Shown here piece after piece: positions 1 through 64,000 of a stretch of 64,000 nucleotides of DNA. This DNA comes from Octopus vulgaris (taxonomy: Eukaryota). The notes under the pieces were generated by a model, which was given only the letters and a program-made list of their open reading frames with translations, did not search any database and was not told the DNA's origin. Where the stretch lies: positions 28,024,001 through 28,088,000 of the forward strand of contig OX597837.1 of assembly GCA_951406725.2 (NCBI GenBank). The letters run 5' to 3'. The position numbers were made by a program, and so were the translations under genes. Within the stretch, counting starts at the first letter, position 1, and each line of letters opens with the position of its first letter.

Positions 1-165
1 CGGCGGTAGCAGCAGCAACAGCCATGGTGGCGGCAGCAGCAGCGGCGGTGGCCACAACAGCCGTGTTGGCTGTGACAGCAACAGCCATGGGGGCGTCGGC
101 AGCGGCACCAGTAACAGCTACAGCAACAAGTACATAGAGGAGATTTCCCCCGAAAGTTTTATTTC

Positions 166-562
<397 letters not shown>

Positions 563-940
563 ATTTAGTTCTCCAGGTTTTGTATTAGCGAAAGCAGTGA
601 TTGTCTCCAAACGTCTAATGAGGGTTGGCCACCATCCCAAGCACGAGAATTTAATGAGCAACCGAATCAAAACTTATTATTAAATTGCACGACGTCGTAA
701 CACCACCGAAATGTATTGCGTGCTACTTTTTTTCTTTAGGTCACGTACACCCCCCCGCACCCCCCACACACACCCACCTACACTCACACACACACATACA
801 GACACACTCTCTCTCTTTCCCTTTCTCTTTCTGTTTCACTCTCTCTCTCTATTTCAGCCACATTCTCTATCAGAATCAAACTTATTAAATACACATAACA
901 CCAAGCTGAGTGTTCCTTTCTTCCATTTTGGTCACGCGCG

Positions 941-1385
<445 letters not shown>

Positions 1386-1489
1386 AACTCTCTTTGGCAC
1401 ATACACTCACATACATCATATAGCTACACATTCTTATGAGAAAATACTTTAGGTGACGCTACAGAAACTATTCTATGGAAAATGGTAAT

Positions 1490-1825
1490 ACGTGTGGCTC
1501 AGTGGTGAGAGCGTCGGGCCTACGATCGTGAGGTACTGAGCTCGAATCCCAGACCGTGCTGCGTGTTGTGTTCTTGAGCAAGACGCTTTATTTTACGTTG
1601 CTCCAGTTCACTCAGCTGTAGAAATGAGTTGCGACGTCACAGGTGCCTAGCTGTATCGGCCCCTTTTCCTTTCCCTTGGATAACACTGGTGACATGGAGA
1701 GGGGAGGCCGGTATGCATGGGCGACTGCTGGTCTTCCATAAAAACAACCTTGCCCAGACTTGTGCCTCAGAGGGTAACTCTTTAGGTGCAAGCCCATGGT
1801 CAGTGTCTGACCGAAGGGGGTCACA
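1490..1825 (+). mobile_element. tRNA-derived SINE with CORE-like domain (family D)
   Basis: A box TGGCTCAGTGG and B box-like CTCGAATCCC, followed by gtgttcttgagcaagacgcttt...ttgctccagttcactcagctgtagaaatgagt, which resembles the CORE-SINE domain. Related pieces at about 2600-2730 (-), 25945-26030 (-) and 36500-36706 (-). Confidence 0.8.
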
Positions 1826-2080
1826 CTGTCACACTGGTAATACGATATACGTGTATGGCGAAAGAATCGGGGGAAAAAATCGGATGTTACCTACTATGAT
1901 ATATGAACAATCTTCAAACACTGGAAAATGTCCACTTGAGCTTCTTTCAATTAATAATTAAAATCTTTTATTGTGCAACCCTGGCAGAAGAAAAGTAAAA
2001 GTCCTGTCTCGAATCCTGAGATTCTTGAGGTCGGTTACCCGGTTTCCATGGAGTATAAGCAACCAAGGTCACAATATACC

Positions 2081-2314
2081 TATTTCTTTACTACCCACAA
2101 GGAGCTAAACACAGATGGGGACCAACGAGGACAGACAAACGGATTAAGTCGATTATATCGACCCCAGTGCGTAACTGGTACTTATTTAATCGACCCCGAA
2201 AGGATGAAAGGCAATGTCGACCTTGGCGGAATTTGAACTCAGAACGTAACGGCAGACAAAATACTGCTAAGCATTTCGCCCGGCGTGCGAACGTTTCTGC
2301 CAGCTCGCCGCCTT
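2081..2314 (-). mobile_element. tRNA-derived SINE with Meta-like domain (family B), monomer with TSD
   Basis: Minus strand GGCGGCGAGCTGGCAGAAACG...GAGTTCAAATTCC head plus gcctttcatcctttcggggtcgat...aagtaccag (MetaSINE-like domain). 17-bp TSD caag(g/a)tcacaatatacc at 2064-2080 and 2316-2332. Confidence 0.88.
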
Positions 2315-3103
2315 GCAAGATCACAATATACCCTCTGCACGGGACACCAGTATGGTAATAATTACTGTTATTATTACTACTCACAGTTACATCCATCTTC
2401 TTGCAAGCCAGTCGAAAACGAGGCTTTGGAATAATATTTAAACATGGCTGACTCCTGATCAGCAAGGTTCACGACTGTAACAACTAATGACGGATACTAT
2501 GCCTTCGTTCTAAAGAGTAAATCCTATTTACGGCCTATCTTTCCCGGTCTTCTGTATTCAACAATCTCACTGGTTCAATAATCAGAATTACTACAACCAG
2601 TCTGTCGCAGAGTCACTCGTAGTTGAGTGGACTGGAGCAACTAGAAATTAGATGTTTTCCTTAAGAATACAACGCATCGTCCGGTACGGGATTTGAAATC
2701 ATGAATGCAACACTCTAACCACCGAGCTATGCTTTTATTGTGCAACCCTGGCAACATCTGGAACGGAAAAACTATGGAGAAAAAACACGAAAGAAATTGT
2801 CTAACTATATACTGTTGAAGATAAGAATTAAGAATATGGGCGTGCCATAATTCCAGAATTCTTAATATCTTATTATCTTTGCAGACGAGAAATATGGTAA
2901 AAAGTTCCAGCCTGCTTTAGATGGGTACACATCCAATAGTCAACTAGTAATGGATGGGGGCATCATACCGGTCAGTTTACAGCCAATCGTCTGGACACTT
3001 ACTGATGGGCTTCACAGGCGTAAACAGCCACCAGAGTATATCGGCGGACGTGATGGCAGGACGTGATGCCATGGTGGGACACTGATAAATAAAATAAAAA
3101 AGG

Positions 3104-3584
3104 GTTTACTCCTTTCATCTTTACTGTTCTGAGGACAGTGGGACCAAGGGAATATACTTTCAGAAAGTCTCAGTTAATTAAATATAAGTAATGTGGTCAT
3201 TAAAATTGACCAGTGATTCGTTAGGTTCTAGCGTCAAGTTCAAAGGAGTCCTCAAGTCGTGGACCTTGTCTTGAATGCAACCGAATGAATTACCCCGATT
3301 TTTCTTTTGAACCCACACCTGATTCTATTCCTTCTGCAGATGTCGTTTACTCCTTTCATCTTTACTGTTCTGAGGACAGTGGGACCAAGGGAATATACTT
3401 TCAGAAAGTCTCAGTTAATTAAATATAAGTAATGCGGTCATTAAAATTGACCAGCGATTCGTTAGGTTCTAGCGTCAAGTTCAAAGGAGTTCTCAAGCCG
3501 TGGGCCTTGTCTTGAATGCAACCGAATGAATTTCCCGATTTTTCTTTTGAACCCACACCTGATTCTATTCCTTCTGCAGATGTC
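3104..3584. repeat. Tandem duplication of a ~240-bp unit
   Basis: 3104-3344 and 3345-3584 are near-identical (gtttactcctttcatc...cttctgcagatgtc). Confidence 0.95.
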
Positions 3585-3890
3585 TTTTAAGGTGACTGAT
3601 GATCGATTTAACTTCTAAAAGGTTTCGAAATTAGTCAATTTGCATGCATTGACATTAATGGTCAGTTTGATGGTCAGATAGAGAAGGTTGGCAAAAACTG
3701 GGGAACATGAAGTCAGTTGGGTCAACGACCCAAAGCACAATGCAGTCTGTACGTGTTTGAGGAGAAAGAGGCGAAAAGAGATTTAAAAAAGGGGGAAAAG
3801 ACAAACAAATAAAGATTAAGATTAAGATATAGAAAGTGTTTCTATGCAATATTTTATCTGTGAATGTATGTTTGTACAAGTGTATGAAAG

Positions 3891-3960
<70 letters not shown>

Positions 3961-4689
3961 CGTGCGAGTGTGTGCGTGTCTGTATGTGTGTGTGAACATT
4001 CGTTACCAAGAGAAGGGGTAAAGGTCGTGAGGTTATTCGATGAAAGTGCAGTATGTTGCAGCAAATAGACCAAGCAAATTGGAAGAAAAGTGCAATTTCG
4101 TCAATAAAAATTTTGAATAACACAATAATAATAGGATAAAAATAATATAAAAAAAAAAACACAAAATAGTAATATAACAAAATAAATAGTTAGATAAATA
4201 AACGAATAAATTCAACGATGAGCAACAGGGTGCGGAATTTAAAATTACCTTCGTGGGAGAATCCTCGCTTATACCCTTGGAAAATTAAAGCAAAATTTAA
4301 TTAAAAATAAATCGTATTAAAAAATAATTGAGAGGAAATAAGGAGGGTTATAATTTTAATTGTTTTGAAAAATATATTAATAAAAGAAATAAAAAAAGAT
4401 TAAAGAAAATATGTATGTTTTATTTGCTGGATTCGGAGGGAGGGACAGTGCCCATCGCTTTCGCGGTCCCTCCAAGGTTGGTGAGTTTGCTGAGGAATTA
4501 CAACCGCGTTTCGTGGTCTGCTACCACAACAGCTCCTTTATAGAATCCAGTTAGCTCAAGACATCATCAGGAGGAACCACGTCCGGTTTCGGCCCCTACT
4601 CCCCTACCGTTTTGACGTGGCGGGGCCCGCCCCTTTCGGAGGTGTCTTCAGTTCTGGTGTTGGGTGCATGTCTTCTTTCTTCTGTTGCC

Positions 4690-5039
4690 TGGCCTCACAG
4701 GGAAATATATGTGCAAGATGTGATACGGAGGGGTGGCATTTACGAAAGAAGGACGGGGCACAATGATTAGAGCAGGATCTGGGCGGGGTGATGGATAGGA
4801 TGAGGAGATGAGAGGAAAAGAGAGACGAGTTGAATAAGAACATCTAAGTGGAGGTAACCTCCCAGCCATACCGGTTTCGAAAAAAAGCGATTGTCATAGT
4901 TGTGGGAGAGAAAGCAGAGACGGGGAGAGGAAGCAGCACACTGAGTCTGAAGTATAGCTATAAGTGATTTTATGTCACTTGATCAAGATGCTCGTTTTAG
5001 GATGGGGTTAATGTCCTCCTAAAGCATCATCATCAATAT

Positions 5040-5071
<32 letters not shown>

Positions 5072-5150
5072 GCAGCATTGTTCCAGATGTGAGAGCAATG
5101 TTCTAATCTGGGCCTTACCTGAGCTTTGTAGAATATCAAGTTCGAGAGAC
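4690..5150 (-). pseudogene. Decayed CR1/Zenon-like LINE ORF2 C-terminal fragment
   Basis: LIFYKAQVRPRLEHCSHIW, then LPPLR...STRLS and PRSCSNHCAPSFF...HIFP in shifting frames; interrupted by a CAG/CAT microsatellite. Confidence 0.75.
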
Positions 5151-5250
5151 ATATATATATATATAGGTAGATAGATAGATAGATGAATGCAGACATATAC
5201 ACATATATACATATATATATATGAATTCATATGTGCACATATATATATAT

Positions 5251-5665
5251 ACTCTTTTACTCTCTTTTACTTGTTTCAGTCATTTGACTGCGGCCATGCT
5301 GGAGCACCGCCTTTAATCGAGCAACTCGACCCCGGGACTTATTCTTTGTAAGCCCAGTACTTATTCTATCGGTCTCTTTTGCCGAACCGCTAAGTGACGG
5401 GGACGTAAACACACCAGTATCGGTTGTCAAGCAATGCTAGGGGGATAAACACAGACACACAAACATATACACACACACTTATATATATATATACATATAT
5501 ACGACAGGCTTCTTTCAGTTTCCGTCTACTAAATCCACTCACAAGGCATTGGTCGGCCCGGGGCTCTAGCAGAAGACACTTGCCCAAGATGCCACGCAGT
5601 GGGACTGAACCCGGAACCATGTGGTTGGTTAGCAAGCTACTTACCACACAGCCACTCCTGCGCCT
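5251..5665 (-). mobile_element. tRNA-derived SINE with internal microsatellite (family A), full length
   Basis: Head AGGCGCAGGAGTGGCTGTGTGG...GGGTTCAGTCCC, internal (TA/TG)n, tail gtcaaatgactgaaacaagtaaaagag; more than a dozen copies in the window. Confidence 0.92.
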
Positions 5666-5909
5666 ATATTTATACACACACACACACACATTGATGTAAA
5701 CACATATATACAAATGCATACATATACATAACATACCCACATCTATGCATAAAGACATACACGTACGCATATACATGCATATAATCATATGTATTTATAC
5801 ACGCACTCACACATATATATATGCACAAGCATACACATATGCATATATATACATACACTCATATACACATACGTATGTATACATTCGTACGTACATACAC
5901 AAATATAAA

Positions 5910-6107
5910 GTGTTTGTCCCCTAGCATTGCTTGACAACCGATGCTGTTGTGTTTACGTCCCCGTCACTTAGCGGTTCGGCAAAAGAGAACGATGAATAAG
6001 TACTGGGCTTACAAAGAATAAGTCCCGGGGTCGATTTGCTCGACTAAAGGCGGTGCTCCAGCATGGCCGCAGTCAAATGACTGAAACAAGTAAAAGAGTA
6101 AAGAGTA
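5910..6107 (+). mobile_element. SINE family A, 3' half
   Basis: Matches 3' half of the 5251-5665 copy. Confidence 0.88.
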
Positions 6108-6319
6108 TAGAATATAAAAGTTCGAGGAAGATTTTATCTTCTGTTTCTGAAGAGAGGAACCAGACGATGAAATGGAAATGGTTCTAGCAATGTTAAAGAG
6201 AGTAGGAGCCGTTCTGGCACAGCCGTTTTGGCGTCGCTATTTGGCGTTACTGATTCAACGCTGACTTATTTGACATAGGATTCTTTCATGTTTCTCATGT
6301 TTTGATATTTCTCTCATTC

Positions 6320-6538
6320 AAGGCGGAGAGCTGGCAGAATCGTTAGCAAGCCGGGCAAAATGCTTAGCAGTATGTCGTCCGTCTTTACGTTCCGAGTTCA
6401 AATTCCGCAGAGGTCGACTTTGCTTTTCCTCTTTTCAATTTCGCAAAAACAAGTACCAGTTGAGCACTGGGGTCAATATAATCGACTACCACCCTACCAA
6501 GATTTTGCTGGTTTTGTATCAAAATTTGAAACTAATAT
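6320..6538 (+). mobile_element. SINE family B, older copy
   Basis: aggcggagagctggcagaatcgttagc...gagttcaaattccg...aagtaccag. Confidence 0.82.
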
Positions 6539-6539
6539 T

Positions 6540-6570
<31 letters not shown>

Positions 6571-6819
6571 TTCTCTCTCGCTCTCTTTCTCACTCTCTCT
6601 CTCTTTCTCTCTCTCTCACTCACTTACTCTGTGTATATGTAATTATGTAAGTAAGAATCTAGTTTGTACGTATGATTAATTTTTGTCTCTCCTTATCTCT
6701 CTCTCATCTATCTGCATATGTATACTTCTGCGCACACGCAAGTGTCTATGGGAGTATGTTTGTCTCTGGCGCCAAAAACGGGTTGAATGTCCAGTCAGCC
6801 ATGTTAAATGATCAGAGTC

Positions 6820-7249
6820 CCTTGGTCTCAAGCATTTGTCTTATGAAGAAAGGCTGAAGACGCTCGACCTTTATTCTCTAGAAAAACGACGACGCCGTGG
6901 TGATCTCATTCTCGCTCACAACATCATAAGCGGAAAGTGTAACATCTCAAAAGAGCTGTTCATCGCTCCTGCTCCAGAGCGTCGGCTTCGGGGCCACTCT
7001 GAAAAGCTCTATCTGCGACAATTTCATCTCAATCGAAGGAGAGGGGCTTTCTCCGTCCGGGTTGCGGATCCGAGGAATAAGCTGCCGGACAAGATAGTGA
7101 AGATGCCGACAACCGCTCGGTTCAAAGTCTCTCTTGACCAGAAATGACCTGAACTCTTTGCATGAACACCCTCCCAGTACATAACTCCATGTCCCCCTAC
7201 ATGGCCTTGCTTTTTGCTTTTTGAGCCAAAAAATAAACTTAACTTAACT
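6820..7249 (+). pseudogene. CR1-clade LINE 3' end (ORF2 C-terminus and 3' UTR)
   Basis: LSYEERLKTLDLYSLEKRRRRGDLI...RLRGHSEKL...FSVRV...NKLP is the typical CR1 ORF2 tail; ends with aataaa and (aactt)n repeats. Confidence 0.9.
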
Positions 7250-7299
7250 AATAACAGCGCTCATTACTCTCATTCCTTGTTTAAAATGTGCTTTCACCA

Positions 7300-7465
7300 T
7301 AAGAGATCCACGGTGACAGTGTGCTCAACAACCCGAGTGATGCATGATTGGGGAAGTTCGAGAGGAATGTTGGGCATTTTGGATGAGGCGGCGGCAGATA
7401 AATCTTTGATGTATAGAAGGATGACCATGAGAGACAAAACCGAATCCTGGGGGTACGTTTGAGAT
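7300..7465 (-). pseudogene. LINE reverse transcriptase fragment (CR1/Zenon-like)
   Basis: PQDSVLSLMVILLYIKDL resembles the RT motif PQGSVLSPxLFLLYINDL. Confidence 0.55.
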
Positions 7466-7558
7466 GACAGAATGAGGGACAGATATGCGTGTATAAGTAA
7501 CTATGTATGCATGTATGTATGTTTTTGTGTGTGTACGTACGTATGTGTATATGTGTGC

Positions 7559-7603
<45 letters not shown>

Positions 7604-7820
7604 CGTGTGTGTGTGTGTGTGTGCTTGTATGCATATTTATATGTATGTATATATGTGTGAGTGCGTATATACATACATATGAATATATGCATGTATATGT
7701 GTATGTGTATGTCTCTGTGTATACATGTGGATATGTTATGTATATGTACGCACGTGTATCTATGTGTTTACATTTATGTGTGCATATATATGTGTGCACA
7801 TATGAATTCATATATATATT

Positions 7821-7851
<31 letters not shown>

Positions 7852-7882
7852 CTTTATCTATCTATCTATCTATCTATCTACC

Positions 7883-7980
<98 letters not shown>

Positions 7981-8359
7981 AGCAATGTGTTAAGTAGGTT
8001 TTAGCGACATTTTTCTGCGTATATACATATGTTTGTGCAGACAAAATTTGCGTAAATAATAGACAACAGAATGTCTGTAATAGCTATCATGGTATCAGTA
8101 GGAAGTAAAAATATATACAAACTAATCAAACGCAGGATGAACTCCTTTGTAAATGTCTGACTCATCATACGATATCTATCCAATAGTGAAGACACGGAAC
8201 TGTCTGTAGCAGAATATGAAGTCTCTGAGAATGTATGATATCTGCAGAGTATAAGCCACATGAACATATGCGATTGACACGATATCAAATCAGTGAAAAG
8301 ATGTGATTAATACGCTATCAATGAATGAAGAGGAGAAAAGAATGATATCACATACTTAC

Positions 8360-8443
8360 ATGGAGAATTTTGAAGTTTATGGTACTCTGGTACATGAACT
8401 GCTATAACTTTGTCACGTGGATGGTAAATGTTCCGCTTGTAAA
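8360..8443 (-). CDS. Universal stress protein (UspA-like) gene, coding exon 2
   Basis: Polypyrimidine acceptor tttctatctttttctAG, then TT TAC AAG CGG ... TCT CCA T|GTAAGT. The 84 nt are phase 1/phase 1 and complete the exon-1 codon (TTT). Translation FYKRNIYHPRDKVIAVHVPEYHKLQNSP is the expected USP beta-2 strand (D-x-V-x-x-V-H-V-x-E). Confidence 0.88.
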
Positions 8444-8620
8444 CTAGAAAAAGATAGAAAAAGATTGGATGAGATTAAGAAAATCGATACAAATTATATT
8501 TTATGTTAAAATATAATAGATAAACACAAACAAATTTTAGGGTTTCGGAAAAGTTCAGAAAACAGAAAAAAAAAAACCGTTCACGAGAGGGGAAATAGAT
8601 TTTTTTTTTAATAATTATCA

Positions 8621-8820
8621 TACTCTTACTCTTTTACTCGTTTCAGTCATTTCACTGCGGCCATGCTGGAGCACCGCCTTTAGTCGAGCAAATCGACCCC
8701 GGGACTTATTCTTTGTAAGCCCAGTACTTATACTATCGTTCTCTTTTGCCGAGCCGCTAAGTGACGGGGACGTAAACACACCAGCATCGGTTGTCAAGCA
8801 ATGCTAGGGGGACAAACACA

Positions 8821-8909
<89 letters not shown>

Positions 8910-9090
8910 GACAGGCAATTTTACCCTTAATTAATTTTTTCAGTTTCCGTCTACCAAATCCACTCACAAGGCATTGGTCGGCCCGGGGCTATAGCAGAAG
9001 ACACTTGCCCAAGATACCACGCAGTGGGACTGAACCCGGAACCATGTTGTTGGTTAGCAAGCTACTTACCACACAGCCACTCCTGCGCCT
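8621..9090 (-). mobile_element. SINE family A, full length
   Basis: Same head, internal microsatellite and tail as 5251-5665. Confidence 0.92.
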
Positions 9091-10229
9091 ATCATAATTA
9101 CAACTTTTCTTAAAGTTCTTAACTAGATAATGCTGCCTTTCATTAACAAATGATTAATTAATTTGTTGAACCGGGTTTAAATTTCTCCTGTGAATGGAAT
9201 TGTTTGGAGAAATCCCCATCCTCTCGGTTTGATTGCTCGGTCTCTATTTGATCTACAGCATAAAGGTAAATTTTTTAATGTTGACTACATGGGTTTTTAA
9301 ATGTTAGGGGCGGGGGATGAAAATCATGTGATCTACATAGTTATTTTACAAGGCCATTTGAATGATATGTGAGGGATGAATGGCTGATTGCACAGGTCAC
9401 CAAATACTGAGATAATAGGTTTGCGGATGTGTATCCTAACATTGCTAGGTTTGAGGAAAAAGACTTCACTCTTCAATAACTCAGGACGCTTAAAGACAAT
9501 AGAACAATTCGCCAATCTAGGAACCGACAAAACTACAATATCGGTTTCAAATTTTGGCACATGGCCAGAAATTTCGGGCAGGGGTCTAGTCAATTACTCT
9601 CTGCAAGTAAAGTAAATATTCTGAGGCATTTCTGTCGTTTTATTCCTTCCAAACGGAAAATGCTTATCACACGTTGGCATAAAATCCCCACATTTGTACA
9701 AATGAGTGGACCCAAGCGCAACACCTTTATCTACTACATCAATGCTTGACAGGATGAAAGCCAAAGTCGAACCTGTTTTATTCTAACACAAAACCTTTTC
9801 TGTCCAAATGTTCTTAGGCATAGACATCTGCACTCTATTCTTCCTATCACAATTGTTTTCTCCCAACCGGATAACAAAGTGTTAACTTTTATTGACTCGG
9901 GCACATCAAAGGAATATTTCAATTGACCCTTAATATATTGTAATTTATAGACTACAAAGAGATGAAAAGCAAACCCTAACCTTCAGGTTGACTTATAATT
10001 ATAACATACAGAGGTTTTGGGGGAGTATGTACTGGAATACATTCGGTACTCATATAAGATTGGTAATGTTATTTTAATATTTCCTTGCCAAGCTGTGCAA
10101 CATAATTCGACATTTGAACTTGTAGAAAAATATTAACAATCGGCGCCAATTCATGAATCGATAATCGTTGCTGTTTGTTTACACACTTCAGTGTTTACAT
10201 TAGCTGATCGTTAAGCTCGTATTCTTGTA

Positions 10230-10315
<86 letters not shown>

Positions 10316-11307
10316 ATGAACGAATAAATAAAATGGCGTCGTTATTTATACAAAACAAATATATTTCAATGCTAGCAGACGATGGATTTTTAGCAAAAAT
10401 TAATATTAATAGACAGTAAATATTGACTATATATTGAACGTGAGTAGAATGTTGGCTATTTTTGGTAATCCTGGTTTATGCAATTGAAGAGAAATTAAGC
10501 AAATTCCCCAGTACATTTCTATTACTATAATGGCGTCGGAATGATAGGGACAATTAAACATCGCCCTAAATACCTAAATTTATATTTTTATCTTTGAGTT
10601 TGTATATTTTCAAATACAAATAGGGTGTTTAAAAAAAGAAAAACAAAACTGGTTCGAGGTGGTGAGTGGGGAAGGTCTATACACTTCGCAATTCCTCCTA
10701 AATCGATGCGGTACTGTTTTGACTGTAACCATTTCTCAACAAAAATAAATTCTTCAAAGGAAACCATTATGAAGCGAAGATAGAGAAGTTGATAGAATCC
10801 AGCCTGTGGCTTGTCGTTTATGAATTTGAGTCCAACCGCAATAAATCTCCTTTTTCATCATCAAATAGAATATGGTTACAATACTCTTGTAGATATCACT
10901 GCAATTCATTTTAAGTAATGGATCTCCGTCGGTTTCGATGATGAGTGTTAAGTTGGTCGATCAAACTGAGTTATCCACGCGTTGGATTAGCATAATAGTG
11001 GCTAGGTATTCCACCGATACGTGTATCCTTAACGGAATTCTTCGGCACATTTAGCATGGCACAGTGAATGAGATAAGATTGTACTTTTTGAATTGCGTGG
11101 ACGATCCTTCTCGTGAGCTTCAGTATAGTTTCCATCGACCCAATTTCTCTCACAAGCTTTGGGTCGACTCGATGCGATGTTGAATTACTCCTGGTTAAGA
11201 TGCTACGCATAGTGTAAAATCGAACACGGGACCCAATGATTATGAAGCGAATTTCTTAACCATTCGACAATGCTGCACCCAATTGATTAAACAACTCGTC
11301 TATTAAT

Positions 11308-11692
11308 GGAAGCACTCCGTCGGTTACGACGATGAGGGTTCCGGTTGATCCGAATCAACGGAACAGCCTGCTCGTGAAATTAACGTGTAAGTGGCTGAGC
11401 ACTCCACAGACACGTGTACCCGTAACGTAGTTCTCGGGGATATTCAGCGTGACACAGAGAGTGACAAGGCCGGTCCTTTGAAATACAAGGTACGACAGAA
11501 ACAGGAAGTAAGAGTGAGAGAAAGTTATGGTGAAAGAGTACAGTAGAGATCACCACCACCCCCTGGCGGAGCCTCGTGGAGCTTTAGGTGTTTTCGCTCA
11601 ATTAAACACTCACAACGCCCGGTCTGGGAATCGAAACCGCGATCCTACGACCGCGAGTCCGCTGCCCCAACCACTGGGCCATTGCGCCTCCA
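11308..11692 (-). mobile_element. tRNA-derived SINE (family C, resembles the octopus OK-type SINE), full length with TSD
   Basis: Head GGAGGCGCAATGGCCCAGTGG...GGTTTCGATTCCC; 11-bp TSD cgtctattaat at 11297-11307 and 11695-11705. Older relative at about 10925-11290. Confidence 0.88.
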
Positions 11693-12039
11693 CGCGTCTA
11701 TTAATATGGGTCATGTAAAGAACGAAGTAATATTCAGTTTGGCATTTCCTCCCAATGGAGTTCATAAAATCAATACCAGTAATATACTGGAGATAATTAA
11801 ATCGACTTAACACATTTCCATATATTTGTGGCACAGTGAGTGTGTTTGTATGTGTTTGTGTGTGTGTGGGGGGGTATTTGTTGGTGAGTGTTTCACGGAG
11901 ACTGTTCGTGAGAGGGTGAGTGAGCAAGCGCGTGACTTATGAAGGCGAGCGTATGATATGCATGCGTATATAAACGAGATTAGAAAACGCTTGAGTGATC
12001 AAATGTGTACCGCGCACGTGCTTGTGAGCCTATCTGTTT

Positions 12040-12690
<651 letters not shown>

Positions 12691-12806
12691 TGTAAGCGTG
12701 TGTCTGTGTGTGTTTAATGGGAATGAGAAATTAACAGTTGTGTAAGTAAAGGATTTAACTAAAATGCAAAACCGCATAAAAGAACACTCACGCATACACT
12801 CTTTGA

Positions 12807-12899
<93 letters not shown>

Positions 12900-13044
12900 G
12901 CACATACGACAAAAAGCTGCAAAAACCAGGTCATTTGAGACATTGCTAAATTGGAAGATTCTTGTTGGGAAATAATCGTTAGCAGAGCGTGGTCATGGCT
13001 CTGAGGGGGCGCCGGCGGCGGCGGGTTAGCGTAGTTCGCAAAAA

Positions 13045-13575
13045 CGTTGGTGGTGGTGGTGGTGGTGGTGGTGAGTGGTGGTGGAGATGGTGGTGGAGAT
13101 GGTGGTGGCGGTGGGAGTGGGAGACGGAGTTGCTGTTGTTGGCGCTGGCGCTTGTGGTGGTGGTGGTGATGGTGGTGTTGGTGTAGGTTTGTGACGGTGG
13201 TCGTGGAGGTGGTGGTTGTGGAGGTTTGTGATGGTGGTGGTGGTAGTGATGGTGGTGGTGATGGTGGTTGTAGTAGTGGTGGTGGTGGTTGTGTAGGCTT
13301 GTGATGGTGGTGGTGGTGGTGATGGTGGTGGTGATGGTGGTGGTGATGGTGGTGGTGGTGGTTGTGGAGGTTTGGAGGTTTGTGATGGTGGTGGTGGTGG
13401 TGGTGATGGTGGTGGTAGTGGTGATGGTGGTGGTGACGGTGGTGGTGGTGGTTGTGGAGGTTTGTGATGGTGGTAGTGATGGTGTTGGTGGTGGTAATGG
13501 TGGTGGTGGTAGTGATGGTGTTGGTGGTAGTGATGGTGGTGGTGGTGGAGGTTTGTGGTGGTTTGTGGTGGTTGT
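13045..13575. repeat. (GGT)n-rich compound trinucleotide tract with recurring gaggtttgtgat spacers
   Basis: Direct reading. Confidence 0.9.
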
Positions 13576-13725
13576 GCGGTAACTGGAGAAGCTCACACAA
13601 CGAAACAACGGTTTCGCTGTCAATACAATGTATATTCATTATACTCCATTAAATTTGTATTGATTTCTTTCTTGCAGTTTGTAAGGTTTTTTTTTTAATT
13701 ATTATTTTAACGAACAAACACATAC

Positions 13726-13770
<45 letters not shown>

Positions 13771-13840
13771 TAGATAGATAGATAGAAACACAACACTCTC
13801 ACTCTCTCACATACACACACACATACTAATATATATAGAG

Positions 13841-13934
<94 letters not shown>

Positions 13935-14383
13935 GCAGGCAGGCAGACAAACAGACAAATAGATAGACAGGCAGATTGTTAGATACATAGCTAGATAGAT
14001 AATCACATCCCGCTCGCATTCTCACACACACATATAGAGAGAGAGATACATGATAGATACATATATATATATATATATATATATATGCATGCATGCATGA
14101 ATACATACATGCATACATACATTCTTACATACACATATACATATACACGCAATTCTTTTGATTACGATGTTTCCATAGAGTATATATGGATGAACTGTCC
14201 GCCACTGACCCACAGAATTGATATTTATGACTTTTCACGAGAACGAGGTTTGCAGGGCAGTTCGATATAGTGGCAGTATGTGTCAGTGACCGGCTTACTT
14301 TATTGTACACTCTACGACTAACTAGACAAAAATGAATCGAACGTTCTCACTAGCCGTTGTTTTAGACGCGTAACTCTCTCTCT

Positions 14384-14422
<39 letters not shown>

Positions 14423-14429
14423 CACACAC

Positions 14430-14471
<42 letters not shown>

Positions 14472-14691
14472 GTGTGTGTGTGTGTGTGCGCCTGTGTTTT
14501 TAAACGCAGTGCGTCTGTAAGGGATACAATCTCCATTCTCTTATCTTGATGTATTTACGTTAAGTATGATGCATAAATGACTGCTTTAATCTAATACTAC
14601 CTCTGATGCAAATAATGGAGTTTATATATATATATGAAAGTTTGTATGTGTGTGTGTGTGTGTGTACTACTAATGCATATAATAGAGCGCT

Positions 14692-14736
<45 letters not shown>

Positions 14737-14793
14737 TTTTTATTTTATCTAGTTTCAGCGCACGAGCTGTGGCCAGTGTGTGTGTATATATGC

Positions 14794-15265
<472 letters not shown>

Positions 15266-16123
15266 TTATTAAATAAATACAATCAGAAATGCAAGGCTTT
15301 GACAATTCTGCTCGTATGATTAGTGGCATAGCGTGGGTAGAAACAGTCACAGAACAGTTGCCCGGATGCAAAATTTCAAAAGAAACAAAATAAAATAATG
15401 ATACAAATAAATAAATAAATAAAAATAGCGCACCCTCCCCGCAATATTTACGTTGCTCCGAGCGTTGGCAACCTACGTCAAGCCAATATATATGGTATTA
15501 TGTGGTGGAAGGTAAAAACAATAGTTTTAACTATTAATGAAAAACAGGCGGTGGTGTTGAGTGACAGTGTTTTTTTCAACACCTGTTAATAATCTAAAGT
15601 ATTTTAATTAGCTGAACCAATCTAGATTGAAAAATATCTGAAGTGAATGATGTATTTATTTATTTATTTCATCGGAACAGAAAATAATAAAAGGAATTGT
15701 TATAGTTATATGTATAAGGAAATAAAATAGCATTATCATTTAATTAATTTAGACATCGATTCAATTATTTGTGTGCGGAATGTAGAAGGAATGACAAAAT
15801 ACAGATCACAGCATCAGTATAAATGCCGATCACAAGAACTGGTAGAGCGACGAATTAAATACTCTGCATTATTTAGTTAAGGGGCCTCATGCTCCTAATT
15901 GAAATCCCACCAAAATCGACTTTATCTGGGGACAGTTGTCAAATAGAGCAAAGCTCCAGATCCTTCTAGCTCAAACTATTTTTGAAAATCAAGAAATCGT
16001 GAAACCGGTTAACTAAATGTAAATAAATCCTTTTAAAGTCTCCGAGTGCATTCTCAACTTGTTTTCTTTTCTTCGTATAGCAAGAAACCGGTTCTGGTTT
16101 CATCACCCGTACTCTAAACTCTT

Positions 16124-16166
<43 letters not shown>

Positions 16167-16264
16167 AGATGAGACGACAAAGGAAAAAGCGGCTACGTTA
16201 TGAAGTTCATTAACATCCAGCTGTTTCTGCTATTAGATGCAGTGTAAATATTTATTCATTTATG

Positions 16265-16302
<38 letters not shown>

Positions 16303-16306
<4 letters not shown>

Positions 16307-16494
16307 GGAGTTGTTTACGAAAAAAAAACAAAAGACGAAAACAGGTGGTGTACAAAACAAACAGATGTATTAGTATAACGCGCAGGAATAGAAAAAGTCT
16401 TTTACGTTTCGAGCCTACGCTCTTCTACAGAAAGGGACACAGAAAGAAACAAGGGAGAAAAAAATGTGTGTAGTGGCTAACGATCTATCATGGC

Positions 16495-16495
<1 letters not shown>
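16303..16495 (-). mobile_element. ~190-bp element in (TA)n carrying a variant hammerhead (Penelope pLTR-like), copy 1
   Basis: Minus strand cttt-CTGTAGA-a-GAGC-gtag-GCTC-GAAAC-GTA-aaag at 16397-16438; other copies at 20610-20776, 54859-55050 and 55479-55672. Confidence 0.75.
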
Positions 16496-16549
<54 letters not shown>

Positions 16550-16809
16550 TAATCAAATAAGTGTACCGGTTTTCAGATAAGTGCTCTTGGTATGAGATGT
16601 GTTTAAAACCTTAAGAAAGTATTTAGAAATTCAATGAGAGCGATTATATATAAGAGAGTAAAAGTATGAAAAATTATATTTCTTAACAATCACAGTGGAG
16701 ATAAGCCTATAATATAAGTAATATTGTATTAATAAATAAATAAAGTACACCTATGATCATTAAAACAAATTTTAAGTTTGGAAGTTTTTACGATCGTTTC
16801 ATGAATATA

Positions 16810-17170
16810 CTACCTCTCAAAATGAAATCTAAAATTGATAAGAATTATTGGGAAGTATATCCACTAGTCAGAGAAAAGTATGAATCCAATGTAGTAAATC
16901 GAATGAGAAAGGTGTTGTTTAAAAGATTATTGGCATAAATTTGAGCAAAAAATTTGAAAAAGTAAAAGAAATCCATGGTAAAAATCCGCGGTAAGAATCC
17001 GTATTCCCTCATTCGATTTACTATACGTTTCCCTGACGAGTGGATAGACTTCCCAATAATGGTTATTCCCTCATTCAATTTACTACACTGGAATTCGTAC
17101 TTTTCTCTCTGACTAGTGGATATACTTCCCAATAATGCTTATCAACTTTCGATTTCATTTTGGGAAGTAG
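16810..17170. mobile_element. Foldback / MITE-like element with ~100-bp inverted arms
   Basis: 16810-16910 is the inverted complement of about 17065-17170; a partial third copy lies at 17003-17062. Confidence 0.7.
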
Positions 17171-17179
17171 TTATGGTGC

Positions 17180-17398
17180 AAGTTTTGGAAAGAGTACAGG
17201 CGTGCGACGCCGAAAATGGCTGCCATTTAAATGATGCCATTTTTCATATGTGATATAGTGGTGTTGCAAAATTTGACTTGTGCATATTAATTTCCATTAT
17301 GTCCTTTATATTGTATCGAAATTTCATGCATTTATTTATTTATAAAGTTAAGTTCAAGAAGTTATTAAAATTTGAATACCATCAGTGACTTTTGGGAC

Positions 17399-17405
<7 letters not shown>
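17180..17405 (+). mobile_element. Tc1/mariner-type 3' end fragment
   Basis: RVQACDAENGCHLNDAIFHM* transposase-like C-terminus, then TIR-like ...ttttgggacaccct followed by TA repeats. Confidence 0.55.
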
Positions 17406-17446
<41 letters not shown>

Positions 17447-17960
17447 CATATACATTATATACAAACATATACATACTTACATACACATACACACGTATTT
17501 ATATATATGCCGCCTGGTCTACTAGTCTCCGGCTGTGTTGACCACATAGCGCCAAACTTACGTCGGAGCATGAAGCAGTCTAACGTCAGTACGCTAAAAC
17601 AATTGTAACAGTGCAGCAGACGATCCACAGGGAGAGGTTGAAAAAACTTATTACAATCAAAGGAAAAGCACATACGAGCGAGTTGATATGGAATTCCAAC
17701 ACACTGAAGAAAGAATCCCAAAAAAGAATGATATATAAAAGTACAAAATCACATAGAATGACACGAGTATAAGCAACCTGAATCGATTACGATTCTTATT
17801 GGAAGTCTCATCAGAGGTGTCAACCCCAACTTGACTAATCACCGGGAGGCAAGCAGCTAGTCTGTTTGTAGACACACCCAAATCTTGTAGCCCCAGTTCT
17901 CTGGAGCAACTAATTTGCATGCTGTATGTGTTTAACACTTTAGTAATGTGTATGGTTGCT

Positions 17961-18730
17961 GCAGTTTACATACCTGGGAAGCTGCTTGTCCTCAAACTGC
18001 AGCATGGTCAAAGATGTCTCCATGAGGCTTGCAAAAGCAGAAGCTTCGTTTGGCGGGCTTTGGACACGTGTATGGACCGAACGAGGCATAAGATTTTCTT
18101 CCAAGCTGGCAGTCTATAGGGCAGTCGTCATCACCTCTCTGCTCTACGGCTGTGAGACGTAGAGCAGAGAGGGGGAAAATGTATAGGAGGCAAATGCGAG
18201 TACTTGACCAGTTCCACTTCCGCTGCTTGCGACGAATCATGGGAATTTCCTGGGAGGACAGAGTCTCAAACACTAAGGTGATTCGCAGAGCCGAAATGCC
18301 CGGGATCGAAGCCCTCACCATGAAGGCCCAGCTCCAGTGAGCTGGACATGTAGTACGAATGGACGACGCGTGTCTACCAAAGATGATTTTCTTCTCTGAA
18401 CTGGCTTCTGGAGCAAGAAACCCTGGGAGGCCACGGAGGCGATACAAAGACCGCCTGAAAACTTCCCTTGAGGCCTGCGGTATTTCAGCCCGTGGCTTGC
18501 CTCTGACCGCGGCGCCTGGCGTCCAGCTGTCCAAAAGGGTGTTAGGCTGTTCAAGGAAAAGCGCCTCAAGAGACTGGACCAGAAGCGACAAGCCCAAAAA
18601 GGGAGGACCCCCAACCCTACTTCTGCTGTTACGTGCCCAAAATGTGGCCGCATCTGCGCGGCCGCCTTTGGGCTCCGCTCCCACCTCCGGCGTCAATGAC
18701 GTCATTGTCGAACCCCGACGGACTTCCACA
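17961..18730 (+). pseudogene. RTE-clade LINE 3' portion, disrupted
   Basis: FTYLGS...RLAKAEASFG.L..RVW...KLAVYRAVVITSLLYGCET*...FHFRCLRRIMGISWEDRVSN...GHVVRMDD..LPK.IFFSEL..G.R..GRPRRRYKD.LK..L, then a CPKC-type zinc finger; stops and frameshifts present. Confidence 0.93.
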
Positions 18731-19260
18731 GAATGCCAATACTTTTTTTTTTATATGTGACTAACAAAGTTGATATGGAGAGCCAAGAATGTAAACAGAT
18801 ATAGAAAAATAACACAGAAATATAATTTGATTGTTGACAAATCTCTTCCTCCATCTGAAGATACTTGGTTCGATTCTACTGCCAGTTACATTAAAAGAAA
18901 GTTTCGTCTTTCATAACCTTGAATTAACGCAAAATAATTGGATTGTCTTTGATCTTAAGTTTGCTCAATCGAGCTTGACTTGAGAAGGTTAAACAACAAT
19001 AGCGACACGTTTTACTTTCTGGATGTATTGGAAGATGGTGATGGGGAAGAAAGAATGAGAAAAGGAGAGAGGGTACAGAGAGACACATGAAGAGAGATAG
19101 AGAGAAGAAAGAGAGAGAAGAGAGTGAGAAAAAGAGAAGGCGAAGCGAGAAAAATGGAGGAGAGAGAAATGAGAAAAAGGTGGAGAAAAAGACAGAAAGA
19201 GAGAGAGAGAGAGAAATAGGAGAGAGTAAGAAAGGGGAGAAAAAAGAGAAAGTGGGATGG

Positions 19261-19294
<34 letters not shown>

Positions 19295-19698
19295 CAGACA
19301 GACAGACAGACAGACAGACTGACAGACAGACAGACAGAAAGACAGAGGGGGAGAATGGCATCAGTTGGGATATACAATAATGGTTTGGCAAGGACAGACT
19401 ACATTTGAAGGGAAACTAGTTTATAAAATACAAATCAGGTTAACTTCAATTTACCTAGCCATATCGATTATATATCAATTATTTATTGATTGGTAGCTAG
19501 CTTTATAGATTTATAGACGTAAATATGGGAGGTTTCTTTTGGTGGGTGCAGTGGGGGAATGTTTTGGCCTTAATTACTGGTGAATGCATTGGTTGGTTGC
19601 TTGGTGTATTTAATCATTAAATCTTTCTTCAAAGACCCAATATCTTCCTGCCGAACCGATCGTTCGTAACTAAGCTTTTATCTAATTAAAAACTCACG

Positions 19699-19748
<50 letters not shown>

Positions 19749-19807
19749 AGAGAGAGAGAGAGAGAAAGAGAGAGATACGTGTATATATATGTGTGTGTGT
19801 GTGTATG

Positions 19808-19841
<34 letters not shown>

Positions 19842-19875
19842 TGTATATATACATATATATACGTGTATATATATG

Positions 19876-19919
<44 letters not shown>

Positions 19920-20012
19920 TACATATATATATACATATATATATACATATATATATACATATATATATACATATATATACACACACATGCACACACACAC
20001 ATGCACACACAC

Positions 20013-20081
<69 letters not shown>

Positions 20082-20214
20082 GAAAATAAAGTAAATTTCG
20101 AACATGGGATAGGTGTGAAAGCAGCCTAGAAAATTGGATGCATTTATCCAATTTTCTAGGCTGAAATTTACTTAATTCTCTGTAAAATACTAACCCACTT
20201 AATGCTTCTAAGTT

Positions 20215-20252
<38 letters not shown>

Positions 20253-20253
<1 letters not shown>

Positions 20254-20432
20254 CGAAGAATGTGTTCTGAAGAAAAATCTCACCAAAAAGCCAAAGTGTA
20301 AAAATAAGCAAGACAAATGAAAATATACGAAATAAGAGATCGTTTTTTTTTATTTCGTATATTTTCATATGTCTTGCTTATTTTTACATTCTGGGTTTTT
20401 GCTGAAATTTTTCTTGAGAACACATTCTTCGT
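20253..20432. repeat. Long imperfect inverted repeat (~80-bp arms)
   Basis: acgaagaatgtgttct...aatatacgaaataa pairs with ttatttcgtatatt...agaacacattcttcgt. Confidence 0.9.
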
Positions 20433-20609
20433 GGTAATGGCGATTTGACGTCTATGTTTAGCATATAGTCTGTCCACTTTAGTGGTCATTCCTCTAAATT
20501 TTGTATGTAACGCAATTTTTGATCTTCGGATTTTTCTAAATATGCTAAGCCACTGGTTTTAATTGATTAATATCAATTTCTACCCTTATCATTTAATTTT
20601 ATATATATC

Positions 20610-20772
20610 TTTTTCTCTCCTTTTTTTCGCTCCTTGTTTTTTCTGTGTCCCTTTTTGTAGAAGAGCGTAGGCTCGAAAAGTAAAAGACTTTTTCTATTCC
20701 TGAGCGTTATACTAATACATCTGTTTGTTTTGTACACCACCTGTCTTTGTCTTTTGTTTTTTTCGTAAACTC

Positions 20773-20776
<4 letters not shown>
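20610..20776 (+). mobile_element. Variant-hammerhead element, copy 2 (core mutated)
   Basis: ctttttgtagaagagcgtaggctcgaaaagtaaaag; same family as 16303-16495. Confidence 0.75.
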
Positions 20777-20809
<33 letters not shown>

Positions 20810-20813
<4 letters not shown>

Positions 20814-21324
20814 GGCAGTTTGTCTGTCTGTCTGTCTGTGTGTGTGTCTGTAAGGTTGTACCCTCACCCTGACCACGGCTTTCAACCAATTCTGCTGAAA
20901 CTTGACACACACATAGCCCAATGTCATAATTCAAAACTAACGCAGCGAAAATTTTGAAAAGTTCCCCCAGTTCTGAAAAAAATTGATAAATTCGACATGG
21001 GGTCGAGAATCTAAGCTTTTTATTTGCAACACATTTTCTGTTGTAGTTTAGCGCAACTTGCAATCGATTTTCACCAAACTTATGGTGAAGCTTAATGTTA
21101 CCCTAAGCAACTTAATTCTGACGTTAGTTTTCCATGCAATACCTTACCATCAGAAAAAATCGATAAAATCATGCCATTTTGGGAAATCGCGTTCAAATTC
21201 AAGATGACATATTTTCGACAATATCTTTCACAAATTGGCAGGAATTTTTTAAAAATTCACAGCGAGCATCATGTCTGCTCCAGGGGCTCTTACATACCCG
21301 GGCAATGCCGGGCTATGCTGCTAG
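20810..21324 (+). mobile_element. Non-autonomous Helitron-like element
   Basis: 3' subterminal hairpin cccgggcaatgccggg followed by CTAG|T; 5' end ..TATATAAACGGCAG with a (TGTC)n tract. Related copies at 52863-53225 and 55061-55448. Confidence 0.8.
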
Positions 21325-21640
21325 TATATATATATATATATAAAGCTGCTAATAGACAACACAGATGCCGCACAGTATTTTGTCAGTGAACAGGTAGCGG
21401 TCTCAAAGTGACGAAAATATTTTGACAAATTAAATTAAACTTAAATGTTGAAGTGAATCTAACGGTTTTTGTGTGTTTCTTAAATGGCTTATAAACACCT
21501 TCCACGCTGCAATTGTTTTCGTTCCAGCACACGATCGAGGACCGAATCCACGCCATGCCTGCATGAAGCCACTACATACATATATATATGCTTATATGTA
21601 TATATTTATATATGTATACACACAAACACACGCACACACA

Positions 21641-21674
<34 letters not shown>

Positions 21675-21709
21675 AAACAATATATATCAAGAAGTATATA
21701 TACACACAA

Positions 21710-21745
<36 letters not shown>

Positions 21746-21817
21746 CAAAATAAGCAACAAGGACATCCAGAGGTAATGCAATACGATCGTGTCATGTGAC
21801 TCCATTTAATTGAACAA

Positions 21818-21904
21818 TGCAGCTGAAGATTGCTCTACATTTTAAATTGATGTATTGATTGCATTGTTAAATTAAATGGAGTCGCATGAAACGATCGTAC
21901 TGCA
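21818..21904 (+). ncRNA. Type I hammerhead ribozyme motif
   Basis: Stem I tgcag/ctgca; CTGAAGA (21823-21829); long imperfect stem II; GAAAC-gatc-GTA with predicted cleavage after 21899; palindromic stem III ACGATCGT. Confidence 0.65.
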
Positions 21905-22685
21905 ATACCTCTGGATATCCTGGCTGCTTATTTCGATTTTAATCACCTTATTTTAAATTGTATGGATAATACCATACTAAATTCTGGTGCCTCAACTTAA
22001 GTACCATATTCATCAGAATCTAAATTTTTTACTGAACTCATCTACCATACCTAGTATATATATATATATATAGACGTGCATGTGTACAGGCGCGTGCATA
22101 CAGACACACACATTGCCACCTAATCATAGTGATAATACATGTATATTTAATTTTAATTTTCTTCACCAGTGTCTATTTTCCAGCATCTTCGGCCGGTATA
22201 AATGGGTTTAATTCAATAGAAAATCTAACACTTGGAACAGAACTACTTTACAAGCAATTGTCTGCCATTAGTGATTTTGCACATATAATTCACAGCTCAG
22301 TTATTCGATATTCGCTGGCAATTTACAGGGGAAAATTTTAACAAACTGGTTTTCATTTATTCTCAGAATAAGGCAAATAGAAAAAAGATTTCACCATTGA
22401 TAAGTGTGTTATTTTTTTCACCATCGACATAATGGGATATTGCTCGATCGTTTTCGATCTCTCGGAGACATTCATGCATTTCCTATACGTGGAAACCTTG
22501 GCACATAGCAATTCCGATATCTTTATCTTTAAAGATATGCTGGATGATGAACGGTGGAGTATGTTGAGCCTGATTTCATTGTTTCAGTTGCGGGGCAGTT
22601 CGGAGGCTGATGTGGCAGCGTTAGTTGAGGAAGGATTGAAACCTTTTTCTAGTGAAGTTGCGTTTTGATATTGTAACATTTTAAT

Positions 22686-23065
22686 TTCTTTACTGCCCAC
22701 AAGGGGCTAAACATAGAAGGGACAAACAAGGACAGACAAACAGATTAAGTCGATTATATCGACACCAGTGCGTTACTGGTACTTATTTAATCGACCCCGA
22801 AAGGATGAAAGGCAAAGTCGACCTCGGCGGAATTTGAACTCAGAACGTAAAGGCAGACGAAATACCTATTTCTTTACTACTCACAAGGGGCTAAACACAG
22901 AGAGGACAAACAAGGACAGACAAACGGATTAAGTCGATTATATCGACCCCAGTGCGTAACTGGTACTTCATTTATCGACCCCGAAAGAATGAAAGGCAAA
23001 GTCGACCTCGGAGGAATTTGAGCTCAGAGCGCCCGGCTTGCTAACGTCTCTGCCAGCTCGCCTCC
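22686..23065 (-). mobile_element. SINE family B, tandem dimer
   Basis: Two units joined at gacgaaatacc|tatttcttt (22866/22867). Confidence 0.88.
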
Positions 23066-23069
23066 TATG

Positions 23070-23960
23070 GCGAACTGAGTATCATCTCTCTAGATCGCTT
23101 GCATCTCGGTCTGGATGGATCAAATGCTCCGTGCCGTGGAACCAAATTTGTTTTCTAATTCATTCGAAATCTCAATTCTGGTTCAGACGACTCCAAGAAA
23201 CTGTATGACTAGAATAGTGTTTCAAAACTCATCTGCGATGTTCTCGACGACCTCCCTACTTCTCATGTCATGTCGTCCATGTCCCTGAACAGTGAACGAA
23301 TGGAACGAGAAACATCGTGAACGGCTTATGTAAAGAGAAGTGATCTGAGTGAGTTACCTTGCAGAAAACCATCAGTGAACATCGCGATGTTGCCAGTGGC
23401 GGATAAGCATTCTGCATGTTCTGTAAGCAAGATGCTAGGAGCCATTAGTAAAGGCACACGTCCCTGATACACCTTTGGTATGGTTATAACGATATTAAAG
23501 GAGTTTCGCATGACTAGCTTTACGAAAAGGCGACAAAGATCGAAGAATGATTACTTAATGAAGCATCTGGCTTTTGGGGGGAGGGGCAGCCACCTTACAT
23601 TTGCACTGGACGTCGAGGACAAGTTCTTGAACATGGCGTAGTTCTTTCAATCTTGATCTACAAACGATTTTAGCCGCATATCGCTGGGAAACCTCACAGA
23701 CTGCGATGTAGGAAATATCTCTTTTAACCAATGCTGTCAAGCTGGCGAAGAAAAAGTTATGGGCAGGGTGAAATAGGTCGGCTGGGAGGTGGCTGTTCGT
23801 TGGAGCAGCGATCGACCGAACCAGACATTTGCTGGCCTTAGTGGCTTGTGACGAAGTTATGTCTTTGAGTTGGTTTAATTGTAGTCCGTATATATCACCG
23901 CTGCTGCTACCTGGGAATTGCTTCAAAGCGACAATTACCTCTAATTTGAAAATAGAGGCA
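23070..23960 (-). pseudogene. Decayed CRE-clade-like non-LTR retrotransposon RT
   Basis: FPGSSSGD..GLQLNQLKD (cf. FPxGSAGGxDGLRPQHLKD), FFFASLTALVKRD...IAVCEV.QR.AAK (cf. FFGAxLxALxKKDGGxRPIAVGExLRRL), KLVMRNSFNIV (cf. KLDFxNAFNSV). Confidence 0.7.
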
Positions 23961-24585
23961 GAACTATGGCAAGTAGGGTCTTTTTAAATTCTGATATCAG
24001 TCAAGGAACCGTACTCCACTGGAGTAGGAGTACGGTTAAAACTGCGCGTGTAAGTTGGCGGACTATGTCATTCGATGCCTGTACTCACACTGCAATGCAA
24101 ATGTCTCTTTTAATTCTGTTGGTTTTGCTATGCTATGACTACGGAGACGTTTCATGTGTTCTTCTAAGGACTGGGTATTGAGTGCCGGTGTACGTGGATA
24201 GATGGAGGCTACGGAGTGACATATCGCTGGAGGGTGGTAAAAAGTAGAATTGTAGTTTCTTAGACGACGCCAGAGGGTTGCCTATATTTTCTTTGTCAAC
24301 AAGGATCCAAAAACAAGGGTAGCGTATTACTATTAAGCATACCGCCTCTCACGCTCCTCATCAATTCTACTTACATTGTTCCTATATGGCCAACAGGAGA
24401 AAAAAAAAGTCATCAATCTCTTTAGATTACTCTGTCCCTCAAATATAGCAGGGTAGTGTCACTGTTGTGCTCTGCCACTGGAATTTCAGAGGAGGGAGCC
24501 TCGAAACTTGTATAGGGTGCTGGCATTTCCAGTGATTCAGAGATTCCGGTGCGCGTTTTGCCAGCATGCAATTTCAACAGATCGT

Positions 24586-24898
<313 letters not shown>

Positions 24899-24899
24899 A

Positions 24900-24960
<61 letters not shown>

Positions 24961-25007
24961 GAAAAAACAAGTCAAAATAGAAAATGCTAAAATAATTTTA
25001 TAAAGAA

Positions 25008-25055
25008 CATTTCAGTACTGGTTTCAGTCATTTTGAGACCTTTTCAACTGTAACG
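25008..25055 (-). ncRNA. Type I hammerhead motif, U3:A8 core variant
   Basis: Minus strand cgttacag-TTGAAAA-GGTC-tcaaaat-GACT-GAAAC-ca-GTA-ctgaaatg; lies in a ~220-bp insert between (TA)n tracts. Confidence 0.6.
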
Positions 25056-25179
25056 ATTAAATAATTAAATTTAGAAAAATTAAGAGAAATGTTTTTTTAA
25101 AGGAATATTTGTATAGTGTTCAAATTTAAGTGGTATTTTCCTTGTTTCTGACTTGCTCTGTCTCTCTTGTTCACACTTG

Positions 25180-25258
<79 letters not shown>

Positions 25259-25685
25259 TTCGTTTATTGGGCGTGCCAGATATTGAGCGTTGTACATATC
25301 GAGCGTGTCACATAAACGGCAGTCATCAGCCTCCTGTGAGATGATGGTCCGTCAAGGTACAGGCATGAACAGTTTGGCGCCATTTATAGTGAAACAAATG
25401 ATGCAATGCTAATGGGAATAATAGCAGAAAGCAATAGGAACAAGAAGTCGAGTTTCTCTTCAGTAACAATAGAAGGAAAATTAAAATAGAGATGGGAGCG
25501 ATGACCTCCCTCGCAAATACTAATCGGACATAGAGTGTGTGTCGTTGGCCAGCTGGAGGAGATGTCTTCATGGGGCTAAAAACAACAGTAACACTATCCT
25601 CTATAGGACCGCCACATTTAGTTGGTAAATATATTTTACGATTTCGTACTGTTACTGTTTACCTCACGTCCAGAGATTTAATATA

Positions 25686-25909
25686 TATTTCTTTACTACC
25701 CACAAGGGGCTAAACACAGAGGGGACAAACAAGGACAGACATAGGTATTAAATCGATTACATCTACCCCAGTGCGTAATAATTTATCGACCCCGGAAGGA
25801 TGAAAGGCAAAGTCGACCTCGGCGGAATTTGAACTCAGAATGTAACGGCAGGCGAAATACGACTACGCATTTCGTCCGGCGTGCTAACGTTTCTGCCAGT
25901 TCGCCGCCT
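25686..25909 (-). mobile_element. SINE family B monomer with TSD
   Basis: 15-bp TSD cagagatttaatata at 25671-25685 and 25910-25924. Confidence 0.9.
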
Positions 25910-26564
25910 CAGAGATTTAATATAACCTATCTCTCTCTTTATGGGATCAGCGATCGCCCAGTCCAGGAATCGAAACCACAACCTTACGATCATGAGTTCA
26001 ACACCCTAACCACCAAACCACGCGCCTCCACACGATAAAATAAAGTATCGCTCAAATAAAGGAATTAGTGTAATCGATTTATCTCCCCTTGTACCCTTAA
26101 CACCAGACCATTTTTATTCCTGAGTTACCATTTCCTTCTGTTTAATATTGGCACCTGGTATCTTAAGCTAATTAATATATTTCTTGAAATTTTGAAAAGA
26201 GAAAAAAAAAACCCACGTGCGTCTTCCCCAAGGTTTTTACCCACAATGCATACGAGAAATGGTGGCCGTAGAGGCAGGTCATTACTCAGTCTTTTGGACG
26301 AAAGACTATGGTCGCCTGTTGGAATATTTACATTAAAGTTTTGAAGTAAGTCATTAAATTTTACTTATTAATTGTTCTATATATCTTTTAGCCAGAAAGA
26401 GATTGTGAGGACTTAATTGTTCACGTAAAATCGTTTAACAACAACAACAAAAAAAAAGAGTTATATGGCTACATAAAATGGTTTAATAATCTCTATAGGG
26501 CGCGGGAAAAGTAATGTTTGCTGCATGATCTGGTTTCGAGAAAAAGAAATAGGCTCTACATAAT

Positions 26565-26833
26565 GGTAATGTAGTTTTACCAAAACGACTGTTAATGATG
26601 TAATATCGTCTGTTTTTACTCTGATCCTTTCCCTCCACAATATCGTCTGTTTTTAATCTGATGCTTTTACAGTGCACGCTCGTTAGGGTTAGAGTTACGC
26701 AGAGAACGGGTGGTGTACGTATTATTTACCTCCGCCAGTTAGGGATAGGGTTGGTTAGGGTTAATTTTTAGTTTCGACTTACACAAGAGCCGCTTATGCG
26801 AAATCACAGTAGATTTGGTAAAATTAGATTACC
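26565..26833. mobile_element. MITE-like element with ~27-bp TIRs and internal TTAGGG-like patches
   Basis: ggtaatgtagttttaccaaaacgactg ... cagtagatttggtaaaattagattacc. Confidence 0.6.
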
Positions 26834-27964
26834 TTCCCTTTAGGTGCTTCGGGACCTCTATAGTTAAGTAGTACCCCAAAATATTTTGTACGAATGTTCA
26901 CTACCTTACAAAAACTATATCAGCAAAGCATTTGCTTCTTTAACACTGTTTCAGAACATTATCGCCGTTCCCTTTGAGCATATAAAAGACAGATTTGGCC
27001 GGGGCAAAATGAGTAAGACAAGATAATGTAAATTTGCCGCTTCGGTTCTCCAGAAAACAGACTCATACACATCATTATTGATCCTTAGACATCAGAAAGA
27101 TCAGAAATGCAACACAAATTTAAACCATCTAGGCTAAAATGATTGAAGATAATGGACAAATGGCACATGATACTGGAATTAACGACACTCAGCTAAATCT
27201 AAAAATTTAACACAAAATATTCTCTATTGCTTTTTATGAGCTGCTGAAGTGGCTCCGTTCCTGATATATTTAAAGAGAAGAAATTATTGAAATTGGTCAG
27301 TAATCATTTTCTCCCAGTTTAGGCATATTTTAGGATTTAAAAATTAGACAGTGTAAGGGGAAAAAATTGACTTTGCAATCCAACAGAAAAAAATATTGAT
27401 TGTTTAACACCAAAAATATCTAGATATTCTATTAGTAACAGCAATGTAAATTATTATTAGTCGACTTTTATAACAGTAAAACTATTTTCTGCAGAAGTCT
27501 GTTCCTGCTGACTTTGTTTCTTTATAACTCCTGCATATTTTTTAATGAAATGTATAGGATTACGAGGTTGTAAATTACGATTATCTAAATATAATTTGAG
27601 AAGAATTTCTTGGGAACAGTCGGGGACACACGCAGAATTTGTTATTGCATATCTTTCAATGAATTTTTCATTGAATACGTTTTCGAGGGTGTAGAATACA
27701 ATAATTATCTTAAGATTTCAATAGAGTTTAATCGGAATCCTAGTCGGGAAAGTATCCTTGAAAAATTTCATTGAAAAATTATATTTGAAGGAAAGATTTG
27801 GATGAATATAGTCGGGGAGGGGAAATGTTTTATAGTTATCTCATGTTTAACTCAGTCCGAGAGTCAGTCATATGAGTATTCGGTATAATGAGCACGCTGC
27901 TAGAGTATTCTTAGACACTCATTGTTGAAATTCATAATTAGTATCACCACATTCACTATATATG

Positions 27965-28370
27965 TGTGTCTCTATGTGCTGTGTGTGTGTGTCTACGTGT
28001 TGCATGTGTGTGTGTTTACGTGCTGTGTGTGTGTGTGTGTCTCTACTTGCTGTGTGTGTGTGCGTCTACGTGCTGTGTGTGTGTGCGTGTCTACGTGCTG
28101 TGTGTGTGTGCGCGTGTCTACGTGTTGTATGTGTGTGTGTCTACGTGATGTGTGTCTGTGTATGTCTACGTGATGTGTATCTGTGTGTGTCTACGTGATG
28201 TGTATCTGTGTGTGTCTACGTGATGTGTATCTGTGTGTGTCTACGTGATGTGTGTCTGTGTATGTCTACGTGCTGTATGTGTGCGCGTGTCTACGTGCTG
28301 TATGAGTGCGTGTTTCTACGTGCTGTGTGTGTGTGCGTCTACATGATGTGTGTGTGTGTGTATAAACGTG
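27965..28370. repeat. Minisatellite (GT)n-CTACGTG(C/A/T)T
   Basis: Direct reading of ~20-24-bp units. Confidence 0.9.
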
Positions 28371-28875
28371 TGTATAAGTCTGTATTCATGCTTTGTATAC
28401 ATACATTCCTTTGTATTTATTTCTATGATTGTGTATGTATTTGTGTGTGTATATGTGTTCCTATGTTCCTTTATTGGCGGATGAGTCTATCAACGTATGT
28501 GCATGGATATACACACACACGTGTGCGTGCGGTGGTAGCTCTACCGTCCCAAATACGCCATTGTGGGGAGTCTCACTTGTGGAAATCGATTACTGTTTGG
28601 GAATAAAATATTTTCCAGATCTGAAGAGAAAAACCAATCTTTGAGACCCACAGCTCCAAGTTATATTGAAAATGTGCATTGGTCATGATTAACCCTCACA
28701 AATAGAGAGTTCATTCCAATATCCAGTCATAATACATCTACTATATGCATGAAGCTGTAACGTGTTCAAATCGCAGGGGCAATCTTTCGGTATTAGTAGA
28801 CGATGTCATTCACTCAAACAACGTTCCCTTTTTTTTGTTTCTTTTCTTTCTGTATACTTTAGAAAAAATATATAT

Positions 28876-29045
28876 AGGCGCAGGAGTCGCTGTGTGGTAA
28901 GTAGCTTGCTTACAAACCACATGGTTCCGGGTTCAGTCCCACTGCGTGGCACCGTGGGCAAGTGTCTTCTACTATAGCCTCCGGCCGACCAATGCCTTGT
29001 GAGTGGATTTGGTAGATGGAAACTGAAAGAAGCTCGTCGTATATA

Positions 29046-29106
<61 letters not shown>

Positions 29107-29318
29107 GCGTATGTGTGTTTGTCCCCACAACATCGCTTGACAACCGATGCTGGTGTGTTTACTTCCCCGTAACTTAGCGGTTCGGCAAAATAGACCGATA
29201 GTACAAGGCTTGCAAAGAATAAGTCCTGCGGTCGATTTGCTCGACTAAAGTAGGTGCTCCAGCATGGCCACAGTCAAATGACCGAAACAAGTAAAAGTAA
29301 AAGAGTAGGAGTAAGAGT
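28876..29318 (+). mobile_element. SINE family A, full length
   Basis: Head, internal (TA)n and tail present. Confidence 0.92.
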
Positions 29319-29922
29319 TATGACATAGACAAAGTGGCTAGGGCTAAAGACAATTGTACGAATGCTGAAAGATTGCCGTAAGCGCGTGTCAACAGGTCTG
29401 TATATATATGTTTATGTGCATCGTCGTGTGCGTGCGTGCGTGCGTATGTGCATGTATATGCGGTCTTTGTACGTGTGTATGTATGTGTGTGCATCGTGTG
29501 TGTGTGTGTGTGAAGGGAAAAAAATGTGAAGTGAATAGAAATAACTGTGACACTTTGACATTCGTAATATTTCAAGTGAGGGGGGGAAGGGGGCGGTGAG
29601 AGAATATCAGATAACCTGAGGTGGTGGGGGAGGGGGAGAAAGCAGACGAAAAAAGCTGTTGCGATTGGCCGTTTGTAGTAGTTTATAATGATGATGGTGG
29701 TGGCGGTGGTGACGACTGGTAGTTAAATAGGGGGGTGGGGGTGGAGATGTGGGAAAGAACAGGTGTTTAAAAATAACGGCCAAGTGACAAAACACAAACA
29801 TGCAATCACCATTTAGCATAGAATAAGATTACACGTACACACACAGAGAATAATGGATGATGAATGAGATATTGAAGAATTTAGAGGTAATGTGGGTGGT
29901 CATTAATAAAGCAGTGACGGCC

Positions 29923-29970
<48 letters not shown>

Positions 29971-30905
29971 CAGAAAGAGAGAGACAGAGAGAGAGAGAGA
30001 GTGTGAGACAAAGAGAGAGACAGAGAAGAGAGAGAGACAGAGTGTGAGACAAAGAGAGACAGTGAGAGAGAGAGAGAAAGAGAGAGAGACAGAAAGAGAG
30101 AGACAAAGAGAGAGACAGAAAGAGAGAGAGACAGAAAGAGAGAGAGACAGACAGAGAGAGAGACAGAGTGTGAGAGAGACAGAAAGAGAGAGTGACAGAA
30201 AGAGTGAGAGACAGAAAGAGAGTGAGACAGAGAGAGATAGACAGAAAGAGAGAGAGACAGAAAGAGAGAGAGACAGAAAGAGAGACAGAGAGTGAGACAG
30301 AAAGAGAGAGAGACAGACAGACAGAGAGAGAAAGAAAAGTTTGTTATGGTAGTGGTGTTTTTGGAGGTATGTTGGCGGCGGCGGCGGTGGCGGCGGCGGT
30401 GTTGCGTATAATGATAGTAAAGGTGGTGGTGGTGGTGTTGTCTATAGTGGTGGTGGTGGTGGTGGTGTTGTCTATAGTGGTGGTGGTGGGGTCATATGTA
30501 GTTGCGATGGCGGTGGTGGTGATGTCTTCCGCTGCTGCTGAAGATGATAAATGGCTTTGTTTTGAAACCTGTGACATTTAACAAGTCGCCAACTGTTTCT
30601 GCACGCGGTGTGGATTGCGCCCGTGCGTACGTGTGTATGTGTGTCCACGTCTGCTTGTACATGTGTGTGCATGTGGTGGTCTGTGTGTTGAGCCTCCGTC
30701 GGCCAATATCTAGAGTCCCGGACAACACGTGTCTGCGTATATGTGCGCATGTCTATGTAGAAAAAAAAGCGTGTGTATGTTTGAGTCTATGCACAACTGT
30801 ACACCTGTACGTTTATCCGCTTGTAAATGTATGTGTACATTGTGCATGTGATGGGTCTACTTGTATAATTATACATGTGAGTATGTATACTTGTGTGTGT
30901 GTGTG

Positions 30906-31555
30906 TGTGGTAAGTAGCTTGTCTACCAACCACATGGTTCCGGGTTCAGTCCCACTGCGTGGCATCTTGGGCAAGTGTCTTCGGCTATAGCCTCGGGCCG
31001 ACCAAAGCCTTGTGAGTGGATTTGGTAGACGGAAACTGAAAGAAGCCTGTCGTATATATGTATATATATATATATATGTATGTATGTGTGTGTTTGTGTG
31101 AGTGTGTTTGTCCCCCTAGCATTGCTTGACAACCGATGCTGGTGTGTTTATGTTCCCGTTACTTAGCGGTTCGGCAAAAGAGACAGATAGAATAAGTACT
31201 GGGCTTACAAAGAATAAGTCCCGGGGTCGAGTTGCTCGACTAAAGGCGGTGCTCCAGCATGGCCGCAGTCAAATGACTGAAACAAGTAAAAGAGTAAAGA
31301 GTATGTTGTATGCGAGTAAGAGTGTTTGAGTGTATGTGAGCTTTAAGGATTAAGCTGTTGGTACTGATGTATACAAAAATATATATACTACGTAGGAGTG
31401 GCTGTGTGGTTAGTAGCTTGGTTACGAACCACATTGTTCCGGGTTCAGTCCCACTGCATCGGCACCTTGGGCAAATGTCTTCTACTATAGCCTCGGGCCG
31501 ACCAATGCCTTGTGAGTGGATTTGGTAGACGGAAACTGAAAGGAGTTCGTCTTAT
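30906..31555 (+). mobile_element. SINE family A near-full copy (30906-31302) plus a 5' half (31392-31555)
   Basis: Sequence identity to family A. Confidence 0.9.
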
Positions 31556-31995
31556 ATATGTATAGGTATATGTGTGTATGTATGTGTATACGTTTACAGG
31601 CGGAGAGACTTACAAGCAGAGAAAGGGAGAGACTGACAGGTGGAGAGAGGGAGAGACTGGCAGGCGGAGAGACTGACAGGAGGAGAGAGAGGGAGAGATT
31701 GGCTGGCGGAGAAAGAGAGACTGACAGGCGGAGAAAGGGAGAGACTGACAGGCGGAGAAAGGGAGTAACTGGCAGGCGGAGAGAGGGAGAGACGGACAGA
31801 GGGTGAGGAAGACTGACAGTAGCGAAGATAGACGACAAAGGGAAAAGAGATTGGGGGTAGTAGAAGGGGAGAGAGAGATTATTGTTAAGCGTTAATGACC
31901 AGTAAGATATGCCTTGTACAGAATCTCATTAATTCGTGAAAGGGAAAGAGCGTGTATATTTTTTTTCTTTTATTTATTTATTAATTTATTTTTTT

Positions 31996-32197
31996 CTTTT
32001 ACTTGTTTCAGTCATTTGACTGCGGCCATGCTGGAGCACCGCCTTTAGTCGAGCAACTCGACCCCGGGACTTATTCTTTTTGTAAGCCCAGTACTTATTC
32101 TATCGGTCTCTTTTTGCCGAACCGCTAAGTGACGGGGACGTAAACACACCAGCATCGGTTGTCAAGCAATGCTAGGAGAACAAACACAGACACACAA

Positions 32198-32257
<60 letters not shown>

Positions 32258-32418
32258 GACGGGCTTCTTTCAGTTTCCGTCTACCAAATCCACTCACAAG
32301 GCATTGGTCTGCCCGAGGCTATAGCAGAAGACACTTGCCCAAGGTGCCGATGCAGTGGGACTGAACCCGGAACCATGTGGTTGGTAAACAAGCTACTTAC
32401 CACACAGCCACTCCTGCG

Positions 32419-32421
<3 letters not shown>
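31996..32421 (-). mobile_element. SINE family A, full length
   Basis: Sequence identity to family A. Confidence 0.92.
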
Positions 32422-32493
<72 letters not shown>

Positions 32494-33053
32494 CTATAGG
32501 TAGCTACTGTTCCAGTCTCCCCTCCACCACTACCCCAGCATGATTATATACAGGTGTGTATGTGTGTGTATATATATGTTTCACATTAATTACGAGAACA
32601 ATGTCTAACATCAGAATAGCTTTCACAGAGAGTCTATTACAATTTGTTATGTTTACAAGTGGAATAACAGTTTTCGGTGAGAAATAGTTGTTGCCGCGGA
32701 ATTAATCAATAGATTTACATGCGTGATGAAGACACCTGGCCTTTCGTTAGGTGATTACTTGCAGGTGGGACTTCTGAAATTTGATCACGTTAAGTTCACC
32801 GAATGTAATAAATATTGTGCTAAATATATCGCCGCTCAATCATTTTACCGTCGGCTAAGTACGTCAAAGTTAATTAAAATATGGTCCCAATCATTTCGCA
32901 GTATGTTAATTAAAATGACAGCCGAATACATATCATCGGAAAATTCATCGTGACGCACAGAAAATATTAAAGTTTTTCTTTTTATTGCTAGGAAATAATA
33001 CATTCATTATGCAATTCTTGGTGAGAAAGTTAATATTTACGGGTATTTTTCTT

Positions 33054-33692
33054 ATTTCTTTATTGCCCACAAGGGGCTAAACACAGGGGGGACAAACAAG
33101 GACAGACAGAGGGATTAAGTCGATTGCATCGACCCCAGTGCGTAACTGCTACTATAATTTATCGACCCCGGAAGGATGAAAGGCAAAGTCGACCTCGGCG
33201 GAATTTGAACTCAGAACGTAGCGGCGGACGAAATACCACAAAGCATTTCGCCCGGCGTGCTAACGTTTCTGCCAGCTCGCCGCCTTCCAGCAGACAAAAT
33301 ACCTATTTCTTTACAAGCCACAAGAGGCTAAACACAGAGAGGACAAACAAGGACAGACAAACGGATTAAGTCGATTATATCGACCCCACGACCCCGGAAG
33401 GATGAAAGGCAAAGTTGACCTCGGTGGAATTTGAATTTAGAACGTGACGGCAGACGAAATACCTATTTCTTTACTACCCACACAGGGGCTAAACACAGGG
33501 AGGACAAACAAGGACAGACAAACGGATTAAGTCGATTACATCACCCCAGTGCGTAACTGGTACTTATTTAATCAACCCCGGAAGGATGAAAGGCAAAGTC
33601 GACCTCGGCGGAATTTGAACTCAGAACGTAGCGGCGGACGAAATACCACAAAGCATTTCGCCCGGCGTGCTAACGTTTCTGCCAGCTCGCCT
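33054..33692 (-). mobile_element. SINE family B, tandem multimer
   Basis: Three or more units; junctions aaatacc|tatttcttt at 33303/33304 and 33463/33464. Confidence 0.88.
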
Positions 33693-33874
33693 ACAGGTAT
33701 TCTTCTTGGTATAGTTGTAGTAAAGTCAAATCAACATCATTTATTTGGACCTTTAAAAAACATTGAGAAAGCCGAAACGCTTCACAATCATTCACCAGCG
33801 AAAGGGGGGCAAACTAGGAGGAAAAGAAACAACAAAAACTTGGTTGTGTATTTATGTTTTGTGTATAAAAGTCG

Positions 33875-34284
33875 AATCTTTTCGGTTTGAACGGCAGTTT
33901 TTTCTAGCGGTGTCATATGAAATTGTCAACCATAATTATGACCCTAGTATCGATCTATTGCATTTCAATCTATTTTAGGGTTGGTTGGGGGGGGGGGTAT
34001 CTTTTTTTCTTTACAAATGTAAATAAACCCAATCTGTTTCTTAAACGAGGGATATATTCATACGGCACAGAATGTGTTTTACCTCAATGGACATCATTGA
34101 TTGGTTGAAATTGCATAAAATGAAGAAAAAACAAACAACAAATATCCTACAAACTATGGAATTTTCTCAAAGCCAAGAGAAAAAGATGTTTTATAAACAC
34201 ATTCTACCAGTATACGAAGTTTAAAATTTTTTTAGTTACGTGGAAATTATTTTAAAAATCTGCCGTTCAAACCAAAAAGATCCT
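33875..34284. mobile_element. MITE with ~25-bp TIRs
   Basis: aatcttttcggtttgaacggcagtt ... atctgccgttcaaaccaaaaagatcc; the right half is repeated at about 40300-40502. Confidence 0.82.
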
Positions 34285-35156
34285 AAATGTCTTACCAAAA
34301 CTGAAATGAACCTCTCCCCCTCTTCGCCCAAGGTTTAAATCTGACCCTGATCTTTCTGCCCATTGCAGTGTAGAGACAAAAGGTCAAAATGCCACCATTC
34401 CTGAAGCCGTTATCTTCAAAGTTCCATCTGCATACCATTATTCGGCTTTGAACAACAACAACAAGGTTTCTTTAAACAGAAAATAAAATAATTCTGCCTG
34501 GTGAACCATCACTACCGTTTCGAAGAAAAGGGCCAACTTTGTGTTCTATATTCAGGTGGTATACAAAACAAGGATAAAACTTCTATAATTGGGGAAGAAC
34601 ACGTGTTGTCAAATTTGGAGGGGTTTAGGATGTTTCTTTTCATTAAAAGTTGGTGTTGAGGGCAGCTAACTCACGGACGGTTAGGAACAATCCAGCAAAC
34701 TTGGTTCACGATTCAACGAAGTGTTTTGCGACTTATGTGTTCCTGCTCAGTTAAATTTTCAGTTTAGCTGTTTCAATACAAGGAATATTATATGATTTTA
34801 TGCTTCTACTCGTTTGGAAATGGAATTTTCGTGTGTGAATTATTGCAACACAATATGTATATTTATAATCTTTTCTATTACGGGAAGAAGGCCTGAAACA
34901 GTGTACGTGTGTGTCTTTGAGACTGTGTTTGTTCCTCCACCCCACCACCACCACCGCTTGCCAACCGGTCTTGGTGTGTTTACGTCCCCGTGACCTAGCG
35001 GTACGGGTAAAGAGACTGATGGAATAAGTACATTTTTTTTTAACGTACTGGGTTCAGTTCATTCGATTACAAATTCAAAGCGGTGCCCCAGTATGGCTGC
35101 AATCTGAGGACTGAAACAAGTTGAAGAATAAAAGAAGCAAAATATACACAGCATGG

Positions 35157-35220
<64 letters not shown>

Positions 35221-35687
35221 TGCCTACATATATATGTATATATACATGCATATATGGGTACACGACAAAAAGAAACACACAATGAGAAACGAAACATAAA
35301 AAAAACATAGAAACGAACTTTTTTAAACAACGGAAAGAAACAGAGAAACAAGACACAACACAAGGATTAATTCCACTTCTTCAGTTGTCCCTGTTTCATC
35401 CACTCCGCGTTTGGAAGGTAAGGACAAGACGCGACTTGTTGAAACAATCCTTCCCGCAAAGCAAATTAAATAAAATTTGGGATTTTTTGCGGAGGGTGAA
35501 AGTGGTAACAAGAACAGGACAGTAAGAACAAAACAGTAAAAACAAGCAATGAGATCTGTTAAGCCAAGACGATGGAAAAATTATTCTGAACGCTTAAGGA
35601 GACAGCTTATGAAAGAGACAGGATAAGCTGGTCTGGTCTTTGTGAAGATAGCAGTCGGAAAGATGGCATATATATATAGATAAAATA

Positions 35688-35921
35688 TATTGATATGACA
35701 CAATTCATTAATATTAAGATTGATATGACACAATTCATTAATCTTAAGATTGATATGACACAATTCATTAATCTTAAGATTGATATGACACAATTCATTA
35801 ATCTTAAGATTGATATGACACAATTCATTAATCTTAAGATTGATATGACACAATTCCTTAATCTTAAGATTGATATGACAATTCATTAATCTTAAGATTG
35901 ATATGACACAATTCATTAATC
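35688..35921. repeat. 30-bp minisatellite, ~7.5 copies
   Basis: Unit gattgatatgacacaattcattaatcttaa. Confidence 0.95.
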
Positions 35922-36499
35922 TATTTCATTAATGTATTAAGACGTTGGATGTCTCACTCATCGTGTCTTCCATCGACAATGTACAGTACAGTTTTTTGCT
36001 CTGTTGTGAACGGCGAACTACGGAGTGAAATGATAAGATGTTTATTGATCAGGAAATGTTTTACGATGCAGCACCGTTAATAATAAATGTATAAACTGTT
36101 AGAAGCAACTGTAAACAGTTGATTTAGGTCATGTCATTTGATGCAGGCGCACTTACAGCTAGATTGGTGTCTAGAAAACAACTAGCAAACAACGAACTCA
36201 CTACCACCACCTCATCAACATTTCCAGCTGTTCTGTCAGCTATAGGTTATCGTGACACATTGCGAGATGCCTTCGCATTCTACGTGAAGTGCTGTGTGAT
36301 ATCATGACATACCTTGACGTGTCGTAACAAGCCGTGGCACTGCATCGGCGAAACGGAGGTATTTCGTTTTACATATCTAAAATGTAGGAAGAGTGGCTGT
36401 GTGGTAAGTAGCTTGCTTACCAACCACATGGTTCCGGGTTCAGTCCCACTGCGTGGCACTTTGGGCAAATGTCTACTATAGCCTCGGTAGACCAATAAG

Positions 36500-36706
36500 G
36501 CCGATTTCCCGCTTTCCGTGGTGTATATATTTCCCTCAGAACAGGATGCCAGCCGGCCGCAGGATTACTCATTGGCCCCTGAGTGGACTGGAGCAACGTG
36601 AAAGGAAGTGTTTTGCTCAAGAACTCATATCACCCAGTCCATGAATCGAAACCACAATCTCATTATTATGAGTCCAGCACCATTAACCACTAAGCCACGC
36701 GCCTCC
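36500..36706 (-). mobile_element. CORE-like SINE (family D relative), directly downstream of the U6 copy
   Basis: Head GGAGGCGCGTGGCTTAGTGG...GGTTTCGATTC, then ttcttgagcaaaacactt...ttgctccagtccactcag. A family A 5' fragment sits at 36385-36496 (+). Confidence 0.8.
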
Positions 36707-36707
36707 G

Positions 36708-36811
36708 AAAAATATGGAACAATTCACAAATTTGTGTGTCATCCTTGTGCAGGGGTCATGTTAATCTCTGTAACGTTCCACTTTTAGTATATGTACAGTC
36801 GAAGCGATTGT
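36708..36811 (-). pseudogene. U6: U6 snRNA pseudogene (near full length)
   Basis: Minus strand tcgcttcgactgtacatatactaaaagtggaacgttacagagattaacatgacccctgcacaaggatgacacacaaatttgtgaattgttccatattttt aligns with U6. ACAGAGA box is kept, but the AGC triad reads AAC and there is a small deletion. Confidence 0.9.
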
Positions 36812-37124
36812 AGACATTACTGAAATTTTGTATTAGGATTTTTGCTATTTTGAACTTCTGTGCATGGCCTGAACTTTATATCTAGTTATTTGCACTTTAC
36901 AGTTTACATTTGATATTTGGGATTATACGCAGCAATCTTCGTATCTGGCGCTTGGTATTCTGTTGTAGTGATTTGGGACGGATTGTCTTCTTTTTGCAAA
37001 TCTGCTATACGCGAGTTAATTCAGCACTTAGGGGGATGGTATGTGCTGCATTAGACACACATACCGCTCTCTCTCTCTCTCTCTCTCTTACTCTTTCTTT
37101 CTCTCTTTCTCTCTCATATATATA

Positions 37125-37340
37125 GATACAGTAAATCCCAAAAGTGAAGAACAAACACACAAAAAAAAAACACAACACGAAGACGTGGTACATGTAAAGT
37201 ATTAGCAGATGCTTAGGGAAGGAAAGAAAGGTGGTTTAACGTTTCGAACAAAATTCTTCTTCAGAAACAGAGGAAGTCCAGTACAAAAGGAAAACGGAGG
37301 AAGAAAATCGCTAACGAGTCACATGTGGTTACATTTTGAA
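37125..37340 (-). mobile_element. ~200-bp hammerhead-bearing element, diverged (same family as 43378-43600)
   Basis: gttt-CTGAAGA-agaattttgttc-GAAAC-GTT-aaac at 37234-37269 (-); flanked by microsatellites. Confidence 0.65.
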
Positions 37341-37790
37341 ATATATATATACTCGGAAGTGTTGGGCTTCCAGCCGGGCTTTTCGTGACATTCTTAAAGC
37401 CGGGAACTGTTCGTCACACCCTCGTGCGTGTATGTGTGTGAGTATATATATATGTACGTGTGTATATATATGTGTGTGAGTATATATGTGTGTGTGTATT
37501 TCTATTTGTGTATATGTATATATGTGTATATATGTATGTGTGTGTATTTATATTTGTGTATATGTATATATGTGCATGCGTATATATAGGTGTATATATA
37601 TATATGTATGTGTATTTATATCTGTATATATATATATATGCATGCGTATATATAGGTATATATGTGTGTGTGTATGTATGTGTGTGTGTATATATATATA
37701 TATGTATTTATATTTGTGTGTGTGTATATATATATATATATGTATTTATATTTGTGTGTGTATATATATATATATATATTTTTTTATATT

Positions 37791-37841
<51 letters not shown>

Positions 37842-38319
37842 TTATGTGTATGTGTGTGTATATATATGTTATATTTGTGTGTATATAAAGATACAAAAGA
37901 ATTTCATGTAAATGTTTTACAGTAAAAAATTTACCGTGTTTTCACTAGGTGTGTGTGTATGTATATATATATATATATATATATATTAAGGTATGTAGAA
38001 AAATACAACATGGACAAGAACGTATAACTCTTAGAAGACGACACAATAAACACGGACAGGACATTCGAAACCCTCAGTCTTCAGTCAAGAACCGGATCAT
38101 CGTAGTAATTTCGGCTGATATATATATATATATATAAAACGAATCAATTTTCATCGTCGTCCCAGGCAAGCGAGTACGTGGTATCAAAATCAACACAAGC
38201 AATTCTAAGGCAGCAAGAATTTTCGCACTGTAGTGCGTGCGTTGAAATGTGCAGCTAATACCAAAATCTGCAGCGTGCACACTGTTTATCGTATTTTGTG
38301 ACATTGCAGTTAGGCATCG

Positions 38320-38374
<55 letters not shown>

Positions 38375-39121
38375 TTTGGTACTGCTTATTGTTTCGTAAT
38401 AAACGCTTCTTCCTTTCCCACCCACTACTACTTCACATGCCTCGGTGCAGTTCATTTTCCCTTCTGCCCCACACCCCAACACCGCTGCGGCTGCTGCTGT
38501 TGCTGCTGCAAGCAACCCATCCTGCAAGCAGCGATTTCTAAGAGTAGAAAAGACGTTGTCAGTTTTTCTACATCTCACCTCCATCACCTTCCCTGCTACT
38601 GACATGCCTCGTTTACTTCACCTTATCCTCCTCTTCATCCTCCTCTCCCAAATATATTTTTATGCCACCAGCGACCTTCCCTGTTAGTAGAAATTTTATA
38701 CCAGTTCCACGCACGCATGCACACACACACACATACATACATATACACACATTCATTCATTCTTAAAGATAACACTAAAATCGACCTTAAGTACAGCCGT
38801 TCTTGGAGTCGTAGGCGCTATATTAACATCACGCATCAAAGACAATGCGTTTGTAATCCAAGAGTAAGAAGGTACCAGAAAAACACCTTAGAAACAAGAG
38901 ACAGTTAAGGCCCCGGTGCCCCAAGATGCAACCCGTAAATGTCGATAACCTATTTCTGTGGAAGACATCCCACCTGTTCAGCAGCCACTCAAAAAATGTC
39001 ATCAATGCACTATCCCCACTGAGACACCACATATTCGCCAAAACAGGATGTATTCCACTGAAATTAGGTAAATAATCCTTCGAACAGACAGTCGGCAGCG
39101 ACGCCTGCTGGGTTCAGCTAC

Positions 39122-39164
39122 TCTGCATTGATAAAGGGCAAATACCCTGAAACGTGTCTGCAGA
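39122..39164 (+). ncRNA. Type I hammerhead ribozyme, U3:A8 variant, at the tip of a long rod
   Basis: tctgca-TTGATAA-AGGG-caaata-CCCT-GAAAC-gt-GTC-tgcaga; predicted cleavage after 39158; stem I extends to 39077/39209. Confidence 0.78.
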
Positions 39165-39477
39165 TGCCTGACCAGCAAGGGGAAGCGGCTGACCTCCCCT
39201 GTTCGAAGGTTATAATGGACACAGGTTCGTGTGTCATATAGCTAGCTAGAGGCGATGGCCTCTTGGAGCTAATCAACGGCAGCTTTCGTCCTATATTTAT
39301 GGACTGCCATATTAGCTTGGCGATAACTGTTAATATATAATACCATTCGGTAAAAAGATGGGATAAATATCGAAACCCTGCCCTTTTATTGAATACATAA
39401 GTAAAGGCCACGACAAGGGGTTTCGGAAAAACATTCCCATTAAAACTTTTACCAAACATAAACAGAGCCCATAAATG

Positions 39478-39897
39478 GGCGCAGGAGTGGCTGTGTGGTA
39501 AGTAGCTTGTTTACCAACCACATGGTTCCGGGTTCAGTCCCACTGCGTGGCACCTTGGGCAAGTGTCTTCTACTATAGCCTCGGACCGACCAAAGCCTTG
39601 TGAGTGGATTTGGTACACGGAAACTGAAAGAAGCCCGTCGTATATATGTATATATATATATGCGTGTGTATGTTTGTGTGTCTGTGTTTGTCCCCCTAGC
39701 ATTGCTTGACAACCGATGCTGGTGTGCTTACATCCCCGTCACTTAGCGGTTCGGCAAAAGAGACCGATAGAATAAGTACTGGGCTTACAAAGAATAAGTC
39801 CCGGGGTCGATTTGCTTGACTAAAGGCGGTGCTCCAGCATGGCCGCAGTCAAATGACTGAAACAAGTAAATAAAGATAAATAAAGATAAAGATAAAG
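39478..39897 (+). mobile_element. SINE family A, full length
   Basis: Sequence identity to family A. Confidence 0.92.
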
Positions 39898-41191
39898 AGC
39901 AGATTGAATATCATTGTTTGGGAAGGACAAGAACAAATGTGTATTGACATAGAACTCAGCTGTCCTGACGATGTGAATACCTCTTTGAAAATCAAACAGA
40001 AAGAAGATAACTTAGGACAACTGCTTCGAAATTTCAATCTTCCACATCCGGATTACCAACTTACATTGCGACCAACAATAACTGAAGCACTTGGTTTTGT
40101 AAGTAAATGCCGAATTGGCAATCTGGATAAGCTGAGGTTTTCAGGGGGAAAAAAAAACCAACCAACTAATTCGCACATTGCAAATACAATCAGTAAGCAG
40201 AACAGTGAAAATATGCAAGACTTTTCAGAATTTTATATTGTTTCCATTATCAACATTCCAACGATGGAACTTTGTACCTGTGTTAGAAACCAGCTGTTTT
40301 CTTTCTGGACGTCAGTGATTGGTTGAAATTGCAGAAATTGAAGGGAAAAAAAACAACAAATATCTTACAAACTATAGAATTTTCTCAATAAAGCCAAAAG
40401 AAAAAGATGTTTTATAAACACATTCTACCAGTATACGAAGTTTAAAATTTTTTAGTTACCTAGAAATTATGTTAAAAACTGCCGTTCAAACCGAAAAGAT
40501 CCGACCACTGTTGTTTTTAAAGCGATCTGGATAGAAATGCACGAGTGTGAACACACGATGGAAGTGATCGCAGTAATTCACAAAATGAAAATAATTCAGT
40601 GTTAAAAACAAAATAAGTGTATTCAGTTTTATCATCTTACAGTTTAGTCGATTGCCTGCTGGGTTGAGTGTTGAGTTTAGAATGTTTAAAATCTTTCAAA
40701 GATTTACATTTAGAGCATCTGGTAATTAGGCAGGAGAAAAAATATTCATAGTTTTCCGTAATGCAAAGATTACGCGGTCTTTTATTCTCAGATTATAATT
40801 TTGTATTAGACACACTGTTCTATTTCCATTAATTTTATATGTGCGTGCTTAGTTTTTGAAGCCAAGATATAAGTTGAAAGCAAAGAAGCATTTTAGTATT
40901 TAGGAGTTTCGAAAAGAGCTTGTATGTGCAGTGTAAACGGCACATTAGGTCAATAATTTGTTGTACACTGATGTACAATATCTGTGATGAGACAATTAGG
41001 TCCTAGATCAAGAGTTACATTCAATGAATTTATAATTATTGAGACCAGTTGTGTGTGTGTGTGGTGGTGCATAATACTACCTTGAAAATATACAACCGCA
41101 TCAAATATACCCAAGTCTCTGTAGAATGAAAACCTGATGAACGGCCCTAATCGATTTCCGATACTTACTGGGGTCTTATCAGAGATGCCTG

Positions 41192-42312
41192 AATCTATCT
41201 GGTAAACTTGCAAGTTCCCTCTTCCAAAGTTCACTTGCCGTGACGAAAGATACTACTCCAATACTGTTCTGACCTCGTCTACAGAATTCATACTTTTTCG
41301 TCCAAATGATTTTGAAGACTGCAGAATAAATGATAATCAGATGGGGCAATGTCCAGCAAATATTGTAAGTGGGGCGTCGTTTCCCATTTAATCTACTCCA
41401 GCCTTTGGAATGTCATCCTCGCTGTATGTGGCCGGGCATTATCCTGGTACAATAACAACTTTCGTCTTGAAATCAAAGCTGATCGTTTTTCTTCTAGGGC
41501 TGAATTAAGCCGCCTCAAGTTGCTTACAGTTGATTTCGTTTGTTATCGTTTGGTTTGGGTTAAAACATTCAAAGTAGACTAAACCTTTCATATCCCATCA
41601 AACAAATATCACCTTATGTGGGTGAAGACCTTCTTTTACCTGGAGTGCCAGTGTTTCTCCTTTCCCTACCCACTGTTTTCGGCGCTTGAGGTTTTTAAAG
41701 GGAACCAATTTCTCGTCACCAGTCACTATTCGGTTCAAAAAAAGGTTCATTCGAGAGACGTGACAGTAAAGAAAAACACACGTTCACTCTCTGTGCACGA
41801 TTAGACTCGGTAAGTTTCTGAGGAACTCATTGACTAAATTTGCTGATTTTTTCGAAGGCACGCAGGTGAATGGTTAAATGACCAAATCCAAGCTTCTCTA
41901 CTAGTTCTTCAACAGTTACGATTGGCTTTTGTTCCACCAGAGTTTGCAGGATATCCTCGTCGAGTCCTACAGATCTTCTAGGACGAGGCTCGTCTTCTAG
42001 GCTGTAGTTTCCGGGTCGGAATTTCTGGAACCACCGTTGACATTGCCTTACGCTTATTGTCCGATCCTCATATATAGCATTAATGTTCCTCGCACTTTCC
42101 GTTACGCTGTTGACTTTACTGAACTCATAAAGCAAAATATGCCGAATTTGCTGCTTTGTCACTTCCATTATAGCTTTGAAAAAATAACTGCACTCTTCAA
42201 AACGTGTACTAAGAATAAATACAAGTTGATGCAGGTAGTATATCCCGCCCCACTCCGACATTTGGCTTATGCAATTGAAAAAACCCCGCATTATTTATGG
42301 GATGATCCAATA
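41192..42312 (-). mobile_element. Decayed mariner (DD34D-type) transposon, one TIR retained
   Basis: ATG at 42168: MEVTKQQIRHILLYEF...QRWFQKFR.GNYSLEDEPR; VTGDEK, QDNARPHTA and DIAPSDYHLF motifs in broken frames; TIR tattggatcatcccataaataatgcgg ending in TA at 42312. Confidence 0.92.
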
Positions 42313-42324
42313 TATATATATATA

Positions 42325-42578
42325 TCACGTGACAGACCAGCCCATCAGATGTTGTTACACATCGCTGGTCACAATGCGTTCGCATTGTTTTAGCCTTCGA
42401 ATGACGCCACCCCGCTGGCTAAGCGAGCAGGCCAACAGAAGAAAGAGTGGTGAAATAATACAGCAGGGATCGCCACCACCTGCCGGAGCCTCGTGGAGCT
42501 TTTAGGGGTTTCCGCTCAATAAACCGCGATCCTACGACCGCGAGTCCGCTGCCCTAACCACTGGGCCATTGCGCCTCC
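42325..42578 (-). mobile_element. SINE family C, internally deleted variant
   Basis: Head matches the 11560-11692 copy. Confidence 0.8.
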
Positions 42579-42588
42579 ACACACACAC

Positions 42589-42624
<36 letters not shown>

Positions 42625-42642
42625 GTGTGTGTGTGAGGCGCA

Positions 42643-42676
<34 letters not shown>

Positions 42677-43252
42677 GGGTGTGTGTATGGAGGCGCAATA
42701 TATATATATATATATATGGATCATTATCCTGCAGGCAAACCAAAAATCCGTAGGATAATGTACTTATGTTATTTACGGTCACACAGAAAATATTCTCACG
42801 CACGCACACACGCAGAGACGTATACATGCACACCTGAACTCAACGTCACTGAACGACACTGAGTGAACATACAGGTGAACATATATACCTGAAAGAGAGA
42901 GAAAAAAAAACTAGACTTTATATTGATATCCGATATTTTCCATTCATTCATTCATTTGCAAGAGAGGGGAGGTGGTCGTGTGATCACGCCAGATCGGGAG
43001 CATATGCGTGCAAATAGAATCTGCGTCTACGTGAATATGGACGTGTTTGTAAGCACACAGGCGTACATACACGCACGCAGTACACACACACACGCACACA
43101 CGCACGCACGCACGCACACACACTCAGGCACACTCACTCAGGCACACTGACTCAGGCACGCTCACTCAGGCACGCTCACTCAGGCACGCTCACTCAGGCA
43201 CGCTCACTCAGGCACGCTCACTCACTCACTCACTCACTCACTCACTCACTCA

Positions 43253-43368
<116 letters not shown>

Positions 43369-43426
43369 TTCTCTCTCCAAAATGTAACTGCATGTGGATT
43401 ATTGGCGATCTTTTTCCTCCGTCTCC

Positions 43427-43463
43427 TGTTTCTGAAGAGGAGCTTTGCTCGAAACGTAAAACA
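43427..43463 (+). ncRNA. Minimal type I hammerhead ribozyme in a ~220-bp element (43378-43600)
   Basis: tgttt-CTGAAGA-g-GAGC-ttt-GCTC-GAAAC-GTA-aaaca; palindromic stem III ACGT; predicted cleavage after 43458. Confidence 0.75.
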
Positions 43464-44822
43464 CCCTTCCTTTCCTTCCCTGAACATCTTATTAGTACTT
43501 TGTATGTACCACCACGCCCTTGCGTTGTTGTTTTTTTCTTGTGATTTTCTCTCGTTTTCTTTTTTTTTCTTTTTTTTTTGCGGGGTGATTAATTATACAT
43601 ATATATATAACAGAGAGAGAGAGATACAATTTTACAAGATAACAGTTGATTGACTTCGAATTTTAGGCCTGCTTGCCTTCTTCGGAGCCGAAATTTCGAA
43701 GTCACTGTCTTTTCCTTATAAAATTGTAATAAACTTATATTCTATTAAAAGTATCGAGCAAGCTTCCATTTCAATGTTAAATTACTTTTATATCTAACTT
43801 GTCATAAGAGCACACACACAAACACACACGTGTGTGTGTATGTTTGCACCTAAGTATACGCACGCCAAGCCATGTATATACACAAGTCAAGCTGTCTCCT
43901 GGCACTCCTGAGTCCTTGCATGTATACACACACACATACATATTAGATAGATAGTTATAAATGCATATACATATTAATATATGCGCATATATATTAATTG
44001 CCTGTGATTGCATAAATGGCTTAAGGGCCTAAAATGGCGTGCATGGCACTTAATCAACGTGACGAATGTGATAAGAACCAGACAGGAAGCCCTTGACCCT
44101 TGAGTTATTTATGTCATTTTACAGCTAATTATATATATGTGTGTGTGTGTGTTTGGTGCATAATACTACGTAGTAAATATACAACTGCATCAAATATACC
44201 CGAGTCTCTGTAGAATGAAAACCTGATGAACGGCCCTAATCGATTTCCGATACTTACTGGGGTCTTATCAGAGATGCCTGCATCACTTGAGTAGTCCCAG
44301 AGAATCAACAAACCAATCAGTTTATACACACATCAAATGTAATGGCTTCAGATAACCGGAATTCTAATTTGCATATAATATGTATATGTGTGTATTTAGA
44401 TGTATGTATGTATATATATAAAATTAAAATTGCAGGTCATACTTTTGCAACTAGGCGATTGAAATTTCGTATAGGGAAACACTTTTTCCAAGAGAGTCAT
44501 TAGGAATTGTTTCTGATTGCGGGTATAAGTGGCGTTGCTAGTGAGTGCCGTCTGGTGCAGCCCTTGCATTTGCCACCCTTCCTTCCAGGACCCTCGTATC
44601 TACAGACGCTTATACAGTAGATCCAACCCTGCCTGTCTCACGAAAACGTCGTGCGTGGTGAAGCAACTTCTCGCCCACCCCATCAGCTACGCTAATGGGG
44701 AAGGATGCTACTGTGCGGTTTAAAAAAAGTTAGAACCGAAAATTTATCCTACACCATGGCAAAGGTAGAACTACAAAGATGCAATCTCCATTTCGTTTTC
44801 ACATTAAGAACTGAGGGACAAG

Positions 44823-44889
<67 letters not shown>

Positions 44890-45021
44890 AGTAGTTGAAT
44901 GAATTATCTTATTAAGGATAATTCGAATTAACCGATACCTGGGTAGTAAATTCACATCAGGCCGTGTGAGCAATCATCTGAAAGTTTTTTGTGCATTTTG
45001 ATGTTGACATAAGTTCCTTGC

Positions 45022-45104
45022 TTTTCCTGATGAGAAAGCGGCATAATGTACTCCTTATTCCTTCGCAATTAGGAATATGCAGCCTTCGAAACATATGTCG
45101 AAAA
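45022..45104 (+). ncRNA. Type I hammerhead ribozyme with canonical core and long stem II
   Basis: ttttc-CTGATGA-GAAAGCGGCATA...TATGCAGCCTTC-GAAAC-atat-GTC-gaaaa; predicted cleavage after 45099; AATAAA follows. The ~285-bp insert (44886-45171) is flanked by (TA)n on both sides. Confidence 0.78.
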
Positions 45105-45166
45105 TAAAGGAATTTTGTTAATTCGTCGTTCAGCTCCATTCTTTCATATATTTATATTTTCAAAAA

Positions 45167-45202
<36 letters not shown>

Positions 45203-45203
45203 T

Positions 45204-45527
45204 AGGCGCAGGAGTGGCTGTGTGGTAAGTAGCTTGTTTATCAACCACATGGTTCCGGGTTCAGTCCCACTGCGTGGCACGTTGGGCAAGTGTTTTCTTC
45301 TATAGCCTCGGGCCGACCAAAACCTTGTGAGTTAATTTGGTAGACGGAAACTGAAAGAAACCCGTCGTATATTTGTATATGTATGTATATATGTGTGTGT
45401 GCATGTGTATCTGTGTTTGTCCCCCCAAAGTCGACTCGGCGGAATTTGAACTCAGAACGTAGCGGCAGACGAAATACCTCTAAGCATTTCGTCCAGCGCG
45501 CTAATGATTCTGTCAGCTCGCCGCCTG
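45204..45527. mobile_element. SINE family A 5' half (+) abutting a family B head (-)
   Basis: 45204-45427 is family A; 45428-45527 is a reverse family B head. Confidence 0.8.
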
Positions 45528-46265
45528 TCAATCAGAAGATATTGAACCATTGAATCAGTTATTATGGTTAAGTATATCTCTACAGTGTGTATATTTGAAA
45601 CGAATTGTACTTGGACATCACAAAATGTTCCAAAATATAGGCCACGACTGTATTTCAAATTTTTAGGATGGAACAATTCCGAAAGAATCTGCACCATTCT
45701 TGAACAATCTGAAGATTGTCAGTAACTTTTTATTTGAAAATGTAGTAAATTATTGTGATTACATTTTAATTTACGTAAATTACGTATATCCAGGACAAGG
45801 CTAAAGAATGTTGGTAGTGTTTGGCTATGTTATCCACTACTGGTCTAGCCTAATTTATGACTCTTTTACATAGGAATCTAGGTACGTCTTCTGTTAGGAG
45901 CAGCAGCAAACGGTAAGACGAGCTGTCAGGAAACTTCGTCTTTTTTCCGCACATCAATGATATAGAAAGAATGTGTGCACATTCTTATTTAATCCACAAT
46001 GGGTCATAAAATAATGTTTACATCTCCGTTCTGCTGTATGCTGTCGTTCATGGAAAGTGTGTGTGTGTATGAGAGAGAGAGAGAGAGACTCCGCAATCGT
46101 TATCTTGTGTTTACTTTTGTTGATTCGGTAAGTGGTTTGGAACGAAGATCCCAGCCTTTGCGTAACTCTTCTAGCTTTTCTGCTGATGTGTGTGTGTGTG
46201 TGGGGGGCATGTGCAGGTCTGTGTGTGTGTGTATATGTATATATATATATGTGCGTGTATGTATG

Positions 46266-46296
<31 letters not shown>

Positions 46297-46343
46297 ATAT
46301 ATGTGCGTGTATGTATGTATATATATATATATATATGTGCGTG

Positions 46344-46374
<31 letters not shown>

Positions 46375-46702
46375 GTGCGTGTATGTATATATATATGTCT
46401 GTGTATGTGTATATATATATGTCTGTGTATGTGTATATATATATGTCTATGTATGTATATATATATATGTGTATGTGTATATCTATATGTCTGTGTATGT
46501 ATGTGTATATATATGTCTGTGTATGTATGTGTATATATATGTCTGTGTATGTATGTGTATATATATGTCTGTGTATGTATGTGTATATATATGTCTGTGT
46601 ATGAATGTGTATATATATGTCTGTGTATGTATGTGTATATATATGTCTGTATGAATGTGTATATATATGTCTGTGTATATATGTATGTATATATATATAT
46701 AC

Positions 46703-46736
<34 letters not shown>

Positions 46737-46763
46737 ATTTATATATATGTGTGTGTGTGTATT

Positions 46764-46794
<31 letters not shown>

Positions 46795-46851
46795 ATTTAT
46801 GTATATATGTGTGTGTATGTGAGTATATATATGTGTATATGTCTGTGTGCG

Positions 46852-46883
<32 letters not shown>

Positions 46884-47674
46884 CATATATAAATTTCTGT
46901 ATTGAGCTCAGTATTTCTGATTTGTAATAACCAAACTTAGATATATGTGGGTGGGTGGTGTTTAAAACATAATGTTGCTTTGTATTGAACGAAAGTCGAG
47001 GAATATATCTTGTCTTTTGGAATGTTAAGCACTATACCATTTCCTATAATCCCTCATTAATTCTATTTCTTTTTCGCTTTTCGTTACGGCATTCACTCAT
47101 TCTTTACAAGTTCCGTAATGGAGGAAGTTATCTTCCACACATATTTAACCAATATCTCACACCTCTTTAACAATCCTACAGCTAGTCCATCCACCCCACT
47201 TTCTATCTGTTCTCCATACACATACTTAGAAGAGGGAAGGCGAATAGAATCGTGTGCTCGTTAGAAGCAGGAATTTTCAGCCAAATTTAGAAATACTATA
47301 GAATTTATTATAGTATTGATACTATGTATTTATATGTATATCTATGTGTTTATGTTTATGTTTTCCAGTTTCAGCTCTTGAGCTGTGGCCATGCTGGGGC
47401 ACCGCCATGTGTGTATGCATATCTATAAATGTATGCAACTTGACTACAGTAGTTTTAATTTCTACTTTTATATTCAAATTATATATGCATGTATGTATGT
47501 GTGTATGTATGTATGTATGTATGTCAGTGCATAGAAGTGCGTTTTTGCAGCTGTGAGGGTCTTTGACTGTTATGTCTAGCAATGTAAGGGCTACCCTGCG
47601 CCCTTAGTCACAATTAGTGACAACTGAAGTTTCCCTTCTTTCGTTTTATACAACGTATAGCCGCCTGCATTATG

Positions 47675-47716
<42 letters not shown>

Positions 47717-48133
47717 GAATTAGAGAAAAACCACAATTATGCAATTCAAACAATGATAGATATAAACCAAATCATAAAGAAAAAATAAAATATATTATAA
47801 GACATAACTAGATCACAAAAAGTACAAAAATGAATAAACAATATATAAGTAAAAAGAATTTTTCCCTATAAGTTTGGAGTTATACTCCCTATTATTATTA
47901 TTATATATATATACACACATATATATATATATATATAATTTTTAAAATATTTAAAAAATATAAAAATTTATAAATATAAATTAAAAAAATTTAAATTTAA
48001 ATATTTTAAATTTTATATTTTATATATTTGTATATTATATTAATTATGTTTATTTTTATGTTTTGGTTTGTTTTTCATTGTTTGATTGGCCTAATAGTGG
48101 TTTCATCTCTAATTTAATTTATATATATATATA

Positions 48134-48173
<40 letters not shown>

Positions 48174-48874
48174 TTAGAGAATTTCTTGAAAAATTTTGAA
48201 AAATACTTAGAGATAAAGATAGGGTTGGTCAACGACATGGGTATGTTCACACATACCATATACATGTAACATTCACACACACATACCCATATATACATTT
48301 GGAGAATTATACATGTCTACCATATATACATACATACGTACGTACGAGCACATTTAGTCAGTCTATCGTTTGTATACTTCACGTCATCTTTTCAATATAT
48401 TCCTGCACTTCTCTCTCTCTCTCCCCACTTCTATTGATCGTTCGATTTCTCAGCCAGTTCTATCTTGTACTATTGCAACTGTCTCTTACTATTTGCCTTG
48501 CTGTTCGTCACTCTATCTGGTTTCTCTCCAAAATTATCAATCAATAAATAAACGCGTGTGTGTGTGTGTGTTATGTGTGTATAAAACAGTACCCCGCTAG
48601 ATCTACTACTGTTACTACTTACAAGTTAAAATGGTGGATATCTTGAAAGCCTTACTACTACTCCTACTACTCCTACTACTTTCCTTCCTGCGAGACACCT
48701 CGAAAGGTTCCTGATAACAACGCTAAGTGTATTGATTTTGCCACCACAATAGAGACCAGTAAATCTGTGATATACAGAGGCGAGTTAGACTGTTACATAG
48801 ATAGATAGATAGATAGATAGATGGATAGATAGAAAGATAGATGGATAGAAAGATAGATAGAAAGATAGATGGAT

Positions 48875-48914
<40 letters not shown>

Positions 48915-49059
48915 GGATAGACTTATCAATAGACGGATAGGTAACTAGGTTGGACAAGTAGTCAGATTGGTTGATAGGTAAATAGAGGTGTGTGTATGTA
49001 TGGGTACTGATAAATAGCTGTGTGCGTGTGTATAGATAGATAGAAGTGCATTATGTATA

Positions 49060-49483
49060 TATGTGTGTGTATATATGTGTGTGTGAATGTGTATATATAT
49101 GTGTGTGTACGCATAAATGTGTGTATATATATATGTGTGTATATATGTGTATGTGTGTATGTATATATATATGAGTATGTATATATATATATATGAGTAT
49201 GTATATATATGTGTGTGTGTGTATGTATATATATGTGTGTGTGTATATATATATATATATGTGTGTATATATATATGTGTGTGTGTGTATATATATATAT
49301 GTGTGTGTATATATATGTGTGTGTATATATATATATATGTGTGTGTGTGTGTATATATATATATGTGTGTGTATATATATATGTGTGTGTATATATATGT
49401 GTGTATATATATATATGTGTGTGTGTATATGTGTGTGTGTATATATATATATATGTGTGTGTGTATATATATATGTGTGTGTG

Positions 49484-49580
<97 letters not shown>

Positions 49581-49722
49581 ATATATATATATGTGTGTAT
49601 ATATATATATGTGTGTGTATATATATATATATGTGTGTATATATATATGTGTGTGTATATATATATATGTGTGTGTGTATATATATATATGTGTGTGTGT
49701 GTGTATATATATGTGTGTGTGT

Positions 49723-49773
<51 letters not shown>

Positions 49774-49815
49774 TATATATATATATATGTGTGTGTGTGT
49801 GTATATATATATATA

Positions 49816-49864
<49 letters not shown>

Positions 49865-49899
49865 ATATGTGTGTGTGTATATATATATGTGTGTGTGTG

Positions 49900-49944
<45 letters not shown>

Positions 49945-50183
49945 GTGTGTGTGTATATATATATGTGTGTGTATATATATATATGTGTGTGTATATATAT
50001 ATATATATGTGTGTGTGTGTATATATATATGTGTGTGTGTGTGTATATATATATGTGTGTGTGTCTATGTATGTATGTATATATATATATATATATGTAT
50101 GTGTATATATATTTATATATATATGTATATATGTATATATATATGTGTGTGTGTGTATATATGTGTGTGTGTGTGTATATGTG

Positions 50184-50225
<42 letters not shown>
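49060..50225. repeat. Compound (TA)n/(TG)n tract
   Basis: Direct reading; similar tracts at 37430-37890 and 46210-46890. Confidence 0.97.
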
Positions 50226-50228
<3 letters not shown>

Positions 50229-50802
50229 AACAGGTAGTTTGTAGGTAGATATGCATCTATTTAGGTGGATAGATATATAGTCAAGGTATTACTCGACTGG
50301 TGGTTGAGCAGATAAGGTCGCAGATAAGACCTCGTAGAACGAATGAATGTTTATGTCATATCTGAACCATTTATTTATTCATTCAATAATTTATTTATTC
50401 AACTGTACTTGCTTGGAAAGCTCGAGTATGATGGAAAAGAGAAATAGAGAGAGGAGGAGGAGGAAGCGGTTGAGATTGAGTGGTAGAAAATGATTTTGAA
50501 TGGGACACTGTATGAGAGAGAAAAGGGAGAGAGGTTCAAGAAAGGTGGAAGAGAAGTGAGTGTGAATGAATTAAGCATTAGCAGAGAGTGGGAGGAAGAA
50601 GAGCAGCAACGCAACGGAAAAGTAGAGAGAGAACGGTAAAAAGAAAATAAATCTGGGAGGGAGGGAGAACGAGAGAGAAAGAAAAAATGGAGAGAGAGTG
50701 AGGTAGTGGAAAGGTTCAATACGAGAGATAGGACGGAACTAGGAAAAGTGGAGGGGAGGAGGAAAACCCGAATATGTCTCAGAAAATGAGACACACATAG
50801 GC

Positions 50803-50922
50803 GGGGTTCAGTCCCGCTGCGTGGCATCTTGGGCAAGTGTCTTCTGCTATAGCCTCGGGCCGACCAAAGCCTTGTGAGTGGATTTGGTAGACGGAAACTG
50901 AAAGAAGCCTGCCGTATATATG

Positions 50923-50954
<32 letters not shown>

Positions 50955-51163
50955 ATGTGTTTGCGTGTCTGTGTTTGTCCCCCTAGCATTGCTTGACAAC
51001 CGATGCTGGTGTGTTTACGTCCCCGTCACCTAGCGGTTCGGCAAAAGAGACCGATAGAATAAGTACTGGGCTTACAAAGAATAAGTCCCGGGGTCGATTT
51101 GCTCGACTAAAGGCGGTGCTCCAGCATGGCCGCAGTCAAATGACTGAAACAAGTAAAAGAGTA
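50803..51163 (+). mobile_element. SINE family A, 5' truncated
   Basis: Sequence identity to family A. Confidence 0.9.
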
Positions 51164-51350
51164 CACACAGTGTGAGCGCGTACGTGTGCGTAAAAATGGG
51201 TATGTGCGAATGTGTGTGCAACTATGAGATGGAAAAAAAATGCTGATTATTTTTTTTTCAGTTAGTTTAAGGGGAAAGGATACACATCGTCACATCGCTG
51301 AAAACTGGGTCTTTGAATTCGCTGGTACTACATTCTACTGACAATAACAT

Positions 51351-51934
51351 ATTCTTTTCTGCTCTAGGCACAAGGCCCGAAATTTTGGGGGAGGGGGGTC
51401 AGTCGATTACATTCACCCCAGTACGCAACTGGTACTTAATTTATCGACCCCAAAAGGATGAAAGGCAAAGTCTACCTCGGTGGTATTTGAACTCAGAACG
51501 CAAAGACAGACGAAATACCTATTTCTTTTCTACCCACAAGGGGCTAAACACAGGGGACAAACAAGGACAGACAAACGGATTAAGTCGATTATATCAACCC
51601 CAGTACGTAACTGGTACTTAATTTATCGACCCCGAAAGGATGAAAGGCAAAGTCGACCTCGGCGGAATTTGAACTCAGAACGTAGCGGCAGACGAAATAC
51701 CTATTTCTTTACTACCCACAAGGGGCTAAACACAGAGAGGACAAACAAGGACAGACAAACGGATTAAGTCGATTATATCGACCCCAGTGCGTAACTGGTA
51801 CTTAATTTATCGACCCCGAAAGGATGAAAGGTAAAGCCGACTTCGGCGGAATTTGAACTCAGAACGTAACGGCAGATGAATTACGGCTACGCATTTCGCC
51901 CGGCGTGCTAACGTTTCTGCCAGCTCGCCGCCTT
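51351..51934 (-). mobile_element. SINE family B trimer inside a single TSD
   Basis: Junctions at 51519/51520 and 51701/51702; TSD ctg(a/c)caataacat at 51338-51350 and 51935-51947. Confidence 0.88.
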
Positions 51935-52862
51935 CTGCCAATAACATTCACCAAACACCTATTCTTTAACTGACAGATCAGACTATTAGTCAATGATGTT
52001 CCAGCCACCACAGATCCTTCGCTATTAATAGAATTGGCAGTGCGTCCTCGTTTCTCTCTCTGTTTGTCCGTCCTTCAAAGAGAAAGATTCACTTTGATCT
52101 TAATGGATTTATCTTCATCTAGTGGTTTAGTGATATCAACAGGTAACTTTGGGAAGGTACTTCTACGATTATTGATGTTATCAGCAATGCTTAGCGGTAT
52201 TTCGCCAGTTATGTTTCGAGTTCAATTTCACCGAGGTCGACTTTGCCATTCATTCTGTCGGGGTCGATAAAATAAGTATTAGTCATGCACTGCAGTCTAT
52301 TACATTGACTTACTCCCCCCCTCAACTTTCAAACCTTGTGCCTATAATAGAAAGGATTATTATTAATGGTAACTTAAACGGCAGTGCGCTGACAGTTTCG
52401 TTAGAGCGTCTGCAAAAACTGTCACCTGGCATTTCTTCCGACATCCCGATTTCAAATCCCGCTTCTGCCAACTTTTGCATTTTATCATTTCGAGGTCGAT
52501 AAAATAAAGTACCATGCAAGTACTGAAACCGTTGTAATCGTCTAACGCCCTTCCCTTAAATTTTCTTGCCTCGTGCCTAAATCAAAAACCATTATTATTG
52601 TTAGCATATTTCATATATGCAAATGAGAAATTTCGTTTTGATTTATTTTTACTTTAATTATTCTTAATTTAGGAAATTAGTATTAGATTCATAAATATAT
52701 ATTCAACCATGGAATTTTCAAGCAGTAAATTTATAATTATTGTTTCATTGATTGATATAAATATTGTATGTATGTAACATTAGCTGATATTACAATCAGG
52801 GCAAAAATATATTTCCAACGATTTCATTCATATTATGGGTAAAATTCTAGTTTATGCATATA

Positions 52863-53225
52863 CTAGCAGTATCGCCCGGCGTTGCTCAGGTTTGTAAGGG
52901 AAATAACTATAAAGCATTTTTAGAGTTATAGCCAAAAAATGGATGGTAAATTATTTTTTGAGAGTTAAAAAAGGTCGAGTTGCGTCCCCATGACAGTTTG
53001 TGGTTTGTGTTTCTGATTCTCGACCCCATGTCGAATTTATCGATTTTTTTCAGAACTGGGGGAACTTTTCAAAATTTTCGCTGCGTTAGTTTTGAATTAT
53101 GACATTGGGCTATGTGTGTGTCAAGTTTCATCAGAATCGGTTGAAAGCAGTGGTCAGGGTGAGGGTACAACCAAACAGACACACAGAAACACACACAGAC
53201 AAACTGCCGTTTATATAGAGAGAGA
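52863..53225 (-). mobile_element. Non-autonomous Helitron-like element
   Basis: CTAG terminus with subterminal hairpin; shares its 5' ~200 bp with 20810-21324. Confidence 0.8.
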
Positions 53226-54227
53226 TGATGTAATACACGCATGATCAATGGATATCTTCTGAAATCTATGTCACACTAAATTGTGATTGTCCGTTCTTGT
53301 TTTACATATATAAGCTGCAAGCCAGATGATGAGCTGTGATTTGGGCTACCTCTATTGACCACTAATGGGAGGGTGTTACATTTCAGGGTCAAAATACCCG
53401 ATCATAGTTGGATTCCGTCCGATGACATGAATTCCCCTTCGCCATAGCCCCATTCACTTTGATGAGTAGAAAAGTAGAACCTTCTGCTTGGTGTTATCAG
53501 TAACATAAATCACTGTATTGACCAGACTATCGGATGTTGTTGCACACCGCTGATCACAATGTGCTTCCCCGCATTGTGGTAGCTTTTAAATGATGCCACA
53601 CCGCTAACTAGGCGGGCAGGACACACAAACACACACATGGCTGTTTTTACGTAGGTAGTGTGATTTGACTGTTGTCTCTACTAATCAAGGTCAGGCGATC
53701 AAGATCAATTAACCACATTTGAGACCTCTCCGTTGGAGTGTGGTCTTGAGGTATAATTACATATGACAAGATCAAATTTTTTCTTTGATATTTAAAAAAA
53801 AAACTTTATTAAATAGTCCTCACAAAAGCTATATATTTCAAACAACCAGAGATACGTACACCTAGCGCAGACAACAATAACAATACATTTTAAGGTATAA
53901 TATTCTCACTTGCTGTCGAAATAGGCAATGCATAAAAAGAGTGTTTGATTAATAGAGATAGTTGATGCCTTCCTCATAAAGTGAAGCCGCAGCAGAAACT
54001 AACCCTCAACGATATGACACCAGTCCTTGTTGCAAGTGGTCGACCCAGAAACTGGTGCTCGAGTTAGTTAATAGGTCTGTGTAGTTGAGAGGAAATAGGA
54101 CGGATGCTCACACACATTTTGGTTTATTTATTTCATGATAACACTGTGAAACAGAATTACTATTTTTTTCTTTGGTCTTTCTATCCTATTTACTTTTGTC
54201 TAGAAATCAAAGGAAATGACTCGTTCC

Positions 54228-54521
54228 CTTCAAACTTTGCTTTTGTGACCTGGATGTCAATGCTTTGAAACTGACCTATTTTCCCCATTACATTTCAGAC
54301 GTGCAGCTCTGAATTGCTGAAGCAGAAATATCGTTATAACAAATATTCTACTCAATTCCTCAGATCTGCTTGTCAGTTGTTTGATTGCAACCACTTGAGA
54401 ATATCCCTTAGTGGCCGACAATATGTGCATCTCTGAGTAGGAGTAGTAGGGGAGCATCATAGCCATGTGTTGAGATGGAATGTTTGGGATTTCAATAAAT
54501 GTCACAAAAGCAAAGTCTGAA
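54228..54521. mobile_element. MITE with ~22-bp inverted termini
   Basis: cttcaaactttgcttttgtgac ... gtcacaaaagcaaagtctgaag. Confidence 0.65.
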
Positions 54522-54795
54522 GAAAATATCAGCCATTTTTCATACTTTATCAGAGTAAACAAATAGGAAATAACAGTTGATATCCAAGGGAAATAATCGT
54601 GTTACACAGTCTTTTTTCAATTCACGTATCACATGTGAGAAATATCAAGCTATATGAATACAGATATAATATAGTGTACTCTGTATATACTCATACAAGA
54701 GTGTACTCAATGAACAAGTGATGTATTCTGTGTTCACGATATCGATACATATTACCTAGAAGTGTGTGTTGGTATACATATGTATGTGGGTGCGA

Positions 54796-54858
<63 letters not shown>

Positions 54859-54861
<3 letters not shown>

Positions 54862-55050
54862 AAAGTTTACGAAAAAAAACAAAAGACGAAGACAGGTGGT
54901 ATACAAAACAAACAGATGTATTAGTATAGCGCTCAGGAATAGAAAAAGTCTTTTACGTTTCGAGCCTACGCTCTTCTACAGAAAGGGACAGAAAAAACAA
55001 GGAGAGAAAAAAAATGTGTGTAGTGGCTAACGATCTATCATGGTGTCTCG
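54859..55050 (-). mobile_element. Variant-hammerhead element, copy 3
   Basis: CTGTAGA core motif at 54948-54989 (-). Confidence 0.75.
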
Positions 55051-55060
55051 TATATATATA

Positions 55061-55448
55061 CTAGCAGTATCGCCCGGCGTTGCTCAGGTTTGTAAGGGAA
55101 ATAACTATAAAGCATCTTTAGAGAGTTATAGCCAAAAAATAGCAAAAAAATGGAAAAAAAATGATCGTAAATTTTTTTTTTGAGAGTAAAAAAAGGTTAA
55201 GTTGCGTCCCCTAGACAGTCTGTGGTTTGTTTTTTTTTATTCTCGACCCCATGTCGAATTTATCGATTTTTTTCAGAACTGGGGGAACTTTTCAAAATTT
55301 TCGCTGCGTTAGTTTTGAATTATGACATTGGGCTATGCGTGTGTCAAGTTTCATCAGAATCGGTTGAAAGCCGTGGTCAGGGTGAGGGTACGAGAAAACA
55401 GACACACAGAAACACGCACAGACAAACTGCCGTTTATATATAGAGAGA
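55061..55448 (-). mobile_element. Non-autonomous Helitron-like element
   Basis: Near-identical to 52863-53225. Confidence 0.8.
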
Positions 55449-55478
55449 TATATATATATCATACATACATATATATAT

Positions 55479-55672
55479 AGGGAGAGTTTACCAAAAAAAA
55501 CAAAAGACGAAGACAGGTGGTGTATAAAACAAACAGATGTATTAGTATAGCGCTCAGGAATAGAAAAAGTCTTTTACGTTTCGAGCCTACGCTCCTCTAC
55601 AGAAAGGGACACAGAACAAAAAGGAGAGGAAAGAAAAAAAATGTGCGTAGTTGCAAACGATCTATCATGGCG
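55479..55672 (-). mobile_element. Variant-hammerhead element, copy 4
   Basis: CTGTAGA-g-GAGC-gtag-GCTC-GAAAC-GTA at 55569-55610 (-). Confidence 0.75.
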
Positions 55673-56199
55673 TTATGTATTATAGACATTGTCCCAGCTC
55701 TAGATACTTGTTTGAAATGTGTGCCGTCATTATAAGGCACCTGTGTGTGTGTGTGTGCGCGCGCATGTATTGATCACTAATAAATTTAATCGATTGAGTA
55801 TAATATGCTTCACTGAAGAGGCGCAATTAAACTGAAACACGTACATTGTTTTCCCCAGTTGTCTCTAAAGATGAGATCGTTCAAGTCCACAACCAACCGT
55901 TTTAGCAAAGTTAGCAGACACAACGCAGAGATATAAAGAAGAAAAATGATGCACTGTGTCACGACTGAAACGTGTGATTGACTTCATTGGCGTACCCACA
56001 ATATATAACTGGTATTTCAGTTATCGAATCTGGATATATTTGGACTCACAAGGCAAATCTTTATAATATATCAAAACATTTGCCAATATTCTGAATAGCT
56101 ATCAACTCGCGTAATCAAGAAATATCCCTCCACTTATGTATCTTCTATACCCCACCAAATTTATTGTCTTCTAGTATAAACACACGGTCATATACCTTG

Positions 56200-56718
56200 G
56201 TGGGCGGTTAGTTATGCATATCGACCGCAGTGAATGACTGGTATTTGATTTTTATCAACATTGGGAAGATGTAAGGTAGGGAAATAAGTTACTATGGATG
56301 ACGAAAAATCTCTCAACGGGATTTGAACTCGGAACGTAAAGGTGAAAAGATATAACATTGTACGGTGTTATCTTGAATAGCATATAATGTTACAGAATCG
56401 TCGATTATATTGACCCCAGCATTTGACAAGTTCTTTATTTTATCGACCCCGAAAGAATGAAATACCAAAATTGGCCTCAGAACATAGAAAGTCAGAAGAA
56501 ATTCCACTGAACACATTTCCGACGCTCTGACGATACTGCCAGCATGCCACAATAATAATACTTCCTACTTTAGGCAAAAAAGAGTCTGAAATGAGGAGGG
56601 AAGAGGCTTGTCGATCTCGACGGAATTTGAACGCGGAACGTAAAGACGAGCGAAATGCCGCTAAGCACTTTGCCCGGCGTGCTAACAGTTCTGCCAGCTT
56701 ACCGCCTTAATAATAATA

Positions 56719-56753
<35 letters not shown>

Positions 56754-57125
56754 AATTTTGGCATAAGGCCAGCAAGCTCTGGGCAGAGGCAAGTCTATTA
56801 CATCGACCCCAGTTTTCAACTGGTACTTATTTTACCGACACCAAAAAGATGAAAGGCAAATTCGAGCTCAGCAGGATTTGAACTCAGAGCCTAAAGACGA
56901 ACGAAATGCCGCTAAGCATTTTGTTCGGAGTGCTAATGATTCGGCCAGCACATAATAATAATAATAATAATAATAATAATTCTTTCAAAATTTGGCACAA
57001 GGCCATCGATTTTGAGGAAGGAAGGGGATTAGTCGATGTCATCACTACATCGTTAATTGGCTTGTAATTTATTCTATCGACCCTGAAATGACGAGACAAA
57101 GCTGCTTTCTACGGGATTTGAACTC
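56200..57125 (-). mobile_element. Cluster of old family B SINE fragments separated by (AAT)n
   Basis: Repeated atcgacccc...gaaagg..., atttgaactc and ctgccagc motifs. Other old copies at 52180-52590 (+) and 59993-60205 (+). Confidence 0.7.
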
Positions 57126-57644
57126 GTCTTGTGTTGTGTTGTGTGCGCGCGTGCGTTTAGGTTCAAAGCAATCTATTTTTAGATCAGCAAATGAGGTGAT
57201 GTGATTTCATGAAACAGAATCGAAACGCCGTGTGTATATATGTGTATATATACATACATAATACATACATAATATATACATGTGTATGTGTGTCTATATA
57301 TTTTAAACTTTGTATTGCGCGTATGTGTGTGTGTGTACATGTATGTGTCAATCTGCTTGTGTGCGTCTGTATCTATCTATGTGTGTGTGTGTATCTGAGC
57401 ATGTATGAAAAATCACAACTACAGTTTCATTTGGAAAGGAGTTTTCCTCTTTATGATAAGTAGTGTTGCTCAATCACTCGCTCATATTCCTTGTCCGCCT
57501 CTTTCTCTCTCTCTATCTCTCTTACTCTCCCTCTCTCTCTCTGCCACATATTTTATCTCGGACTTCATCTTTACACGGATGAGGCAGCCTCAATTGAATT
57601 GCTCTCGGGGTACAACTGGTCTTTCTGTTTGTTTTTTTTTCTTT

Positions 57645-58165
57645 CTTTTTACTTGTTTCAGTCATTTTGACAGCGGCCATGCTGGAGCACCGCCTTTAGT
57701 CGAGCAAATCGACCCTCAGGACTTATTCTTCTGTAAGCCCAGTGCCGAACCACTAAGTGACGGGGACGTAAACACACCAGCATCGGTTGTCAAGCAATGC
57801 TAGGGGGACAAACACAGACACGCAAACATATACACATACATACATATACATAAATATACATATATACGACAGGCTTCTATCGGTCTCTTTTGCCGAACCG
57901 CTAAGTGACGGGGACGTAAACACACCAGCATCGGTTGTCAAGCAATGCTAAGGGGACAAACACAGACACGCAAACACACACATACATATATATACATATA
58001 TACGACAGGCTTCTTTCAGTTTCCGTCTACCAAATCCACTCACAAGGCATTGGTCGGCCCGGGGCTATAGCAGAAGACACTTGCCCAAGATGCCACGCAG
58101 TGGGACTGAACCCGGAACCATGTGGTTGGTTAGCAAGCTACTTACCACACAGCCACTCCTGCGTC
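57645..58165 (-). mobile_element. SINE family A with partial internal tandem duplication
   Basis: The segment gccgaacc...acgacaggcttct occurs twice (57744-57878 and 57892-58012). Confidence 0.85.
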
Positions 58166-58569
58166 TATATACTTATATATTTATGATAATTTCTTAATGA
58201 GTCGAAAAACCTGGAACGATGGGACGAGGTAATCCTTTCACTGGAAATTTCTCCTGAATGCAGCAGAGAGAGGGGTATCTGCTTGAGGTACCCGAGGGTA
58301 TTCGGGTGGGGTTTAATAGGATGACTAAGTTCAACAAGCAAGAGAAGGAATTATCTCGTTCACGGGTTCCGACACAGTTTCTGTCGACCAAATTCTAACC
58401 ATAAGTCTTTGGCTGGTCCCTGGCTCTGATAGAAGATATTCGTTCGAGGTATCGCACAATTGATTTGAACTCAAAACAACGTTGTGACAAAGTGAACTTT
58501 TTAAAACACAGTTATGTCTGCAGCAATAGTGTTGAACGTGCGTGTGTGTTTATTTATATATATATATAT

Positions 58570-58748
58570 ATGTGTGTGTGTGTTTGCTTATGTGTGTGTG
58601 TGTGTGTGTTTGCTTATGTGTGTGTGTGTGTGTGTGTTTGCTTGTATGTGTGTGTGTGTGTGTGTGTTTGTTTGCTTGTGTGTGTGTGTGTTTGCTTGTG
58701 TGTGTGTGTTTGCTTGTATGTATGTGTGTGTGTGTGTGTTTGCTTGTA

Positions 58749-58779
<31 letters not shown>

Positions 58780-59060
58780 GTATGTGTGTGTGTGTGTGTG
58801 TGTTTGCTTGTATGTGTGTGTGTGTGTGTGTTTGCTTGTATGTGTGTGTGTGTGTGTTTGCTTGTATGTGTGTGTGTGTGTGTGTTTGCTTGTATGTGTG
58901 TGTGTGTGTGTTTGCTTGTATGTATGTGTGTGTGCATTTGCTTGTATGTGTGTGTGTGTGTGTTTGCTTGTATGTGTGTGTGCTTGTGTGTGTGTGCTTG
59001 TGTGTGTGTGTGTGTGTGTGTGTGTTGTTTGTGTGTGCTTGTTTGTATGTGTGTGTGTAT
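58570..59060. repeat. Minisatellite (GT)n-TTGCTTGTAT
   Basis: Direct reading. Confidence 0.92.
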
Positions 59061-59694
59061 AAGTCGTCTCCCGCGGGACTTGAATCCAGAACATGAGTGG
59101 AGGGGCTTTTTTTTTCTTTTCTTTTCTCTTTCACTTTTTTTTTAAATACTTTTCCTTTATCAAGGTGAAACTAGCCATTCCGGAAGCCCAGCTAATAATA
59201 ATCCGATACAGAAAGATCAGAATTGGTGCAGTGGTGTGGACATAACAATGGATAAACACAAGCACACAAACGACTGAACTTACTGAAGTGGCGGAATTGG
59301 TAGTGACTTTGTGCTAAATAATTACATACTTTTGCGATTTGAGTACACACACCTTGAATTTCCCCCTTTCGAGAAAGATAAGCAAAACACCAATAACGTA
59401 CCAGGGTATACACACCCGACTATACTACTGACATCTACAATATTTGGCCTTGCAGAAGCGTTATGTCGTTTTAACACCAGGTAAAATTTTGGGCCAATAA
59501 TGATCAAATGTATTCCAGTCATGACTGTCCCCTCTTTATGAGTTCGATTGCCAGATTATCCATCTCCGTTGCTTAAGATAACAGGGTTTGGACTATCCCC
59601 TTTTTATGGGAGATCGATGACCAGATTATCCATCTCCGTTACTTAAGATAACAGGGTTTGATTTGAGGGAGATTTGAGAGCTATTTCTAGAGAA

Positions 59695-59920
59695 GTGGTT
59701 CTCAACTATTTTTTACCCGTGAACCCTTTGGATTATTATTTTACTTGGGGCGGGAGGGACCCTGATAGGCATTCGATGTCTAAAAACTTTATTTATTTGA
59801 TTAAATATTTTTGTATAAAAAAGTGTTCAAATATGTTGTCAATTGTTGAAGTCTAAGCAATTTATAGTAGATAAATTTTTAAAAAAATTTATATGGACCC
59901 CCTGTTGAGGACCTCTCTGC
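59695..59920. mobile_element. hAT/Charlie-like MITE remnant
   Basis: agtggttctcaac ... gttgaggacctct termini with internal ggacccc motifs. Confidence 0.5.
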
Positions 59921-61277
59921 TCGAGGGGGTCGAGTAACCATGCAAAGGCCTCCCCCCATCCGCTGATTTGTAATTATTAATTATAATATGATGGACGGTG
60001 TTGGGCAGAATCGTTAGCGCTTCAGACAAAAATGCATAGCGGTACTCCTTCCGACTCTTTACGTTCTAAGTTCGAATTCCGCCGTGGTCGACTTTACTTT
60101 TCATATCCATTCGGGGTCGATAAAGTATCAATCAAGCATTGAGATCGATGTAATCGACGTCACCCCTCCCTCTAAAATTGCTGACCTAGTACCCAAATTT
60201 GAAGGTATTATTTATGATTTGGTGGGGTGGGAGTAAACGTTCAACAATCTACAAGGCAGTTTCAATCCTTGGTGAAAGGTATCTCCAATTTAAATTAACA
60301 CGTTCGAAAAGGCAGGGACATCACAACATTTTCTTGTGAAAAGCAAAAGGTTGTACTTTAATATGCGTTATAATAATCATAAAATATGCAAATAAGGCTT
60401 TTGGTTGGTAAGACGATCGATACAAGCATGTCTTCATATTCTTGTATTAAAAGAAAACCTGGTTTACTCTTAATGAAATTACGGCAATTTAGAGATTCTT
60501 GAATGGAAATAAGGAATTAGTTTGTTAATAATTGACTTTTAAGACTGGGTTTGCAACGAGGAAATCGTTGGTTTGCTACCTGAGGTGTTGAAAATATCCC
60601 CAACTGTTGTGAATGCCAAAGCATTGACGGAACTTCTTGTGAGATGATTTATGTCCATTGCTACAGTTCTTAGAATATGACCTAGAAACTGAAGTCCTTT
60701 AAAACTGAAGTCGATATAGGTTTGCTTTAGGTATCTCAGCGACTAACTTTGGTCGCAGTCAAAGAGCTGGTACGGACAGGATTAACAAGGGAACGTGAAA
60801 TTATGTTATATAACTTTGTGAGTGGTGATGATCGAAGTATCACTCTCACTGGGCCCGACTATATTAGTGGATAAAGTTACTGCAGGGTTTAGGGATAACT
60901 AGCTTTCGAAGTTCCATGTCGCATGGGAAAAGTAACGAGATACCAGTTGCTTGGTAAAAATGTGGGGAAAAAAGAAATAAAATTTTCCGAAAAGAGATTC
61001 TTTACCCGACCTCAATATCGTAATTTCCGTTGTCTGAAACACGAAAATACTAACAAGGAAAAAGTGGAAAAGTATATTTAAAAAATGCTCTATTCTTTCC
61101 CCATGAGGTAAGGGACTTCAAGGAATTGGTATTCCCAAAATCAGGCAAAGTTATATAGATGTCTTTGGAGAACATGCATGAAAACCACCAAGGTTCACAC
61201 CACCTCGATGTCGTTCCACTTAGAAAAGATGGTATTCTGCCAAATTTTGATATTAAACACACACACACACACACATG

Positions 61278-61500
61278 TGATGGGGGTGGTGCTGAAAAGC
61301 TCCTGGCTTTAAGAGAATCGCGAAAGGCCTTGATGGAGGCCTAACCGTACGAGTTCTTTCACAAGGCTTAGAAAAACTGAAGGACCGTTGCAATAAGTGC
61401 GTGCATCTGAGGGGTGAATATGTTGAATAAAATCATAATTAACTAACCCAGCTGTATTTTCATTTACCCAAAGCCAAGAACTTTTCAGTACCCGTTCGTT
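61278..61500 (+). mobile_element. Mariner-derived non-autonomous element
   Basis: TIRs ggtgctgaaaagctcctggcttt / aaagccaagaacttttcagtacc; internal LKDRCNKCVHLRGEYVE* mariner C-terminus. Confidence 0.8.
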
Positions 61501-61514
61501 TGTGTATGTGTGTG

Positions 61515-61578
<64 letters not shown>

Positions 61579-62029
61579 TACTTACATACACCCGCATCAT
61601 CGGTACTTCTATTATTAGCATCTTCATGTCACAGAAGGTTAGATCTTGGTATTCATTACGTTCCAGGTTGGTGGCATCACATTCTGTTTATATAACCCAT
61701 TGACAGACTTCCTTGAATTCTAGCAGAGACGGCATCGATTGTTGGATGGGGGCTGGAGTTTTTTTGTTTCTTACTTAATGGAGGCGTGAAATCTTTTTAC
61801 ACACACACACACGCACACATGAAGGTTGCTTATTATAACCACGGGTAATGCTTTGGACCGGTTATTGTAATCGGAAAGGCGTCATCCCAAAGTGATTACT
61901 ATAAGCGGCTCCCACTAATAAATAAATAAATAAACAAATAAATAAATGTGTATTTGTGTTTGTCATCACCTTTTGTAGGCATCATCTGAATTTTCGTTTA
62001 GATAATATAACGCAAAACCTCTGTGTGCA

Positions 62030-62434
62030 TTGAGTGTGTGTGAGAGAGATATTGTGTTGTGTGTGTATGTATGATAGGGGGGGACAGTGTATGTGTGTGT
62101 GAGGGAGACTGTGTGTGAGTGTGTGTGTGTGTGACAGATATTGTGTTGTGTGTGTGTGTATGTATGATAGAAAGAGGGACAGTGTGTGTGAGAGAGAGCG
62201 AGAGAGACTGTGTGAGAGAGAGAGACTCTGTGTGTGTGTGTGTGACAGATATTGTGTTGTGTGTGTATGTATGATAGAGGGAGGGACAGTGTATGTGTGT
62301 GTGTGAGGGAGACTGTGTGAGAGAGAGAGACTCTGTGTGTGTGTGTGTGACAGATATTGTGTTGTGTGTGTATGTATGATAGAGGGAGGGACAGTGTATG
62401 TGTGTGTGTGAGGGAGACTGTGAGAGAGAGAGAG

Positions 62435-62466
<32 letters not shown>

Positions 62467-62541
62467 ACAGATATTGTGTGGTGTGTCTGTGTATGTATGA
62501 TAGAAAGAGGGACAGTGTGTGTGTGAGAGAGAGAGAGAGAC

Positions 62542-62572
<31 letters not shown>

Positions 62573-62620
62573 CTGTGTGTGTGTGTGAGAGAGAGAGAGA
62601 GACACACACACAAACACAAA
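62030..62620. repeat. ~90-bp higher-order minisatellite built from GT/GA microsatellites
   Basis: Recurring gacagatattgtgttg...gtatgatag...gggacagtg...gagact units. Confidence 0.88.
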
Positions 62621-62869
62621 CTGTGAGAGTGTGTGACTGTGGAGTGTGTGGGGGAGGGAGAGAATGTGTCCGTGTGTGTGAAGTGGGGGGAATACATACA
62701 TATATGTGTGTGTGTGTGTTGTAGTGTGAGAGTGTATGCAAGAGATAATGTGTGTGTGTGTGTGTATGTCATACAGCGGTATCATGAAAAAGCACAAGAC
62801 AAAGCTCGAATTTAAACCCACACACATTCACACACACACACACACACACACAGACACACAGACACACAC

Positions 62870-63017
62870 ACACACAGAATTTCAGTTTGAAAGAAAAAAC
62901 ACTCACACACACACACACAGAATTTCAGCCTGAAAGAAAAACACTCACTCACACACACACACACAGAAATTCAGTTTGAAAGAAACACACACACACAGAA
63001 CTTCACTTTGAAAGAAA

Positions 63018-63052
<35 letters not shown>

Positions 63053-63250
63053 TTTCAGTTTGAAAGAAAAACACACACACACACACACACAGAATTTCAG
63101 TTTGAAAGAAAAACACTCACACACACACACACACACAATTTCAGTTTGAAAGAAAAACACTCACACACACACACACACAATTTCAGTTTGAAAGAAAAAC
63201 ACTCACACACACACACACAATTTCAGTTTGAAAGAAAAACACACATACAC
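62870..63250. repeat. Minisatellite AATTTCAGTTTGAAAGAAAA-(CA)n, ~9 copies
   Basis: Direct reading; starts about 170 bp downstream of the exon-1 donor. Confidence 0.92.
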
Positions 63251-63420
63251 ACACAAACACGAACGCACTCACACGCATGACGCTTCTTAATTCCAGAGAG
63301 TAAAAACATACACAAAACACAACAGACAAAGCGGGAGAGAGAGAAAGAAAGAAAGAAAGAGACACACAAAAAAAAAAAGAAAAAGCGAATTATTAAATAA
63401 AAAAATCCAAATTTACTTAC

Positions 63421-63496
63421 ATTCTAAAGCAAAATTGGAATGCTCGCTTCCATCCATTGCTAAAATGACATTTCGTTTTTCACCTGTCGTCGCCAT
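63421..63496 (-). CDS. Universal stress protein (UspA-like) gene, coding exon 1
   Basis: Minus strand reads ATG GCG ACG ACA GGT ... TTA GAA T|GTAAGT = MATTGEKRNVILAMDGSEHSNFALE plus 1 nt. This matches the USP N-terminal motif (R-x-V-x-x-A-x-DGS-x-x-S-x-x-A). Consensus GTAAGT donor at 63420-63415, phase 1. Confidence 0.88.
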
Positions 63497-63743
63497 CGTA
63501 AATATATTATTATTTATATATCGATATATATATATTATATATTATATACTCCGTTATATATATATATAATATATATATATATTTCTATTTATATACACTC
63601 CGAATAGTGAAAGGGAAAATGGGAACGATATCTGTTGACTGACGCTTACGATTATCTCGTTCTTATTTTAAGAATAACCAGTTTCCAAATGTACGTAGAT
63701 CTTCCACACTGCTTCTTGAAATAATAATAATGACGACGATGTT

Positions 63744-63781
<38 letters not shown>

Positions 63782-63839
63782 TGTTGTGGTATGTTGTTGC
63801 TGTTATTGTTATTATTATGGAGCGACTGCTAATACAGAA

Positions 63840-64000
63840 AACAACAACCAGCTTCCACTACTTGCTTGCTTCCACTGACTGAGCTGCCCGAGTGCGACAC
63901 ACGCTACACTCTGCAAGCGGCAAACGAGCTGAACTCGGAGCGAGGCTCTCTACTCACCGTGTGCGTCTGTGTGAGCGTGAGCGCGCGCTTATGTGTTTGT
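63840..64000 (-). promoter_or_regulatory. Candidate TSS / 5' UTR region of the USP gene
   Basis: Unique, relatively CpG-rich sequence about 350-500 bp upstream of the ATG. TCAGT initiator-like motifs on the minus strand near 63874-63882 and a possible GTGAGT donor near 63952-63957. Inference only. Confidence 0.3.

Follow-up and report, generated by a model that had tools for sequence, protein, structure and literature searches.

We find that a protein-free insert in the genome of Octopus vulgaris is a truncated copy of a dispersed repeat family (hereafter family 1). This family is quite probably a retrozyme mobilized by Penelope-like elements (PLEs), that is, a protein-free repeat of 361 to 365 nt with a predicted hammerhead ribozyme, copied by the reverse transcriptase (RT) and GIY-YIG endonuclease of PLEs. 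The insert lies within a 64-kb stretch of genomic DNA (64,000 nt in full; hereafter the window), and its features are collected in Table 1.

A first-pass annotation, made from the letters of the window, had proposed that the insert bears a type I hammerhead whose core reads UUGAUAA, with U3:A8 in place of the C3:G8 pair. This motif is confirmed by the sequence and by a strict type I descriptor. The descriptor matches nowhere else in the 64 kb, and nowhere in 200 block shuffles. The motif has the features of the type: a core with its 3:8 pair, GAAA, A15.1-U16.1, H17, and three helices with the structure open at helix I. No minus-strand hammerhead was found in the window by the descriptor scan, and Rfam models gave no hammerhead match in the window, either at the gathering score or up to an E value of 10. 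The Rfam miss is probably explained by the variant core and the 2-bp stem III. Note that the window copy carries ACGUGU in place of the family palindrome ACAUGU; the palindrome is thereby lost, and the stem III self-duplex is predicted at −3.1 kcal/mol (versus −4.6 kcal/mol).

Table 1. Features of the retrozyme copy and its host remnant, in window coordinates.
Feature	Position	Strand	Basis or remark
Host remnant, left part: decayed non-LTR retrotransposon, zinc knuckle and restriction-like endonuclease motifs	38790..39045	+	paralogues, translations
5'-truncated retrozyme copy	39046..39336	+	291 of 361 nt; spans unit positions 91 to 20
Interrupted rod prolonging stem I	39075..39213	+	fold; cross-family two-sided changes
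Predicted type I hammerhead	39122..39164	+	sequence, descriptor scan, covariation
Stem I, 6 bp	39122-39127/39159-39164	+	sequence
Core UUGAUAA	39128-39134	+	U3 = 39128, A8 = 39133
Stem II, 4 bp, 6-nt loop	39135-39138/39145-39148	+	sequence
GAAA	39149-39152	+	sequence
Stem III element ACGUGU	39152..39157	+	2 bp, 2-nt loop
Predicted cleavage site	after C39158 (GUC ends 39158)	+	sequence
GACAC/GUGUC hairpin	39218..39235	+	fold; kept in sister family
Fixed 3' end A	39329..39336	+	41/109 pieces end at unit positions 18-20
Host remnant, right part	39333..39455	+	contiguous with left part in paralogues

The insert had been described as splitting an older element without encoding protein, and this is borne out: paralogues of the host remnant run across the junction uninterrupted, and the insert holds no protein-like frame. 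The host repeat has 39 paralogues with identities of 69 to 85%. Two of them (L037 and L038) are exactly contiguous over the junction, and the right flank of the insert is matched by 4 of 11 host paralogues in blastn. The sequence ATAT at 39333-39336 is common to the element end and the target. Because paralogues are uninterrupted at the junction, we conclude that the window insertion occurred without target duplication; none was seen when host paralogues were compared over it. From its identity to paralogues (about 70 to 75%), we take the host remnant to be old and a mere landing site of the insert. We presume it, from its motifs, to be of the R4/Dong type; tblastn of a REL-type frame (from locus L215) against the window gave a weak match (E = 0.014). 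A second, SINE-like insert at about 39470-39870 splits the same remnant, which resumes beyond it at about 39908 and extends to about 40300.

The insert had also been read as a monomer. It is instead a truncated insertion with a single ribozyme, 70 nt short of the 361-nt unit. The best other copies are about 95% identical to it (40 scored of 3005 first-look candidates). Lacking these 70 nt, a second ribozyme and the intact palindrome, the window copy is probably inert.

The family to which it belongs is numerous. In the assembly searched (2.8 Gb, 227 contigs), a 29-nt core pattern has at least 211 exact matches, with 0 in the control, and copies are dispersed over many contigs. The unit of 361 to 365 nt has no protein-like frame and a GC content of 0.42 to 0.44 (41 to 44% in individual units). 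In other copies the repeat extends past both ends of the window insert: a natural 1.2-mer gives a period of 361 nt, and tandem arrays of about two to three units (2.3 to 3.2) at L068, L165 and L166 give cut-to-cut periods of 364 to 365 nt, with a hammerhead in each tandem unit. No long arrays were seen among 75 loci, and 4 of 109 pieces contain two or more cut sites. At least 211 exact cores, together with arrays that reach about three units, show the element to be multi-copy, both dispersed and tandem. The retrozyme reading is supported by a multi-copy unit without open reading frames (ORFs), its tandem arrangement and a covarying type I hammerhead. By hand count, family 1 makes up about one fifth of the first 100 matches listed for a looser U3:A8 pattern; by extrapolation from these sequence matches, there would be some 700 to 800 intact family 1 cores. 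Within alignment A1, subfamilies have mean identities of 97.5% (14 rows) and 91.8% (35 rows), and, judged by these identities, family 1 activity is fairly recent.

The U3:A8 pair had been presented as a special feature of the insert, a view that we do not retain. It has been published for Schistosoma (PMC4209133), and several octopus families share it: the loose U3:A8 pattern has 3772 matches in the genome versus 298 in the control. Within family 1 it is nearly invariant. With positions 3, 7 and 8 left free, 235 matches were obtained, and U3:A8 occurred in 98 of the first 100 listed and C3:G8 in none; it is also present in all 48 distinct rows of the family 1 alignment, about half of which were picked by a pattern that fixes U3:A8. 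A search with the canonical core and the same stem III gave 409 matches (control, 7) and revealed a sister family with C3:G8. Its unit of 354 to 355 nt is about 61% identical to family 1 over the whole length. It occurs in tandem at L122/L123, and further copies lie at L126 and L119; it has the same hairpin at end B (see below) and the same two-ended insertions. A third related family has U3:A8 at L210/L211 and C3:G8 at L167. Because this third family holds both pairs, these sequences suggest two or more switches of the 3:8 pair within the superfamily. Of the 80 family hammerheads scored, 72 have a palindromic stem III, in six spellings, which fits the dimer model of PMC4209133.

Two further hammerhead contexts were encountered. 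Another abundant, AT-rich family of minimal U3:A8 hammerheads (L215-L219) has an ACUAGU stem III and ends at (TA)n, and no PLE frame was seen near these motifs within the stretches examined. At L210:1822-7705, two 235-nt direct repeats of the third hammerhead family enclose a Tx1/L1-like LINE of about 5.4 kb. The hammerheads there, 5.65 kb apart, were considered as PLE termini and rejected, as they flank this LINE and not a PLE.

Covariation is evident between families. Alignment A2 comprises 22 sequences from family 1, the sister family (family 2) and three diverged copies. In it, 93.1% of cells are paired versus 79.6% after shuffling, and 21 of 37 pairs show two-sided change, with the qualification that the structure was hand-drawn from the same sequences and that cross-family changes amount to few independent events. 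These changes include five of six stem I pairs and three of four stem II pairs, and the 3:8 pair itself is CG in 10 sequences and UA in 10. A2 uses 22 of 38 matches. Left out were 2 false matches, repeated tandem units, and copies with truncations, rearrangements or gaps. The pair count excludes the middle of the rod, because the families align there one column out of register. Within family 1 alone, two-sided change was found in 2 of 47 pairs, fewer than in shuffles (3.8).

As first delimited (286 nt), the insert folds at −103.8 kcal/mol (z = −4.3), and none of 200 shuffles folds as low. Across families, the rod shows two-sided change in five of eight outer pairs and three of six inner pairs. 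Whole units are predicted to form a rod plus a branched domain, with circular folds at z scores of −5.3 to −9.7, so that the description "rod-shaped" suits the hammerhead half and not the whole unit. Of three hairpins proposed downstream, the sister family retains gacac/gtgtc, at 91.7% pairing and with two-sided change at one pair. The pairing of ggcag with ctgcc at 39304 fared less well: of the four whole units folded, three (L004, L029 and L123) pair the ggcag arm into the 70 nt that the window copy lacks, and the partner motif is absent from that copy.

How the copies end points to the machinery that inserted them. We compiled 109 pieces at 75 loci, partly picked with bias, and a core-picked subset of 24 loci. 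Their 3' ends fall at one of two positions, A or B, in 96 of the 109 pieces (35 of 40 core-picked). End A lies 178 nt past the predicted cut and end B about 235 nt past it, some 57 nt apart. None of the 109 pieces has its 3' end within 10 nt of the predicted cut, a site that 77 of them cross, and the 5' ends are scattered. Head-to-head inverted pairs combine A with B in 24 of 28 cases (11 of 13 core-picked). Runs of (TA)4 or longer occur within 30 nt of 49 of the 109 ends, versus a background of 5.8%. Target duplications of 9 to 16 nt were called by a simple heuristic in about 10 of 44 single-piece loci, some AT-rich ones possibly by chance. The hairpin at B is common to family 1 and its sister, with 1039 matches (a few palindromes being double-counted) and 0 in the control. 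The 30 B-hairpin loci examined all belong to these families, two being so short that their assignment is tentative.

PLEs show the same tail architecture (10.1101/2021.04.23.441226), and their tail has been traced to two internal RT starts (PMC11167929). By analogy with the latter system, we infer that end A is a start of reverse transcription. The fixed ends and inverted A+B pairs suggest the Penelope "tail" footprint, as if Penelope-type retrotransposons were pasting the repeat. This footprint (5' truncation, inverted partner and tail) supports the use of PLE machinery, not PLE membership. It also tells against the "viroid-like" autonomy that the first-pass annotation had entertained. Viroids replicate from RNA to RNA with no DNA stage and often bear ribozymes on both strands, whereas this family has hundreds of chromosomal copies and, in the window, no hammerhead on the minus strand.

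Potential partners are present in the genome. A young intact PLE family (L200-L208; for example, L203:268-4960) has a 781-aa frame with RT and GIY-YIG domains, and its copies are 91 to 99% identical. Each of its terminal repeats, which are spaced by about 4.7 kb, carries a hammerhead with the U3:A8 core and ACAUGU stem III of family 1. The repeats end, next to (TA)n, at two points separated by about 33 nt, compared with a retrozyme tail of about 57 nt. Upstream of the RT frame, and overlapping it in the −1 register, lies a 479-aa frame for which no Pfam match exceeds the cut-off. We rejected the idea that PLE and retrozyme hammerheads cleave one another, as their stem I arms differ. The first-pass annotation had named a match to a Penelope LTR beforehand as the outcome that would count against it. 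None of 70 PLE-bearing loci has a PLE pseudo-LTR (pLTR) alignable to the unit, save for a neighboring retrozyme insert at two places. Of these loci, 30 belong to a single GIY-YIG family whose minimal hammerhead is different, 30 are Pfam GIY-YIG loci and 10 are larger stretches. The 30 B-hairpin loci and 17 further stretches likewise have no such pLTR. Retrozyme copies beside PLE fragments (L041 and L188/L209) were assessed as joined elements and proved to be separate insertions.

On the preferred reading, a tandem copy would be transcribed, and two hammerheads would pair via their palindromic stem III and cleave 3' of GUC; the unit-length RNA thus released would probably be closed into a circle. 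A Penelope enzyme would nick AT-rich DNA, and reverse transcription would begin at internal site A (178 nt) or B (about 235 nt past the cut), pass back over the cut site and stop at random. The window copy would have started at site A, run for 291 nt and landed in the old LINE remnant; the deficits named above would keep it from releasing a unit. The circle is the weakest step, because uncleaved tandem RNA would give the same cut-crossing pieces and the anole PLE does without cleavage in vitro (PMC11167929).

This leads to a competing account, in which a tandem array is read through and its uncleaved transcript serves as template, within the same family and with the same Penelope machinery, and the hammerhead is weak or just frees the RNA from host transcripts. 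We regard it as possible, if clearly less probable than copying from a cleaved unit. Genomic tandems exist, so the 77 cut-crossing pieces need no circle, and stem III has just 2 bp. Hammerhead cleavage is unneeded for insertion of a PLE in vitro, and unprocessed RNA is the main substrate of the anole PLE there (both PMC11167929); uncleaved tandem RNA could thus be a template. Among Xenopus retrozyme dimers, eight of nine showed no cleavage (10.64898/2026.07.22.740005). However, families about 61% identical maintain the core, stems I to III and the rod through compensatory change, as if cleavage and a closed fold were selected, and related retrozymes of coral, mussel and axolotl accumulate as circles (PMC7229834). 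Parts of the stretch occur in 19 of 24 public runs listed, under four organism labels, and none of these runs is recorded as RNA; the eight runs examined were contigs, in which ends, strand, level and circles are not visible.

Two other accounts would do away with the retrozyme. The repeat might be the pLTR of an autonomous PLE, its copies being 5'-truncated PLE ends. The insertion footprint is the same, the intact PLE shares the U3:A8 core and ACAUGU stem III, and Xenopus retrozymes are homologous to pLTRs (10.64898/2026.07.22.740005). Nevertheless, ORF-less tandems already largely refute this idea, and we consider it very improbable: upstream of copies lies the previous unit (in arrays of 2.3 to 3.2 units) and never, in 75 loci, a PLE frame in register, as unit joins unit. 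Inspection of ORFs of at least 100 aa revealed no PLE frame at any of the 30 B-hairpin loci, and none of the PLE families encountered has a pLTR with alignable similarity to the unit. An autonomous PLE has an RT and GIY-YIG frame between pLTRs, and the unit has none. Least probable of all, a LINE or DNA-level amplification would have spread the repeat as a SINE or satellite, its hammerhead being a relic. Variable 5' truncation, the target duplications at about 10 of 44 single-piece loci and the position of the window copy inside a LINE remnant would all suit it. Yet the poly(A) end is absent, there are two fixed ends with A+B inverted pairs, the copies are dispersed over many contigs with a covarying ribozyme, and the LINE host is old and merely the landing site.

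On its sequence features, the repeat probably joins the animal non-LTR retrozymes as a new member, and it is likely Penelope-mobilized. These were described by Cervera and de la Pena (2020) as ORF-less units of 170 to 400 nt with a type I hammerhead and a GC content below 45% (PMC7229834). Family 1 falls within the class limits of a 150- to 450-bp ORF-less unit with GC below 50%. The hammerhead in every tandem unit, the absence of LTR, PBS and PPT, and target duplications above 4 bp when present are properties of the family; the window copy has neither tandem units nor a target duplication. The nearest in size are Mytilus repeats of 350 to 390 bp. Tandem and dispersed copies, a lack of LTR, PBS and PPT, a highly paired predicted circle and co-occurring PLEs are all shared with the animal retrozymes (PMC7229834). 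In contrast to those, the octopus repeats combine a U3:A8 core with a C3:G8 sister family, and they are mostly truncated, dispersed pieces with arrays of at most about three units. Moreover, the retrozymes of PMC7229834 are known as circles, whereas this family is described here from genome sequence, and the accessible text of that paper has no account of two fixed ends and inverted pairs.

Vertebrate non-LTR retrozymes (Li, Clavereau, Pollet; 10.64898/2026.07.22.740005) are alike in being non-autonomous hammerhead repeats with dispersed monomers, for which PLE enzymes are proposed. Their PLE link is sequence homology to pLTRs, whereas ours is an insertion footprint, with no homologous pLTR found. 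The 35 species in the accessible text of that study include no mollusc. In Schistosoma mansoni, about 1,300 U3-A8 motifs are reported among Cercyon-related minimal hammerheads, which share with family 1 the U3-A8 swap, a short palindromic helix III and a dimer model (PMC4209133). Those are minimal PLE-type motifs, whereas here the stems have the canonical 6 bp (I) and 4 bp (II) and lie inside a long rod. Endonuclease-bearing PLEs resemble the family in 5' truncation, partial tandems, an inverted 5'-truncated partner, a tail between two RT starts and AT-rich targets; unlike them, the unit lacks an RT or GIY-YIG frame, and its tail is about 57 nt versus 30 to 40 nt (10.1101/2021.04.23.441226, PMC11167929). 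We found no description of a cephalopod retrozyme in the literature, with supplementary tables and repeat libraries outside the search.

PLEs have been proposed as carriers of animal retrozymes (PMC7229834; 10.64898/2026.07.22.740005). The fixed ends and A+B inverted pairs offer a mechanistic footprint for this link, and the footprint predicts exact RT start sites on the 361-nt RNA. The sister families are also a natural experiment on the 3:8 pair. It is conceivable, although unlikely as a whole, that the genome holds a matched set: circles of the sister retrozymes with a natural C3:G8/U3:A8 swap, and the young intact U3:A8 PLE copying the family 1 circle from two internal starts. If true, this set would give direct access to the proposed retrozyme-PLE partnership.

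Elsewhere in the window, a U6 snRNA copy lies at 36708-36813 on the minus strand (80.5 bits) with a 3-nt deletion just 3' of ACAGA, and is probably a pseudogene. Fragments that, from their motifs, we take to be of a Mariner-like transposase lie at about 41200-42300, also on the minus strand.
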